Shown: one piece after another, positions 1-64,000 of the stretch
Layout of the letters: the number at the start of each line of letters is the position of its first letter
Numbering within the stretch: the stretch's first letter is position 1
Origin: an uncultured Verrucomicrobiae bacterium
Lineage (GTDB): Bacteria > Verrucomicrobiota > Verrucomicrobiia > Limisphaerales > Palsa-1400
Direction: 5' to 3'
Length of the DNA stretch: 64,000 nt
Assembly: GCA_963764165.1 (NCBI GenBank)
Contig: CAVXRD010000004.1
Location: 640,001 to 704,000 of the forward strand
Notes under the pieces: model-generated
Database searches by the model: none
What the model saw: only the letters and a program-made list of their open reading frames with translations
What the model was told of the DNA's origin: nothing
Translations under genes and position numbers: made by a program

Positions 1-2021
1 CCGCTGCCGTTGCCCGCCGCCGAGGTGGTTCCGTAAAGAATATTCCCGGAAAGCACCAGCGGCGTCACAGGAGAAGCGCCGTCAAGCCCGCTGAAATTAT
101 GCATCGACAGGAATCCGGTGCCATCGGTATTGACCTTGAACAAAGTCCCGAACCGATAAGCGCCACCTTGTTTTGTTGAACCGTATAGCGTGCTGCCGCC
201 AACGGTCAATTGAGCGGCCGGATAGGAGCCATCGTTGAACGTAAAAGAATGAAGAAGCTGGTAATTGGAGCCATTGGTCGAGACGGCATAAACACCACCC
301 CAAAAGCTAAACTCCGCCGTGCCATATAACATTCCCGCGGAAAATACCGGACCTGCCACCGGTTCACTAATGCTCGAGAAGGAAAAGCTGTAAAGGTTGG
401 AGAAACCGGAGCCGTTGGTCTGGATGGTGAAAACACTCCCCACACCCTGGGAGCCGCCAAATTCCAAAACGCCATACAAAGCGGCGCCGTCGAATGCCAA
501 TCCCGGCGCAAGATAACTCGATCGGTAAAGATTGGTGAAGCCAGCGCCATTGGCGTTGATGCCAAAAATGGTCGATGAGGTCGTGCCATAAATCGCGCCA
601 TTCGCTGCAATCAAGTTGCCGGACGGATGGGAAGCATTCGTCGGAAAATTGAACAATGTCGAAAATCCCGAGCCATCGGTGTTCATGCTAAAGATCGATC
701 CGTCACCGCTGCCGCCGCCGCTGACGGTTGTGCCATAGGCAACGCCATCGGCAAACGCAAGACTGCCCGAGGGGTTGGCGCCGTCGGCGTTAGTAATCGA
801 TGTGGCCACCGAATTGGTAAAAGAATAAAATCCGCTTGGGGAAGGCGAGTAGCCAATCGGCTGCCGATAGACTGCGCCATTGCCGCTGGCGCCCGTGGAG
901 GTCGTCCCATAGAGATAAAAGCCCGAGGCAACGAGTCCAGATTGTGGAATAATTCCCGTGCTGCCGTTCAAGCCTCCCGTGCTCAATCCGCCCCCCGAGA
1001 TCGCACCACTGAAGAAGGCCCCGCCCTCATATGTGCCTCCATTCGGCGTCGTTCCGTAAAAAGTGGAGTTTGTCACGAATAGCTGGGCCTGCGGATAAAA
1101 AGCAGTCGATTCTCCCGAGGATAAGGCATCAAGAATGGCGAAGTTTGAACCGTTCGTGGACAACGAAAAGATGGTGCCGCCATATTTGCTGCCGCCATCT
1201 TGGGCTGTCCCATAAAGCACGTTGTTATACAAAGAAAGAGGAGCCAGCGGATTTTCTCCGACCGCAAAGCTGCACTGAACAAGCGTCTCAAACCCTGTGC
1301 CGTTGGTGCCCATGCTAAAGACGGTTCCATCGCCATTCGTGCCTCCCCACAGCGCGGTGCCATAAAGTGTCGCGCCGGAAACAATGACGGCAGCCATTGG
1401 GTTGGCGCCGTCGGAATTTGTATTTGAGACCAGCGGGCTAAAACTATAGAGGTTTGAAAAGCCTGTTCCATTCGTATTGATCGAAAAAATGGCCCCTGTT
1501 CCGTTGTTCCCGCCAAACTCGGTTGTTCCGTAGAGAACACCGTTGGCGAGGGTCAGGTCCGCCATCGAACAGGCCCCGTCCGTGTTCGTGCCGTTTTGTT
1601 CGGCGCTAAAGCTGTAGAGATTCGTGAATCCGCTCCCGTTGGTTGAGATGGCGAATACCGCGCCATTGCCATTGGCCGCGCCATGCGAGGTCGTTCCATA
1701 GAGCGTGGTTCCTGCCAGCACCAAGCCGGCGGACGGATTAAGGCCATCGGTGGTGTTGGTGAAGTATTTCAACACCGTGAATGAAAGCCCGTTCGACGAC
1801 ACTTTGAAAATCTCCCCGCTCACGTTTCCCGAGCCGCCCTGAAACGCCCCGTAAAAAGTCCCGTCCGGGCCCACCGCCAGCTTCGCGATGCAATTGGTGC
1901 CGTTTCCGTTGGGCAGCGCGCTAAACGTGTGAAGCATGGTGAGGTTGGACTGGCAGTGAGCCGACATTGCGCCAAGCAATAGGCCCGCGAAAAAAAAGGA
2001 AACGATTTTCAGGAATTTCAT
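1..2021 (-). CDS. Secreted tandem-repeat (GloVer/choice-of-anchor-type beta-propeller repeat) protein, 3' end outside window
   Basis: Absent from the ORF track, presumably because there is no stop in the window. Manual translation from ATG 2021 gives MKFLKIVSFFFAGLLLGAMSAHC (signal peptide) then repeated units such as GLVLAGTTLYGTTSHGAANGNGAVFAISTNGSGFTNLYSF. The same frame reads LVLSGNILYGTTSAAGNGS at the window edge. Confidence 0.85.
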   Translation of the reverse strand, partial: MKFLKIVSFFFAGLLLGAMSAHCQSNLTMLHTFSALPNGNGTNCIAKLAVGPDGTFYGAFQGGSGNVSGEIFKVSSNGLSFTVLKYFTNTTDGLNPSAGLVLAGTTLYGTTSHGAANGNGAVFAISTNGSGFTNLYSFSAEQNGTNTDGACSMADLTLANGVLYGTTEFGGNNGTGAIFSINTNGTGFSNLYSFSPLVSNTNSDGANPMAAVIVSGATLYGTALWGGTNGDGTVFSMGTNGTGFETLVQCSFAVGENPLAPLSLYNNVLYGTAQDGGSKYGGTIFSLSTNGSNFAILDALSSGESTAFYPQAQLFVTNSTFYGTTPNGGTYEGGAFFSGAISGGGLSTGGLNGSTGIIPQSGLVASGFYLYGTTSTGASGNGAVYRQPIGYSPSPSGFYSFTNSVATSITNADGANPSGSLAFADGVAYGTTVSGGGSGDGSIFSMNTDGSGFSTLFNFPTNASHPSGNLIAANGAIYGTTSSTIFGINANGAGFTNLYRSSYLAPGLAFDGAALYGVLEFGGSQGVGSVFTIQTNGSGFSNLYSFSFSSISEPVAGPVFSAGMLYGTAEFSFWGGVYAVSTNGSNYQLLHSFTFNDGSYPAAQLTVGGSTLYGSTKQGGAYRFGTLFKVNTDGTGFLSMHNFSGLDGASPVTPLVLSGNILYGTTSAAGNGS

Positions 2022-2481
2022 TGTGCTAGAAGTATGTCAGAATTTTCGAGCGCGACTCTGGGCAAACCTTGCATGAATGTCAAGTTGGAGAGCAGCGTTA
2101 AACGGCCTTTGAGCGCGAGACGGAATTCTTCGTCGGGCCTGAACCTTCCCAACGTGTGGATATTGGATGCGCACAGATGCATTTTTGCCCGTTTGACTGC
2201 CGCAAGCCCGGAAACCTTTGAAAAATTTTGTGATGGCGAAGGAATAAACAGAAAACGAGGCCTTTCCCCTTGTGAAGAAAAAGCACCAAAGCGCGATGCA
2301 CACCATCAATGCCAGGTATCCAACATCCACCCACGTAAACGCATAGCCTAAAATCAAAAGTCACCCACCTCCTAAGTTGAGAACTTGTCGGATGCAATCG
2401 GGAATTGGAATGGGAATTCCGGCGCACACCCATGTGCATTCGCTCGCACAGGAGCGCGCTTCGATCAATCACCGCCTGTAA

Positions 2482-3450
2482 GCCGGAATGATTCAGTTGG
2501 ATTGGATAGGGGTAGGGAGAGCGGTTGCCCGCTCCCCTCCCTCCAAACCGGACGGGCGGATTTCCCGCATCCGGCTTTCCAGTCGGTGGTCTCGGTGCCG
2601 AGGTCGGCGCGCGAGGACTCAGGCTGAGGCTTAGGAGATCAACCCAAGTCGCGCTTTGGAGGCACAGATCTTCTGCCTCCATAAATTCCTCTTGCGAGGT
2701 TTTCCGACATGCACTTGTTCCACTCCTCTGCTGTGTTACTCTGCCTTGCTTAGCCAGGGGCACTCGCGGCAGTTTGTTTTGCAGTGGCGTTTCCCTCATG
2801 CTTCCACCTTCCTGTCCTCCTTAGCTTCACAGTCATTACTCGTTTCATCGCTACTATGAGGACTCTGATTCCTGTCCTGCTCCTTCCAGCACCAGCACAG
2901 GCATCCTTGATTCATGAACCTGCGTTTCCAGACATTCCGTCTCCAACCACCCCATGCGCCTCCGCTCCGGCTATGCTTTGTGCTCCGGGCGGGCTTCGCC
3001 ACCGCTTCACCTTTCAGTCTGTCGGCGATCATTCGGACTTCGTTCATTGCTAGCAGTCTCATCAGTCGCATCAGGCCGCATCGAGTTTGTGTCGCGGGCC
3101 GTTGTGGCCCGTCAGTTCTACGGACTGTCCTTTCGCTTCCAGTTGCTCTCCACGCCCTGTCGCCAGAACGCAGTTACTTTCAACTCGTGGCGGGAAGCAC
3201 CGCCACAGAGGGACTTCCACCCTCCTATGCACGCTCATTCTCAAGCGCACGAGCGCGACCGTCCCGGTCACTCTGGCTGGCCCACGCGAAAGCGTCTTCC
3301 CAATAATTTGTTCTGATCTCTCGCCAGCCAGCCTTGCGCCACCATCACCATTTGGTGAAGAATCGGACACAGCATGGGTTTTCGGCGGGACGCCGAAAAT
3401 AGCGGTCGAGACGACCGCGCTCCCCCCGAAGCAAACTGAATCGATTTGGC
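2482..3450. mobile_element. MITE/REPIN-like element (~224 bp without the intron) with terminal inverted repeats and two inverted REP arms, interrupted by a group II intron
   Basis: Left end GCCGGAATGATTCAGTTGG (2482) and right end AACTGAATCGATTTGGC (3450) are imperfect inverted repeats, flanked by TAA on both sides (2479-81, 3451-53). Right arm TTCGGCGGGACGCCGAA..GCGGTCGAGACGACCGCGCTCCC at 3381-3424. Homologous uninterrupted copy at 27074-27263. Confidence 0.75.
2506..3250 (-). mobile_element. Group II intron (IIB-like), 745 nt, ORF-less or internally deleted
   Basis: Minus strand starts GTGCG at 3250. Domain V AAGCCGGATGCGGGAAATCCGCCCGTCCGGTTT (2577-2545, AGC triad). Domain VI GGGGAGCGGGCAACCGCTCTCCCTACCCCTAT ends in AY at 2506. 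No RT motifs (YADD) and too short to encode an IEP. Confidence 0.9.
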
Positions 3451-3480
3451 TAAGCTTCTATGCCGACGGCATTGCGGACG

Positions 3481-6417
3481 CTACACCAGATCCGCGAGCG
3501 AGGCTCTGAATTGGTCGCGTTTGGCCTGCCAATCGGCAAGACGCTGGCGGTGTTCGGCGAGCACGTCGGGCGGGGCTTTACCTGAGAAATTTGGGTTGGC
3601 CAGCTTGGCTTCGACTTTTTGAATCTCCAACTCGACCTTTTGCAGTTCTTTGGTGAGGCGCTCTTTTTCCGCGCTGCGGTCCAATCCGGCGAGCGGCATA
3701 TACAGCTTCCCGCCGAACCCCGGGTGCAACACCGGTTCGCCCTTGGCGGGCTCGTAACTGGTGCGATGCTCGATGCCTTCCGCGCCTGTCAACACTTGGA
3801 TGACCCGCTTCTCCTCGGCGTCGATGTCGTTGGGGGCGCTGTAGACCAGATTCAATTTCTTATTGGCGGGAATTTTGTATTGCGCGCGCAGGTTGCGAAT
3901 TTCGACCACCAGCTTTTGGCGGGCTTCGATCAATTCCAGCGCCTCCTCGAAGAGACCGTAGTGGGTCTTGAAATCGTCGTCCAGCGGCTTCGGCCACGGG
4001 GCGAACATGATGGTCTTGCCCCCTTGATCGGGCGGCATGTCGCTGGCGTAACCCATGCCATTCCACAATTCCTCCGTGATGAAAGGAAGAAATGGATGGA
4101 ACAGCCGCAGCGTGTGCGACAACACGAAATCCATCACCGCGACGGTGTTGGCGCGGCGCGCGGCGTCGGTGCCTTGCAAAGCTGCTTTCGAGGATTCGAT
4201 ATACCAATCGCAGTATTCGCTCCAGAAGAAGCGGTAGAGCGTCGCGGCGGCATCGCTGAATTTATAATCGCCAATCGCCGCGTCCATTTCACGCATGGCG
4301 GCATCGAGCTTCAGCAAAATCCAGCGGTCATCGAGCGTCAGCAATTTGGGATCGATCTCGCCCTGGACTTCGCCTTCCTGCATTTGGCGGAAGCGGCAGG
4401 CGTTCCAAAGTTTGTTGCAGAAATTGCGGCCCAATTCCACCTGCTGTTCGTCAAACAAAACGTCCTGGCCCAACGGTGCGGAACGCATCACGCCAAAGCG
4501 CAGCGCATCCGCCCCGAATTTCGCGATAAGATCAAGCGGGTCTGGCGAATTGCCGAGGCTCTTGGACATTTTGCGCCCCTGTTTGTCGCGGATGATGCCT
4601 GTAAAATAAACATTCTTGAACGGCATCTCGCCCATGAATTCGTAACCCGCCATGATCATGCGCGCTACCCAGAAGAAAATAATATCCGGCCCAGTGACGA
4701 GATCGGTGGTGGGATAGAATTTGGCCAGCGTTTCGGTTTTCTCCGGCCAGCCCATCGTGGCAAAAGGCCAGAGCCAGGAACTGAACCAGGTGTCGAGGAC
4801 ATCGGGATCGCGCTGCATTTTAAAGGCATCGCTTTCCAACAATGCGGCCTGTTCGTCGCTGTAGTTCCCACATACCACTACATCGAATTTTTGACTGCTC
4901 GAAGTCTCGCACAAACTACTGCATTGGCCATAATCAAATCCGGCTCCATCTTCAAGCCCCACGAGTCTTATGTCCTCTGTTGGGTAATCCAGAGAAAGAA
5001 GATTTGCCAGATCCACCGCCTCTTTCGCATTTTCCTCGGTGGATCGCCATACTGGAATCCGATGCCCCCACCAAAGCTGGCGGCTGATGCACCAATCTTT
5101 GATGCCTTCCATCCAGTGGTCATAGACTTTCGCCCACCGCTGCGGATGAAACTGCATTTTTCCCGGGAGCGCGGACGTCCCGCCGAACGGAATCCCCCGC
5201 GACGAAGAAGCATCCGGCGGGACGCCGGATGCGGCGACCGGGACGGTCGCGCTCCCCTCTTGCGCTACACAGACGCGGGATTTCTCCACGCTCGGATACT
5301 TCAGGAACCATTGTTCGCTCAGGCGTGGTTCAATTGGGACATCAGCCCGCTCGCTGTAACCCACCTTGTTCGTGTAAGGTTCTTCCTTCGCGAGCGCGCC
5401 AAGTTCCTTCAATTTCTCCACCGCAAGTTTGCGCGCTTCGAAGCGATCCAACCCGCGCAAATCCGCCCCTGCGGCTTCGCTCATTTTTCCATTCGCCGCA
5501 ATTACTTCGATTTGCGGTAAATTGTGTCGGACGCCGATCTCGAAATCCGCCTTGTCATGCGCGGGAGTCACTTTCAAAACGCCGGTGCCGAATTCAAAAT
5601 CCACATGCTCATCGCCCACGATGGGGATTAGCTTTTGTTCGCGCGGCAATTCCTGCGGCAGCGGACGCAGCACATGCTTGCCGATGTAGGGAGTGTAACG
5701 CGGATCTTTCGGATTGACTGCCACCGCGGCATCACCGGGAATCGTCTCGGGCCGTGTCGTGGCGATCGTCAAAAACGTTCCCGGCTCCTCGGAGATCTCC
5801 ACCTTGAAATAATAAAGGAAACCCTTTTGCTCCTTCATGATCACTTCTTCGTCGGATAACGCGGTAAGTGAGGCGGGGCACCAATTCACCATGCGCTTCC
5901 CGCGATAGATGAGACCCTTCTTGTAAAGCTCGACGAAAACTTTTTGCACGCAGCGCGAATAATCCGCGTCCATCGTGAAACGCTCGCGCGTCCAATCGCA
6001 CGAGGCGCCCAGCTTTTTCAATTGCTGGATGATGATGCCGCCGTGCTTTTCCTTCCATTCCCAGACGCGCTCGAGAAATTTCTCGCGGCCCAAATCATCG
6101 CGGTGCTTGATCTCGCCGGATTTTTTCAACGTGCGCTCCACCACGGTTTGCGTCGCGATGCCCGCGTGATCGGTGCCGGGGAGCCACAGGACTTCCTTGC
6201 CGTCCATCCGCGCCTTTCGGGCGAGAATATCTTGAATGGTGTTATTGAGAACGTGCCCCAACGTCAGAACACCCGTGACGTTCGGCGGCGGGATGACGAT
6301 GGAATACGCCGGCTTCTTCGAGTGCGGATCGGCGGTGAAACATTTCTGATCGAGCCAATACTGGTACCATTTTTCCTCGACCGAATGCGGTTCGTAGGCT
6401 TTGGAAATTTCCGGCAT
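3481..6417 (-). CDS. valS: Valine--tRNA ligase, with two insertions
   Basis: PPPNVTG, HVLN (HIGH-like), GTDHAGIATQ, TTRPET, DWCISRQLWWGHRIP, DVLDTWFSS, KMSKS and the C-terminal coiled coil. Confidence 0.98.
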   Translation of the reverse strand: MPEISKAYEPHSVEEKWYQYWLDQKCFTADPHSKKPAYSIVIPPPNVTGVLTLGHVLNNTIQDILARKARMDGKEVLWLPGTDHAGIATQTVVERTLKKSGEIKHRDDLGREKFLERVWEWKEKHGGIIIQQLKKLGASCDWTRERFTMDADYSRCVQKVFVELYKKGLIYRGKRMVNWCPASLTALSDEEVIMKEQKGFLYYFKVEISEEPGTFLTIATTRPETIPGDAAVAVNPKDPRYTPYIGKHVLRPLPQELPREQKLIPIVGDEHVDFEFGTGVLKVTPAHDKADFEIGVRHNLPQIEVIAANGKMSEAAGADLRGLDRFEARKLAVEKLKELGALAKEEPYTNKVGYSERADVPIEPRLSEQWFLKYPSVEKSRVCVAQEGSATVPVAASGVPPDASSSRGIPFGGTSALPGKMQFHPQRWAKVYDHWMEGIKDWCISRQLWWGHRIPVWRSTEENAKEAVDLANLLSLDYPTEDIRLVGLEDGAGFDYGQCSSLCETSSSQKFDVVVCGNYSDEQAALLESDAFKMQRDPDVLDTWFSSWLWPFATMGWPEKTETLAKFYPTTDLVTGPDIIFFWVARMIMAGYEFMGEMPFKNVYFTGIIRDKQGRKMSKSLGNSPDPLDLIAKFGADALRFGVMRSAPLGQDVLFDEQQVELGRNFCNKLWNACRFRQMQEGEVQGEIDPKLLTLDDRWILLKLDAAMREMDAAIGDYKFSDAAATLYRFFWSEYCDWYIESSKAALQGTDAARRANTVAVMDFVLSHTLRLFHPFLPFITEELWNGMGYASDMPPDQGGKTIMFAPWPKPLDDDFKTHYGLFEEALELIEARQKLVVEIRNLRAQYKIPANKKLNLVYSAPNDIDAEEKRVIQVLTGAEGIEHRTSYEPAKGEPVLHPGFGGKLYMPLAGLDRSAEKERLTKELQKVELEIQKVEAKLANPNFSGKAPPDVLAEHRQRLADWQAKRDQFRASLADLV
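5164..5256. repeat. REP-family palindromic element inserted in frame within valS
   Basis: GGGAGCGC...GCGCTCCC termini. Hairpins GCATCCGGCG-GGA-CGCCGGATGC (5210-5232) and GCGACCG-GGA-CGGTCGC (5234-5250). Same family as the arms at 3251-3270, 3381-3424, 27101-27140 and 27197-27240. Confidence 0.85.
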
Positions 6418-6445
6418 AAACTTGAATTGCGAGAAAAAGAATGTC

Positions 6446-8011
6446 TTACCGGCTCTTTTTCAGAAGCCGGTATTCGAGCGAATCCACCAGCGCCTGGAGG
6501 CTGGCCTCGATGATGTTGTCGCTGACGCCGACGGTGCCCCATTCCTCGCGGCCGTCGGTGGATTCGATGAGCACGCGCGTGCGGGCGGCGGTGCCTGCGC
6601 CGGAGTCAAGTATGCGGACTTTGTAATCCGTCAGGCGGATTGATTTCACTTCGGGATAAAAACTGGCCAGCGCGCCGCGCAACGCCGAGTCAAGCGCGTT
6701 GACCGGGCCGTCGCCCTCCGCGACGGTATGGGCCGTCCTGCCCGAGACCTGCACTTTGATCGTCGCTTCGCAGACGCGGACCTTGCCCGTCGAGCGCATT
6801 GAGACGTGATACGATTGCACTTCCAGAGGCAGCGCTTCCTGCCGCAGCACGCGGCGGATCAGCACCGCCAGAGAACCGCCCGCCGCCTCAAACTCGTATC
6901 CTTCGTGCTCCAGCGTTTTCACGCGGGCTAGGATTTCGCGCAATTCAGGAGCGTCGTTCGAGAGCTTGATGCCGAGATCGCGCGCCTTCATCACGATATT
7001 GCTGCGGCCTGCGAGATCGCTGATGAGCACGTTGCGAGAATTGCCGACAACCGACGGATCGACGTGCTCGTAGCTGCGAAAAATCTTTTGCACCGCGTTC
7101 ACGTGCGTGCCGCCCTTGTGCGAAAACGCGGCGGAACCCACCCACGGCTGGCGCGGGTTGTGGCGGATGTTGGCAATCTCGTCGACGAATTGCGAAAGTT
7201 CCTTCAACAGCGGCAGCGATTCCACCGGAACACAGGTTTTCCCCAGCTTCAGCGCGACATTCGGAATCACGCTAGTGAGGTTGCAATTCCCGGTGCGTTC
7301 GCCGTAACCATTGATCGTCCCCTGCACGTGCGAAGCGCCGGCTTCCAGCGAAGCGAGCGCGTTTGCCAGCGCGAGGCCAGCATCGTCGTGCGTGTGAATG
7401 CCGATGCGCCCGCGCAATTTGCCGCGAGCCGATTCCGTGATGCGCGCCACTTCGCCCGGCAGCGAACCGCCGTTGGTATCGCACAACACGATGGCATCGG
7501 CGCCCGCACTTTCAGCGGCCTGCCAGGTGGCCAGCGCGTATTCGGCGTTGTCCTTGAAACCGTCGATGGCGTGCTCGGCGTCGTAGATCACAGTCTTGCC
7601 GTGATCTTTCAGAAAGCGAACCGTATCGGCAATCATGGCCAGATTCTCATCCGGGCTGGTGCGCAACACTTTTTTGACGTGCAACAGCCACGTCTTCCCG
7701 TAAATGGTGACCACAGGCGTTTCCGCTCCGAGCAGCAAACGCACCTGGTCGTCCTCCGCGACGTCAATATCCTTGCGGCGGGTGGAGCCGAAAGCCGCGA
7801 GTTTGGCCTTCTTGAATTTCTTGCGCTTGGCCTCGTTGAAAAATTCGATGTCCTTGGGATTGGAGCCCGGCCAGCCGCCTTCGATGTAATGAACGCCGAA
7901 AGCATCGAGTTTTTCGGCAATTCGCAACTTATCCATCACGGAAAAGTTGATGCCTTCACCCTGGCTGCCATCGCGCAGGGTGGTATCGTAAATCTCGACT
8001 TGCGGTTTCAT
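6446..8011 (-). CDS. cimA: Citramalate synthase (LeuA/CimA family)
   Basis: YDTTLRDGSQGEG, EGGWPGSNPKD, HTHDD, GERTGN, HKGGTH and GDGPVNALD allosteric domain. Start placed at ATG 8011, with GGAG upstream. Confidence 0.92.
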   Translation of the reverse strand: MKPQVEIYDTTLRDGSQGEGINFSVMDKLRIAEKLDAFGVHYIEGGWPGSNPKDIEFFNEAKRKKFKKAKLAAFGSTRRKDIDVAEDDQVRLLLGAETPVVTIYGKTWLLHVKKVLRTSPDENLAMIADTVRFLKDHGKTVIYDAEHAIDGFKDNAEYALATWQAAESAGADAIVLCDTNGGSLPGEVARITESARGKLRGRIGIHTHDDAGLALANALASLEAGASHVQGTINGYGERTGNCNLTSVIPNVALKLGKTCVPVESLPLLKELSQFVDEIANIRHNPRQPWVGSAAFSHKGGTHVNAVQKIFRSYEHVDPSVVGNSRNVLISDLAGRSNIVMKARDLGIKLSNDAPELREILARVKTLEHEGYEFEAAGGSLAVLIRRVLRQEALPLEVQSYHVSMRSTGKVRVCEATIKVQVSGRTAHTVAEGDGPVNALDSALRGALASFYPEVKSIRLTDYKVRILDSGAGTAARTRVLIESTDGREEWGTVGVSDNIIEASLQALVDSLEYRLLKKSR

Positions 8012-8098
8012 ATAAACTCCGCCAAAGCGGGCTAAAGTAAATACGACACCGGGGGGCAATTTGCAAAACATTACGGGCGGGGAATGGGAAGATGGATG

Positions 8099-8178
8099 AA
8101 TCAGGAACGCCCGAACTCAGGAAAAAAGGTCGCGGAATAATCCCAATTCTCTTTTCCTGAGTTCGGGCGTTCCTGATT
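8099..8178. repeat. Perfect 27-bp inverted repeat (REP-like, second family)
   Basis: AATCAGGAACGCCCGAACTCAGGAAAA (8099-8125) and its exact reverse complement (8152-8178). Confidence 0.9.
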
Positions 8179-8208
8179 TAAAACCTTCTTTGTTTTCAAG
8201 AAAAACCC

Positions 8209-8509
8209 TCATCCCTTGCGCTTGCCATCGTGAAATCCTTCGAGAATGTGGGCGTCGCGTTGAGCCTGTCCGGCGTTTAGGATTTTCTGAACGGTTTCTT
8301 CACTCAACGTCTGGTCCCCGACGGTTGAAAACACAAGAGCTTTGCCTTTGCGCACAAAACCCGAGGCCTCTTTGTTCGGGGTTAGCTTGACACGTCCCCC
8401 ATCGATCGAAATCTTGAAGTGTCGCCAGCTTTATTGCCAGTTCTTGGCGAATTTCCTTCGGAAGCACGATCCGGCCCGCTCGATCCATTGGCACACTTTT
8501 CGGTTTCAT
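8209..8509 (-). pseudogene. AbrB/MazE/SpoVT-family (VapB-type) antitoxin, frameshifted
   Basis: MKPKSVPMDRAGRIVLPKEIRQELAIK, then after a frameshift near 8415-8430 another frame continues KISIDGGRVKLTPNKEASGFVRKGKALVFST...GKRKG* (TGA 8209-8211). Confidence 0.75.
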
Positions 8510-8593
8510 ACCATTTAAGAACACCATTGCCATTTTACATAGCAATTGAAATTTGAACCTGCTTCGTGTCTTGTGTGTCTGTCCTTCGCATAA

Positions 8594-9929
8594 ATGCGGA
8601 TCGCTGTCCAATATATTTCGAATCGACGGAAGATTGCCGCATTCCTTCTCCTCTTAGCGACTGTTGGCGGCGCCGTATACTTATTAAACGAAAGCGGGAT
8701 TCCAGGCGCTTTGGAATTGCCGATGCCGCTCGGCAGCAATGGCAGCTTTTCGGTTTATCCCGGAAAAGGCGGCGCAGTTTTTGTCATGCCGGACGGCTCG
8801 CTCTGGCATTGGGGCATGGATGTTGTTAATTCAAAGCGCAAACCGGAACTGGTCGACAAAACCCACCATTGGGTGGACGCCTTTCCGGTCGACAATCATT
8901 GGGTCGTGCGTGATGACAAAATCGGGTTGTGGGATGAGTCCCAAGCCACGCTGTCACTACGCACGGCGCTGACGCCAGAACATCATTGGCTCACGTTTGG
9001 CGTTCGAAGGCCAAAGCGTGTTCGGGTTGGATGCGGACCGGACTCTCTGGACTTGGCACACACTTTCCAACACGACGCTTAAAGGGATGTCGCTTGCGCT
9101 GATCGACCAGACGCAGCCATGGCAATGGCGCAGCTTCTCCTGGCTCGATTCCCGAGGACTCGCCGTATCCGTGAACGGCCGGCTTTGGGGATTTAATTTT
9201 CTTAACAATCAGAAATTCGTGCTGGCAAATGAGCTTCTGCCAGAAGGCACGAACTGGATGGGAGTTGCGGGCGGAAGTTTTGCCTGGACCAAAACAGGCG
9301 AATTGGCTGGAGCGATGATCGACAGGCTGTATTCGACCAACGTCACGGCGGCAGGACGCTTCGCTCTCGGGCAAATGATTCATGAGATTCGGCCGGATGG
9401 CACGCTTTGGCGAATTGGGGAACCTCAGATGCCCAAGCACCGAATTTACATTTGGAACGGTCCTTCGTTTGCTCCCTTCAAAGCAATGGCAGTTGAGCCA
9501 TCAGCAGGACCCCAATGGGTCTCTTATTTTTCGAGTCTTAGCAACAAAGTGCCCGCCAGGCTTGCGGCCTCGGCCAAGATTTACGCCTACCGTGTTCCCA
9601 CAAACATTGACACATATTCAAAAACCAAGTGGCGGCAAGTTGGGCAAAGAACGGATTGGGTTTCAGTGTGGGCTTCGGATGAAAGCTATTTCGGATTGAC
9701 TGCGAATGGCACCGTTTGGGTCTGGGGAACCGACTGGGGCCAAAAACCGCGAGTCTCTTCACGCGCGCAGGCTCAACACCTATGGCTGACAATCAAATCG
9801 AAGTTTGCAAAGCCACCGCCTCCCAAACTTCTTTTCGCCAACGTCGTCCCGGCATTGGAATATGCTCTCGTTTACCAGGAAGAGCCGCGCCCGCTCATGC
9901 GCTTCGCCAAACAGGCGCAAATAAAATAG
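8594..9929 (+). pseudogene. RCC1-like repeat membrane-anchored protein, split by a frameshift near 8995
   Basis: ORFs 8594-9082 and 8997-9929 overlap in different frames. Both carry RCC1-type DGSLWHWG, DRTLWTW, DGTLWRIG and NGTVWVWG motifs. There is an N-terminal TM helix. Confidence 0.6.
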
Positions 9930-9932
9930 TTC

Positions 9933-10016
9933 AATCTGGAACTGCCGAAGTCAGAAAAAGACAATGAGCGCATTAACTCCCAGCGCCCCTGTTCCTGAGT
10001 TCGGTCGTTCCAGATT
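9933..10016. repeat. Degenerate second copy of the 8099-8178 palindrome
   Basis: AATCTGGAACTGCCGAAGTCAGAAAA ... TTCCTGAGTTCGGTCGTTCCAGATT. Confidence 0.8.
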
Positions 10017-10071
10017 CAGATCCGCCTTTCTTCCGCTTGCGCCCGCGCTGGAAATCGGCAATCTTTTTCCC

Positions 10072-10185
10072 ATGACCGTCGAAATTCTGGAAAACGAGTT
10101 AAAAACCCTCCCGGAATTGGAGCGAGCTAGAATCCATCAGCGGCGCCCTGCTGCAACTTTCACCGGCTTCCCTAAAGGTAATTGA
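10072..10185 (+). pseudogene. Possible fragment of an addiction-module antitoxin
   Basis: MTVEILENELKTLPELERARI resembles the N-terminus of addiction-module components (LPxxERAxL). Only 37 aa. Confidence 0.35.
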
Positions 10186-10458
10186 GCGGCAGTTGCGCCG
10201 CCGTGTTATCATAAGATGACAGCAATACGTTGTTTCTTTGGATGTTCGCGCGCGTTGAGCTTGGCAGCGCGAAATCCGGGAGGTTTGTGGGCTTATCCGT
10301 GGGTAATCGCAAGGAAAAATATAAAATTATTTTCCTGTGTCGCCTGTGGTCTGCTTTTTTGCCCCATGCTTAACAAAGAGTGCACATCCACCAACCCGAA
10401 GCAGATTGAATAAGTTTCCCGTTTCCATTCGTCAGGATATTGGTAAAATTTTATCTGG

Positions 10459-12915
10459 ATGCACCGCCTTTATGCCATCGGTCTGGCCGTTCTGTTTGTC
10501 GCCGCGCCTTGCGCCCGCGCTGGATTGACGCCGGATCAGATCAAAGCCCTCCCGAAACCCGCCGATCACGCCGTCGATTTCAAAACGGAGATCAAGCCCA
10601 TTTTCGAAGCGAGCTGCATTCGCTGCCACGGACGAGGGCGTGATCGGGGCGGCTTTCAAATCGATTCGCGCGAGCGGTTGATCAAAGGCGGCGAGAGCGG
10701 TCCGGGGGCCACGCCGGGAAACGGCGCGGGCAGCTATTTGGTTGAGGTCATTTCCGGTTTGAACGCTGACGAAGTCATGCCCAAAAAAGGCAAGCGCCTC
10801 ACGCCAGAGGAAGTCGCCGTTGTTCGCGCCTGGGTGGATCAGGGAATGAAGTGGGATCTGGAAATCAGTTTCGCGCCGGTCGCTCCGCAAAATCTCGACC
10901 CGCGATCCCCCGCCGAACCCGCTGGGCATGGCGAGGCGAATCCCTTGGATCGTTTTCTAGACGTCTATTTTGAGAAGCATCACATGAAGTCGCCGGATGC
11001 TGTCAGTGATCGCTCGTTCGCCCGGCGTGCTTATCTTGACACGATTGGCTTGACGCCACCGGCCACTGAATTGGACGCGTTTGTCTCCAGCGACAAGCCC
11101 GACAAACGCGCCGCGCTGGTGGCGGATTTGCTCTCCCGCGAAAATGCATTCGCGCAAAACTGGCTCAGTTTTTGGAACGATCTTCTTCGCAACGATTATA
11201 GGGGAACGGGCTACATCGACGGCGGGCGCGAACAGATCACCGATTGGCTATACAGCGCGCTTCGAACGAACATGCCCTACGACAAATTCGTGGCGCAATT
11301 GATCGATCCGAATAAAGGCTCGGAAGGTTTCACCAAAGGGATCGTGTGGCGCGGCACGGTGAACGCCAGCGAGATGCCGCAAATGCAAGCCGCCCAAAAT
11401 GTCTCGCAGGTTTTCATGGGTGTGAATTTGAAGTGCGCCTCCTGCCACGACAGTTTTATCAACGACTGGCAATTGTCGGATGCTTACGGACTGGCGAATG
11501 TGTTTAGCGAATCGCCATTGGAAATTTATCGCTGCGACCAGCCAACCGGACAAAAGGCGGCGACGAAGTTCATCTTCTCGCAACTTGGCGATTTGCCCGC
11601 CACGACCAATAAGCAAGAGCGGCTGCGCGCCTTGGCGGGCGTCGTCACCTGCCCCAAAGACGGACGGCTCTCGCGCACCATCGTCAACCGCTTGTGGGCG
11701 AAATTTCTGGGACGCGGGCTTGTCGAGCCGGTCGATGATATGCAGCAGACAGCCTGGGACTCCGACCTGCTCGATTGGCTGGCGGAGGATTTGGTGGCGC
11801 ACCATTATGATCTAAAATGGACGATGGCACGCATCCTGACCTCGCGAGCTTATCAATTGCCCGCCGTTGATTTGGGCGAGCACCAAAGCACGAATTTTGT
11901 TTTCACCGGCCCATCCGTCCGCCGGATGACCGCCGAGCAATTCCGGGACGCGCTGGATACGCTTGCCGAGGCGCGCTATCCAGTGGCCGACGCGATGGTG
12001 GATTACGGCGATGCCGCGAGGAAACAGTTCAAAATGCAGGAAGCGCCGCTGTGGATTTGGAACACGCCCAAAGCTGCGGAGGACGCGCCTGTCACTAATA
12101 TTTATCTTCGAAAGACGGTGAAACTCACCGAACAGCCGCGGGAAGCGCTGGCGGTTGTGTTTTGCGATAACAGCTTCGAGCTCTTTGTCAACGGCCATAA
12201 AGCAGGCTCTGGAAATGATTACTCAAGGGCATATTTGATTGACATGCGAAAGTCGCTGAAGAAAGGCGAAAACGTGATCGCGGTTCGCGCCGCTAATGCC
12301 GAAGCAAAAGCACCGAATCCCGCAGGCTTCCTTGCCTATATGCGCATCCGGATTCCGACGGACGGGGAAGAGGAAATGGCCGATTTCGCCAGCGACAAAA
12401 CGTGGATCGTCACGGACGTGGAAACCAAGGGCTGGGAAAAACCCGGATTTGCCGCCACAAATTGGACTGCCGCGAGCGAGTTGGGCTCGCTCTCCATTGC
12501 GCCTTGGGGCATCACAGATGACAAACTCATCAACCCATTCTTGACGCGCATGGAGGGCGGTGTTCGGTCTGCGCTGGTGGCGGCGGATCCGCTGGCGATT
12601 GCCATGGGCCGTCCAAATCGCGAGCAAGTGGTGACCACGCGCGCCTCCCTCGCCACGACGCTGCAAGCCCTGGAGCTTACCAATGGCAAGACGCTCGAAA
12701 GCGAATTGCACAAAGCATCCGCGAATTTGCTGAAGAAGAATTCGAGCGGCCCCACGCTAGTTGCGGATGTCTACGAAAATGCCATTGGCAGAAAGCCGAC
12801 CAAAGATGAATTAACGCTGGCCACAACTGTGGTCGGCCAAACTCCAACCCGCGAAGGCGTCGAGGACTTTTTGTGGGGGGTGGCGATGCTGCCGGAATTT
12901 CAATTAATTTACTGA
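10459..12915 (+). CDS. Planctomycete cytochrome c / DUF1549 / DUF1553 (PSCyt1-PSCyt2-PSD1) protein with an inserted galactose-binding-like domain
   Basis: Signal peptide. CIRCHG and CASCHD haem motifs. RRAYLDTIGLTP, RTIVNRLWAKFLGRGLVEPVDD, LLDWLA and C-terminal PEFQLIY. Confidence 0.9.
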   Translation: MHRLYAIGLAVLFVAAPCARAGLTPDQIKALPKPADHAVDFKTEIKPIFEASCIRCHGRGRDRGGFQIDSRERLIKGGESGPGATPGNGAGSYLVEVISGLNADEVMPKKGKRLTPEEVAVVRAWVDQGMKWDLEISFAPVAPQNLDPRSPAEPAGHGEANPLDRFLDVYFEKHHMKSPDAVSDRSFARRAYLDTIGLTPPATELDAFVSSDKPDKRAALVADLLSRENAFAQNWLSFWNDLLRNDYRGTGYIDGGREQITDWLYSALRTNMPYDKFVAQLIDPNKGSEGFTKGIVWRGTVNASEMPQMQAAQNVSQVFMGVNLKCASCHDSFINDWQLSDAYGLANVFSESPLEIYRCDQPTGQKAATKFIFSQLGDLPATTNKQERLRALAGVVTCPKDGRLSRTIVNRLWAKFLGRGLVEPVDDMQQTAWDSDLLDWLAEDLVAHHYDLKWTMARILTSRAYQLPAVDLGEHQSTNFVFTGPSVRRMTAEQFRDALDTLAEARYPVADAMVDYGDAARKQFKMQEAPLWIWNTPKAAEDAPVTNIYLRKTVKLTEQPREALAVVFCDNSFELFVNGHKAGSGNDYSRAYLIDMRKSLKKGENVIAVRAANAEAKAPNPAGFLAYMRIRIPTDGEEEMADFASDKTWIVTDVETKGWEKPGFAATNWTAASELGSLSIAPWGITDDKLINPFLTRMEGGVRSALVAADPLAIAMGRPNREQVVTTRASLATTLQALELTNGKTLESELHKASANLLKKNSSGPTLVADVYENAIGRKPTKDELTLATTVVGQTPTREGVEDFLWGVAMLPEFQLIY

Positions 12916-12923
12916 CGCAAAAT

Positions 12924-14351
12924 ATGAACGGCATGACACGCAATTGGAATCGGCGCGATTTCTTAAAGACCGCCAGCGCCGCAACGCTTGGAGCATTGGC
13001 GGCGGGCGCGCCGCGGCGGATTTTCGCGGACACTGAAGCCCCTATAAAATCCACCGCTGACACCGTCATCGTTCTTTGGATGGCGGGAGGAATGGCGCAC
13101 ACGGAAACATTCGATCCGAAGCGGTATGTCCCCTACTCCGCTGGAATGCCATTTTCGGACATGCTGAGCACATTTCCGAAAATCGACACGGCGGTCGATC
13201 ACATAAAATTTTCGCAAGGCTTGGACAAAATTGGCGGCGTGATGGATCGCGGAACGCTGATTCGTTCCTACACGGCGGGAGATCTCGGATTCATTCTGCA
13301 CACACGGCACCAATACCAGTGGCATACCGGCTACGCGCCGCCGCAAACTGTGGCCTGCCCGCACATCGGCGCGGTGATTGCGCGAACGCTGGGTCCGAAA
13401 AACCCAGCGGTGCCGGCGTTCATTGACATCGGCCAGCGTTTCGATGTGGGTGAAGGCGAGGAGTTGAAGGCGTTTCATTCGGCGGGATTTCTCGGGAGCG
13501 AATTTGGCCCGTTTGTTGTTTCCAATCCGGCCGACGCGGTGGAAAGCGTCCGGCCGCCGGAAGGAATGAGCCCATCGCGGTTCGAGAACCGTGACAAATT
13601 CTACCGTTCGCTGGTGGCGCAATCGCCCATCGGCCAGCTCGGCAGCGATTACCAGAAGCAATCGCTTCTGAGGTCGCTGGATAATGCGCATCGGCTGCTG
13701 AGTTCACCAGCCGCCAAGGCATTCGACCTGTCGCTGGAGAAGAAGGAGGTCTACGACAAATACAACACCGGGCGATTCGGCTTGGGCTGCCTTCTCGCGC
13801 GGCGATTAACCGAGGCCGGCGCGCGGTTCATCGAGGTGACGTCGGAATATATTCCATTCGAGTATTTCGATACACACGAAAACGGGCACACCCGGATGGC
13901 GGATTTGAAGAAAACGGTGGATGGGCCGGTCGCCCAATTGGTGAAGGATCTCGAAGAACGCGGCTTGCTTGACAGGACATTGATTGTGCTGGCCAGCGAG
14001 TTCAGCCGCGATGCGCTGCTGGAAGGCAAGCCCGACAAACCTGTTAAAGATCAAGTGGTGCTTCCGGAAAAGGTGACGGACATCAAATTTTACGGCATGC
14101 ACCGGCATTTCACCGACGCCGGTTCCGTGCTGCTTTTCGGCGGCGGAATGAAACGCGGCCACTTGCACGGTGAAACGGCGGAAGAACGCCCGTGCAAAAC
14201 AATCAAAGACCGCGTCGTGATTGAAGATCTGCACGCGACGATTTACCGCGCGCTCGGAATTTCGCCAAAGCTGTCTTACGAGATTGAAAAGAGGCCGTTC
14301 TATGTGACACGGGACGGCGTGGGCCAGCCGATTATGGATGTTTTCGCTTGA
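12924..14351 (+). CDS. DUF1501 domain protein (Tat-exported)
   Basis: NRRDFLK Tat motif, LWMAGGMAHTETFDPK, CLLARRLTEAGARFIEV, DTH and SEFSR. Canonical partner of DUF1553 proteins. Confidence 0.9.
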   Translation: MNGMTRNWNRRDFLKTASAATLGALAAGAPRRIFADTEAPIKSTADTVIVLWMAGGMAHTETFDPKRYVPYSAGMPFSDMLSTFPKIDTAVDHIKFSQGLDKIGGVMDRGTLIRSYTAGDLGFILHTRHQYQWHTGYAPPQTVACPHIGAVIARTLGPKNPAVPAFIDIGQRFDVGEGEELKAFHSAGFLGSEFGPFVVSNPADAVESVRPPEGMSPSRFENRDKFYRSLVAQSPIGQLGSDYQKQSLLRSLDNAHRLLSSPAAKAFDLSLEKKEVYDKYNTGRFGLGCLLARRLTEAGARFIEVTSEYIPFEYFDTHENGHTRMADLKKTVDGPVAQLVKDLEERGLLDRTLIVLASEFSRDALLEGKPDKPVKDQVVLPEKVTDIKFYGMHRHFTDAGSVLLFGGGMKRGHLHGETAEERPCKTIKDRVVIEDLHATIYRALGISPKLSYEIEKRPFYVTRDGVGQPIMDVFA

Positions 14352-15028
14352 GCGACAAGCACAACCGATATTCTGTGGCATGGGCCAACCCCCTGCCCGT
14401 TCTGTCCGCCGCATGGGATGATGCAGCGTGGATGGAGGCCGCCACTGCCAGCGTTGAAAGTTTTCGTCCTGAAAGCAGCTCTCACAGGCCGCAGACGTGC
14501 TTGCGATTGCTGCACGACGGACGGACACTTGCCGGAGTCTTCAATGTGCGCGACCAATTTGTCCGCGCCGTTCGCGCGAATTATTTCGATGAAGTTTGGA
14601 AGGACAGTTGCGTTGAGATATTTCTCCAGCCGAAACCGGATGGCGGCTATTTTAATTTGGAAATGAACGCGGCTGGAGCGCATCTTTGCTGCTACATTGA
14701 GGACGTCACGCGCGTTCCAAGCGGATTTGAGAAATACACCAAATTGCCGCCGGAAATTGGCAAACGCATTCTTGTCCAATCATCGTTTGGAAACGTGGTG
14801 GAACCGGAACTGGCAGACGCCGTGACGTGGCATGTTGCCTTTTTCATTCCGCTGGAAGTGTTTGAGGAATACACCGGTCCGCTCGGCTCGCTTACAGGTC
14901 AATGCTGGCGCGGGAATTTTTTCAAATGCGCGGAGGAAATTTCGCACCCACATTGGGCATCGTGGTCGCCTGTGGATGAATTTAATTTTCATCTTCCACG
15001 ATGCTTTGGCACCATCTCGTTTGCATGA
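14348..15028 (+). CDS. Carbohydrate-binding family 9-like (DOMON-like) protein
   Basis: VWKDSCVEIFLQP, YFNLEMN, WRGNFFKC and FHLPRCFG. Overlaps the upstream stop. Confidence 0.8.
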   Translation: MSDKHNRYSVAWANPLPVLSAAWDDAAWMEAATASVESFRPESSSHRPQTCLRLLHDGRTLAGVFNVRDQFVRAVRANYFDEVWKDSCVEIFLQPKPDGGYFNLEMNAAGAHLCCYIEDVTRVPSGFEKYTKLPPEIGKRILVQSSFGNVVEPELADAVTWHVAFFIPLEVFEEYTGPLGSLTGQCWRGNFFKCAEEISHPHWASWSPVDEFNFHLPRCFGTISFA

Positions 15029-16074
15029 AAACTTTAGCCTGCGTTGCGGGTCTTGCTCTCACATTTGCGATTTATGCGGCGCGCGCCGCGGAACCGACAC
15101 TCGATATTTACTGGATTGATGTCGAGGGTGGTGGCGGAACGCTTATTGTCACACCGGCCCACGAGTCCATTCTTATTGACACCGGGTGGCCGTGGGGGCC
15201 AAGCGCGGCACGCATCCGAAATGCCGCGACGAACGCCGGGTTAAGCCGCATTGATTATCTGGTTTTGACGCATTTTCACATTGATCACTTTGGCGGAGCG
15301 GCGCCGCTGGCGAATCTTATCCCGATTGGGACGGTTCTCGATAACGGCATCCCCGACCACGATCCCGATGGCGGAAACGATCAGAAGTTTTCTGAATCGA
15401 TCAAGCCGTATCGTGAATTCAAGGCCCAGCACCGCACTCAGATCAAGCCGGGTGAAACGCTGCCCCTGAAACAAGCCGGACCGAGTGCGCTGAGTTTTCA
15501 ATTCATGGGTGCGCGGAAGCAATTCGCGCATCCTAAGGGAATGGGCGACACCAATTCAGTTTGCTCCGGCGGCACGCAGCTTCCCACTGACACCAGCGAC
15601 AACGCCAACAGCGCTGTCTCGCTCGTGCAATTTGGCTCGTTCAAATTTTTCGACGGCGGAGATTTGACGTGGAACATGGAAGGCGAAATGGTCTGTCCGA
15701 CCAATTCAATCGGAATGGTCGATGTCTACCAAGTTGACCACCATGGGATGGACATTAGCAACAATCCCCTGCTCCTCCGAAGCCTTTCGCCCGTCGTGAC
15801 TGTGATGAACAACGGTGCGCGCAAAGGCGGCGCGAAAGCGACTTTGGCGACACTGCGCAGCGTGCCCTCCATTCAGACGATGTATCAAGTCCACCGCGAC
15901 CTGCGTGGCGGCGCCGCATTCAACACCGACGATCAATTTATCGCAAACCTCGATGAAAAGTGCGCGGGCAATTTCATCAAGTGCTCAGTAGACTCGTCCG
16001 GGAAAAGTTACACGATGAGCATTCCTGCGAAGGGATTATCAAAAACCTACCAAACGCGGACATCTGCCCAATGA
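15025..16074 (+). CDS. Secreted metallo-beta-lactamase-fold hydrolase (ComEC/Rec2-like)
   Basis: Signal peptide, IDVEGGG, LIDTG, THFHIDHFGG, GDLTW and HHG. Confidence 0.85.
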   Translation: MKTLACVAGLALTFAIYAARAAEPTLDIYWIDVEGGGGTLIVTPAHESILIDTGWPWGPSAARIRNAATNAGLSRIDYLVLTHFHIDHFGGAAPLANLIPIGTVLDNGIPDHDPDGGNDQKFSESIKPYREFKAQHRTQIKPGETLPLKQAGPSALSFQFMGARKQFAHPKGMGDTNSVCSGGTQLPTDTSDNANSAVSLVQFGSFKFFDGGDLTWNMEGEMVCPTNSIGMVDVYQVDHHGMDISNNPLLLRSLSPVVTVMNNGARKGGAKATLATLRSVPSIQTMYQVHRDLRGGAAFNTDDQFIANLDEKCAGNFIKCSVDSSGKSYTMSIPAKGLSKTYQTRTSAQ

Positions 16075-16475
16075 ACTCGAACAACCCAGCAAACGGATTT
16101 AAAACCCACGTCACCGCAACCCTGGCTGCAAGGGATTGGGGGCGGGCGGTAGAATTCTACAAGGCGGCTTTTGGCGCGACAGAATTGCATTCTGTTCCGG
16201 GCGGTGGAGTTGCTCAGTTAAGTGTGGGCGGCGCGGATTTCTGGGTTGCCGAGGAATCGAGAGAACATCTGAATTTCAGTCCCGAATCGCTGGGCGGCTG
16301 CTCGGTGCGCATGCTGCTGATTGTCGAAGACCCGGCGGCGGTGTGTGAGAAAGCTGTAGCGGCCGGGGCAACTCAAGTTTATCCGGTTGCGGACGCTCAC
16401 GGGTGGACAATAGGCCGAATCGTAGATCCATCCGGGCATCATTGGGAAGTTGCCAGAAAAACGACCTGCGTGTGA
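16071..16475 (+). CDS. VOC/glyoxalase (PhnB-like) protein
   Basis: AVEFYKAAFGA, AVAAGAT and GRIVDPSGHHW. ATGA overlap with the upstream gene. Confidence 0.85.
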   Translation: MNSNNPANGFKTHVTATLAARDWGRAVEFYKAAFGATELHSVPGGGVAQLSVGGADFWVAEESREHLNFSPESLGGCSVRMLLIVEDPAAVCEKAVAAGATQVYPVADAHGWTIGRIVDPSGHHWEVARKTTCV

Positions 16476-16536
16476 AATGCGCCGCTTCGACGACTCAAAG
16501 AATCCGGTTTTTCCAGCAGCTCGATTCAGCGCTGCC

Positions 16537-17487
16537 TCACGCCCGCGGGTGCGCCTTTTGATAGCTGCGCTTCAATCGCTCCGCCGTGATGTGCGTATAC
16601 ACTTGCGTGGTGGCGAGGTGCGCATGGCCGAGGAGTTCCTGCACACTTCGCAAGTCCGCCCCGGCGTCAAGTATATGGGTGGCAAAGCTGTGGCGGAGTT
16701 TGTGCGGCGTCAAATTCGGGTCGAGGCCCGCTGAGCGAAGATATTTCTTCAAACGCAACTGCACCGTTCTGGGTGAAAGCGGTTTGATGGCATTGGCATT
16801 GGCCCAAAAGACGGGTTCGTCAGAGCCTGGCGAATGCTTGCTGCGCGACCAAAATTCCTTGATGGCCCTGAGCGCAGGCTCGCCGACCGGAACCAGCCTT
16901 TCCTTCTGTCCTTTGCCCCGAATGCGGGCGATTTGCTCCGGCCAATCGATGTCCCCGGCTCGCAAGCCGCACAATTCGCTGATGCGCAGGCCGCAGGAAT
17001 AAATGACTTCCAAAATTGCGGCATCACGAAAGTAGATGGCCGGATCAAAATCCTCTCCGCTTGGGAGCGCCTTCATCTCGTTGGCTGGCGCTTCGGCCAA
17101 TGCCTCGAATTGCGCGATGGTCAGAAACATTGGATTTCGCTTTTCCACTTTCGGCAGCAAAATATTCCGCACCGGCGAGGTCTCAACCACGCCTTCGCGA
17201 ATCAGGTATCTGTAAAGCGAACGCAGCGCGGAAAAACGAAGTTGGATGGCGGCGCGGCTCAATGAACGCCGGCCAAGCGACCGGAGGAAATAACGGAAGT
17301 CGTCGCGCTGCAACGCGGCCCAATCAGGAGCGGTGTTGCGCTCCTTTATCCAGCCAGCGAATTCAAGAAGAGCCTGCCGGTAATTGCGTTCGGTGTAGAT
17401 AGACCCGCCCCGCGCACCGAGATGCTGCAGAAATTTTGCGCCCCAAGACCCGATGACTGATTCCAAACTCGCTTCGCTATCGGACAT
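16537..17487 (-). CDS. xerC: Tyrosine recombinase XerC-like
   Basis: SALRSLYRYL, YSCGLRISEL, GKGQKER, TPHKLRHSFATH, DLRSVQELLGH, TTQVYTH and HPRA terminus. XerC versus XerD not certain. Confidence 0.8.
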   Translation of the reverse strand: MSDSEASLESVIGSWGAKFLQHLGARGGSIYTERNYRQALLEFAGWIKERNTAPDWAALQRDDFRYFLRSLGRRSLSRAAIQLRFSALRSLYRYLIREGVVETSPVRNILLPKVEKRNPMFLTIAQFEALAEAPANEMKALPSGEDFDPAIYFRDAAILEVIYSCGLRISELCGLRAGDIDWPEQIARIRGKGQKERLVPVGEPALRAIKEFWSRSKHSPGSDEPVFWANANAIKPLSPRTVQLRLKKYLRSAGLDPNLTPHKLRHSFATHILDAGADLRSVQELLGHAHLATTQVYTHITAERLKRSYQKAHPRA

Positions 17488-17639
17488 GCGGGGGCAAGCA
17501 TAATGCCGAAACTCCACAGTCCAAAGCTAATTGAGAAGGCGAAGGCGCGCTATTTGGCCTGTCGCTGTTTTCAGTGGAATAGAGCGTGTGTTCCGGCTTG
17601 CGGGGGAAACGGCCCGGCCATGCCCCCAAAACAGCGGCG

Positions 17640-18167
17640 CTATTTTTTTTCGGCAAGCTCGAGTCGCTTCAAATCCTCGGCGAGGAATTGCGTCACGTCC
17701 TTGAACTTTTGCACGTTTCGCGGATCAATGCCCATCAAGGTCTGATGGGCTTCGAGGCAGTTGCGGGCGACTTCCGTCTTTGATTTGTCGGCCACAGGAG
17801 CGATCGGTTCGTAATTTACAGAAGAGGTGTCCTTGCAGCGGACAATTTTGAAGAGCTCGATCACCCCCAGATTTTCCAAAACTTCCTCGATGCGCGGGCT
17901 GGGATTGATCAGTTCCAAGGTGAAATGAGAGGAACCATTGCTGCCGCCGGACTTCAAGGCGATGCCCGCCAGCAATCCCAGAAACGTGCTGTCCATCATC
18001 AGGCAATCGCACAGTTCCAAAACGAAGCGCTGGAACCCCCGCTGGCGGAGTTCATCAAACAGCTTCTTAAGGTCAATGCTTAGATTGAAATCCCCTTTGC
18101 CACTGACCTTGATAAAGGCGACTTTATCAGATACAGCAACCATCAATTTTGCCGGCGACGCATTCAT
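17640..18167 (-). CDS. STAS-domain anti-sigma factor antagonist
   Basis: MDSTFLG phosphoacceptor motif and LENLGV. Confidence 0.85.
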   Translation of the reverse strand: MNASPAKLMVAVSDKVAFIKVSGKGDFNLSIDLKKLFDELRQRGFQRFVLELCDCLMMDSTFLGLLAGIALKSGGSNGSSHFTLELINPSPRIEEVLENLGVIELFKIVRCKDTSSVNYEPIAPVADKSKTEVARNCLEAHQTLMGIDPRNVQKFKDVTQFLAEDLKRLELAEKK

Positions 18168-18206
18168 GAGACAGCCTGCTAATTATCCCCCGTTCGCCGC
18201 GTTAAG

Positions 18207-19358
18207 TCAAGCTGCGGCCCAGAAATCCTGCGAGGCGGGCCGGCTCACAATCCTGACCAATGCCTGCTGCAAAATAAGCGCGGGATCCAAACTGCGCGAG
18301 ACGAGCTGCCGATTGCATTCCAGCAGCAAATCCATTGCGGCCACCATCTCCGCCTGCGTGTAATTGGAAGCCTGCCCCAAGGCGCGGAATAAAACATAAG
18401 GATTGGTGGCCAGCGGATTGAATTTCTTGTCATCCGGCAGCGCCTCGATGGGAACGCGGCTCAATTGGTTTTTGAAGGAAGCGAAATCGCCGCCGGGCCG
18501 CAGCCATTTTTGCGCGACCATTTCCGAAACCATAATCATGCTGCGGACTTTGCTGATAAGCCCGTAAAGCAAGCCGATTTCACTATGCTGCGGGTCGCGG
18601 CGAACTTCCCAAAGCTCCTCATCCAGACAGCGCAGGAGGCGCGGCAAATTCCGGTCGCCCAGCGCATCGCCCAGCGCAAAGGCGCGCGCCTGCTTGTTGC
18701 GCGTTACGATGGCGTCGATGTCCTCCACCTCAACTTTCGGCCGCTCGCCGCAATACAAAAACAGTTTCTCGATCTCGCTGCGAAGCCCGCGCACATTGGG
18801 CCCGACGCTGGCAATCAACTTGGACAACGCCGCGCTCGAAATTTCCTTGCCGAGTTCGCGAAAAGCGCGCGAAGCGAATGCCTCCGCCTGATCTTCCCAA
18901 TCTCGATCCTCCGCCGACCACCCGGCGATGACTTCGACAGTTCCGATTTTTTCGAGCGTTTTGTAAAAGGTTTTGCGCTTGTCGACCTTGCCTGCGGTGA
19001 CGAGCAGGCGAACCCCCTGCCACGAGAATCCCTTCAACTCCTGCGCCATGTCCGCCAGCGCCGCCGTCACGGACTGCGCTTCCGCCGCGCGTTCGTCGCC
19101 GAGGAAATTGCAGCTTTGCAGCCAGATGGCTTTGCCCGTGCCGAAAAAGGGAAGTGTCTGCAGCGCTTCGCGAAGCTTGGCGATGACTCTCAGCGCCTCG
19201 CCGCTGTTCGCGGCGGTGGCGTCAATAATCTCGTGATCCGTCCCTCCAATTTCCGCCGACCATTTCTTGAAAACCTCTCGGGCGCGTTCCTTGACGCCGA
19301 GATCGTCATCTCCGCAGACGAGAAGGACGGGAGCTTTGGGCGAAGCGGCTGGGGGCAT
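18207..19358 (-). CDS. holA: DNA polymerase III delta subunit
   Basis: LLVCGDD, TLPFFG, DKRKTFYK, SEIEKLFLY and FALGDALG. Confidence 0.85.
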   Translation of the reverse strand: MPPAASPKAPVLLVCGDDDLGVKERAREVFKKWSAEIGGTDHEIIDATAANSGEALRVIAKLREALQTLPFFGTGKAIWLQSCNFLGDERAAEAQSVTAALADMAQELKGFSWQGVRLLVTAGKVDKRKTFYKTLEKIGTVEVIAGWSAEDRDWEDQAEAFASRAFRELGKEISSAALSKLIASVGPNVRGLRSEIEKLFLYCGERPKVEVEDIDAIVTRNKQARAFALGDALGDRNLPRLLRCLDEELWEVRRDPQHSEIGLLYGLISKVRSMIMVSEMVAQKWLRPGGDFASFKNQLSRVPIEALPDDKKFNPLATNPYVLFRALGQASNYTQAEMVAAMDLLLECNRQLVSRSLDPALILQQALVRIVSRPASQDFWAAA

Positions 19359-19372
19359 GGTCGAAATGGAAG

Positions 19373-19834
19373 CTATTCAGGATCCTCGGCTTCGCCGGGA
19401 TTTTCGCTGATCCGCTCGAGATACTCCGTCACGTCCTCGACAGTCTCGAAGAGGGCGCTGGAGACAAAAATGGGCCGCTTCTGCGCCGTCGCCAGCGCAA
19501 GGCAATCGCTCGGGCGGGCGTCGATCTCGACCCATTTGCAGCCAAGCTCGTTTTCCTGCTTCAGGATCAGGCGCGCGTAAAAGGTGGCGTTCTTGAGCTC
19601 GGTGATGACGACGCGCTCGATGGTGACGTTAAGCCCCTTGAAGATATTATTGACCAACGCATGCGTCATCGGACGCTCGGTGACCGCTCCTTTGAGGAAC
19701 ATGTTAATCACCGCGCCCATGGTATGCTCGACTTGAATGACGAAGACCTTGCGGGTATTGCCCACAAAAATAGCGCACCCTGTATTCGAAGGCAGAATGC
19801 CGCGAATTTCCACGGGGAGAACGTCGTTCTTCAT
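19373..19834 (-). CDS. Bifunctional nuclease family protein (DUF151)
   Basis: ERPMTH, TFYARL and DARPSDCLALA. Confidence 0.9.
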   Translation of the reverse strand: MKNDVLPVEIRGILPSNTGCAIFVGNTRKVFVIQVEHTMGAVINMFLKGAVTERPMTHALVNNIFKGLNVTIERVVITELKNATFYARLILKQENELGCKWVEIDARPSDCLALATAQKRPIFVSSALFETVEDVTEYLERISENPGEAEDPE

Positions 19835-19977
19835 GCGAACAGATTAAGCTCTCCGAAAAAAAACTCAACCTTTCTGAGAGCGCGTTTTGAAAATTCCACT
19901 CCATTCATCCGCCGCCGCCAGCGAAGGTTTGACACGTCAACGGGCATTTGTTCAAATTCCGGCCGAAGCAAAGTCAC

Positions 19978-20838
19978 ATGAACCGAATCATTTCCGCATT
20001 ATCGCTCAGCGCGCTGGCGTTCTCCGCAAACGCCGCCGACCAACCCTACACGCTCTTCAATCCCGCCCCTGCGGATTCGCTGCGTCCGTTGAACTCCGAC
20101 CAGTACGACAACGTTCTCGACGCGCGCACGCTTGACGCGGGGCACGTCCAAGTGGAGACGAGCCTTGTCAATTATTACCTTTATTCGGAGCACATAGGGT
20201 ATCCCGGCGTGTCTTACAAATTCTCTGAGGAAGAATACCATTGGTCTCCGGCGATTCGTGTCGGCCTCCTGGACAATGTCGAGTTTTATGTGAACCCCAG
20301 CTACACTTCGGAGTCGGAAAATGTCAAAGGATCCTATTCCGCCCCTTATGTCCCCGTCACATTCGACAATACGACGCATCGCAGCTCATTTGGCGCCGTG
20401 AATTTGGAGCCTAAAGTGAATCTATGGGGCAACAATGGCGGAATGACCTCGTTCGCATTGAGCCCGTACCTTGGTGTGCCAACAGGACACGGAGCAGTCA
20501 GAGGTGGCGGAGCGGCAGCGTTCGGTGTCTCGCTTCCGTATGCGTTCTATTTGAAAGTTGAAAGTGAGTTATATGATACCCGCGACCACCGCACCGTTTA
20601 CGGCGGATTCTATAACGCCATCAGCCTCCACAAAAAGCTCTGCTCGAAATCAGATGCGTTTGCGTATCTGGATTCCGCCGCAAGCTCGGACCCGGATTCG
20701 TCGTGGTATGGCTACACTGGATTCGGCGCAACATACAGCATTACCCGGAATCTCCAGCTTTTCGGGGCGATGGGTTTTGGCATTGTCAGCGCAGCCTTCG
20801 ATTACAATCCGCGCTTTGGTGTGGTGGCGCGGTTCTAA
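19978..20838 (+). CDS. Outer-membrane beta-barrel (MetA-pathway/'transporter' family)
   Basis: Signal peptide, TLDAGHVQVE, KVNLWGN, alternating beta pattern and C-terminal F (GVVARF). Confidence 0.7.
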   Translation: MNRIISALSLSALAFSANAADQPYTLFNPAPADSLRPLNSDQYDNVLDARTLDAGHVQVETSLVNYYLYSEHIGYPGVSYKFSEEEYHWSPAIRVGLLDNVEFYVNPSYTSESENVKGSYSAPYVPVTFDNTTHRSSFGAVNLEPKVNLWGNNGGMTSFALSPYLGVPTGHGAVRGGGAAAFGVSLPYAFYLKVESELYDTRDHRTVYGGFYNAISLHKKLCSKSDAFAYLDSAASSDPDSSWYGYTGFGATYSITRNLQLFGAMGFGIVSAAFDYNPRFGVVARF

Positions 20839-21284
20839 TAAGCGTCACTTGCGGTCAAACGTTGGAACATGCAAATCGAGATGGCGTTGAATAATTATAT
20901 AATCTCCAAAAACCCGTTGCGTCGTCGAGTATCAACCAGATAACCCGCTACATTTGGTTCCTCGCTGTTTTCAGTGGAATGAGACAACTCGTTAGCCGTC
21001 GCTGCGGGACAACCCATTTGGAATCCAGGCTCGGCACTGGCTTGGCCAAAGCTCGTTATAGTGTATGATCTCGAAAAAGGGGCAACACCCGCTACACGGT
21101 TGACCATCAACGAGATAAGGGGCAACAAAAATAGCAACAAACCCGCAACAGACCCGCAACATTTCGCCCTTTGGCGCCGTGCCCTTCTGAGAATCCTTGT
21201 CCTGTTCCTCCAAAATTATTTTAATCTGCATCCATCTGTGGCTAAGCCAACCCCGGTTTGTCATTGGCAGAATTTCGATTTACG

Positions 21285-22583
21285 ATGATGCTCAGTGCGG
21301 GCGGAGTCGTGAGCCAGTTTTTTATATATCTTTGCGCGGGCGCCATCGCGGCCAAATGGTTCGCGCAAATGGCGTTGGAATGGTTGAACCAGCGGCATGT
21401 GCGCCGCCATGCGGGCTCCGTGCCGGCGGCTTTCACTTCTGTCATCACTCCCGAAAATTATGCTAAATCGGTCGGCTATACTCTCGCGAAAAGCCGGCTT
21501 GAAATGGTTGAATTGACTTGGGGCTCTGCGGTTTTGGCGGCGGTGCTTTTCAGCGGCATCCTTCCTTGGTCGTATCATTTGGAAAGCCGCCAGCTCGGCC
21601 AATCCATTTGGGCGCGAGCGGTTTTTTTGCTGCTGGCAGGGCTCGCCTTGTCGATTCTTGATTGGCCGCTTGAATGGTATGGGCAATTCCGCTTGGAAGA
21701 GCGATTTGGGTTCAACACGACGACGATGGGAACATGGTGGGCCGATCGCGCCAAGGGATTTGCGCTGGGAATCATCCTCGGCGCGCCGCTGATTGCTTTA
21801 ATTCTGAAACTGGCGGCGTGGCTTGGGGCGGCTTGGTGGGTTTGGGCGTGGGCCGCGCTCGGCATTTTTCAATTGGTGATGATGGTGGTCGCGCCCGTCG
21901 TTATTATGCCGCTCTTCAATAAGTTCACGCCACTGCCCGAGGGCTCTTTGCGTGATCGGCTGCTGGATCTCGGGAGGCGGGCCGGGTTCCGCGCGCGCGA
22001 CATCCAGGTCATGGATGGCAGCAAGCGCTCGCGCCACTCCAACGCGTTTTTTACCGGGCTTGGAAAGTTCCGAAAAATTGTTCTATTTGACACGCTGGCG
22101 CAGCAGTTGGATCCGGCGGAACTCGAATCGGTCCTGGCGCACGAAATCGGGCACTACAAAAATGGACACATCCCAAAATCAATCTTGCTCGCGCTGGCTG
22201 GCTGGCTGGCGGCTTTTTATTTGATTGCGAAACTTGTCCCGACGACGTGGTTTCTGCCGAGCTTCGGCTTCGCCGCCGGTGACATGGCCCCTGCTCTCCT
22301 CATATTTGCAATCCTGTCAGGTGTGGTTCTGTTCTGGACTTCGCCGCTGTTCCACGGCCTGTCAAGAAAGCATGAGTACGAGGCGGACGCTTACGCGGCG
22401 CAATTGGTCAAAAAAATCTCCCCGCTGATCAGCGCACTGCGAAAATTGAATGAGAAGAATCTCAGCAATCTGACACCGCATCCGATTTACAGCGGATTCT
22501 ATTATTCGCATCCCACCCTGCTGGAACGGGAGAGCGCCCTGGCAAAATTGACGATTCAGGGAGGGGGGCTCGACGCGGTGTAA
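21285..22583 (+). CDS. M48 family zinc metallopeptidase (Ste24-like)
   Basis: Multiple TMs, FGFN, PLFNKFTPL, DGSKRS, NAFFTG, HEIGH, EYEAD and YSHP. Start uncertain. Confidence 0.9.
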   Translation: MMLSAGGVVSQFFIYLCAGAIAAKWFAQMALEWLNQRHVRRHAGSVPAAFTSVITPENYAKSVGYTLAKSRLEMVELTWGSAVLAAVLFSGILPWSYHLESRQLGQSIWARAVFLLLAGLALSILDWPLEWYGQFRLEERFGFNTTTMGTWWADRAKGFALGIILGAPLIALILKLAAWLGAAWWVWAWAALGIFQLVMMVVAPVVIMPLFNKFTPLPEGSLRDRLLDLGRRAGFRARDIQVMDGSKRSRHSNAFFTGLGKFRKIVLFDTLAQQLDPAELESVLAHEIGHYKNGHIPKSILLALAGWLAAFYLIAKLVPTTWFLPSFGFAAGDMAPALLIFAILSGVVLFWTSPLFHGLSRKHEYEADAYAAQLVKKISPLISALRKLNEKNLSNLTPHPIYSGFYYSHPTLLERESALAKLTIQGGGLDAV

Positions 22584-22586
22584 ACT

Positions 22587-23810
22587 ATGCCGCCGCGCTC
22601 CAAAAGTCGAAAGTCCGGCAAAAAATCCGGCGGGCGGTTCACCGCGATTCTGTTCTTCGGGCTGCTTGGGCCTGGGTTGGTGGTGTTTGTTTTGTGGCAC
22701 GCCTCGCGGCCCGATGCCGAAGTGCCGCGCAGGTTCATTCCCGCTCCGTTGCCGCACACGTCAGCGCCCGTCGCCGTTATTCCGCCAAAAACAAATCCTC
22801 CGCCAGCCCTCGTGGTTCCTGAGAAAACGAATTCACTGCCGGTGGCAGCCGCGCCGATGCCTCCTCCCGAGATAAAACCGGCCCCGCCGGTCGAAATCCG
22901 TCCAATCCCGAATCCAGCGCCAACCAACATTCCGCCGCCGCCCATCATCACCGTCCCGCGCCCTGTCGAAACCGTCCTTGAGGCGCAAGTCGCACTCGTG
23001 CGGCAAGGGATTTCTCCCGGGTCCATCGACGGCCGGTCCGGATCACAAACAAGCGCCGCCATCCTCGCCTTTCAACAAAAGCTGAAGCTTCCGCAAACGG
23101 GTATTCTTGACAGCGAAACCAGGAATGCGCTCACCATCATGCCGCCGGGAACTATTGCCTACACCGTAACGAGCGATGACTTGAAGCGCCTGCACCCGCT
23201 GCCAAAAACGTGGCTCGATAAATCGGCGCAGACTAACTTGGATTTCGAGAATCTCCTGGAACTGCTCGGCGAAAAGTCCTTTTCCAGCCCCAAGTTCATT
23301 CAGGAAATAAACCCGGGTGTGGATTGGAATAACGTGGCGGCGGGAGACAAAGTCACCATCCCGGACGTCCAATATCCCGCCCTGCCTGCCAATCCCGCTT
23401 TCATCAGAATTTCCCTGCAACGGTGCGTCCTGGAAGTATTCGACGGGCAGACCAATTTGCTTCTCCATTTTCCGTGCAGCATCGGGCATATCGCGTCCAA
23501 GCGCCCGTCGGGGCAGTTGAAGGTAATGACGGTGGCGACCGATCCCAACTACACGTTTGATCCCTCAGTTTTTCCCGAATCGCCGGAAGCACAGAATGTG
23601 GGCCACAAGCTGATTCTGCCGCCGGGGCCGAACAATCCCGTCGGCGTGGCCTGGATTGGCTTGGACAGATCTGGCTACGGCATCCATGGCACACCCGCGC
23701 CGGAGCAAGTGGGCCGGACGGAATCGCACGGCTGCTTCAGGCTGGCCAACTGGAATGCCGCCTTCCTCGCCCGGCAAGTGTGGGTGGGAATGGACGTTAT
23801 CGTTGAATGA
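22587..23810 (+). CDS. L,D-transpeptidase with Pro-rich linker and peptidoglycan-binding domain
   Basis: TM anchor, PGSIDG..G..T..AI.AFQ, PGPNNPVG, YGIHGT and SHGCFRL. Confidence 0.9.
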   Translation: MPPRSKSRKSGKKSGGRFTAILFFGLLGPGLVVFVLWHASRPDAEVPRRFIPAPLPHTSAPVAVIPPKTNPPPALVVPEKTNSLPVAAAPMPPPEIKPAPPVEIRPIPNPAPTNIPPPPIITVPRPVETVLEAQVALVRQGISPGSIDGRSGSQTSAAILAFQQKLKLPQTGILDSETRNALTIMPPGTIAYTVTSDDLKRLHPLPKTWLDKSAQTNLDFENLLELLGEKSFSSPKFIQEINPGVDWNNVAAGDKVTIPDVQYPALPANPAFIRISLQRCVLEVFDGQTNLLLHFPCSIGHIASKRPSGQLKVMTVATDPNYTFDPSVFPESPEAQNVGHKLILPPGPNNPVGVAWIGLDRSGYGIHGTPAPEQVGRTESHGCFRLANWNAAFLARQVWVGMDVIVE

Positions 23811-23858
23811 ATTGTCATTTGAATCTCACCTCCCGCCAATTAGATTGACTACGAGATT

Positions 23859-25256
23859 ATGTCTTTGCCGCGCTTAACCAAAATCATCCGGGTCCTATTA
23901 CTCCCAATATTCCCACTACTCCTATCCATGTTCGTCTTCGCTTCAGCAAAAGCCGCCGATGTTCCGTCGCAATTGCTGGCCGAAATGACCAATTCGGATT
24001 TTGCCTACAACCGGCTCGCCGCGCTATGCGACAAATTCGGCCCGCGTTTCAGCGGCTCGACAAATTTGGAAGCAGCGCTCGATTGGATTATCACGCAGAT
24101 GAACGAAGACGGTTTGGAAAACGTCCACGGCGAAAAAGTGATGGTGCCGCATTGGGTGCGCGGAGTGGAATCGGCTGAATTGCTGGAGCCGCGCGCTCGG
24201 AAACTGCCCATGCTGGGTCTGGGCGGAAGCATCGCCACTCCGCCCGAGGGAATTACGGCTGAGGTATTCGTCGTCAAGGATTTCGCGGATCTTTCCAATC
24301 ATGTGGCGGAAGCAAAAAACAAAATTGTCCTTTTCAATCTGCCTTTCACGACTTACGGCGGGACGGTCAAGATTCGCGTTCGCGGCGCAGTGGAAGCCGC
24401 CAAAGCCGGGGCCGTGGCGAGCTTGATTCGTTCAGTCACGCCGTATTCGCAACAAACACCGCACACCGGGATGATGATGTACGAGGATGGCGTTCCCAAA
24501 ATTCCTCACGCCGCCATCACGGTCGAAGACGCGGAAATGATGCAGCGCATGCAGGATCGCGGGGATAAGATCGTCGTTCGCCTCAAGATGAGCGCAAAGC
24601 AGCTTCCTGATTCGCCATCCCGCAATGTCGTGGCGGAAGTTCGCGGCAGCGAGAAGCCGGAGGAAATTGTTGTTGTCAGCGGGCACATCGATTCGTGGGA
24701 TGTTGGCCAGGGGGCGATGGACGACGGCGGCGGCGCGATGGTGGCGTGGGAGGCCGCGCGTGTCATGCATAAACTTGGCCTCCGGCCGCGGCGGACCGTT
24801 CGCGTTGTGCTTTGGACGAACGAGGAAAACGGCGTTCGCGGCGGCATTGGTTACGAGGAACAGCATCATCACGAGATGAACAAACATGTTGCGGCTATGG
24901 AGTCGGACATCGGCACCTTCAAGCCGACGGGATTTTCGTTCGTGGGCGGCGATGCGGCGCGCAAGATGATTCGCGAATTCTCCAAACCGCTCGCCAGCAT
25001 TGGAGCGGGCGAAGTGTTTGACAAAGGCGGCGACACTGATATTGGCGAAATGGAAAAGGACGGCGTGCCATTGCTCGCCCTGCTCGACGACGAGACGAAA
25101 TACTTTTGGTACCATCACACAGAGGCGGATACGATTGATAAATTGAATCCGCGCGAGGTCGCCGCCTGCGCTTCTGCCATGGCGGTGATGGCGTGGCAAG
25201 TGGCTGATTCCCCCACTCCCCTCCCGCGCGGGGTTGTGCGAAATTCTGACAAATGA
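23859..25256 (+). CDS. M28 family peptidase (carboxypeptidase Q-like)
   Basis: GPRFSGS, PHWVRG, PHTG, GHIDSWDVGQGAMDDG, NEENG, ESD and YHHTEAD. Confidence 0.9.
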   Translation: MSLPRLTKIIRVLLLPIFPLLLSMFVFASAKAADVPSQLLAEMTNSDFAYNRLAALCDKFGPRFSGSTNLEAALDWIITQMNEDGLENVHGEKVMVPHWVRGVESAELLEPRARKLPMLGLGGSIATPPEGITAEVFVVKDFADLSNHVAEAKNKIVLFNLPFTTYGGTVKIRVRGAVEAAKAGAVASLIRSVTPYSQQTPHTGMMMYEDGVPKIPHAAITVEDAEMMQRMQDRGDKIVVRLKMSAKQLPDSPSRNVVAEVRGSEKPEEIVVVSGHIDSWDVGQGAMDDGGGAMVAWEAARVMHKLGLRPRRTVRVVLWTNEENGVRGGIGYEEQHHHEMNKHVAAMESDIGTFKPTGFSFVGGDAARKMIREFSKPLASIGAGEVFDKGGDTDIGEMEKDGVPLLALLDDETKYFWYHHTEADTIDKLNPREVAACASAMAVMAWQVADSPTPLPRGVVRNSDK

Positions 25257-25262
25257 AATGTC

Positions 25263-26996
25263 ATGAAACGCGAATCATCGCTGGCCGGCATTCTTGAGCC
25301 GGTCTTCGCGATCCGGACGGAAGACGACCTTGGCATTGGGGACACCGAGGGCGTCCGCCAGATGGTTGACTGGTGCGCGCGCCATGGGCTGAACATTTTC
25401 CAGACGCTGCCCATCAACGAAACGGGCGGCGACAACAGCCCCTACAACGCCATCAGTTCGCTTGCCATTGATCCAGGCACCATCGCGATTTCGCCGAAGC
25501 ACATTCCGGACTTGTCACCGGCCAAATTCAAGTCGCTGGCTCCAGCAAGTTTGCTGGCCGAACTCCGCAAAGGGCCGGTCAATTACACGAAATGCAGGCC
25601 GCTCAAGCGAGCGCTGCTGGACGCGGCGTTTGATTATTTTTTGCGCAATCATTGGGAAAAGCAAACGGCGCGCGGCGGCCAGTTCAGGGCGTTTCTCCGT
25701 GAAAATGCGGATTGGATTTCCGACTACGCCGTCTTCCGCTTGCTCATGGAGGAGAACGGGGAAACGCCGTTTTGGGAAACTTGGAGCGTTGAGCATCGGA
25801 CGCCGCCGCTGGCCCACACATGGCTGCTTTCGCTTCCCGAAAAGCGGCAGGCGGAATTGGTGCGGCGGCAGCTCTTCTTTTGTTACGTCCAGTGGATCGC
25901 TTCCGCCCAATGGCGCGCGCTTAAGAGTTACGCTCAAAAACAGCGTGTTCAGCTCTTCGGCGACATTCCCTTCGGCGTCGGCCGCGGCAGTGCGGACGCC
26001 TGGGCCAACCGCGACGTCTTTGATCTCGATTGGTGCGGAGGCGCGCCTCCTGAAAAGGCGTTCAAGGACGATCCTTTCACAGTGAAATGGGGCCAGAATT
26101 GGGGCATCCCGAATTATCGCTGGGATGACGCCCGAGGACGGACCTTTGAATGGTGGCGAACGCGGATCGAGCACATACGGCGCAATTTTCATCTTTACAG
26201 GATTGACCACGTCCTCGGCTTTTTCCGAATCTATTCTTTCCCATGGACTCCCGATCGCAACTCCGAATTTCTGCCATTGTCAAAGAAACAGGCTGCTGCA
26301 AAAACCGGCGGACGGCTCCCGGGCTTCTCGAAATTTGCCGATGATTCTCCGGCGCATAAGAAAGCCAACCAGCAGCAAGGCGAACGAATCCTCCGGTTCG
26401 TCCTGGAGGCTTCCGGGGATACGGGCGTCATCGCCGAGGACTTGGGAATGGTGCCCGACTATGTGCCGGTGACTCTTGAAAAACTCGGCATCCCCGGCTT
26501 TCGCATTCCGAATTTTGTCCGCGAGCGCGACGGAAGCTACACGGATCCCGCGAAATACACACGACTGTCCCTGGCGCAACCCGCCACTCACGATCACCCG
26601 ACGATCGCGGCCATTTGGTCCGATCATTGGAGCGCCATCGACGCCGGAAAAAATGTGGCGGAGCACAAGCGCGAACTTCAGCGCTTTATGGATTTCGCTG
26701 GTGTGAAGGACAAGACGCCCCCGCGCGAATTCACGGATGCTCTGCGCGAAGGGTATTTGCGCCGAACAGCCCAGGCAAAATCGAAGATGGCCGTGGTCAT
26801 GATCACCGACATTTTCGGCGGGACTGAACGCTTCAATGTGCCTGGAGCGGTGAGCAATCAAAATTGGTCCACCCGCGTGCCTCAAACCGTAAATGAATTA
26901 GACGCCGACCCGGCGCTGTTATCCAAGACGGAATCGTTCAGCAGAATCATGCAGGAAGCCGGGCGCGGGCAGTTCTTGGCAGGCAAACCCCGGTAG
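25263..26996 (+). CDS. malQ: 4-alpha-glucanotransferase (GH77)
   Basis: QTLPINET, SPYNAISS, GDIPFGV, GQNWGIP, RIDHVLG, AEDLG, THDH and NVPG. Confidence 0.92.
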   Translation: MKRESSLAGILEPVFAIRTEDDLGIGDTEGVRQMVDWCARHGLNIFQTLPINETGGDNSPYNAISSLAIDPGTIAISPKHIPDLSPAKFKSLAPASLLAELRKGPVNYTKCRPLKRALLDAAFDYFLRNHWEKQTARGGQFRAFLRENADWISDYAVFRLLMEENGETPFWETWSVEHRTPPLAHTWLLSLPEKRQAELVRRQLFFCYVQWIASAQWRALKSYAQKQRVQLFGDIPFGVGRGSADAWANRDVFDLDWCGGAPPEKAFKDDPFTVKWGQNWGIPNYRWDDARGRTFEWWRTRIEHIRRNFHLYRIDHVLGFFRIYSFPWTPDRNSEFLPLSKKQAAAKTGGRLPGFSKFADDSPAHKKANQQQGERILRFVLEASGDTGVIAEDLGMVPDYVPVTLEKLGIPGFRIPNFVRERDGSYTDPAKYTRLSLAQPATHDHPTIAAIWSDHWSAIDAGKNVAEHKRELQRFMDFAGVKDKTPPREFTDALREGYLRRTAQAKSKMAVVMITDIFGGTERFNVPGAVSNQNWSTRVPQTVNELDADPALLSKTESFSRIMQEAGRGQFLAGKPR

Positions 26997-27073
26997 GTCG
27001 ATTCTTCTGCCGGACCGCTCCCTTTTTGGAGGATGCCGCAGCATAAGCCTCGCCCTGCCGAGTTTAGCTCTTT

Positions 27074-27263
27074 GCCGGAACGATGCAGTTGAATTTGGTC
27101 GCGCGACCTTCCCGGTCGCCCTGGCCGGCGTTCCGCCCGACAGTTCTGCAGAATTTGGCGGTTACCATTCGCTGAAACGCCGCTGCAGGAAGAGTTTTCG
27201 GCGGGACGCCGAAGACGGCGGTCGAGACGACCGCGCTCCCCAAATCCAGCGACATGGTTCGGC
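27074..27263. mobile_element. Uninterrupted MITE/REPIN-like element (same family as 2482-3450)
   Basis: GCCGGAACGATGCAGTTGAATTTGG ... CCAAATCCAGCGACATGGTTCGGC termini, with inverted REP arms at 27101-27140 and 27197-27240. Confidence 0.8.
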
Positions 27264-27320
27264 TTGGTGAACGACTCTGGAATTGAAAGAGTGACTGGCA
27301 ATCCATAGACTGAGGATCGC

Positions 27321-29858
27321 ATGTCGCCGCAGAATGAGCGCCGCCCAAAAGAAACGAACGAACCCTCTGCGCGTCCCCCCACTCAATCCGCCGGCAATCG
27401 CAACCCTGCCCCTGCGCCCCGTTCCCTCGGTGGAGAGTGGGCGGATTGGAAGTGGGCGGTTCTGCTGTTGGCTGCGACGCTGATTGCCTATCAACCGATC
27501 TGGCACGCCGGTTTCATTTGGGACGACGATTCGCATGTCACGCCGCCTGAATTGCGCTCGCTGAGAGGGCTTCTCCGGATTTGGACGCAACTCGGCGCAA
27601 CCCAGCAATATTACCCTTTTGTTTACAGCGTCTTTTGGCTGGAGAACAAACTTTGGGGCGATGCGCCGCTGGGTTACCACCTTGTTAACGTCGTGCTTCA
27701 TGTTTGCTCGGCTCTGCTGGTCGTCCGAATTTTCCGTCAATTAAAAATTTCAGGAGGCTGGTTCGCGGCGGCGCTGTTCGCGCTTTATCCAATTGAAGTG
27801 GAATCCGTGGCGTGGGTTTCGGAACTGAAAAACACTTTATCCGGCGTCTTTTATTTGGGCGCGATGCTGGTCTTGCTAAAATTTGATCAAACTCGCGATG
27901 CGCGAAAATATGCGATTGCGCTGGCGTTGTTTGTCCTGGGGCTGCTTTCCAAAACCGTCATCGCCACCCTGCCCGGAGCATGGCTGGTCTTAATATGGTG
28001 GCAGCGCGGGAGGATTTCGTGGAAACGAGACGTGCCGGCCGTTTTGCCGTTCGTTGGCGCTGGTTTGGCTGCGGGGCTTGTGACTTCATTCATTGAGCGA
28101 AAGCTCCTCCACGCGGAGGGTTCTGAATTCCATTTCACTTTCATCGAACGCTGCCTGATTGCCGGTCGCGATATATGGTTTTACCTTGGCAAATTCGTCT
28201 GGCCCGTGAATCTGGCTTTCTTTTATCCGCGCTGGAACGTCAGCCAGGCTGTTTGGTGGCAGTATTTGTTCCCGATGGCGGCGGCGCTTCTGGCGGGTTT
28301 GCTTGTCTGGAAGCGCCAGCGCGGATTGCTGGCCGCGTTTCTCTTCTTCGCGGGCACGCTCTTTCCGGCGCTGGGATTTTTCAATGTCTTTCCGTTTCGT
28401 TATTCGCTTGTTGCGGACCATTTTCAATATCTGGCCATTCTTGGCCCCATCACGCTGGTGGCGGTTGCTTTTTCGGCAGCGAGCAAGCGGTTGTTGTCCG
28501 CCGCCCCGGTGCTTCCATTCGCCGCCGGATCAGTTGCGCTGGCAATCTTGGGAACGTTAACATGGCGGCAATGCCAGACTTACACCGACCCGGATGCGCT
28601 GTGGGATCATACATATCGTCTAAATCCAGATTGCTGGATGGCCCACAATTATTCCGGCTGCAAATTGCTCGATAAGGGCAAACTCGACGAAGCCATCTCG
28701 GAATTCAACATCGCGCTGGCCGCGAATCCGTTCGACGTCACCACGCGCGACAATCTCGGCATCGCCTTGCTGCAAAAGGGGAATGTCGCGGAGGCAAACG
28801 CGCAATTCCAACAGTCCCTGCAAACGGATCCCGATTCGCCCGAAACCTTCAACGATCTCTCCGCCGCATTGCGCCAGCAAGGCCGCCTCGATGAAGCGAT
28901 CGCCTACGGCCAGAAGGCGGTGGCCGCGCGGCCGATTTTCACGAGCGCGCATTACAACCTGGGATTGGCCCTGGCCGACAAAGGCGACACCGAGGGCGCC
29001 ATCGCGCAATACGAAGCGGCAGTCCAAATCCACCCCGAATTCGCGAACGCGCAAAACAATCTCGGTGGTCTCCTGTTGAAAACTGGCAAAGCCGGCGAAG
29101 CCATCCCGCATTTGCAAGAGGCGACTCGAATCAATCCGGGGCTTTCCCAAGCCCAAGTCAATCTCGGGCTCGCCTATCTGAATCAGGGCCAGATCAACGA
29201 CGCGCAAATTCACTTTGAACTCGCGCTCAAGCAAAAGCCCGACGATGCCGACGCATATTTCAACCTCGGCAACATTCTCGCTCAGCGCGGAGATTTCCCT
29301 GGCGCGATCACGCGGTTTCAGAAAACGCTCGAGATCAATTCCAATTACACAGATGCCTTCATTAACCTCGGCAACGTCTTCCTGAAAACCAGCAAAGTGG
29401 ACGAAGCGATCGCGCAGTTTCAACGCGCGCTTCTCATTTCGCCGGACAACGCGCAGGCGCACAACAACCTCGCCAACGCCGCCGCAAAAAAAGGAATGTT
29501 CCAAACAGCGATTGAACACTACGAATCCGCTTTGCGCCTGCAGCCTGCCGACGCTTCATTTCAAAACAATGAAGCATGGCTGCTCGCCACATGTCCCGAC
29601 GACAGGATTCGCAATTGCGCAAAAGCAGTCGAAATCGCGTCGAAGGCCAGCGCCTCGACGCAAGGCGCCAATCCGCTGGTCCTTCACACGCTGGCAGCCG
29701 CCCTTGCGGAATCTGGGAGGTTCTCGGACGCCATCCAAGTTGCCCAACGCGCCCGCCAAGTGGCCGCGCAATCCAATCCCGGCCTCGTTGCAGCACTGCA
29801 ATCAGAATTGAAGCTTTATCAGGCTGGGCAGCCGTTCCATACCACTGTTCCGCATTAA
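27321..29858 (+). CDS. TMTC-like GT-C membrane glycosyltransferase with C-terminal TPR array
   Basis: FIWDD in the first loop, YHLVNVVLH, ESVAWVSE and ADHFQY. About 10 TMs followed by many TPRs (AHYNLG, AQNNLG, AYFNLG). Confidence 0.75.
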   Translation: MSPQNERRPKETNEPSARPPTQSAGNRNPAPAPRSLGGEWADWKWAVLLLAATLIAYQPIWHAGFIWDDDSHVTPPELRSLRGLLRIWTQLGATQQYYPFVYSVFWLENKLWGDAPLGYHLVNVVLHVCSALLVVRIFRQLKISGGWFAAALFALYPIEVESVAWVSELKNTLSGVFYLGAMLVLLKFDQTRDARKYAIALALFVLGLLSKTVIATLPGAWLVLIWWQRGRISWKRDVPAVLPFVGAGLAAGLVTSFIERKLLHAEGSEFHFTFIERCLIAGRDIWFYLGKFVWPVNLAFFYPRWNVSQAVWWQYLFPMAAALLAGLLVWKRQRGLLAAFLFFAGTLFPALGFFNVFPFRYSLVADHFQYLAILGPITLVAVAFSAASKRLLSAAPVLPFAAGSVALAILGTLTWRQCQTYTDPDALWDHTYRLNPDCWMAHNYSGCKLLDKGKLDEAISEFNIALAANPFDVTTRDNLGIALLQKGNVAEANAQFQQSLQTDPDSPETFNDLSAALRQQGRLDEAIAYGQKAVAARPIFTSAHYNLGLALADKGDTEGAIAQYEAAVQIHPEFANAQNNLGGLLLKTGKAGEAIPHLQEATRINPGLSQAQVNLGLAYLNQGQINDAQIHFELALKQKPDDADAYFNLGNILAQRGDFPGAITRFQKTLEINSNYTDAFINLGNVFLKTSKVDEAIAQFQRALLISPDNAQAHNNLANAAAKKGMFQTAIEHYESALRLQPADASFQNNEAWLLATCPDDRIRNCAKAVEIASKASASTQGANPLVLHTLAAALAESGRFSDAIQVAQRARQVAAQSNPGLVAALQSELKLYQAGQPFHTTVPH

Positions 29859-29865
29859 GAAAGGC

Positions 29866-30294
29866 TTAATGGGCGCGAGCCAGAAGAAATTTGTTCACGA
29901 CCTCGCGCAATTGCTCAGGGGCCGGGGGCTTGATCAGATACAACGCCGCGCCCAGCGATTCTGCGCGCTGCTGGTCTTCAGGCTGGTTTGAGGACGTCAA
30001 TACTACGACGGGCGGGCGCGGGCATTCGGCGTGGCGGCGCATCCATTCCAGAACCTCGAAGCCGTTGACGTGCGGCAGTTTCAAGTCCAGGAACATGATG
30101 TCCGGCACCGGATTGGCGGCGGTATCGGAAAACTTGCCTTTGTTCATAAGGCAATCGATGGCTTCGATGCCGTCCGAGGCGACTCGGAACGCCGCGGCGA
30201 GACCGCTTTTGTTCACGGCGCGGCGGAAAAAGAACACGTCATCCGCCGAGTCTTCAACGAGCAGAATATTAGTGGGATTACCTGTTGCAGGCAT
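29866..30294 (-). CDS. Single-domain response regulator
   Basis: LLVEDSADD, FLDLKLPHVNG, LTSS and KP. Confidence 0.9.
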   Translation of the reverse strand: MPATGNPTNILLVEDSADDVFFFRRAVNKSGLAAAFRVASDGIEAIDCLMNKGKFSDTAANPVPDIMFLDLKLPHVNGFEVLEWMRRHAECPRPPVVVLTSSNQPEDQQRAESLGAALYLIKPPAPEQLREVVNKFLLARAH

Positions 30295-30300
30295 AAATTC

Positions 30301-31566
30301 CTATGAATTTTTCGGGGGAGCGCCATCGCGCGTGTTTTTTACCGGCAGCAAATCCACCCAAAAGCGGCTGCCCTTTCCCAGGGCCGATTCGACTCCGCAC
30401 ACACCGCCCATTCTTTGCACGGCGCGATTAACGATGGCCAAGCCGATGCCCGTGCCTTCGTAGCGATGCAAATCGCCCACGCGCTCAAACATGCTGAAAA
30501 TTTTCCGGTGATAATCGGGATCGATTCCAATGCCGTTGTCCTCGATCCACAGCCGGACCTGATTTCCGCGAGGCTCCGTGCGAATTCGCACTTCTGGAGC
30601 AACGCCGGGCTGGACGAATTTGGCGGCGTTGCTGATCAGGTTGCTGAGGCATTGCTCAAGCAAAAACGGGTGCCCCATGACATCCGAAATATCGGGATCA
30701 ATGATGAACTTCGCCGCGCCGGGCCTGCCGGCCGTCAATACTATGACAGCCTCCAGCAATTGCCGCAGATCAACCGGCTCCAGCGTTACCGATTCCCGCG
30801 CCACGCGTCCGTAGGCGAGCAGGTCGCGGGTGAGCGCATCCATCCTTTTTGAGGCGCGATCCAGCGCTTCCAGATGCCCCCTGCCCTCGTCGTCGAGCCG
30901 GGCGCCGTAATCTTCCAGCAGCACATTGACGTAACCGCTGATGGAGCGGAGCGGAGCGCGCAAATCATGCGACACGGTATAGGAAAAAGCCTCCAGCTCA
31001 CTGTTGGCGATTTTCAACTCGTCATTCAATTTTTGGATGACTTCCAGCTGCTCGGCTTGCCGGCGGTTGTGGTCCACCAAATCCGCCGCCTGGCTCTTGA
31101 TAAGCTGGGTTTGGCGCGCCAATTCCACAAACACGCTGACCTTCGCCTTGAGCACCTGCGGAACGACGGGCAAAAACAGGTAATCGACCGCGCCCAGCTC
31201 GTAACCTTTGAGCCGGTCGATGTCGCTCGTGTTGTAGCCGGTAACGAAAATAATGGGCGTTTTTTCAAAGCGGGGCCGCTGCCGGATGAGCGCCGCCGTT
31301 TCAAAGCCGTCCATGTTGGGCATGTTCACATCAAGAAGAATGACGGCGAAGTCGTAGCGCAGCAAATGGCCGAGCGCTTCCACGCCGTTGCGGGCCTTGA
31401 CGATGTGCTGGCCCAATTCGGAAAGAATGGCCTCGTGCGCCATCAGCTTTCCTGGCTGGTCGTCGACCATGAGAATGTTGACGATCTCCTTTGGGAGGGA
31501 GTTCGCCTTTTTCTCACTTGGCGGCAGCACCGTTGTTAAGTCGTGCATAATGGGGATGGTCGGCAT
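30301..31566 (-). CDS. REC-HisKA-HATPase hybrid histidine kinase
   Basis: LLDVNMP, SHDLRAPLR, NLISNAAKF, DNGIGI and GTGIGL. Confidence 0.92.
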   Translation of the reverse strand: MPTIPIMHDLTTVLPPSEKKANSLPKEIVNILMVDDQPGKLMAHEAILSELGQHIVKARNGVEALGHLLRYDFAVILLDVNMPNMDGFETAALIRQRPRFEKTPIIFVTGYNTSDIDRLKGYELGAVDYLFLPVVPQVLKAKVSVFVELARQTQLIKSQAADLVDHNRRQAEQLEVIQKLNDELKIANSELEAFSYTVSHDLRAPLRSISGYVNVLLEDYGARLDDEGRGHLEALDRASKRMDALTRDLLAYGRVARESVTLEPVDLRQLLEAVIVLTAGRPGAAKFIIDPDISDVMGHPFLLEQCLSNLISNAAKFVQPGVAPEVRIRTEPRGNQVRLWIEDNGIGIDPDYHRKIFSMFERVGDLHRYEGTGIGLAIVNRAVQRMGGVCGVESALGKGSRFWVDLLPVKNTRDGAPPKNS

Positions 31567-31570
31567 TTGC

Positions 31571-34500
31571 TCAACGATGCAGCCAGACGCGCATCAAGGA
31601 TACCAATTGCTCACTGTTGACTGGTTTTGCGATATAATCAGACGCTCCGGCTTCGAGGCATTTTTCGCGGTCACCTTTCATGGCTTTGGCCGTCAGAGCA
31701 ATCATCGGCAGCATTTTGTGCCGCGGATTGCCGCGAATGACTTGCATGGTCTCATAACCGTCCATTTCGGGCATCATGATGTCCATCAAGACTAGTGAAA
31801 TGTCAGGTGATTGTTCCAGCAAATTGATCGCTTCGCGCCCGTTGGAGGCGCTGACGACGTTCATGCTATGGCGCTCCAGCAGGCTGGTCAGGGCAAAGAT
31901 GTTGCGGACGTCGTCGTCGACGACCAGCACTTTTTTATCGGCCAGGGCCTCGTCGGTGTGATGCAGGCGCTCCAGCATCCGCTGCTTGTTCGGCGGCAGA
32001 TTTGTCACAATGCGATGGAGGAACAGCGCCGTTTCGTCGAGCAAGCGCTCGGGCGATTGCACGCCTTTGATGATGATGCTCTTGGCGATTTTGTGCAGGC
32101 GGGTCTCCTCCTCGGGGGACAATTCCTTGCCGGTAAAGACAACAATCGGCAATTCGCGCAAGGCAGGCTCGCTTTCAACCTTGGCCAGCAGTTCGAACCC
32201 GGAAATATCCGGCAAGCGAAGGTCAAGCACGACGCAGTCAAATGAACGGTCATGCATCAAACTCCACGCTTCCTCGCCCGTGCCGACGCTGGTGATCTCA
32301 ACGTCTCCATGCGCCAGCAATTCGATGATGGACGAGCGCTCGGTCGGATCGTCGTCAACCACCAGAAGCTGTTTGGTGCGCGGCTTGGTGAATTCCTGGA
32401 TGCGGTTCAACGCCGCTTCAAGCCCTTCGGTCGTGACCGGTTTGTTCAAATAGGAGAACGCGCCGCGCTCCAAACCGTGCTGCCGCTCCTCTTCCATCGT
32501 GATGATTTGCACGGGAATATGGCGGGTGGTCGGATCCTGCTTCAAATGGCTCAATACCGTCCAGCCGAGCATGTCCGGCAGAAAGATGTCGAGGCTGATG
32601 GCGGTGGGTTTGAATTCCCGGGCCAGCGAAAGCGCCACGCTTCCGCGCATGGCCACCAATCCCTTGAATCCCTTGTCACGCGCCAATCCCAGCAGGACAC
32701 GCGCATAATGCGGATCGTCTTCCACGATGAGAAGGACAGTGTCGCCATCGTGGATATTGTCGCGGTCATCCAGGACGGTCTCTGAACTCGCGGTCGGCAG
32801 CACTTTCATGGTGGGCGCCTCGGCATCCGACGGGCGGGCCACGGACGGGCCGGCGTAGGTTTGCGGCAAATAGAGCGTGAATGTGCTGCCTTCGCCCAGC
32901 GTGCTGGTGAGCCGGATTTCGCCCCCCAGCAAGTTCGCCAGTTCGCGGCTGATGGCCAGGCCAAGACCCGTGCCGCCGTATTTGCGGCTCGTTCCGGCGT
33001 CCGCCTGCTGGAACGCTTCGAAGATAATTTTCTGTTTTTCCGGCGGAATGCCGATCCCAGTATCCGTCACCTCAAACGCCAGCACCGATGGCGCGCGTTT
33101 CAACACGGGGTGATCCATGGACCATCCGGTCTGCGCGAGCCGGACGTTGAAGGTCACGCGGCCCTGCCCCGTGAATTTGAAGGCGTTGGACAAAAGGTTC
33201 TTGAGAATCTGGAACAGGCGCTTGGCGTCCGTGATGAGCTGGCGCGACAGATGCGGGTCGAGGCTCAAGGAGAAGCCAAGATTGCGCGTGTCGGCGACGT
33301 GGCGGAAGTTTCGCTCCACCGTATCGCGCACCGAGGCGAAGCTGACTTCTTCCGCCTCAATGGTGACCGTGCCGGACTCGATCTTGGACAAGTCAAGAAT
33401 ATCGCTGATGAGGTTGAGCAAGTCCGTTCCCGCGCTGTGGATCGTCTTGGCGTATTCAACCTGCTTGCCGCTCAAGTTGCCTTGCGGGTTATCCAGCAAT
33501 TGCTGGCCGAGAATCAGGATGCTGTTCAGCGGTGTGCGCAATTCGTGCGACATATTCGCCAGGAATTCGGACTTGTACTTCGAGGTGAGCGCGAGTTCGG
33601 ACGCCTTTTCTTCCACCGCGCGGCGGGCTTGCTCAATTTCCTGGTTCTTGCGCTCGACTTCGGCGTTTTGCTCGGCTAACTGGCGCGCTTTTTCGGCCAA
33701 TTCCTCGTTCGTGCGCTGCAGCTCGATTTGGCGGGTTTGCAATTCGCTGGCCAGCTCCTGCGATTGCTGGAGCAAGCCCTCAGTGCGCATCGTCGCCTCA
33801 ATCGTGTTCAACATGATGCCGATGCTGCCCGTCAACTGTTCAAGGAACGCCATGTGCGTTTGTGTAAAGGCGTTGAGCGAGGCAAGTTCGATGACGGCTT
33901 TGGTCTGTCCTTCGAAGAGCACGGGCAGCACGACGACGTTGGCCGGGTCGGTTTCCATCAGGCCGGATGTGATTTCGATTTGATGATCGCGGACAGAATT
34001 CAGCAGAAGCGTTTTCTTTTCAACGGCACACTGGCCGATGAGCCCTTCGCCCAGCATGACCGTTTCGCCGGTGCCGCTGCGACGGCGATGCGCGTAACCA
34101 GCCAGCAGTTTGAGGCTCGCGTCCGTCTCGCGCGATTCCATCTGGTAGATGACGCCTTGATGGGCGTTGACGAGCGGGGCCAATTCGGAGAGCAGCATGC
34201 GCCCGACCGTAATAAGGTCGCGCTGGCCCTGCAACATGCGGGTGAATTTGGCGATGTTCGTCTTGAGCCAATCCTGTTCCGTGTTGCGCTGGGTGGTGTC
34301 GCGCAAGTTGCTGATCATCGCGTTGATGTTGTCTTTGAGTTCCGCGACTTCACCGCGCGCGATGACTTGGATGGAGCGCGTCAAGTCACCCTTCGTCACC
34401 GCCGTGCCGACTTCCGCGATGGCGCGCACTTGCGTCGTCAGGTTCGCAGCCAGCAGGTTGACGTTATCCGTCAAATCTTTCCACGTTCCCGAAGCGCCGG

Positions 34501-37500
34501 GGACGTTGGCCTGGCCGCCAAGACGGCCTTCGACGCCGACTTCGCGGGCAACCGTGGTCACCTGTTCGGCGAAGATGGCCAGCGTGTCGGTCATGTTGTT
34601 AATCGTGTCGGCCAAGGCCGCGATTTCACCTTTCGCCTGCACCGTGAGCTTTTGGTTCAAGTTACCGTTGGCGACCGACGTCACCACTTTCACGATGCCG
34701 CGCACCTGGTCGGTCAGGTTGGCGGCCATGACGTTGACGGAGTCGGTCAAATCTTTCCAAGTTCCAGCCACACCGGGCACTTGAGCCTGGCCACCGAGTT
34801 TGCCTTCTGTTCCGACTTCGCGGGCGACGCGGGTTGCTTCGGCGGCGAAGGCGTTCAATTGATCCACCATGACGTTAATGGTGTTTTTCAATTCAAGAAT
34901 TTCGCCCTTCACGTCCGCCGTGATCTTCTTCGACAAGTCGCCCTTCGCGATGGCCGTCGCCACTTCCGCGATGTTGCGGACTTGGGCCGTCAGGTTGCCC
35001 GCCATGACGTTGACGGAGTCGGTAAGGTCTTTCCACGTTCCAGCGACACCAGGCACGATGGCTTGACCGCCTAATTTTCCTTCGGTGCCGACTTCGCGTG
35101 CGACGCGCGTCACCTCGGCAGCGAAGGAGCGGAGTTGGTCGACCATCGTGTTGATGGCTTCCTTCAACTGGAGAATTTCACCGCGCACGTCCACCGTAAT
35201 TTTCTTGGACAAGTCACCGTTGGCGACCGCGATGGTGACGTCGGCGATGTTGCGCACCTGGGCAGTAAGGTTGGACGCCATGGAGTTGACGTTGTCCGTC
35301 AAATCCTTCCACGTTCCAGCGACGCCGGGCACTTGCGCCTGACCGCCGAGTTTGCCTTCCGTTCCCACTTCGCGGGCCACGCGCGTCACTTCGGATGCGA
35401 AGGCGTTCAATTGGTCCACCATCGTGTTAATGGTGTTCTTCAATTCCAAAATTTCGCCTTTCACGTCCACCGTGATCTTGCGGGACAAGTCACCGCGCGC
35501 CACAGCCGTCGTGACTTCGGCGATGTTACGCACTTGCGCCGTCAGGTTGGAGGCCATGGAGTTGACGTTATCCGTCAAACCCTTCCACGTTCCAGCGACC
35601 CCGGGCACCTGCGCCTGGCCGCCGAGTTTGCCTTCCGTTCCCACTTCGCGAGCCACGCGCGTCACTTCGGACGCAAAGGCGTTCAATTGATCCACCATCG
35701 TGTTAATGGTGTTTTTGAGATCCAAAATTTCGCCTTTGACTGGCACCGTGATTTTGCGCGACAAGTCGCCGTTGGCGATCGCCGTCGCTACTTCGGCGAT
35801 GTTACGCACCTGGCCGGTCAAGTTACCAGCCATCGAATTGACGTTGTCCGTCAGATCCTTCCAAGTTCCAGCCACGCCGGACACCTGGGCCTGGCCGCCC
35901 AGCGTTCCTTCGGTGCCGACCTCGCGGGCCACACGCGTCACTTCGGACGCGAACGCGTTCAATTGATCCACCATCGTGTTAATGGTGTTTTTGAGTTCGA
36001 GAATTTCGCCTTGGACGTCGACCGTCACCTTGCGGGACAAGTCGCCGCGCGCGACAGCAGTCGCGACTTCCGCGATGTTGCGGACTTGGGCGGTGAGGTT
36101 ACCCGCCATCGAGTTGACGTTGTCGGTCAAATCCTTCCACGTTCCGGCCACACCGGGCACTTCAGCCTGACCGCCGAGCTTGCCTTCGGTGCCGACTTCG
36201 CGGGCCACGCGAGTTACTTCGGATGCGAACGAGCGGAGCTGGTCGACCATCTTGTTAATGGCTTCCTTCAATTGGAGAATTTCGCCGCGCACGTCCACCG
36301 TGATCTTCTTGGACAAGTCGCCGTTGGCCACCGCGATGGTCACGTCGGCGATGTTACGCACCTGAGCTGTAAGGTTGGAGGCCATGGAGTTGACGTTGTC
36401 AGTCAAATCTTTCCACGTTCCCGCCACACCGGGCACGATGGCTTGGCCGCCCAATTTTCCTTCCGTGCCGACTTCGCGCGCGACGCGCGTTACTTCGGCC
36501 GCGAAGGAGCGAAGTTGGTCGACCATCGTGTTAATGGCTTCCTTCAACTGGAGAATTTCGCCGCGCACGTCCACAGTGATCTTCTTCGACAAGTCGCCGT
36601 TGGCGACCGCAATGGTTACGTCTGCGATGTTGCGGACTTGGGCAGTAAGGTTCGACGCCATGGAGTTGACGTTGTCGGTCAAATCTTTCCACGTTCCAGC
36701 GACACCGGGCACGATGGCTTGGCCACCCAATTTTCCTTCGGTGCCGACTTCGCGCGCGACACGGGTGACTTCAGACGCGAATGCGTTCAATTGATCCACC
36801 ATTGTGTTAATGGTGTTCTTCAATTCCAGAATTTCGCCCTTCACGTCCACCGTGATCTTGCGCGACAAGTCACCGCTGGCCACGGCTGTCGTGACTTCGG
36901 CGATGTTACGCACTTGCGCCGTAAGATTGGAAGCCATGGAGTTGACGTTATCCGTCAAGTCCTTCCAAGTTCCAGCGACACCGGGCACTTGCGCCTGGCC
37001 GCCGAGCTTGCCTTCCGTTCCGACTTCGCGAGCGACACGCGTCACTTCCGCAGCGAAGGAGCGGAGCTGCTCCACCATTAGGTTGATCGTTTCCTTGAGC
37101 TGCAGAATTTCTCCGCGCACGTCCACCGTGATCTTTTTCGACAAGTCACCATTGGCCACCGCAATCGTCACTTCAGCAATGTTACGGACTTGGGCGGTGA
37201 GGTTGGAGGCCATGGAATTGACGTTGTCCGTCAAGTCTTTCCACGTTCCGGCGACACCGGACACTTGGGCCTGGCCGCCGAGTTTTCCTTCCGTTCCGAC
37301 TTCGCGAGCGACGCGCGTCACTTCGGAGGCGAATGCGTTCAATTGATCCACCATCGTGTTAATGGTGTTCTTCAATTCCAATATTTCGCCCTTCACGTCC
37401 ACCGTGATTTTGCGAGACAAGTCGCCGCGCGCCACAGCCGTCGTGACTTCGGCGATGTTACGCACTTGCGCCGTGAGGTTGGAGGCCATGGAGTTGACGT

Positions 37501-39505
37501 TGTCTGTCAAATCCTTCCACGTTCCAGCGACACCGGGCACTTGCGCTTGTCCGCCGAGTTTGCCTTCCGTTCCGACTTCGCGGGCCACGCGTGTCACTTC
37601 GGCGGCGAACGAGCGAAGCTGCTCCACCATCAGGTTGATCGTTTCCTTGAGCTGCAAAATTTCTCCGCGCACGTCCACCGTGATTTTCTTGGACAAGTCG
37701 CCGTTGGCCACGGCGATCGTCACTTCGGCGATGTTTCGCACTTGAGCGGTGAGGTTGGAGGCCATGGAATTGACGTTGTCGGTCAAGTCCTTCCACGTTC
37801 CAGCGACACCGGGCACTTGCGCTTGTCCACCGAGTTTGCCTTCGGTGCCGACTTCACGCGCCACGCGCGTCACTTCGGCGGCGAATGAACGAAGCTGCTC
37901 CACCATCGTGTTAATGGTGTTTTTGAGTTCGAGAATTTCGCCTTTGACGTCCACCGTGATCTTCTTCGACAAGTCACCCTGCGCGATGGCTGTTGCCACC
38001 TCCGCGATGTTACGGACTTGCGCCGTCAGGTTGCCTGCCATGATGTTGACCGAGTCGGTAAGGTCTTTCCACGCTCCGGCCACACCGGGCACGATGGCTT
38101 GACCGCCCAGTTTTCCTTCGGTGCCGACTTCGCGCGCGACGCGCGTCACTTCAGCGGCGAACGAGCGCAATTGATCGACCATCGTATTAATGGCTTCTTT
38201 GAGCTGCAGAATTTCGCCGCGCACGTCCACGGTGATTTTCTTGGACAAGTCACCGTTGGCCACGGCGATGGTTACGTCGGCGATGTTACGCACTTGCGCC
38301 GTGAGGTTCGAAGCCATCGAGTTGACGTTATCCGTCAAGTCTTTCCACGTTCCAGTCACACCGGGCACTTGGGCCTGGCCGCCGAGCTTGCCGTCCGTTC
38401 CGACTTCGCGGGCCACGCGCGTTACTTCCGACGCGAACGCGTTCAATTGATCCACCATCGTATTAACGGTGTTCTTCAGTTCCAAAATTTCACCCTTCAC
38501 GTCGACAGTGATCTTCTTGGACAAGTCGCCCTTCGCGATAGCCGTCGCAACTTCAGCGATGTTGCGGACTTGCGCGGTCAAGTTGTTGGCCATGAAGTTG
38601 ACCGAGTCGGTCAAGTCTTTCCAAGTTCCAGCCACACCGGGCACGATGGCCTGTCCGCCGAGTTTGCCGTCCGTTCCCACTTCGCGAGCCACGCGCGTCA
38701 CTTCGGAAGCGAAGGAGCGGAGTTGATCGACCATCGTGTTGATGGCTTCTTTGAGCTGCAAAATTTCGCCGCGCACGTCGACGGTGATTTTCTTGGACAA
38801 GTCGCCGTTGGCGACCGCGATGGTCACATCCGCAATGTTGCGAACCTGGGCCGTCAGGTTGGAGGCCATGGAGTTCACGGACTCGGTCAATTCCTTCCAC
38901 ACGCCGCTGGCTTTTTTCACCTGCGCCTGGCCGCCGAGCTTGCCTTCTGAACCGACTTCGCGCGCGACGCGAGTCACTTCCGAAGTAAACAAATTCAATT
39001 GCCCGATCATCGTGTTGACGATCTTGGCGCTGCGAAGGAATTCGCCCTTGAGCGGGCGGCCCTCGACTTCAAGACCCATGTCGCGGGTCAAATCGCCCTT
39101 GGCCACGGCGTCGATCGAACGCGTGATTTCGGCCACGGGATAAGCAAGGTCGGAAACGAGCGTGTTGACCGAGGATTCCATGTCCGCCCAAGCGCCGCCG
39201 CGAGCGCCGAAGTTGGCGCGCTCGCTCAATTTTCCGTCTTTGCCGACGACCCGGCCCATGCGTTCCAATTCATTCGCCATCCGCTGGTTGGTCAGCATGA
39301 TTTCGTTGAACACGTCGGAAATCTTGCCCTCGATGCCGACCATGTTGGAAGGCAGGCGGACGGAAAAATCACCGTCGCGGGCCGAAATCAAAACGGTCAG
39401 CAACTGGCCGTAGTCTAAGGCCACGATTTCCGGCGGGCGCGCCTTTCCGTTGGAGGGCTTATCGAGGTCGAGATCTTCTGTCAGGGGGGGCTTAAAGGAA
39501 CTCAT
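31571..39505 (-). CDS. Cytoplasmic poly-HAMP hybrid histidine kinase (group III/Nik1-like): ~18 x 92-aa units, GAF, HisKA, HATPase, 3 REC
   Basis: 17 copies of a VAREVG.EG.LGGQA-type motif plus one degenerate N-terminal unit. [19 protein letters not shown] and GGTGLGL. Three receivers with Asp intact. No TM. Confidence 0.95.
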
Positions 39506-39517
39506 ATGGTGACTTTG

Positions 39518-40240
39518 TTAAACTGCGGAAAGGTGATTGGTGGGGGCTATCTCGCTTTGCATGCCGGGCTCGCGTTCGCTCTGAACCCATTGCACGGCGT
39601 GGTGAACCAGTTCGGTGGCGGTTTGCAGGTTGAGCTTTTCCTTGATGTGGGCGCGGTGCGATTCAATCGTCTTGACGCTCAAATGGAGCTTTTCTGCGAT
39701 GGGCCGGGTGCCATGCCCCTGGCCAATGAGCGAGAAGACTTCCAATTCGCGGTCGCTCAATTCCTCCACCGGCGAGCGGGCGACGGAACTGCGGCCATGC
39801 ACCATGCCGCTGAGCATCGTGGCGCTGAGGCGTTCGCTGACGTAAATCTCTCCGCGAATGATTTTTCGCAGCGCCGTCAGCACTTTTTCGGTCCCCTCCT
39901 GCTTCATGATGTAACCGGAAGCGCCGGCGCGAAGGGCGCGCGGGGCGTAAACCGATTCCTCATGCATGGAAAGCACCAGCATTTTGAGCTTCGGAAAACG
40001 CGCTTTGGCGTTCTTGAGCAGCTCAATGCCGCTAGCGCCGTTGAGGCTGATGTCGATCAACGCGACATCGGGCTGGAGCTTTTCCATCGCGGTCATGGCA
40101 GAGGGGGCATCTTCAGCTTCGCCAATACACGAAAGATCGACCTGTTGATCGATCAATTGGCCGACGCCTTTGCGCATGAGAGGGTGATCGTCCACGATCA
40201 GGACGCGAGTGGGGTTCTTTTTTGTGCCGTACTCGTTCAT
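39518..40240 (-). CDS. NarL/FixJ-family response regulator (REC + LuxR HTH)
   Basis: IVDDHP, DISL and LSDRELEVF...IAEKLHLSVKTIESHR. Confidence 0.93.
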   Translation of the reverse strand: MNEYGTKKNPTRVLIVDDHPLMRKGVGQLIDQQVDLSCIGEAEDAPSAMTAMEKLQPDVALIDISLNGASGIELLKNAKARFPKLKMLVLSMHEESVYAPRALRAGASGYIMKQEGTEKVLTALRKIIRGEIYVSERLSATMLSGMVHGRSSVARSPVEELSDRELEVFSLIGQGHGTRPIAEKLHLSVKTIESHRAHIKEKLNLQTATELVHHAVQWVQSEREPGMQSEIAPTNHLSAV

Positions 40241-40566
40241 TTTTCTTATGTCGTCGCAGGGGGTTCCCTGAACTACGACTCATATAAAACCACAAGCGGA
40301 CAAAGGGAAAAATCGGGGGACTCACGGTTCGCTGCGCCCTGAATCCCTTAGAATTGCATCAGGGATTGGATGAGGAGTTTGGCGGGGCTGGAAAACGATT
40401 TCTCGAAACTGCCTCCCATGCTGGGAGGTATTGGCAACGCGAGGTTAGCTCAGAAGCCGCTGCCACGCTTCCCATTATTCCCATTCCGTCCATAAAGATG
40501 GGACTGATGGGAATAATGGAACGGCTCGCCGACAGCCCCGCCCTATCTGGCGTGGATCACGGACGA

Positions 40567-41349
40567 TTACGCCGCGGCTACTGCCTCCGCGTCGGCTGGA
40601 ATTGCCTCGGGTGGCGCGGCGCCGCCTGCGATGGCGCGTTCGCTTTGAACCCATTGAATGGCCTGATGCACCAATTCGCTGGCGCTGGCGAGATGGAGCT
40701 TTTCCTTGATGTGGGCGCGGTGAGATTCAATCGTTTTGACGCTAAGGTGAAGCTTCTCAGCAATCGGGCGGGTGCCATGGCCCTGGCCGATGAGGCTGAA
40801 AACTTCCAATTCGCGATCGCTTAATTCTTCAACGGGGGAGGTCGTGACTTTCTTCCCGCCGATGGCCGTTTGCAGCATGCGGTTGCCAAGGCGTTCGCTC
40901 AAATAAACCTCGCCTTTCAAGACTTTGCGCAGGGCTGTCAACACGCTTTCGGTGCCTTCCTGCTTCATGATGTAACCGCACGCTCCAGCCCGCAGGGCGC
41001 GGTGGGCGTAAACCGATTCATCATGCATCGAGAGCACGAGCATTTTCAGTTTCGGAAAACGGGCTTTGATGTTCTTGATCAGCTCGATGCCGCTGGAGCC
41101 ATTGAGCGTGATGTCCACCAGGACGACATCAGGCAGGTTTTTCTCGATGACCGTGATGGCTTTGGGGGCGTCTTCAGCCTCGCCCACGACGGTGAGATCC
41201 TTTTCCTGCTCGATCAGCTGGCTGACGCCCTTCCGCATGAGCGGATGGTCATCCACCACAATCACGCGGGCGGCGTCCTTCTTTAAATTCACAACAGGAG
41301 TGATTTTGGCGCTGGGAGTTTCCACTGCTTTCATAGCGGTATTTTGCAT
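40567..41349 (-). CDS. NarL/FixJ-family response regulator, close paralogue of 39518-40240
   Basis: Same motifs and a near-identical HTH. Start could be 41334. Confidence 0.92.
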   Translation of the reverse strand: MQNTAMKAVETPSAKITPVVNLKKDAARVIVVDDHPLMRKGVSQLIEQEKDLTVVGEAEDAPKAITVIEKNLPDVVLVDITLNGSSGIELIKNIKARFPKLKMLVLSMHDESVYAHRALRAGACGYIMKQEGTESVLTALRKVLKGEVYLSERLGNRMLQTAIGGKKVTTSPVEELSDRELEVFSLIGQGHGTRPIAEKLHLSVKTIESHRAHIKEKLHLASASELVHQAIQWVQSERAIAGGAAPPEAIPADAEAVAAA

Positions 41350-41512
41350 AATCAAATTTCGTTTTTTTTACTCTTCGCAGCACGGGTACTATCCACGCAT
41401 CTGCATCTGCATATTTAACCTGTCACTAGCATTTCTGACAATCAGGCTGCCCCATATATGGTAGACCCCGGAATCCCCTAACATGCGGTAGGGGCATCGT
41501 CTACTATCCGCC

Positions 41513-43495
41513 TCAGGGGCTGACGATTTCAAAATAATACGCAGGCGTGCCATTGCCAATGGGGCCGTTCCATGAGGCAGTGGAATTGCTCGCCACGAGA
41601 CTGGCGAGTGATTGCCATGCAGGCGGATTAATACCGCCGCTGCCGAGCACTCGATAATTCGCGCCAGGCGTCGCGTTCCACGATAACGTGAATCCCCCGG
41701 ATTGAAGGGCAATCCCAACGGTGATCGGGCCGGAATGGACGGGGCTGATCGTGGCACTGGCGAAAATCCCCAGGCTGGCGTTGTAATAACTTCCGCTTGG
41801 ATTTGTATCCACCCGCACTCCGCGCACCATGTAATAATAGGTCCCCGGTATTGTCTCAGTGTCCGTGTACGAAGAGCCCGTCACAGGCGAACTGTTCACG
41901 CGCGTGAAGGGCCCAGCCGGATCCGTCGAGATATAGATGTTATAGCCGAGCACCGGGTCGGGGCCGGGGCTCCAATTCAAGGCCACCGCGCCCGCGCCAG
42001 CCGTGGCTGCAAGCCCCGAGGGCGGCGCGATGGGATCCTGCCGCAAGGCTGGATCGCCCATAAGAGTAATGTAAACGGCGCGCATGAACGCGTTGCTGGC
42101 GCTTTGGTAAAGCGCGCAATTGTTGGCGCTGAGCCTCGTCCCGTAACCAATCGTCTCTCCCAGTCCCATGTGATGCACGAACCAGTGCGGCTCGCCCACC
42201 ATCATGCAGGCGAGTCCCATGGTGGGGGTCGCCAGAACGGAGCGGAGCAGATCATCCTGGCCATCCCAATTGCCCATGAAGCTTCCGAATAGCATGACAA
42301 AGACACCTTTAGCATCCGATCCGACAATGTCGGTGCTTAGGACTTCGTTGTATTCGCCGTTGGTTCCCAAATAGGTGCACCCATTCAATTCGCCGCCGCC
42401 GTCGCCAAAGACCCAAAGATAATTCGTATCGCCTTCATACAGCATCGACATCCACCGCTGCGGAACCGGCGCGTCGTCCTGAATGTTCGCGGTGATAATG
42501 TTGCTGACGCCGGCGAGCGGATCGGCCGCGCCGACGAAAGGAGTAAAATTGCGATAGCCACTGGCCGCCATGCCGAGAGTGCCATCAACATCTCCGCGCC
42601 GATTTCCCATCAACGCCTGCCGTTGCACTTGTATCTGGTCGGTCCGCCACAAATGATCCTTGTTCAAGTAGTTCCGCAGCAATTCCTGCTCGCTCGGCCA
42701 AGGCTCATAGGATCCCACCCCAACCATGTTGAACATATCCACGCGCCCAACTTCCAGCGCGAGATCAGAAGGAATATAACTTGGCCCATTGGTGGGATTA
42801 TCAGGAATCTCCCAGTCGTCGTTCATCTCGCCGTAATAAGTATCGGCGGGCATCGCGCGCGTGTAATGGCCATCGTAATTCAAATATCCGGATTGCAAAA
42901 TTGGGACGTGGCCGAAAAGAAAAACCGACTGCACATTCGTTGGATCATTGTAGTAGTCGGCTTGAATGATGGAGCGGACGTATTCCGGCGCATCATTGCT
43001 GGAGACATCCTCGCGCACGACATACCAGCCGTCGCCGGTAAGGTCGGTCTGCAACTGGGCAAGCTCATCGTCAAGGCCAAAGGCGGAATTGGTCGCCACA
43101 ACAAGAATCAACGTCCCGCGATTTTCGATCAACGGGACATTGATTCCTGAGTAGATGTAACCGAAACCGGAATAACCGAGGCTGGCATCTTTCACGACCT
43201 GGTATTCATAGCCAACGCCCACTTGGACGTCAGTATCGGTGTAATTGGTTATCGAGCCATCCAACTCGATAACCGGATCCCCCCAATCTGTATCTTCCTT
43301 GGCCTTGCGATAAACTGTGTAGCTGTCGGCGCCATACATGTCCTGAATCCAGTTCAATGTGATGGCCGGCGGATTTGTTTGCAGGTCCGCCGTAAGCTGA
43401 ACCGCGTAAACCCAGGTGGAATCGGCTTTTGCCGCCAAGGCCGCCGCCAGCGATATAACACAGGCTGCCCATGCAAAACATCTTCTATTACTCAT
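41513..43495 (-). CDS. Secreted FN3 + peptidase C25 (gingipain)-like protein with C-terminal conserved domain
   Basis: Signal peptide and FN3-like ends (YTVYRK..W..YTD; PSGLAAT..LNW..GYNIY). Core LFGHVP, PADTYYG, LEVGRVD and LMGDPALR resemble C25 motifs. Confidence 0.6.
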   Translation of the reverse strand: MSNRRCFAWAACVISLAAALAAKADSTWVYAVQLTADLQTNPPAITLNWIQDMYGADSYTVYRKAKEDTDWGDPVIELDGSITNYTDTDVQVGVGYEYQVVKDASLGYSGFGYIYSGINVPLIENRGTLILVVATNSAFGLDDELAQLQTDLTGDGWYVVREDVSSNDAPEYVRSIIQADYYNDPTNVQSVFLFGHVPILQSGYLNYDGHYTRAMPADTYYGEMNDDWEIPDNPTNGPSYIPSDLALEVGRVDMFNMVGVGSYEPWPSEQELLRNYLNKDHLWRTDQIQVQRQALMGNRRGDVDGTLGMAASGYRNFTPFVGAADPLAGVSNIITANIQDDAPVPQRWMSMLYEGDTNYLWVFGDGGGELNGCTYLGTNGEYNEVLSTDIVGSDAKGVFVMLFGSFMGNWDGQDDLLRSVLATPTMGLACMMVGEPHWFVHHMGLGETIGYGTRLSANNCALYQSASNAFMRAVYITLMGDPALRQDPIAPPSGLAATAGAGAVALNWSPGPDPVLGYNIYISTDPAGPFTRVNSSPVTGSSYTDTETIPGTYYYMVRGVRVDTNPSGSYYNASLGIFASATISPVHSGPITVGIALQSGGFTLSWNATPGANYRVLGSGGINPPAWQSLASLVASNSTASWNGPIGNGTPAYYFEIVSP

Positions 43496-43566
43496 AAGTC
43501 AGCAAGACGAACGAATACACCCTGGCGATCAGGACTGCAACCAAGCCACCCAACACTTAGATTTAA

Positions 43567-44181
43567 CTAAGGAATAACAATCGGAGCCCCGAGAGAAAAT
43601 GTGCCAACACACACAATCGGCCCTGTGTTTGTTTCGCTATAAGGCCCGGCCTCCCACGACATGGACCCATTAATGACGGCGTTGGTTGCACCATTTTGCG
43701 TTACAAAACTCTTATATGTAAATGCTGCCCCGGAGGAGTGGGAATTCGGACTTGTGTAAGTGGAATTATCAAACGTGTAAATGTAATCAACCCGGCGCTG
43801 CTGGGTTTGCGTCGCATTTGTTACAGCAGTGCGGCCGAGGGAGCCTTCCGAGCCATAATACAAACCCAATTCGGTGGTAAGGACCTGGCCGGTTGCATTC
43901 GAGATGACCTCAATAGTATCTCCCAGAGAATTCCCGTTGATATGGTAAACCAGTGAAATTGTGCTCAGATCGGTGATGTTCCCAAGGCGCGCGCGGTCAG
44001 CCAGCAACGTCTGATCTGTGATGTGTGTTCCTACAATTGTCCCGACGGCATTCGTCTGATAAGCCGTTCCGGAGAATTGAAACTTATAGAGGTATGGGCT
44101 GGTCGTTTGAGCGCTGCTTGAAGAACCCGCAAGGCCCAGACAGAATAAAATGATTGCAAGAAGTTTTTTCATGATTCCCAT
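43567..44181 (-). CDS. Secreted hypothetical protein, paralogue 3 of 3
   Basis: Signal peptide. Shares YKF.F.G.AYQTN, ITDQ, VYH, GDT, AVTNA.Q and G.FSLG.P with its neighbours. Start may be 44172. Confidence 0.85.
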   Translation of the reverse strand: MGIMKKLLAIILFCLGLAGSSSSAQTTSPYLYKFQFSGTAYQTNAVGTIVGTHITDQTLLADRARLGNITDLSTISLVYHINGNSLGDTIEVISNATGQVLTTELGLYYGSEGSLGRTAVTNATQTQQRRVDYIYTFDNSTYTSPNSHSSGAAFTYKSFVTQNGATNAVINGSMSWEAGPYSETNTGPIVCVGTFSLGAPIVIP

Positions 44182-44188
44182 TCGTTAA

Positions 44189-44809
44189 CTAATATACAGG
44201 CTGACCGAGTGTGAAATGACCGCTGCAAAGCATCGGCCCCACATTGGCTCGAGTTGGTATGACGTCCCAAAACAAAGTTCCGTCGATAAAGAGGTTTGTA
44301 TTGCCTTTGCTATCCGCCACAAATCGCTTCACCGTAAAGGCGCCGCCGAGCGATTCTCCGTTTTCGTAGGTGTAGGGAGTATTGCTGAAGGTGTAAACCT
44401 GATCCACGCGCCTTTGCTCGGTCTGCGTTGCATTGGTCACCGCGTAACGCCCGAGCGTTCCGCTCTCGCCTTGGTAAGCCGAGCCGAAATACAGACCAAA
44501 CTCCGTCACCAGGGTCTGCCCCGTGGCGTTGGAGATAACGTCGACCGTGTCGCCGTAAGGCGGTCCGCCGTTCAGGTGGTAAACGATGGAAATCGTGCTG
44601 AGATTGGTGATGCCGAGACTGGTGGCCTGGCTTTGCAGCAAGGTTTGATCGGTGATGGGCGTGCCGACAATGGTCCCTGCCCCGTTGGTCTGGTAGGACA
44701 TCCCGTTAAAGATGAACTTATAGGCCACATAGGACGACTGCGCATAGGCGCCAACTTCACTGATGGCCAATAATGCCAATGCCAGAAATAATGTCTTCGT
44801 AAGTTTCAT
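44189..44809 (-). CDS. Secreted hypothetical protein, paralogue 2 of 3
   Basis: Signal peptide and the same conserved blocks as 43567-44181. Confidence 0.85.
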   Translation of the reverse strand: MKLTKTLFLALALLAISEVGAYAQSSYVAYKFIFNGMSYQTNGAGTIVGTPITDQTLLQSQATSLGITNLSTISIVYHLNGGPPYGDTVDVISNATGQTLVTEFGLYFGSAYQGESGTLGRYAVTNATQTEQRRVDQVYTFSNTPYTYENGESLGGAFTVKRFVADSKGNTNLFIDGTLFWDVIPTRANVGPMLCSGHFTLGQPVY

Positions 44810-44831
44810 GGAATTTCGCGCGGTTTAAGAA

Positions 44832-45440
44832 TTAGTACATCGGCTCACCGAGGCTGAACGTCCCGGAAACAACAATCGGCCCGTTGGTGCCTTGCGGAGC
44901 CACGCCATAGGACATATTTCCGGTGATGATTGAGTTGGCGAAGCCGTTGGTGGAGGTGACATTAACCTTATGAGTCAGGCACAGGCCCACGGAATCACCG
45001 TTGGAGAACGTGTATTGGGAATTGTCCTGCGTGTAGATGTAGTCCGCCCTCCAAACTTCGTTTTGCACCGCGTTGGAAACCGCTGTCCGCCCGCAGCAGG
45101 TCGAACCGAACCAGAAATTGAATTCCGTGGTGAGGGCCGCCGGATTGTTCGTGTAAATGATATCCACCGTGTCGCCGGGTTCTGAATCGCCGGGATTGCC
45201 CCCGATGTGATAAACAATGGCGACGGTGCTAAGGTCCGTGATTCCCCCGGGATAAGCCCGGCTGGCCAGAAGGTCCTGATCCGTTATCGGCGTGGCAACA
45301 ATGCTGCCGCCCGCGTTGGTTTGATAGGCAAAGCCCTTGAAGATGAACTTGTATTCTGTGTAAGTCTGCCCCGAAACGCTGGCCACGCCGCACAAAAGAA
45401 GCGCTCCCGCCGCCAGGAAATTCATAATTTTCCGTTTCAT
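44832..45440 (-). CDS. Secreted hypothetical protein, paralogue 1 of 3
   Basis: Signal peptide and the same conserved blocks as 43567-44181. Confidence 0.85.
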   Translation of the reverse strand: MKRKIMNFLAAGALLLCGVASVSGQTYTEYKFIFKGFAYQTNAGGSIVATPITDQDLLASRAYPGGITDLSTVAIVYHIGGNPGDSEPGDTVDIIYTNNPAALTTEFNFWFGSTCCGRTAVSNAVQNEVWRADYIYTQDNSQYTFSNGDSVGLCLTHKVNVTSTNGFANSIITGNMSYGVAPQGTNGPIVVSGTFSLGEPMY

Positions 45441-45567
45441 GGCGACGAAATTAATAAGCGCCGCCGCTTTCTGCCATAGGGTCTGTTACGTAGTCTGTCA
45501 GGTGAACGCCCCCGGGGGATTTACCCCGTTGGCGCTTTTTGCCAATGTGTTTTACTGAGCGTCAACT

Positions 45568-46671
45568 ATGAAACGAACGTCACTTAACATTGCAGTCACT
45601 CTGTCGGCGATATCCTTTCTCTCCCCGGCGTTGCACGGCGCGGGCGGAACGGTTACGGCATGGGGCGGGGGCCAGGCGGGCTTCCCTTCCGGGCTTGCCA
45701 GCGTCACCGCCATTTCATCTTCGGTGGATCACAGCTTGGCCTTGAACGCCGACGGAACCGTCACGGCCTGGGGAACGGATTTGGACGGCGACTGCCAGGT
45801 TCCTCCCGGTTTGAGCGGCGTCACGGCGGTGGCGGCAGGCGATTTTTTCAGCCTCGCGCTATTATCCAACGGCACTGTTGTCGGATGGGGCGCGGATGAC
45901 CAAGGCCAATGCGACATTCCCGCCGGGCTGAACAACGTGACCATGATTTCCGCCGGCCACTCTCACGCCCTCGCCGTGCAGGCGAACGGGACTGTTGTCG
46001 CTTGGGGCTGGGGGCCATTCGGCCAAACGAATGTGCCATCGAACGTCCAAAATCCGAAAGCCATCGTCGCCGCCGGCAATCACAGCATGGCGCTTTTGCA
46101 AAATGGCACAGTCGTCGTATGGGGCGTGGATGACACGGGCGAGACGAGCGTTCCAGGAAATCTGACCGGCGTGACGGCAATATCGGGCGCGAAAGGCTAC
46201 TGCCTCGCCGTGCAAAATGGCTCCGTTACAGGCTGGGGCGCTGTGCCAGCGACTCCCCCGAGCTTAAACAATGTCGTGGCCGTCGCGGCGGGTCTTTATC
46301 ACGGTCTGGCTTTGACATCATCCGGCACAGTGGTTGGATGGGGCACCAACCAGGATGGGGAAATTTCCATTCCGTCCGGCTTAAGCGGAGTGAACGAAAT
46401 CGCCGACGGCTATGCCTACAGCCTTGCGCTCTCAGGCGAGACCGGTATTGTCTCGCCAGTGACTCTGACGAACCCAACGTGGCATGGAAACAACTTTACC
46501 GTGTCGTTTCAATCGCAAAACGGTGTTTCCTATACGCTGCAATATACAAAAGGATTCGGCCCCTCCTCATGGACCATTGTCCAGACTGCCAGCGGCAACG
46601 GCGGCAGCTTGACCGTGACTGATTCCGCCGCGAGCGATCCGCAACGCTTTTACCGCGTCAAGGCCCAATAG
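45568..46671 (+). CDS. Secreted RCC1/BLIP-II repeat protein with C-terminal conserved domain
   Basis: Repeats of V.AIAAG..HSLAL..NGTVVAWG....GQ..VP.GL. Ends ...QRFYRVKAQ. Confidence 0.88.
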   Translation: MKRTSLNIAVTLSAISFLSPALHGAGGTVTAWGGGQAGFPSGLASVTAISSSVDHSLALNADGTVTAWGTDLDGDCQVPPGLSGVTAVAAGDFFSLALLSNGTVVGWGADDQGQCDIPAGLNNVTMISAGHSHALAVQANGTVVAWGWGPFGQTNVPSNVQNPKAIVAAGNHSMALLQNGTVVVWGVDDTGETSVPGNLTGVTAISGAKGYCLAVQNGSVTGWGAVPATPPSLNNVVAVAAGLYHGLALTSSGTVVGWGTNQDGEISIPSGLSGVNEIADGYAYSLALSGETGIVSPVTLTNPTWHGNNFTVSFQSQNGVSYTLQYTKGFGPSSWTIVQTASGNGGSLTVTDSAASDPQRFYRVKAQ

Positions 46672-46674
46672 ACG

Positions 46675-47301
46675 GTGAAGGCCACACTCGTTGCATTGGT
46701 GGGTGGCAGCGGTTCCGGCAAGAGCTGGCTATCGGAAAATTTGGAAAAGACGCTCCACCGACAGGTGACGCGAATTTCGCTGGACGATTTTTACCGCGAT
46801 CAATCACATCTCTCGCCGGAGAAGCGGGCGCGCCTTAATTTTGACCACCCCCGCCTCATTGATTGGGACTTGGTGGAGACAGTGCTCACGGCGTGCCGCG
46901 AAGGCCGCCCGGTTTCGATGCCGAGCTATTGCTTCGTCACCCACACCCGCAAGCCCAATGTTAAAAAGGTCAGGCCCCAGGGCGTCATTTTGGTCGATGG
47001 CTTGTGGCTTTTGCGCCGGCCGGGCGTGCGGCGATTGTTCGATTTGCGCGTTTTCATCCACTGTTCGGAGAAACTTCGCTTGAGCCGCCGATTGGCCCGG
47101 GATATCGCCAATCGCGGCAGGGACCTGGCTTCTGTGCGTCGGCAGTTCCGGACGACAGTCGCGCCCATGCATAAAAAATTCGTCGACCCGCAGGCGCGTT
47201 GGGCGGATGTCATTTTTCGCCAGCCGGTGGGCTCGAAGCACGTCGCGCAAGTAGCGCGCTTGATCGAAAAGTTTACCACACCCGCAGTTAACCCACCGTA
47301 G
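46675..47301 (+). CDS. udk: Uridine kinase
   Basis: GGSGSGKS, DDFY, NFDHP, RRLARD..RGRD, V.PMH..FV.P and ADVI. Confidence 0.85.
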   Translation: MKATLVALVGGSGSGKSWLSENLEKTLHRQVTRISLDDFYRDQSHLSPEKRARLNFDHPRLIDWDLVETVLTACREGRPVSMPSYCFVTHTRKPNVKKVRPQGVILVDGLWLLRRPGVRRLFDLRVFIHCSEKLRLSRRLARDIANRGRDLASVRRQFRTTVAPMHKKFVDPQARWADVIFRQPVGSKHVAQVARLIEKFTTPAVNPP

Positions 47302-47371
47302 GGGAACGGATGCGGCGTTCGGGGAATCCCGCCCTTCCCTAACCGTTCCCGCTGCGTAAATTAATGCCAAG

Positions 47372-47791
47372 GTGACAGCGGCAATCTTAATAGTTGACGA
47401 TCAGCCAGATGAGGCGGCGCTCATCAAGCGGGCGGTTCTCCGCCTGAGGCCGTCCGGACCGGTCATCGTTCTTCCAAGCGCCAAGGAGTTGAAGGATTAC
47501 GTCAATGCCGAGGGACGGTATATTGACCGCGAGGCTTTTCCTTATCCCTCATTGATTCTGCTTGATCTGAAAATGCCGGACATGAACGGATTCGAATTGC
47601 TGGAATGGCTGAAGCGCGAGCCGCTGCACGCCGCGGTGCCTGTGATCGTGGTCAGCTCGTTTGACCGGCAGAAAGACATTCGGAAGTCGTATCAACTGGG
47701 CGCGAGCACGTTCTTAAGCAAGCCGGTGAACCCAGAAAGAATCCGCGGGGCCGTCCGCGCGCTGGGGCTGGCGGTTGATTTTGCGGATTAG
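47372..47791 (+). CDS. Single-domain response regulator
   Basis: IVDD, LLDLKMPDMNG and KP. Similar type to 29866-30294. Confidence 0.85.
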   Translation: MTAAILIVDDQPDEAALIKRAVLRLRPSGPVIVLPSAKELKDYVNAEGRYIDREAFPYPSLILLDLKMPDMNGFELLEWLKREPLHAAVPVIVVSSFDRQKDIRKSYQLGASTFLSKPVNPERIRGAVRALGLAVDFAD

Positions 47792-47879
47792 CGCCACGGA
47801 AGGGCCAGACTCGGCTTGGGTCGCGACTGAATTGCGAAGGGGTTTGACGGTATGAGCGGTTCCATGCACCTTGCGGCGC

Positions 47880-48482
47880 ATGGAACTGGATTTGGAAGGC
47901 CAATACGCTGATCGCGCTTACGCGGTGCTCGCCAGCATCGTCGTCCCCCGCCCCATCGCTCTCGTCACAACCTTGAGCCCGGACGGGAAAATTAATGCCG
48001 CACCTTTTAGTTTCTTCAATCTCATGGGCTCGTCGCCGCCTATTCTGGCGGTTGCCCCGGGCGATCGCGAGGATGGAACTCCGAAAGATACGGCCAGAAA
48101 CATCCGTCTCACGCACGAGTTCGTAGTCAATCTCGTCGACGAATCAATCGCTGAGGCGATGAATAAATGCGCGGCCACCCTGCCTTATGGCGAAAACGAG
48201 CTGGTGTCGGCCGGTCTGACATCAACGGCATCTTCTGTTGTTAAACCGCCACGCATCATCGAGGCTCCAGCCAGCCTGGAGTGCAAGGAATGGGGAACGC
48301 TTCAAATCGGCAATAACCGGGTTGTTATCGGATTAATCCGGCGCATTCATTTGCGGGACGACTTGTATGACCCGGAAAAACAGCGTGTGCATTCTGAAAA
48401 GTTGGCGATGATTGGGCGGATGGCTTCACCTCATTGGTATTGCCACACAACGGACCGCTTCGAAATGATTCGCCCCAGGTAA
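47880..48482 (+). CDS. Flavin reductase family protein
   Basis: VVPRPIALVTT, NAAPFSFFN, KDTARNI, EFVVN and PPRI.EAPASLEC. Confidence 0.9.
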   Translation: MELDLEGQYADRAYAVLASIVVPRPIALVTTLSPDGKINAAPFSFFNLMGSSPPILAVAPGDREDGTPKDTARNIRLTHEFVVNLVDESIAEAMNKCAATLPYGENELVSAGLTSTASSVVKPPRIIEAPASLECKEWGTLQIGNNRVVIGLIRRIHLRDDLYDPEKQRVHSEKLAMIGRMASPHWYCHTTDRFEMIRPR

Positions 48483-48703
48483 AAAAAACGGTCAAAGGCT
48501 CGCGTTGCCAAGTCGGGTGGCCAGCGGTTGGCGGCAACCTTTCTCGAATGTTTGGCCCGACGTGCTGTGTCGCTGATCCCCGACTGCTCGCCTCCTATTC
48601 GAGTGAGTCTTCGACCTGTAGCAATATAGCCCGAAGAGCTATCATGGCCAATCGGGGACTTCCCGCAAAACCACTTCCGGGATTTCGAAAATGCCCTTTT
48701 TAG

Positions 48704-48948
48704 GTAGGGACGCCTCGCCGAGATTGTCTCAAAACTACAAAATCCTCAAAGTGTGTCAATACTACTAATCTCTCATTTGCGATATGGCGCATTTTTATTT
48801 TCGGCGAGGGTGTTTTGGTGGTGCTTTTTAAAGCCGTTTTTGAGTTTTGAGACAGTCTCCGCCGAGGCGTCCGGTTGCGTGTGAATGATGCCATGACTTG
48901 CTCGCGAATAACGCCTCAACCCGGATGCCGCGGCGAGGCGTTGCTACC
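48704..48948. repeat. GTAG-type REP pair (left REP interrupted by a MITE)
   Basis: Reconstructed left REP GTAGGGACGCCTCGCCGAGGCGTCC. Inverted partner CCGGATGCCGCGGCGAGGCGTTGCTACC at ~48921-48948. Confidence 0.7.
48720..48859. mobile_element. 140-bp MITE with 17-bp TIRs and 4-bp TSD
   Basis: GAGATTGTCTCAAAACT (48720-36) and AGTTTTGAGACAGTCTC (48843-59), one mismatch. CGCC duplicated at 48716-19 and 48860-63. AT-rich interior. Confidence 0.9.
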
Positions 48949-48965
48949 TTCATTATTGCATCCAA

Positions 48966-50210
48966 TCACTCGGCACAGAGGCGGCTGATGCTGTCTTTCT
49001 GCGCCAATAACCGGGCGCGGCGGCGTGACCAGTTTGTCGCAAAAGCGGGCGAATAGCCATGATGCCGATCCGCCTCGACGATGGCTTGCTCAATATCCTT
49101 CTCCGTCAACGTCGAGCGGTTCATGGCGGCCGCGTGCCATCGGGCCAGCCATAAAATGACCGGATATAACAACGCCAGCGAATTGAATCCCTCCACCAGC
49201 GGAAAATCGTAAAAGGCGCGCCCGCAGAAATGCAGGCTCTGAATTTTGACGCGGAAAAATCGGGTGAGAGTCGCTTCCGCTTCTGGAGGCAATGGGCCGA
49301 ACGATTTCTCAATCGCCCCGAATTCAACCGGGCTTAAATCGGGCGACATCGCGGGTGTTCTCCCGGAAGCGCGAGCAAAACGGATCATTGCGCCCAACCA
49401 CTTCAACCGTTGGCCGATGCCTGCGGCGTTGTCGCCAACGGAATCGCGTCGCGCATACGTGAACACCAGCGTGCGGAATAGCAGCCGATTTATTCCCGTA
49501 ACCCGCGCCACCGCACTGCCGGTCCGGGGAACGTCGGTCAGCGCATTTTGGTAAAGCGCGCCAAGAATCTCGTCGGCCTCGCGCCCGCTCAGATGGTCGA
49601 AATCCGCTTTCTCGATTGCATTCACGACGTGCAAAGCTCGGCGCATTTTCACCGAAACAGTGAGATTCGGGGGCTCCATGATTTTTTCGAGCCATCCGAC
49701 GTAGCGCATGAAATCAGGCCACGACAATCCGCCATCGCGCAGCACGGCAGGCGCAGGAATTTCTGAGAAATCGTCCGACACGACCAATTCCGCCAGGTCG
49801 CGCAAAGCTGGAAGCTGCGCCGGCAATGGTTTGCCGGAATTTGCCGCCGCCGAGGGACAGCTAAACCGGAGGCCCAACGCCACCTTGCCACCCAGCGGAT
49901 GAAATACCAGCGGGTACAACCGGCAGGCGCGCGGCTTCGCTGGTTCGCCAAACCGCGCGTGAATCCGGCATCGCCCCGTCTCATCGAGAAAAACGCACGC
50001 GCCGTCGTCCTTGTGGTTCAGGCGATACTGCCCGTTTTCGAGAACCATTAATGGACCAACGCCGACACCATCTGATTCCTTCCAACCCTGCTCCTCGATT
50101 CGTTGCTTCTCCGCCTCGGAAAGCTCGATCAGGAATCCTCCGCGGCAGCACTGACTGCAGCCGTGGCAGCTCCAATTCTGAATGGAAGGGGTCTCGATGC
50201 GCAATGGCAT
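48966..50210 (-). CDS. YkgJ/CxxCxxCC cysteine-cluster protein (FliB lysine-N-methylase-like)
   Basis: WSCHGCSQCC, GACVFLD, CRIH, KP.ACRLYP and FSCP. Confidence 0.8.
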   Translation of the reverse strand: MPLRIETPSIQNWSCHGCSQCCRGGFLIELSEAEKQRIEEQGWKESDGVGVGPLMVLENGQYRLNHKDDGACVFLDETGRCRIHARFGEPAKPRACRLYPLVFHPLGGKVALGLRFSCPSAAANSGKPLPAQLPALRDLAELVVSDDFSEIPAPAVLRDGGLSWPDFMRYVGWLEKIMEPPNLTVSVKMRRALHVVNAIEKADFDHLSGREADEILGALYQNALTDVPRTGSAVARVTGINRLLFRTLVFTYARRDSVGDNAAGIGQRLKWLGAMIRFARASGRTPAMSPDLSPVEFGAIEKSFGPLPPEAEATLTRFFRVKIQSLHFCGRAFYDFPLVEGFNSLALLYPVILWLARWHAAAMNRSTLTEKDIEQAIVEADRHHGYSPAFATNWSRRRARLLAQKDSISRLCAE

Positions 50211-50435
50211 CTCGCAGATTACTGATTATTTCGTGCGATTTCCAATAATTCGGATGGGAATTATGGGAGTAATGGGAGTAATCCGAAATTCTTTTCGTCT
50301 TGTAAATCCAGTTCATCCTGTCAAATTTTTCATTCTTGTTGACACAGGTTTCCCGCCATTGTCGATTGTAAAATGAATCGCAACCCAAATTTACCGCTTG
50401 CTGTCGGACGCTTAATCAAGTTTTAAGGTTCTACT

Positions 50436-51464
50436 ATGAAAGCGCTCGTTAAACGCAATCGGGAACCGGGGATCTGGCTGGAAGATGTTCCAGAACCCCA
50501 AATGGGTGTCAACGATGTCCTCATCCGCGTCCAAAAGACCGGCATTTGCGGCACGGATCTCCACATCTACAATTGGGACGCCTGGGCTCAACGCACCATT
50601 CCTGTTCCCATGGTGGTCGGCCATGAATTTGTCGGCGAAATCGTTGCCATCGGGGCCAACGTGGCCGATTTCAAACCTGGTGATATCGTCAGCGCCGAGG
50701 GGCACGTCGTCTGCGGCCGGTGCCGCAATTGCCTCGCGGGCCGCCGCCACCTGTGCAAAGACACCAAGGGAATTGGCGTCAACCGCCCAGGAGCGTTCGC
50801 GGAACTTATTTCGGTGCCAATGACGAACGTGTGGTATCACCGCCCTGGCATTGACAAAGACACCGCCTCGATTTTCGACCCGTTCGGCAATGCCGTACAC
50901 ACCGCCCTTACCTTCCCGGTGCTCGGCGAAGACGTCTTGATTACAGGTGCGGGCCCCATCGGCGTCATGGCCGTCGCCATCGCCAAACATTCCGGCGCGC
51001 GTTTCGTCGTGGTGACGGATGTGAATGATTACCGCCTCGATCTCGCCAAAAAAATGGGCGCGACCGTCGCCTTAAACGTGACCAAAGGCAATTTGCAGGA
51101 CACTCAGGCGCAACTCGGAATGAAGGAAGGCTTCGACGTCGGCCTGGAAATGTCCGGCAATCCTTCGGCCTTCCGTGACATGATCGCGAACATGGCCCAC
51201 GGCGGAAAAATCGCCATGCTCGGCATCCCATCGGAGCAAATCGCCATCGATTGGAATACTGTGGTGTTCAACATGCTGACGATCAAAGGCATTTACGGCC
51301 GCGAAATGTATGAGACTTGGTACAAAATGACCGTCATGCTGGAAAGCGGCTTGGACATCTCCCCCGTCATTACCCACCGATACCATTTCACGGAATTCGA
51401 AAAAGGCTTTGCTGCGATGAAGTCAGGGCAATCGGGAAAGGTCGTTTTGGATTGGAGCAAATAA
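50436..51464 (+). CDS. tdh: L-threonine 3-dehydrogenase
   Basis: [40 protein letters not shown] and [15 protein letters not shown]. Confidence 0.96.
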
Positions 51465-51472
51465 CGTCCCGG

Positions 51473-51565
51473 CAGGGCGAGACCTCGTCGGGCCTCCTTA
51501 TGGACTTTGCAGTTTTGGAACTATCAAGCGGCAGTTTAGCCAGGACTCGACACAGGCTCGCCCTG
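51473..51565. repeat. REP-like inverted pair between convergent genes
   Basis: CAGGGCGAGACCTCGTCGGGCC ... GGACTCGACACAGGCTCGCCCTG, an imperfect inverted repeat. Confidence 0.6.
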
Positions 51566-51736
51566 TTATTGCGAACCTGCAATAGGATGTCTTAACAGGG
51601 CAAACGCATCAATATTCCGAGGAACTTTATGCCGAGTTGAATCGAATCGCCCTCAATCGCCACGAGAGTTCGATTCACTTCACTTGCTTCAATCCGGGTT
51701 TTAATGGGAGTTTCAAGCAGTTGCGAAGAATCGGTT

Positions 51737-52567
51737 TCACAGGATCCTCGGCACCGGGCCTGGCACCCAAGTCAGATTCCAGTAATAGCTCCAAAGGTCT
51801 TGCAACCGCATTGGCTCAACGTGGCCATCGTAGAAACCGGAGACGATCAGGCCGGGCAAGGTCGATGTGCCAAAAGGCAGCGTCTTGGGCGCGGCCCCCG
51901 CGGATTTGCTTCCGTGGCGGGCGATGCAAACGCGAGTCAGGCCGGATGAGCCAGTGCCGGGATTATCGATTGGGTCATAGAGGCTCGTGGCGGGCGTATC
52001 GGTCACGTCAGGATATAGGTTGATCCATGCGCAATCCATGAAGACGGGAGTTTGGGCCGGCCGGCTGATCCCCGACTCTTGGTTAAAATTGCGCGGGTCT
52101 TCGCCGTACAATTGGCTGCTTTCCAGCCATTTGTTATAGCCATAGCTGGAAGCATAGATGGGCGTGGAAAGCGTCCAATGCCACGCGCGGTCAGCCATCC
52201 CGGGAGGATTCACCGTGCCGGGAGGATTGATTCCCTTGTCGGGCGCGCTCGGGCAAATGATCAGGTTGGTTGATTTCCCGTAATAAGAGAGCATCGTGCC
52301 CATCCAATCGCCGTCACTGAAATCCGGATTGTTGGTAATCGGCCCGATGAAGGTGCCCATGTCATCATAATACATCCTGCTAGCCAGTTGCAGTTGCTTC
52401 AGATTGTTGATGCATTGCGTCTGCATGGCGTGGAGCTTCGCGCTTGCCAAGGCAGGCAGCAGAAGGGCTGCAAGGATGGCGATGACGGCAATGACCACAA
52501 GCAATTCTATCAGGGTGAATGCGGCCCCCAGGGCCGCATTCCTTGAGCCAAACGGGCTTAGTTTCAT
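51737..52567 (-). CDS. Prepilin-type N-terminal cleavage/methylation protein (PVC DUF1559 / H-X9-DG-like)
   Basis: [37 protein letters not shown] and ARH...FYDGHVE (longer H-to-DG spacer). Confidence 0.9.
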
Positions 52568-52576
52568 TAAACTGCC

Positions 52577-55519
52577 TTACTCCTTGAGCAAATAGAATTG
52601 CTGGCTGACGCCCGGGGTCAGAGCGTTGGTCCAGCTAAAGTTTCCATTTGCATCGTAACTATTGGTGGCGACGGGCAGCCAGGTCTTCGAGGCCAGGTTC
52701 GTCGTTGTTAATACATAATACGTTCCATTGGCAATTCCGCCAGTTCCGCTGAGAATAATGTCCTGGCCGGAAACGTGGGCGCTGGAAATGGTCGGCCCGG
52801 TGGGAGGCGCAGTCACCACGCTGATCTCGCCGCTGCTGAGTTGTGAAATGTCCCAAGCCAGCCCTGGCCCCGGAACGGATGGCGTGATCGAAGCGAAGGA
52901 TCCAGAATAGCTCGCCGCGCTGAATATCTGGAAGCTCTCACCGGCGGCCAAATCGGTTCCGCTGATGTTTTGCAAGCTCAGCGTGCCGCCATAAGTGATG
53001 GCCTCGCCCGCATCAACCACATCGTTGGAAGCGCCGTTTAGCTTGATCAGCGTTGTTCCACTCAAAGTGATGTTGGCGGAGGCGGCGAGTTCGCCGGTCG
53101 GGTTGGAGCCTGTTGTAATGCCGATGGTCGTGTTGGTGCCGGCGGGCGAAATCGTTGCGCCGGACGAAACAACCAGGCTGCCATTGACGCTGCCGATGCC
53201 GGCCAAGGTCTGGCCGCTGGCCAAGGTGAGCGTTTTATCGGAGCGCCCGCTTGCATCGACATGCATGACGGAACCATTCGTGCCACCGAAGAATATCAGG
53301 GAGCTTTGCGACATGGAGCCATTGCCAATCAGGCCGACGGCAGGACTATTCCCGGTGCTGCCAATAATAGTCGGACCGGTGTAGGTGTTCGAGGCCCCCA
53401 TGACGAGCTCGTTGTTATAATAATCCAGGACAAAACCACCGGGGCCGCTGATCAAATTCGTGTAGACCATGTAATGATCGCCGATGACAAAGTGAGCAAC
53501 GCCATTGAGCGTCACGGCGCTGTCAATGGGCGTGGTGGCGCCCGCATTGTAGTAGCTGATCCAAGCCGCGCCATTTTCCAGAATGAGATTGCTGCCGGTA
53601 AAGGCAGCCGGGGCCGTGTAAATGTAAACGGTGGATCCGCTTAAGCCGTGAATGCTCCCGTTAAAACCGCCGTTATAAAACGTCAACGTGCAGCCCGGGG
53701 CGATAGTGAAGAGCGTCGCCGGATTCTGGCAGATGGCGGAATCATAACTCATCCCCAGCGTGCTGCTGCTGGAGGGATTAATTCCGTTAGTCACAAAGAC
53801 TCCGATAACATCAGGCCCCACGCTGACCGTATTCCACTGGCTGTAACCTGCGCCGCCGGACCAATCGAGGGTCAGGTTATGCGGGCCGCTGATCTGCGAG
53901 CCGCTCGAGAAGTCCCATCGGGCCGACCCGCCGAACAGCGCGTCTCCCGCGAGCATGACATTTAACGATTCGCCGGGATAATCGGCATAGCTGTTAACAA
54001 TGGCCCCTTCGCCGCCGAAGCCAGTTCCGGCCACTGTCACGGGGGTATTATTTGGAATGCTGCCGCCCGCCAGATCCAATGTCGCTCCATTGCTGATGGA
54101 AATAGTTGAAGCCGAGTCAAAGCAATTGTTGCCGGCATAAATGACGCCGCCGTCAATATTCACCGCGCCGGTAAAATTCCCCGCGCTGTAAATCGTCAGT
54201 TCGCTTGAGCCTTCCTTGATCAGGCTGCCGCTTCCCGTGATGGTTCCCGAGCCGTTAAAGGTAAAGGCGTTTGTGCTCGCATCAACAGTAATGACGCTTG
54301 GCGCGACCGAGCCATTGATTGTCACTGTCGTCGATTCATTTGGGTCGTCATTGAACAGGACAGCGTCGCTGGAGTTAAACACTGTCGCGGAGCCATTGGA
54401 AAGGTTGATCCAGTTCGCGGTGGTCGCGGTGTCCCACGTGCCGCTGTTGTTATTGGTGGTCCACAAGAGAGAATTGCCAGGAACGAGCAAGGTCAAAGTT
54501 GCGGCCGCGCTGGTTGTTGTCCCGTTCTTGTTGCCAACCACAACAGTATAGTTGGTGGCTTCCGCGGCATTGGCATTGACTACCTTCAAGCTCGAATTCG
54601 TCTGGCCAGCCAGAGCGACCCCGGCGCGGTACCATTGATTAGTGACGGGAAACTCGCTCACCGATTGCACGCTGAATGTCACCGACCCGCCAACATACGC
54701 TGATTGCGACTGGGGTGGCGAGACGATGATCGGCGCAGAATTGCTTGGGTAGGAATTCACCATTCCAATATAGTAATGCGTCAACACCTGTGATGCGGTC
54801 AGGCCGTGATTGTAAAGAGCGACCTCGCTGATATTGCCATTGAACAAACGACTGCTGCCGGCGCTGCTGCCGTCTCCGATCACCCAATCGTCGGAAAATT
54901 CAACCGAGCCTGTCGTATCCGCGCTCTGGGCGACCAGAGTGCCGTTTTGGTAGAGACTGCAATTCGTGCCGTCGCTCGACAAAACGATATAAGACCAGTT
55001 GGTGGACTGAACTCCGCCAGTTTCGCCGGCGCTGCCCGAGCTGCCGTAGTAATTTGCCCCATAAGGGCCGTTTACGCGGAGAACAATTTCGGCATATGTC
55101 GAAGAGTCATAGCCCTTGGCGACGATATCGCCAAACAAGGATGAACTGGACGGCTGCGCCCATGCTTCCAAAGTGATCGGCCCGCTGAAATTCAGCAAGC
55201 CGGGATTGCTGCCGTCGCTCAAGTCGATGGCGGCGGCGCCGTCAAAGTAAGCGGCGTTGGTGATGTATTGGGAAGGCCCCACGCCCGCGGAAATGCCGGC
55301 GGCCTCGCCGTCGTTGCCGTTTCCAGTCAAGTCGGGAGCGGTGCTGGTTCCGTCCACTCCCGGGTTGAGAGCGTAATAGGCCAGAGGCGCGTCTCCAAGC
55401 ACAACGCTCTGATACGAAGTCTGGGCCTGGGCGGCGACGCAAAGCGTCAAGCCAAACGCGCCGAGAATCAAACGGCCCGCGAGGGGCGTCAAACTTGGAG
55501 TTGTGAGTGGTAAATTCAT
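52577..55519 (-). CDS. Large secreted protein: LamG/ConA-like + Ig-like + autotransporter-associated beta-strand repeats + C-terminal conserved domain
   Basis: Signal peptide. YQSVVLGDAPLAYY, ITLEAW and FNGNISEVALY (LamG). P.IV..PQSQ...F.V (Ig). GSLIKEGSSELTI...NFTG and NTYTGPT repeats. Ends QQFYLLKE. Confidence 0.85.
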   Translation of the reverse strand: MNLPLTTPSLTPLAGRLILGAFGLTLCVAAQAQTSYQSVVLGDAPLAYYALNPGVDGTSTAPDLTGNGNDGEAAGISAGVGPSQYITNAAYFDGAAAIDLSDGSNPGLLNFSGPITLEAWAQPSSSSLFGDIVAKGYDSSTYAEIVLRVNGPYGANYYGSSGSAGETGGVQSTNWSYIVLSSDGTNCSLYQNGTLVAQSADTTGSVEFSDDWVIGDGSSAGSSRLFNGNISEVALYNHGLTASQVLTHYYIGMVNSYPSNSAPIIVSPPQSQSAYVGGSVTFSVQSVSEFPVTNQWYRAGVALAGQTNSSLKVVNANAAEATNYTVVVGNKNGTTTSAAATLTLLVPGNSLLWTTNNNSGTWDTATTANWINLSNGSATVFNSSDAVLFNDDPNESTTVTINGSVAPSVITVDASTNAFTFNGSGTITGSGSLIKEGSSELTIYSAGNFTGAVNIDGGVIYAGNNCFDSASTISISNGATLDLAGGSIPNNTPVTVAGTGFGGEGAIVNSYADYPGESLNVMLAGDALFGGSARWDFSSGSQISGPHNLTLDWSGGAGYSQWNTVSVGPDVIGVFVTNGINPSSSSTLGMSYDSAICQNPATLFTIAPGCTLTFYNGGFNGSIHGLSGSTVYIYTAPAAFTGSNLILENGAAWISYYNAGATTPIDSAVTLNGVAHFVIGDHYMVYTNLISGPGGFVLDYYNNELVMGASNTYTGPTIIGSTGNSPAVGLIGNGSMSQSSLIFFGGTNGSVMHVDASGRSDKTLTLASGQTLAGIGSVNGSLVVSSGATISPAGTNTTIGITTGSNPTGELAASANITLSGTTLIKLNGASNDVVDAGEAITYGGTLSLQNISGTDLAAGESFQIFSAASYSGSFASITPSVPGPGLAWDISQLSSGEISVVTAPPTGPTISSAHVSGQDIILSGTGGIANGTYYVLTTTNLASKTWLPVATNSYDANGNFSWTNALTPGVSQQFYLLKE

Positions 55520-55617
55520 AATGGTAAGAGATTGCTTATCTGAAGCGCGGCGTCGGCGACGCCTTTTCGATTTGAGTGATGGTCATGCTCCATTTGTTCC
55601 ATAAAGGGATTCCTCAA

Positions 55618-55656
55618 GGAATAGACAATCCGACGAACCACATGGACAATTGACCG
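55618..55656 (-). promoter_or_regulatory. Putative AraC-type tandem operator upstream of 52577-55519
   Basis: Minus strand CGGTCAATTGTCCATG-N11-ATTGTCTATTCC, followed directly by TTGAGG. Matches 58174-58212. Confidence 0.75.
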
Positions 55657-55785
55657 CAGAGATCACCCCGAAAAGAGGAGGCGGCGGCGCGCAATTCATC
55701 GTTTCATCATGGATCATGCCCCACATTGTACCATTGAAAACGTGCCCCGCCATGAGCTTTTAGGGAAAATAATTGACGTTTTTCG

Positions 55786-57093
55786 TCACTTATTTTTCGG
55801 GCGGGATGGCCGGGGCGGCGCGCTGAACTCGATTCGCTTTAAGAAATCCTCGGAAGGCAGAACAATATCGGGACGGCTCCTCGCCGCATGGTCGGAATTG
55901 CCGGCGGACACGCATTGGGCCTTGAATTCCGAAGGCGTCATCTTGAGTCGGCTCTTAAAAATGCGGCTGAGATGTTCGGCATGTTCCAAACCCACTTTTT
56001 CCGCAATCAGCGCGAGCGAAAAATCTGTCTCGGCCAGAAGTTGCTTAACCCGGTCCAGTCGGATGCGGAGAATTTCGTCCTTGGGCGAGCGGCCGAGAAT
56101 TTTCATGAAGCGGCGGTCCAGGGTGCTGCGTGACATCGGCACGGCGCGCAGAACGTCGCTCACATCGATGCCGAGGCAGGCGTGCTCGCGAATAAAACGG
56201 GCGGCGGCCGCAATCTGGCGATCCTCCATCGCAAGAACATCAGTGGACCGGCGAGTCACAATGCCACTCGGCTTGACAAATGTCTCCACGGGCTCGGGCC
56301 TGAAACCGGCCATCATGCGTGACAAGAGGGCCGCCGTTTCGTAGCCCACGCGCTCCGCGTCGGGAACAACGCTGGACAGGGGCGGTTCGGAAAGGTTGCA
56401 CAAAACGTCATCATTATCGACGCCGATGACTGCAACCTCTTCGGGCGAAGCAAACCCCGTCGCCCGGCATGCATCGAGCACTTGTTGGCCACGCATGTCG
56501 TTGCAAGCCATCAAGCCAATCGGTTTGGGCAGCTTCTTGATCCAATTCGCGACACAACCGCCGTCCTTCAAGCCGAGACCCTCGTATTGCGCCGTGTCCC
56601 CGTTGGCGAGCGGAGTCCCTTCGGAATAGACGTGGCACTCCAAGCCAGCCTCGGAAACGCTTTTGGCGAACGCGTCCCGGCGCTCATCGGAATAATCCGC
56701 ACCGTTAAATCCGCAAAATGCAAAATGGCGGAATCCCCGCTCCTTAAGATGATCGAAGCAGAGGCGCGATATGGCCGCGTTGTCCGCCAGGATGCTCGGC
56801 ATCCCTGAGCCGGGGCTGACGTGCCGGAGATAAACCGCGGGAAGTTTCAACCGCCGAATCACGCTGACCACGTCACGATTCTCCAAGCGCGAAATGATGC
56901 CCTCGCCCCTCCAGGTCTTCAGCCACGCCGGTGTGTCATCGCATAAATTGAGATCCTGGAAAAAGATCGACCACGGATCGTGCTCGCGGACAAACTTGGC
57001 AATTCCCCACAGTATGCCGCGCCCGTAACCCCGCGAGGACTCGACCAGCAAAGCAACTCGCGGACGTTTGAAGGATTTCACAACTGTGAGCAT
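55786..57093 (-). CDS. xylR: XylR-type regulator (periplasmic-binding-like + AraC HTH)
   Basis: RVALLVESSRGYGRGIL.GI, ACND.RG, IGVDND, LSSV, IVTRRSTD and C-terminal AraC HTH. Symbol denotes the family only. Confidence 0.8.
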   Translation of the reverse strand: MLTVVKSFKRPRVALLVESSRGYGRGILWGIAKFVREHDPWSIFFQDLNLCDDTPAWLKTWRGEGIISRLENRDVVSVIRRLKLPAVYLRHVSPGSGMPSILADNAAISRLCFDHLKERGFRHFAFCGFNGADYSDERRDAFAKSVSEAGLECHVYSEGTPLANGDTAQYEGLGLKDGGCVANWIKKLPKPIGLMACNDMRGQQVLDACRATGFASPEEVAVIGVDNDDVLCNLSEPPLSSVVPDAERVGYETAALLSRMMAGFRPEPVETFVKPSGIVTRRSTDVLAMEDRQIAAAARFIREHACLGIDVSDVLRAVPMSRSTLDRRFMKILGRSPKDEILRIRLDRVKQLLAETDFSLALIAEKVGLEHAEHLSRIFKSRLKMTPSEFKAQCVSAGNSDHAARSRPDIVLPSEDFLKRIEFSAPPRPSRPKNK

Positions 57094-57268
57094 TTCACGA
57101 AAGTCGGAGCATTCTGCGATGGTTTGGGTTTTGCGCAAGCCTGTTTGGACGGGCACGGTCGGCCGGCGGGGCGGCGCTGGCATTGGACGACGTAACAAAT
57201 TTCGTCATTGTAACTGACGGAAAGTTTCCATAGAGTGGGCCTCAAGAAAGCACTTGAAACAATCCCGG

Positions 57269-58156
57269 ATGACTCTGCACCAAAAGTTGGACGGCTTCGC
57301 TGGCCAGCGCCTGGTGGTTGTGCCGAGGCCCGTCTTGGCCAGCGTCTCCCTTCACCCGCTGCTGCGAAATCTGCTGCCGACGGATGCAGGTTACTACCCC
57401 AGGGCCGCCGGGCATAAATGCGTGCGCGAACGGGGCTGCCCCGAGACAATCTTCATCTACTGCGCTGAAGGAGAAGGCTGGTGCGAAATAGCCGGCCGCC
57501 GCCACCAAGTGGGCAAAAACCAAATGCTGGTGATCAAGGCGGGGGCAACGCACACCTACGGAGCAGACGACGATTCACCGTGGACCATTCATTGGTTTCA
57601 TGCCGTCGGCGCCAACGTGCCGCATTACCTGGAGCGCCTTGGCGTCACGAACGAGCAACCGATCGTTGCCTTCGGCGGAGATGTCCAGCTTTACGCCTTG
57701 TTCGAGGATTTGCTGGAGGGCTTGCAGCATGGTTTTACGCTGACACATATGATTTATGCCGCGCACTCGCTGGCGCATCTGATGGGGCTGATTCTGCGCC
57801 ACAAAGAAGAGGCGTGGCACGGCGGAGCCAGCGCGAAGGAACGCATCAGCGAAAGCCTTGAATTCATGAAGAGCCATTTGCGGGAACCGCTGAGCGTGTC
57901 CTCGCTGGCCGCGCTGGTGAATTTGTCGCGCTCGCATTACACCACGCTATTTCGCCGGGTCACCGGCTACGCGCCTCTGAGTTACTTGAACCACTTGCGA
58001 ATGCAGCGCGCGGTGGAGCTGCTGAATTCAACGGACTGGCCCATCAAGCAAATCAGCGACCACCTCGGATTTTCGGATCAATTTTACTTCTCCCGCGCTT
58101 TCACAAAAATGCACAGCCACTCTCCTTCCGAGCACCGCCGGCGTTATGGAATTTGA
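57269..58156 (+). CDS. AraC-family transcriptional regulator (cupin + HTH)
   Basis: DGFAGQR, TDAGYYP.A, IYC..GEGW, PWTIHWFH and LGFSDQFYFSRAF. Confidence 0.92.
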   Translation: MTLHQKLDGFAGQRLVVVPRPVLASVSLHPLLRNLLPTDAGYYPRAAGHKCVRERGCPETIFIYCAEGEGWCEIAGRRHQVGKNQMLVIKAGATHTYGADDDSPWTIHWFHAVGANVPHYLERLGVTNEQPIVAFGGDVQLYALFEDLLEGLQHGFTLTHMIYAAHSLAHLMGLILRHKEEAWHGGASAKERISESLEFMKSHLREPLSVSSLAALVNLSRSHYTTLFRRVTGYAPLSYLNHLRMQRAVELLNSTDWPIKQISDHLGFSDQFYFSRAFTKMHSHSPSEHRRRYGI

Positions 58157-58173
58157 ATGCCACTTCACTCTGC

Positions 58174-58212
58174 CGGTCAATTGTCCATGCCCATCATTGC
58201 AATGTCCATTCC
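58174..58212 (+). promoter_or_regulatory. Putative AraC-type tandem operator upstream of the sugar porter operon
   Basis: CGGTCAATTGTCCATG-N11-AATGTCCATTCC, with TGTCCAT half-sites 21 bp apart. Confidence 0.75.
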
Positions 58213-58296
58213 GCTTTACCTCGGGCCGTGGCATTTTCTGTTTTCTCACAGGCAGCGCAAGGGCAATAACATGATAGCTGAACGATTTACGAAACA

Positions 58297-59718
58297 ATGA
58301 TCACCGCGGCCCCAAAAGGATCATCCAACCTTCGAGCGGATTACAACATGGGTTATATCTGGATGATGTCGGCTGTCGCGGCCATGGGCGGTCTGCTTTT
58401 TGGCTGGGATTGGGTTGTCATCGGCGGCGCGAAACCTTTCTTTCAACGTTACTTCGCGCTCACAAGTGAAGCGCAAATAGGCTGGGCCAACAGTTGCGCG
58501 CTCATCGGCTGCCTGACGGGCGCGCTGATCGCCGGAGGCCTAAGCGACAAGTTTGGGCGCAAGCGGCTGCTCATGGTGGCGGCCCTGCTGTTTGCGGTGA
58601 CCTCACTGGGCAACGCGCTGGCAGGAAACTTCGACATTTTTATCGCTTGGCGCATTTGCGGCGGGGTCGCCATCGGACTGGCTTCCAATCTTTCCCCAAT
58701 GTACATCGCCGAAGTCGCGCCAGCGAGGATGCGCGGCAAGCTGGTGGCCATCAATCAACTCACCGTTGTCGTCGGGATATTGATGGCGCAATTCATCAAT
58801 TGGTTTCTGGTGCGAAAACTTCCCGCTGGAGCGACGGATGAGTTCATTCGAAACTCCTGGTTCGGGCAGCAAGGATGGCGCTGGATGTTCGGCCTCACAG
58901 CAGCACCCGCGTTGCTGTTTTTTGCGGGCATGATGGTGATTCCGGAAAGCCCCCGCTGGCTGCTGAAGAAGGGGAGGACAGAATTGGCGCGGAACACTTT
59001 GAGGCGGATTGGCGGCGAAAGCTATGCCCAGGCCGCAACGGCGGAAATTCAGTCAACATTAGCTGGCGAAGCAAACGAACGCACGCAATTGAGCGAGCTC
59101 TTCGAACCGAAAATGTTCAAGGTCCTCACACTTGGCGTCGCGCTCGCTGTATTCCAGCAATGGTGCGGCATAAACGTCATTTTCAATTACGCGGAGGAAA
59201 TTTTTCGCGCCGCCGGCTATGACATTTCGACAGTGCTGAAGAACATCGCATGGACAGGCTCGGTGAACCTCGGCTTTACGTTGTTGACGTTCGGCTTTGT
59301 TGATCGGGCCGGCAGGCGGCCTCTGATGCTTTTCGGCGCGGCGGCGCTGGCTGTGATCTACGCGGTCATGGGCGCCTGCTATTGGAACGGGGTCAAGGGG
59401 CTTCCCATGCTGCTGCTCGTGCTGGCGGCGATCGGCTGCTACGCGATTTCGCTGGCACCCGTCACCTGGGTGGTCATCTCCGAGATTTTCCCCAATCGCA
59501 ATCGGGGAGCGGCGATGTCCATAGCAGTGGCCTCGCTGTGGATAGCGTGCTTTCTGCTGACTTTCACGTTTCCGGCGCTGAACGCGACCCTCGGACCGGC
59601 GGGAACCTTCTGGCTGTATGGCGCGATATGCGTCGCGGGATTTTTCTTTGTGAAATTTCGCCTCCCCGAAACCAAGGGCAAGACCCTCGAGGAAATTGAG
59701 CGGGAGTTAGTCGATTAA
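58297..59718 (+). CDS. Sugar porter family MFS transporter (XylE-like)
   Basis: GGLLFGWD, DKFGRK, PMYIAEVAP..RG, PESPRWL, QQWCGIN, SEIFP and PETKGKTLEEIE. Confidence 0.95.
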   Translation: MITAAPKGSSNLRADYNMGYIWMMSAVAAMGGLLFGWDWVVIGGAKPFFQRYFALTSEAQIGWANSCALIGCLTGALIAGGLSDKFGRKRLLMVAALLFAVTSLGNALAGNFDIFIAWRICGGVAIGLASNLSPMYIAEVAPARMRGKLVAINQLTVVVGILMAQFINWFLVRKLPAGATDEFIRNSWFGQQGWRWMFGLTAAPALLFFAGMMVIPESPRWLLKKGRTELARNTLRRIGGESYAQAATAEIQSTLAGEANERTQLSELFEPKMFKVLTLGVALAVFQQWCGINVIFNYAEEIFRAAGYDISTVLKNIAWTGSVNLGFTLLTFGFVDRAGRRPLMLFGAAALAVIYAVMGACYWNGVKGLPMLLLVLAAIGCYAISLAPVTWVVISEIFPNRNRGAAMSIAVASLWIACFLLTFTFPALNATLGPAGTFWLYGAICVAGFFFVKFRLPETKGKTLEEIERELVD

Positions 59719-59729
59719 GCGAGCTGCCC

Positions 59730-62700
59730 ATGGACCCAGCGCCACATTCTCGTGAAAATCTCAACGCCGTGCAAACGCGCATGGAAGATCTCGCAATTCC
59801 CACCTACTTGCCTGCGGCGCCAGACAAGAATCCGATGTTTTTGGAGACGCGCGTGTATCAGGGAAGCAGCGGCAAGGTTTATCCCTTGCCGTTCACGGAT
59901 CGCGTCGCGGAAAAGCCTGTTGAACGAATGTGGAAGGCCGTCTGGATCGAAAACGAATTCTTGAAGGTCATGGTGCTGCCTGAACTTGGTGGGCGCATCC
60001 ACATAATGGAGGACAAGACCAACAACTACGACGTCATCTACAGACAGAACGTCATCAAGCCGGCGCTGGTGGGACTGGCCGGGCCGTGGATTTCCGGGGG
60101 CATCGAATTCAACTGGCCTCAGCACCATCGGCCAGCCACGTTTCTGCCGGTCGATTTCGAAATTGAGGAACATGCCGACGGTTCAAAAACAATCTGGTGC
60201 AGCGATCACGATCCTCTTTCCCGGATGAAAGGCATGCACGGCGTTTGCCTGCATCCCGGAAAGAGTTATCTGGAACTCAAGGTGCGGGCTTATAACCGAA
60301 CGCCCTTCGTGCAGACATTCTTGTGGTGGGCGAACGTGGCCACGCGCGTGCATGAGAAATATCAGAGCTTTTTTGCGCCGGACGTTTCTTTCGTCGCTGA
60401 TCATGCGCGGCGCTCAATGAGCGAATATCCGCTGGCGCGCGATTTTTACTACGGTGTCAATTACGGCGAGCGCGGACGCAGCGGCGTTCCCGCTGCTGAA
60501 GTGCCCTCTCAATTTGTTCCGCCTCACTGCTTGAGCAAGCTCGAAAAAGAACACGCGCTGGCTTCCGTTCCCGACTACGCGCCCAACGATCTTTCGTTCT
60601 ACGCGAATATCCCCGTGCCCACTTCCTACATGTGTCTCGGAAGCAAGGAAGACTTTTTTGGCGGCTACGACTATGAGGCGCAGGCTGGCATCATCCACAT
60701 CGCCAACCACCATATCTCCCCAGGAAAGAAACAGTGGACCTGGGGGAATCACGAGTTTGGCTATGCGTGGGATCGCAATTTAACAGACGCGACGCCAAGC
60801 GGTAAATTCCCGCCCTACATCGAAATCATGGCCGGCGTGTACACCGACAATCAGCCGGACTTCAGTTTTCTTCAACCTGGCGAAACCAAGGACTGGAGCC
60901 AGTTCTGGTATCCAATTCAAAAAATTGGCCCCGCCCAACACGCCAATCTCGCCGCCGCTGTCCATTGGACTCATGCCAAAGGCGAGTGGCGGCTTGGCGT
61001 TGCCGTCACAAGCCCCCAATCGCGCGCGACCATCACGATTTCGTCAAACACAAAACAACTCGCGCAATTTGTCCGCGACCTTTCGCCTTCGGCGCCGTTC
61101 GTCGAATTCGTCAAACTGCCAAAACAGAATCCGGGGGAGGAATTGCTTATTCGAGTGGCAGATAAAAACGGAGATGAACTGATTTCTTACCGGCCCAAAC
61201 CTCACGTCAAGAGTTCCGCTCCATTGCCCGCGACGGAGCCACCGCCGCCCGCGGAGATCGCGAGCAATGACGAATTGTTCGTCACCGGCCTGCATCTTGA
61301 CCAATACCGCCACGCGACCCGATCGCCGGCGATTTACTGGCGTGAGGCGCTGCGGCGCGACCCGCTAGATGCCCGATGCAACAACGCGCTCGGAGTCTGG
61401 CACCTTAAGCGCGGCGAATTCACCGAAGCGGAGGGGTTCCTGCGCAAAGCCATCGAGCGACTCACGCTCCGCAATGCAAACCCGTGCGACAGCGAAGCCT
61501 TCTACCACCTTGGCCTGTGCCTGCGCTATTTGAGCCGGGACACGGAGGCTTACGATGCATTCTACAAAGCGACCTGGTCGCAGGCATTCGCTTCCGCCAG
61601 TTTTCATGCGCTGGCGGAAATCGATTGCTCGCGAACGGACTGGGCGCGGGCCTTGGAGCATCTTGACCGCTCGCTGCGATTGAACACCGACAACTTGCGG
61701 GCGCGCGACTTAAAGGCCGTTGTCTTGCGCAAGCTGAATCGGCCAGGCGACGCGGACCATTTGCTGGATGAAACGCTGCGGCTTGATCCTTTGGATGGCT
61801 GGGCGAGGCATTTGAAAAGCGGCCAGGCCGCCGGGAATTTGCAAACACAATTGGACTTGGCCCATGACTGCGCCCGCGCCGGGCTCTTTGACGAGGCGAT
61901 CTGCGTCTTGAAAAAAGCGGCGTTTCGCCCGAAAGATTTGCCAGACCAAAGCTGGGGCGCGTGGCCGCTGGTTCTCTACACGCTCGGATGGCTGCATGGC
62001 AAGACGGGCGAGAAAAAATTCGCGGCCGATTATTTCAAGCAAGCCGCGGTTCAGGCGCCGGATTATTGTTTTCCATCGAGGCTTGAGGAGATCTGCATTT
62101 TGCAAACGGCCATCGCGGCGAATCCAAAAGACGCTCGCGCGCCGCACTACTTGGGAAATCTTCTTTACGACCGCCGCCGGCACCACGAAGCCATCCAATT
62201 GTGGGAGCAATCGGCCAAGCTCGATCCAGGCTTCTCCATTGTCTGGCGCAATCTCGGCATGGGCTTTTTCAATATTCTGGGAAAACCGGCCAACGCCCGG
62301 CGCGCTTACGATCGCGCGTTCAAATGCAACGCTGAGGATGCGCGCTTGTTGTACGAGCGCGACCAGCTTTGGAAGAGGCTTGGTGAAAAGCCGCAAACCC
62401 GCCTGCGCGAGTTGGAGAGACATCCGCAGCTTGCATTGCAGCGCGACGACTTGAGCATCGAGCTTTGCGCGCTATACAATCAAACAGGCCAGCACGAGAA
62501 GGCGGTCGAGTTGCTCGCGAGCCGGCAATTTCAACCGTGGGAGGGCGGCGAAGGCGGCCCACTGGCCCAGCACACGCGCGCGCAGCTCGCGCTTGGCCGC
62601 GCGGCGCTTTCCGAAAAGGATTTTCCCAAGGCCAAAAACCATTTTGAATTTGCCCTTGGCGCTCCACGAAACCTGAGCGAAGCCCGCCACCTCCTCGCCA

Positions 62701-63149
62701 ACAAAAGCGACATCCATTTCTGGCTTGGGTGTGCTCTGTCTGGATTGGGCAGGCCGGAGGCCGCGCGAGAACAATGGCTTGCCGCCGCCAAATTCAAAGG
62801 CGATTTTCAGGACATGAGCGTGCGCGCCTTCAGCGAGATGACTTACTACTCCGCGTTGTCCTGGGAAAAATTGGGCCAGCGGGCGAAGGCGAAAAAACTG
62901 CTGCGGGACTTGCTCGCCTACGCGCGAAAATTGCAAAAACAGCCCGCGAAAATTGATTACTTCGCAACGTCGCTGCCCACCATGCTGCTATTTGCGGATG
63001 ATTTGCAGTTTCGCCAGGAAACAATTGCGCTGTTCCTGCAAGCGCAAGCTCACCTTGGCCTCGGAAACAAAACCAAAGCCCGCTCGCTATTGCGAGACGT
63101 TTTGCGCCGGGACCCCAATCACGCCCTCGCGGCGGACCTGCTGGCATGA
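59730..63149 (+). CDS. DUF5107 + TPR protein
   Basis: RVYQGSSGKVYP, ENEFLKVMVLPELGGRI, IKPALVGLAGPWISGGIEFNWPQHHRP and PGKKQWTWG, then TPRs. Confidence 0.85.
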   Translation: MDPAPHSRENLNAVQTRMEDLAIPTYLPAAPDKNPMFLETRVYQGSSGKVYPLPFTDRVAEKPVERMWKAVWIENEFLKVMVLPELGGRIHIMEDKTNNYDVIYRQNVIKPALVGLAGPWISGGIEFNWPQHHRPATFLPVDFEIEEHADGSKTIWCSDHDPLSRMKGMHGVCLHPGKSYLELKVRAYNRTPFVQTFLWWANVATRVHEKYQSFFAPDVSFVADHARRSMSEYPLARDFYYGVNYGERGRSGVPAAEVPSQFVPPHCLSKLEKEHALASVPDYAPNDLSFYANIPVPTSYMCLGSKEDFFGGYDYEAQAGIIHIANHHISPGKKQWTWGNHEFGYAWDRNLTDATPSGKFPPYIEIMAGVYTDNQPDFSFLQPGETKDWSQFWYPIQKIGPAQHANLAAAVHWTHAKGEWRLGVAVTSPQSRATITISSNTKQLAQFVRDLSPSAPFVEFVKLPKQNPGEELLIRVADKNGDELISYRPKPHVKSSAPLPATEPPPPAEIASNDELFVTGLHLDQYRHATRSPAIYWREALRRDPLDARCNNALGVWHLKRGEFTEAEGFLRKAIERLTLRNANPCDSEAFYHLGLCLRYLSRDTEAYDAFYKATWSQAFASASFHALAEIDCSRTDWARALEHLDRSLRLNTDNLRARDLKAVVLRKLNRPGDADHLLDETLRLDPLDGWARHLKSGQAAGNLQTQLDLAHDCARAGLFDEAICVLKKAAFRPKDLPDQSWGAWPLVLYTLGWLHGKTGEKKFAADYFKQAAVQAPDYCFPSRLEEICILQTAIAANPKDARAPHYLGNLLYDRRRHHEAIQLWEQSAKLDPGFSIVWRNLGMGFFNILGKPANARRAYDRAFKCNAEDARLLYERDQLWKRLGEKPQTRLRELERHPQLALQRDDLSIELCALYNQTGQHEKAVELLASRQFQPWEGGEGGPLAQHTRAQLALGRAALSEKDFPKAKNHFEFALGAPRNLSEARHLLANKSDIHFWLGCALSGLGRPEAAREQWLAAAKFKGDFQDMSVRAFSEMTYYSALSWEKLGQRAKAKKLLRDLLAYARKLQKQPAKIDYFATSLPTMLLFADDLQFRQETIALFLQAQAHLGLGNKTKARSLLRDVLRRDPNHALAADLLA

Positions 63150-64000
63150 CGAATTCACCCGAGCAGTGCAGCATTCGCCAAGTTGCGGGCTTTGCGGTTT
63201 ACGTCCTCAGAAGCGACGCTCTCGAAGTTGCGGTTGTGCCGGAGCTTGGCGCAAAAATCATTTCGCTGAAAAGTCTTCGCGCGCAGCGGGAATGGCTTTG
63301 GCATCCGAAAGATAAATTGGAATTGTTCAAAAACTCGGCGCGCGATGAATTTTCCGCCAGCACGCTCGTCGGAATTGATGAATGCTTGCCGACCATCATG
63401 CCTTGCTCGTGGCGCGGGCGCCAATTGCCCGACCATGGAGAAGTATGGCATGCGCCTTGGGCAGTCGACGCGCAGGCATGGCAACTGGGCGTTTTGAAAA
63501 CGCACATCAAGCTGGAACATTCCCCTTTCGTGTTCGAGCGCGTTCTGCGACTGGAAGAAGATCAATTGCAATTTCATTATAAATTGTCCAACGCCGCCGA
63601 AGTGGAGGAATATTTTATCTGGGCCATGCATCCGCTGCTGCGGCTGAGGAAAGGCGACGCATTGGAACTGCCGAAATCAACCCGCGCGCTGTTCAACGGC
63701 GAAGCCTGGATCGACGACGTCACTTCGGCGATTCCCCAAGACGCATGTTGCAAGGCGTTCGCCCGCCCCGTCCTCGAAGGATGGGCCGCCGTCAAGAACA
63801 ACGTGGATGGCGGCCGCTTGCAATTCAATTGGGATCCGTCCGCGAACAACACGCTGGGCTTGTGGCTCACGCGCGGTGGCTGGCATGGCCACCACCACTT
63901 CGCCATCGAGCCTGCCAACGCCGATCATGATTCGCTGGCCGTCGCCGCCGGCTTGCAGCGCTGCGGGATTGTTGGTGGAGGCTGTTCAGTGGCGTGGGAT
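63146..64000 (+). CDS. Galactose-mutarotase/aldose-epimerase-like protein, 3' end outside window
   Basis: Manual translation from ATG 63146 (ATGA overlap): ...LEVAVVPELGAKIISL...EWLW...GIDECLPTI...LPDHGEVW...WAMHPLL...AIEP. Confidence 0.75.
   Translation, partial: MTNSPEQCSIRQVAGFAVYVLRSDALEVAVVPELGAKIISLKSLRAQREWLWHPKDKLELFKNSARDEFSASTLVGIDECLPTIMPCSWRGRQLPDHGEVWHAPWAVDAQAWQLGVLKTHIKLEHSPFVFERVLRLEEDQLQFHYKLSNAAEVEEYFIWAMHPLLRLRKGDALELPKSTRALFNGEAWIDDVTSAIPQDACCKAFARPVLEGWAAVKNNVDGGRLQFNWDPSANNTLGLWLTRGGWHGHHHFAIEPANADHDSLAVAAGLQRCGIVGGGCSVAWD

Follow-up and report, generated by a model that had tools for sequence, protein, structure and literature searches.

Three types of target have been given for group II introns (Zimmerly and Semper 2015, PMC4424553). 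The available portion of Chung 2022 (PMC10190682) calls the DNA stem-loop motif exclusive to class IIC, describes a spacer between the stem and IBS1, and proposes that EBS2 evolved as a replacement for the DNA stem. Structures upstream of IIB introns have been a matter of speculation (Sonbol and Siam 2021, PMC7923331), and in IIE and IIF introns, for which an apparent EBS2-IBS2 duplex is described, EBS2 was dispensable for splicing in vitro (Nagy 2013, PMC3753933). The g6, U1 and U2 introns lie near class C, many of them directly after predicted terminators (Miura 2022, PMC8919778). With regard to REP sequences, two of nine group II introns in P. putida are REP-associated (Tobes and Pareja 2006, PMC1525189), and the text available from Di Nocera 2013 (PMC3733652) mentions REPs inside the tRNA synthetase genes of other bacteria as well as GTAG-tagged repeats in the PVC group, also within genes. 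Further literature for comparison includes parts of Toro 2013 (PMC3552965, with Table S2), Monachello 2021 (PMC8643678), Waldern 2020 (PMC7306698) and Gomes 2025 (PMC12584367). Titles and abstract openings yielded no report of REP-targeting by the lineage considered here, most of the subscription literature (including Simon 2008 and Robart 2007) being outside the scope of that survey.

The element described here is a 745-nt group II intron on the minus strand of a 64,000-nt window, the whole stretch of DNA that was analyzed, from an uncultured Verrucomicrobiae bacterium whose genome (G000) comprises 7.0 Mb in 5 contigs and is 97% complete. Judged from sequence comparison, it is probably a non-autonomous deletion derivative of an endonuclease-less, unclassified lineage near class C, whose members would find their targets by means of a hairpin and a short guide. 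Its ends had been placed at 3250 and 2506 in the initial annotation, and they stand, with GUGCG at the former, ...CCCUAU at the latter and domains V and VI at the 3' end. The Rfam search that the annotation had proposed returned Intron_gpII on 2579-2506 with 53.3 bits (gathering threshold 40), the sole Rfam match across the window. The expected hallmarks of a group II intron are present, namely the domain V/VI match, a GUGYG start, an AY end and a bulged branch A; domains V and VI fold normally, and the AGC triad ascribed to domain V is seen. For the candidate alpha/alpha-prime pairing, the mean run was 4.48 (shuffled mean 4.1, maximum 4.57), with clear matches of 5-7 bp in several introns. 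The coordinates of all features are collected in Table 1.

The intron is flanked by valS and by a GloVer-repeat gene (TIGR03803; 801 aa, start at 2021), all on the same strand. A promoter scan of positions 2000-3600 found none, and read-through from valS is a possible source of transcription. In a search for expression or splicing, 24 sequencing runs contained at most a fraction of 0.10 of the words, and none covered this stretch; the four runs that were aligned gave pieces of related introns and repeats only, and no joint spanning the whole 745-nt intron.

Table 1. Features of the intron locus and its surroundings (window positions; a dot marks features without assigned strand).
Feature	Position	Strand	Basis or remark
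Group II intron, ORF-deleted, 745 nt	2506..3250	-	domain V/VI profile and genome comparison; full-length relatives 1873 nt
Domain V, AGC catalytic triad	2546..2576	-	
Domain VI, bulged branch-point A at 2513	2506..2544	-	
Candidate alpha, subdomain Ib loop	3195..3200	-	covariation modest
Candidate alpha-prime, terminal loop 3' of EBS1	2973..2978	-	tentative
EBS1, UAGCA, intron nt 199-203	3048..3052	-	covariation
IBS1, exon -4 to -1, GCTC	3251..3254	-	3/4 paired with EBS1, mismatch at -1
EBS3 (G at intron nt 304)	2947	-	partner is exon +1 (C at 2505)
Loop first proposed as EBS1; 3' strand of the helix bearing the candidate alpha-prime loop	2958..2971	-	fold
N-terminal RT/maturase remnant, ~codons 1-50, frame broken after ~codon 20	2675..2799	-	protein alignment
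Deletion joint, ~1.12 kb gone	2643..2680	-	length between anchors equals that of metagenome copy L121
C-terminal RT/maturase remnant, LGLIS and stop	2589..2648	-	protein alignment weak (E 0.14)
REP hairpin used as target: stem of 7 bp including one G-T pair, loop of 3 nt	3255..3271	-	4 nt between its end and the 5' splice site
Composite repeat (~230 bp), upstream part: two opposed REP arms with inner hairpins	3251..3454	.	
Composite repeat, downstream end (3' exon)	2480..2505	.	
Other REP arm of the composite, inversely oriented and unoccupied	3402..3423	+	
Empty sibling REP arm inside the window	27081..27140	-	
valS (TIGR00422)	3481..6417	-	context; stop codon 230 nt upstream of the intron

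Precise insertion of the intron into a REP, directly behind a hairpin that ends 4 nt before it, had been claimed from the window alone and is confirmed by genome comparison. When the intron flanks were joined in silico, 64 genome matches were obtained, 19 of which cross the joint without duplication, the best of them (92.6% over 231 nt; G000:C4:639373-639601) lying about 3 kb from the intron; the uninterrupted copies noted at 27081-27140 and within valS (at 5234) are both present. The 22-nt REP arm, with up to 3 mismatches, has 42 copies in the genome versus 0 in a reversed-genome control. Arms occur as inverted pairs, one copy being inside valS, and GCTCC is the commonest 5-mer trailing the perfect hairpins of the genome (121/2084). 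As a multicopy short palindrome with a conserved tail and inverted pairs, the host repeat has the make-up of REP/REPIN sequences, which lie mostly outside genes. In a terminator scan the target hairpin was not scored as a U-tailed terminator.

Several observations on the host repeats stand beside the intron itself. The composite at 2480-3454 and its 92.6%-identical copy at the above best match are in direct orientation and enclose a single gene, that of the GloVer-repeat protein; this bracketing could reflect local duplication or capture. Within valS, a REP pair (window ~5200-5260) is in frame and reads as an additional peptide segment. Two Y1_Tnp genes, at G000:C2:3187467 and C2:390390, have a REP pair at a distance of 1.5 and 2.5 kb and are candidates for the cognate transposase.

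Matches to the intron were found in 20 of 61 related genomes (own included) and, in a wider draw, in 16 of 301 genomes at E 1e-20. Full-length relatives encode a 447-aa RT/maturase (TIGR04416, E 9e-109) whose Pfam content is limited to RT and maturase domains. The collection based on this intron-encoded protein (IEP) comprises 41 loci, mainly from Verrucomicrobiota and Acidobacteriota and also from Nitrospirota, Planctomycetota and others; the closest named RT records are from Verrucomicrobiota, and the best PDB sequence match is the E. rectale IIC maturase (E 7.6e-67). The lineage is large: of 8000 candidate proteins that were scored, 7929 match with an E value of 1e-100 or lower, although members of neighbouring classes may be among them. 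No annotated intron was present in the first 50 kb of pNL1. As an observation on a single genome, the Acidobacteriaceae member G061 carries five near-identical full-length introns (L049-L053), each inside a copy of a 98-copy REP, and this set is the best natural system for testing.

In a 42-protein tree, the relatives' IEPs form a single clade (100/100) that adjoins class C yet is separate from it, the labelled class C protein grouping elsewhere (100/99). The clade is also separate from the A, D, E, F, G, CL and ML/B references, although each class is represented by one to three proteins (one E, two F) and deep nodes are weak. One locus (L064) had no usable ORF, and L072 together with an unlabelled plasmid protein grouped with class C. 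A plasmid intron tagged 'Unclassified' in Table_3 of Miura 2022 falls within the clade, to which two more plasmid proteins are sister. The AGC triad is common to the 745-nt intron and its relatives. Class C domain V carries a CGC triad, as does the class C control L088. Taken as phylogenetic placement from sparse references and weak deep nodes, the RT lineage appears to be neither class C nor E, F or G, in agreement with the non-class-C reading of the initial annotation, which is borne out by both the tree and the triad.

The guide pairings were derived from covariation over 30 aligned 5' domains, which remained of the 37 collected once 7 truncated fragments had been set aside. Five consecutive columns, nt 199-203, pair with exon -1 to -5 in 29/30, 28/30, 30/30, 27/30 and 23/29 introns, and all four bases are represented at exon -1 to -4. 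After exclusion of 7 near-duplicate or truncated rows, the remaining 23 relatives, which carry 14 different four-base IBS1 words, are paired at 86 of 92 EBS1-IBS1 positions versus a shuffled mean of 44.5 (maximum 61), a significance overstated by shuffles that disregard kinship; the assignment is nevertheless credible, since compensatory changes involving all four bases would be hard to obtain otherwise. In a later set (16 usable of 20 loci), 14, 12, 15, 14 and 6 of 16 were paired at -1 to -5 (55/64 over -1 to -4). Exon +1 pairs with nt 304 (EBS3) in 16 of the 18 relatives whose 3' exon is known, with two base types only. For EBS2, no run of columns was found for exon -7 to -15, and EBS2-like pairing did not exceed the shuffled level (4.14 versus 4.24). 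The initial annotation had named the loop at minus 2971-2958 as a candidate EBS1, which proved wrong: that segment gives a mean run of 3.19 versus 2.95 shuffled, a value reached by 7% of shuffles, and folds as a helix strand, whereas covariation places EBS1 at 3052-3048.

Besides the near-complete 745-nt intron, the assembly of G000 contains a 156-nt 5' fragment (C1:318526), 96.8% identical to it, together with a 3' fragment in which the RT is broken into pieces (C1:1371401). The 5' fragment follows another hairpin, ending in CCTA, of which the genome has 2 similar sites. No intact IEP was found in the assembly, from which repeats may be absent. The 3' fragment (L002:4402-4924; G000:C1:1371401-1371936) is 5'-truncated, bears an RT remnant with an internal deletion of its own, and ends just beyond the stop codon of an oppositely oriented gene of 473 aa. 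The 745-nt intron is the only one of the 30 aligned introns with a mismatch at -1: its EBS1 UAGC predicts GCTA, and the exon reads GCTC. GAGC is carried by L005 and L023, which are 92-94% identical to it and occupy the same target. Either U199 was acquired after insertion, or a UAGC parent entered near-cognate sites; at the CCTA site occupied by the sister fragment, UAGC likewise pairs at 3 of 4 positions, and REP-like arms in the genome number 6 with a GCTAC tail versus 47 with GCTCC.

Among the relatives, a hairpin ending 1-8 nt before the intron was present at 27 of 33 loci (4 of the 37 had no flank), compared with 104 of 1132 positions nearby and 162 of 2000 chosen at random. At 19 of the 27 hairpin-bearing loci the stem ends 3-4 nt before the intron, so IBS1 abuts it. 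Against shuffles of their own sequence, 21 of 33 loci reached P 0.05 or less, and 6 of 33 fell below the hairpin threshold; these counts overstate independence because the loci are related, five of them being from one genome. Of the later loci, 15/16 fold at -5 kcal/mol or better, a figure for fold energy alone, without a control set. Target stems differ in sequence among relatives and may be multicopy, as in G061 (98), G063 (50), G065 (13) and G000 (42), or rare, as for four of eight targets tested (3, 2, 1 and 1 copies in their own draft genomes). Two plasmid members sit behind a plasmid hairpin with a perfect five-base match, one of them between recombinase genes. A preference for REPs is not universal, since half of the tested targets are rare and the hairpin of the plasmid members is not shown to be a REP. 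These patterns suggest a target rule that combines a hairpin with a short guide, with REPs as the usual yet not exclusive supply.

How this rule compares with other accounts depends mainly on what the relatives have in common at their sites. The version of the initial annotation, classical sequence-specific homing to one REP family through a long EBS1 plus EBS2, could draw on the close relatives L005, L023 and L026, which occupy the same REP sequence as the 745-nt intron. It is nevertheless highly improbable: unrelated hairpins precede most relatives as well as the 97%-identical fragment of G000, there is no EBS2 signal, and the EBS1 it proposed does not covary. The idea of homing into a multicopy palindromic repeat thus survives for the precise insertion of this copy and for a lineage often found in REP hairpins, but fails with respect to one repeat sequence, against which both the two-copy hairpin of the sister fragment and the diversity of IBS1 words speak. 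Copies at other targets and an EBS1 located elsewhere had been named at the outset as findings that would count against the idea; both were made in part, and its core persists as structure-based targeting.

It is also conceivable that the hairpin is not recognized at all, insertion taking place at any five- to six-base EBS1/EBS3 match and survivors persisting in harmless intergenic repeats. A survivor bias toward intergenic DNA would be expected in any case, and the hairpin is weak or absent at L022, L041 and L128. However, the tight register of the stems is not explained in this way, and by arithmetic a 7-Mb genome, both strands counted, contains a given 5-mer about 14,000 times versus 121 perfect 7-bp hairpins followed by GCTCC, which makes intergenic survival alone an unlikely source of the enrichment and this account as a whole unlikely. 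Slightly less likely still is recognition specific to REPs, through the REP tag or through exposure of the hairpin by a REP-binding transposase (RAYT). Most joints do lie within the conserved tail of REP-like repeats, and two of ten Y1_Tnp loci have a REP pair at a distance of 1.5-2.5 kb; yet none of these ten loci (0/10) is flanked by this REP, as a cognate RAYT would be, within the 700 bp and 900 bp scanned to its two sides, IBS1 words vary widely, and the plasmid members again lack a demonstrated REP. Recognition of a hairpin together with a short guide accordingly remains the preferred reading of the target sites.

The loss of the RT gene can be followed within domain IV, in which roughly the first 50 codons and the final 25-30 persist as frameshifted remnants. 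The initial annotation had listed these only as possible, and they are real: codons 1-20 match the relatives' IEP at 65% (E 3.5e-6), the LGLIS stretch at the C-terminus being the weaker of the two. Compared with L004, 295 of 330 positions are identical in domain I and 98 of 125 in the 5' remnant. The deletion joint has turned into a short inverted repeat (window 2657-2680) that caps domain IV in the fold. Guidance of the deletion by long-range RNA pairing of the ORF ends was considered but is not supported, the duplex being no better than control windows in 3/3 full-length introns.

Comparable ORF-less forms occur elsewhere. When metagenomes were scanned for the deletion, one further copy was found, L121, of equal anchor-to-anchor length and behind another hairpin; it is cut before domain V by a later insertion with a transposase-like stretch that may be IS630-like. 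In L127 (777 nt; L127:1501-2277) the joint lies 6 nt away and is in frame, leaving an 81-residue ORF, and the RT deletion thus recurs at nearly the same codons in all three introns. L012 and L014 (693 and 703 nt) have no IEP match, are identical at 614 of 690 positions and share a non-coding domain IV, and they lie in unrelated flanks behind different hairpins in genomes of different families.

Mobilization in trans, as the initial annotation had proposed, receives indirect support for the lineage and is favoured because L012 and L014, like the 745-nt intron and L121, share deletions at different targets. For this copy in particular the case is mixed, since shared deletions are seen across genomes only, and G000 has one near-complete copy and no intact helper in its assembly. 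The opposing account, in which full-length introns inserted, lost the RT gene in place and became dead ends, with the joints arising as recurrent deletions at a TGG microhomology, deserves serious consideration as a sizeable minority possibility. Recurrent deletion of this kind is viable because L127, with its displaced joint, is on another branch; furthermore, the node uniting the 745-nt intron, L121 and L004 is weak and L004 kept its ORF, while the lone near-complete copy and missing helper of G000 suit a dead end. Against loss in place stand the equal joint length of the 745-nt intron and L121 at different targets, the common non-coding domain IV of L012 and L014 at unrelated sites in genomes of different families, and the ORF-less copies of Thermosynechococcus, which share one breakpoint and are described, in the portion available, as having proliferated (Mohr 2010, PMC2882425).

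With movement in trans as the favoured course, the following sequence of events can be envisaged. The intron would be transcribed, probably by read-through from valS, and spliced with the aid of the RT/maturase of an intact sibling. Covariation indicates that the DNA target is picked by four to five bases of EBS1-IBS1 pairing plus EBS3, without EBS2, and the remaining specificity would very likely come from a single-stranded DNA hairpin whose foot abuts or overlaps IBS1. In several genomes REP-type repeats do offer many such sites, and there EBS1 is adjusted to match the tail shared by the hairpins of the host. Fork-dependent priming is established behaviour of En-minus group II introns, and reverse splicing may similarly occur at replication forks here. 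The 745-nt intron itself is now probably inactive or poorly mobile, a decaying passenger, because most of its RT gene is gone, it has the -1 mismatch and its assembly offers no helper.

A broader proposal is put forward only tentatively and may well not hold: that this large cross-phylum lineage, with its larger AGC-triad ribozyme, an IEP that recognizes the shape of a spacer-less hairpin and no EBS2, might be a living intermediate between IIC and the EBS2-using IIA/IIB introns, its guide tracking the REPs of its hosts, and that it spawns mobile ORF-less forms time and again by deletion in one place, which can leave an in-frame protein of ~80 residues. A second hairpin-using, EBS2-less lineage with a different ribozyme would make the evolutionary model in which EBS2 replaced the stem testable. 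REPs would join homing sites, terminators and attC as a natural type of target, and the unclassified introns of Miura that adjoin predicted 'terminators' would be accounted for. The lineage would also offer a compact retroelement whose target consists of a short hairpin plus a changeable four- to five-base guide.

Several described systems resemble this lineage in part. As in class IIC, exemplified by the E. rectale intron in the portion of PMC10190682 available, there is an upstream DNA stem-loop, an EBS1-IBS1 pairing of 4-5 bp with EBS3, no EBS2 and an endonuclease-free IEP. Unlike the IIC target described there, however, no spacer separates stem and IBS1. In addition, the IEP clade is separate, the triad is AGC rather than CGC, and in contrast to terminator or attC targets the stems are short (7-9 bp), the hairpin at this locus not being scored as a U-tailed terminator. 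Because IEP clade, catalytic triad and target geometry differ, the lineage is placed outside class IIC despite its IIC-like working. The 'Unclassified' plasmid intron of Miura 2022 (PMC8919778) links the lineage to previously collected introns near class C; what is available of that paper describes no EBS mapping, REP link or ORF-less forms of this type. Classes E and F (Nagy 2013, PMC3753933) likewise have a compact, IIB-like RNA whose alpha-prime lies in a terminal loop, a placement that is tentative here. The EBS2-IBS2 duplex, by contrast, is theirs, their IEPs (one E and two F references) fall outside the clade, and hairpin targets for IIE/IIF are not described in the accessible part of that study.

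The ORF-less forms find their closest parallel in TeI3 of Thermosynechococcus elongatus, for which the available text of Mohr 2010 (PMC2882425) describes internal ORF deletion, N- and C-terminal remnants and a breakpoint common among copies. TeI3 differs in belonging to another lineage and in having 17 ORF-less copies in one genome, whereas the assembly of G000 has a single near-complete copy and lacks a helper. The use of REPs as landing sites for mobile elements is likewise known from insertion sequences (Tobes and Pareja 2006, PMC1525189, as far as available), but those are DNA transposases, whereas the element here is an RNA-guided retroelement with a re-tunable guide. As far as comparison of sequences can tell, its targeting is a variation on the known IIC-style strategy and one that has already been hinted at in print.
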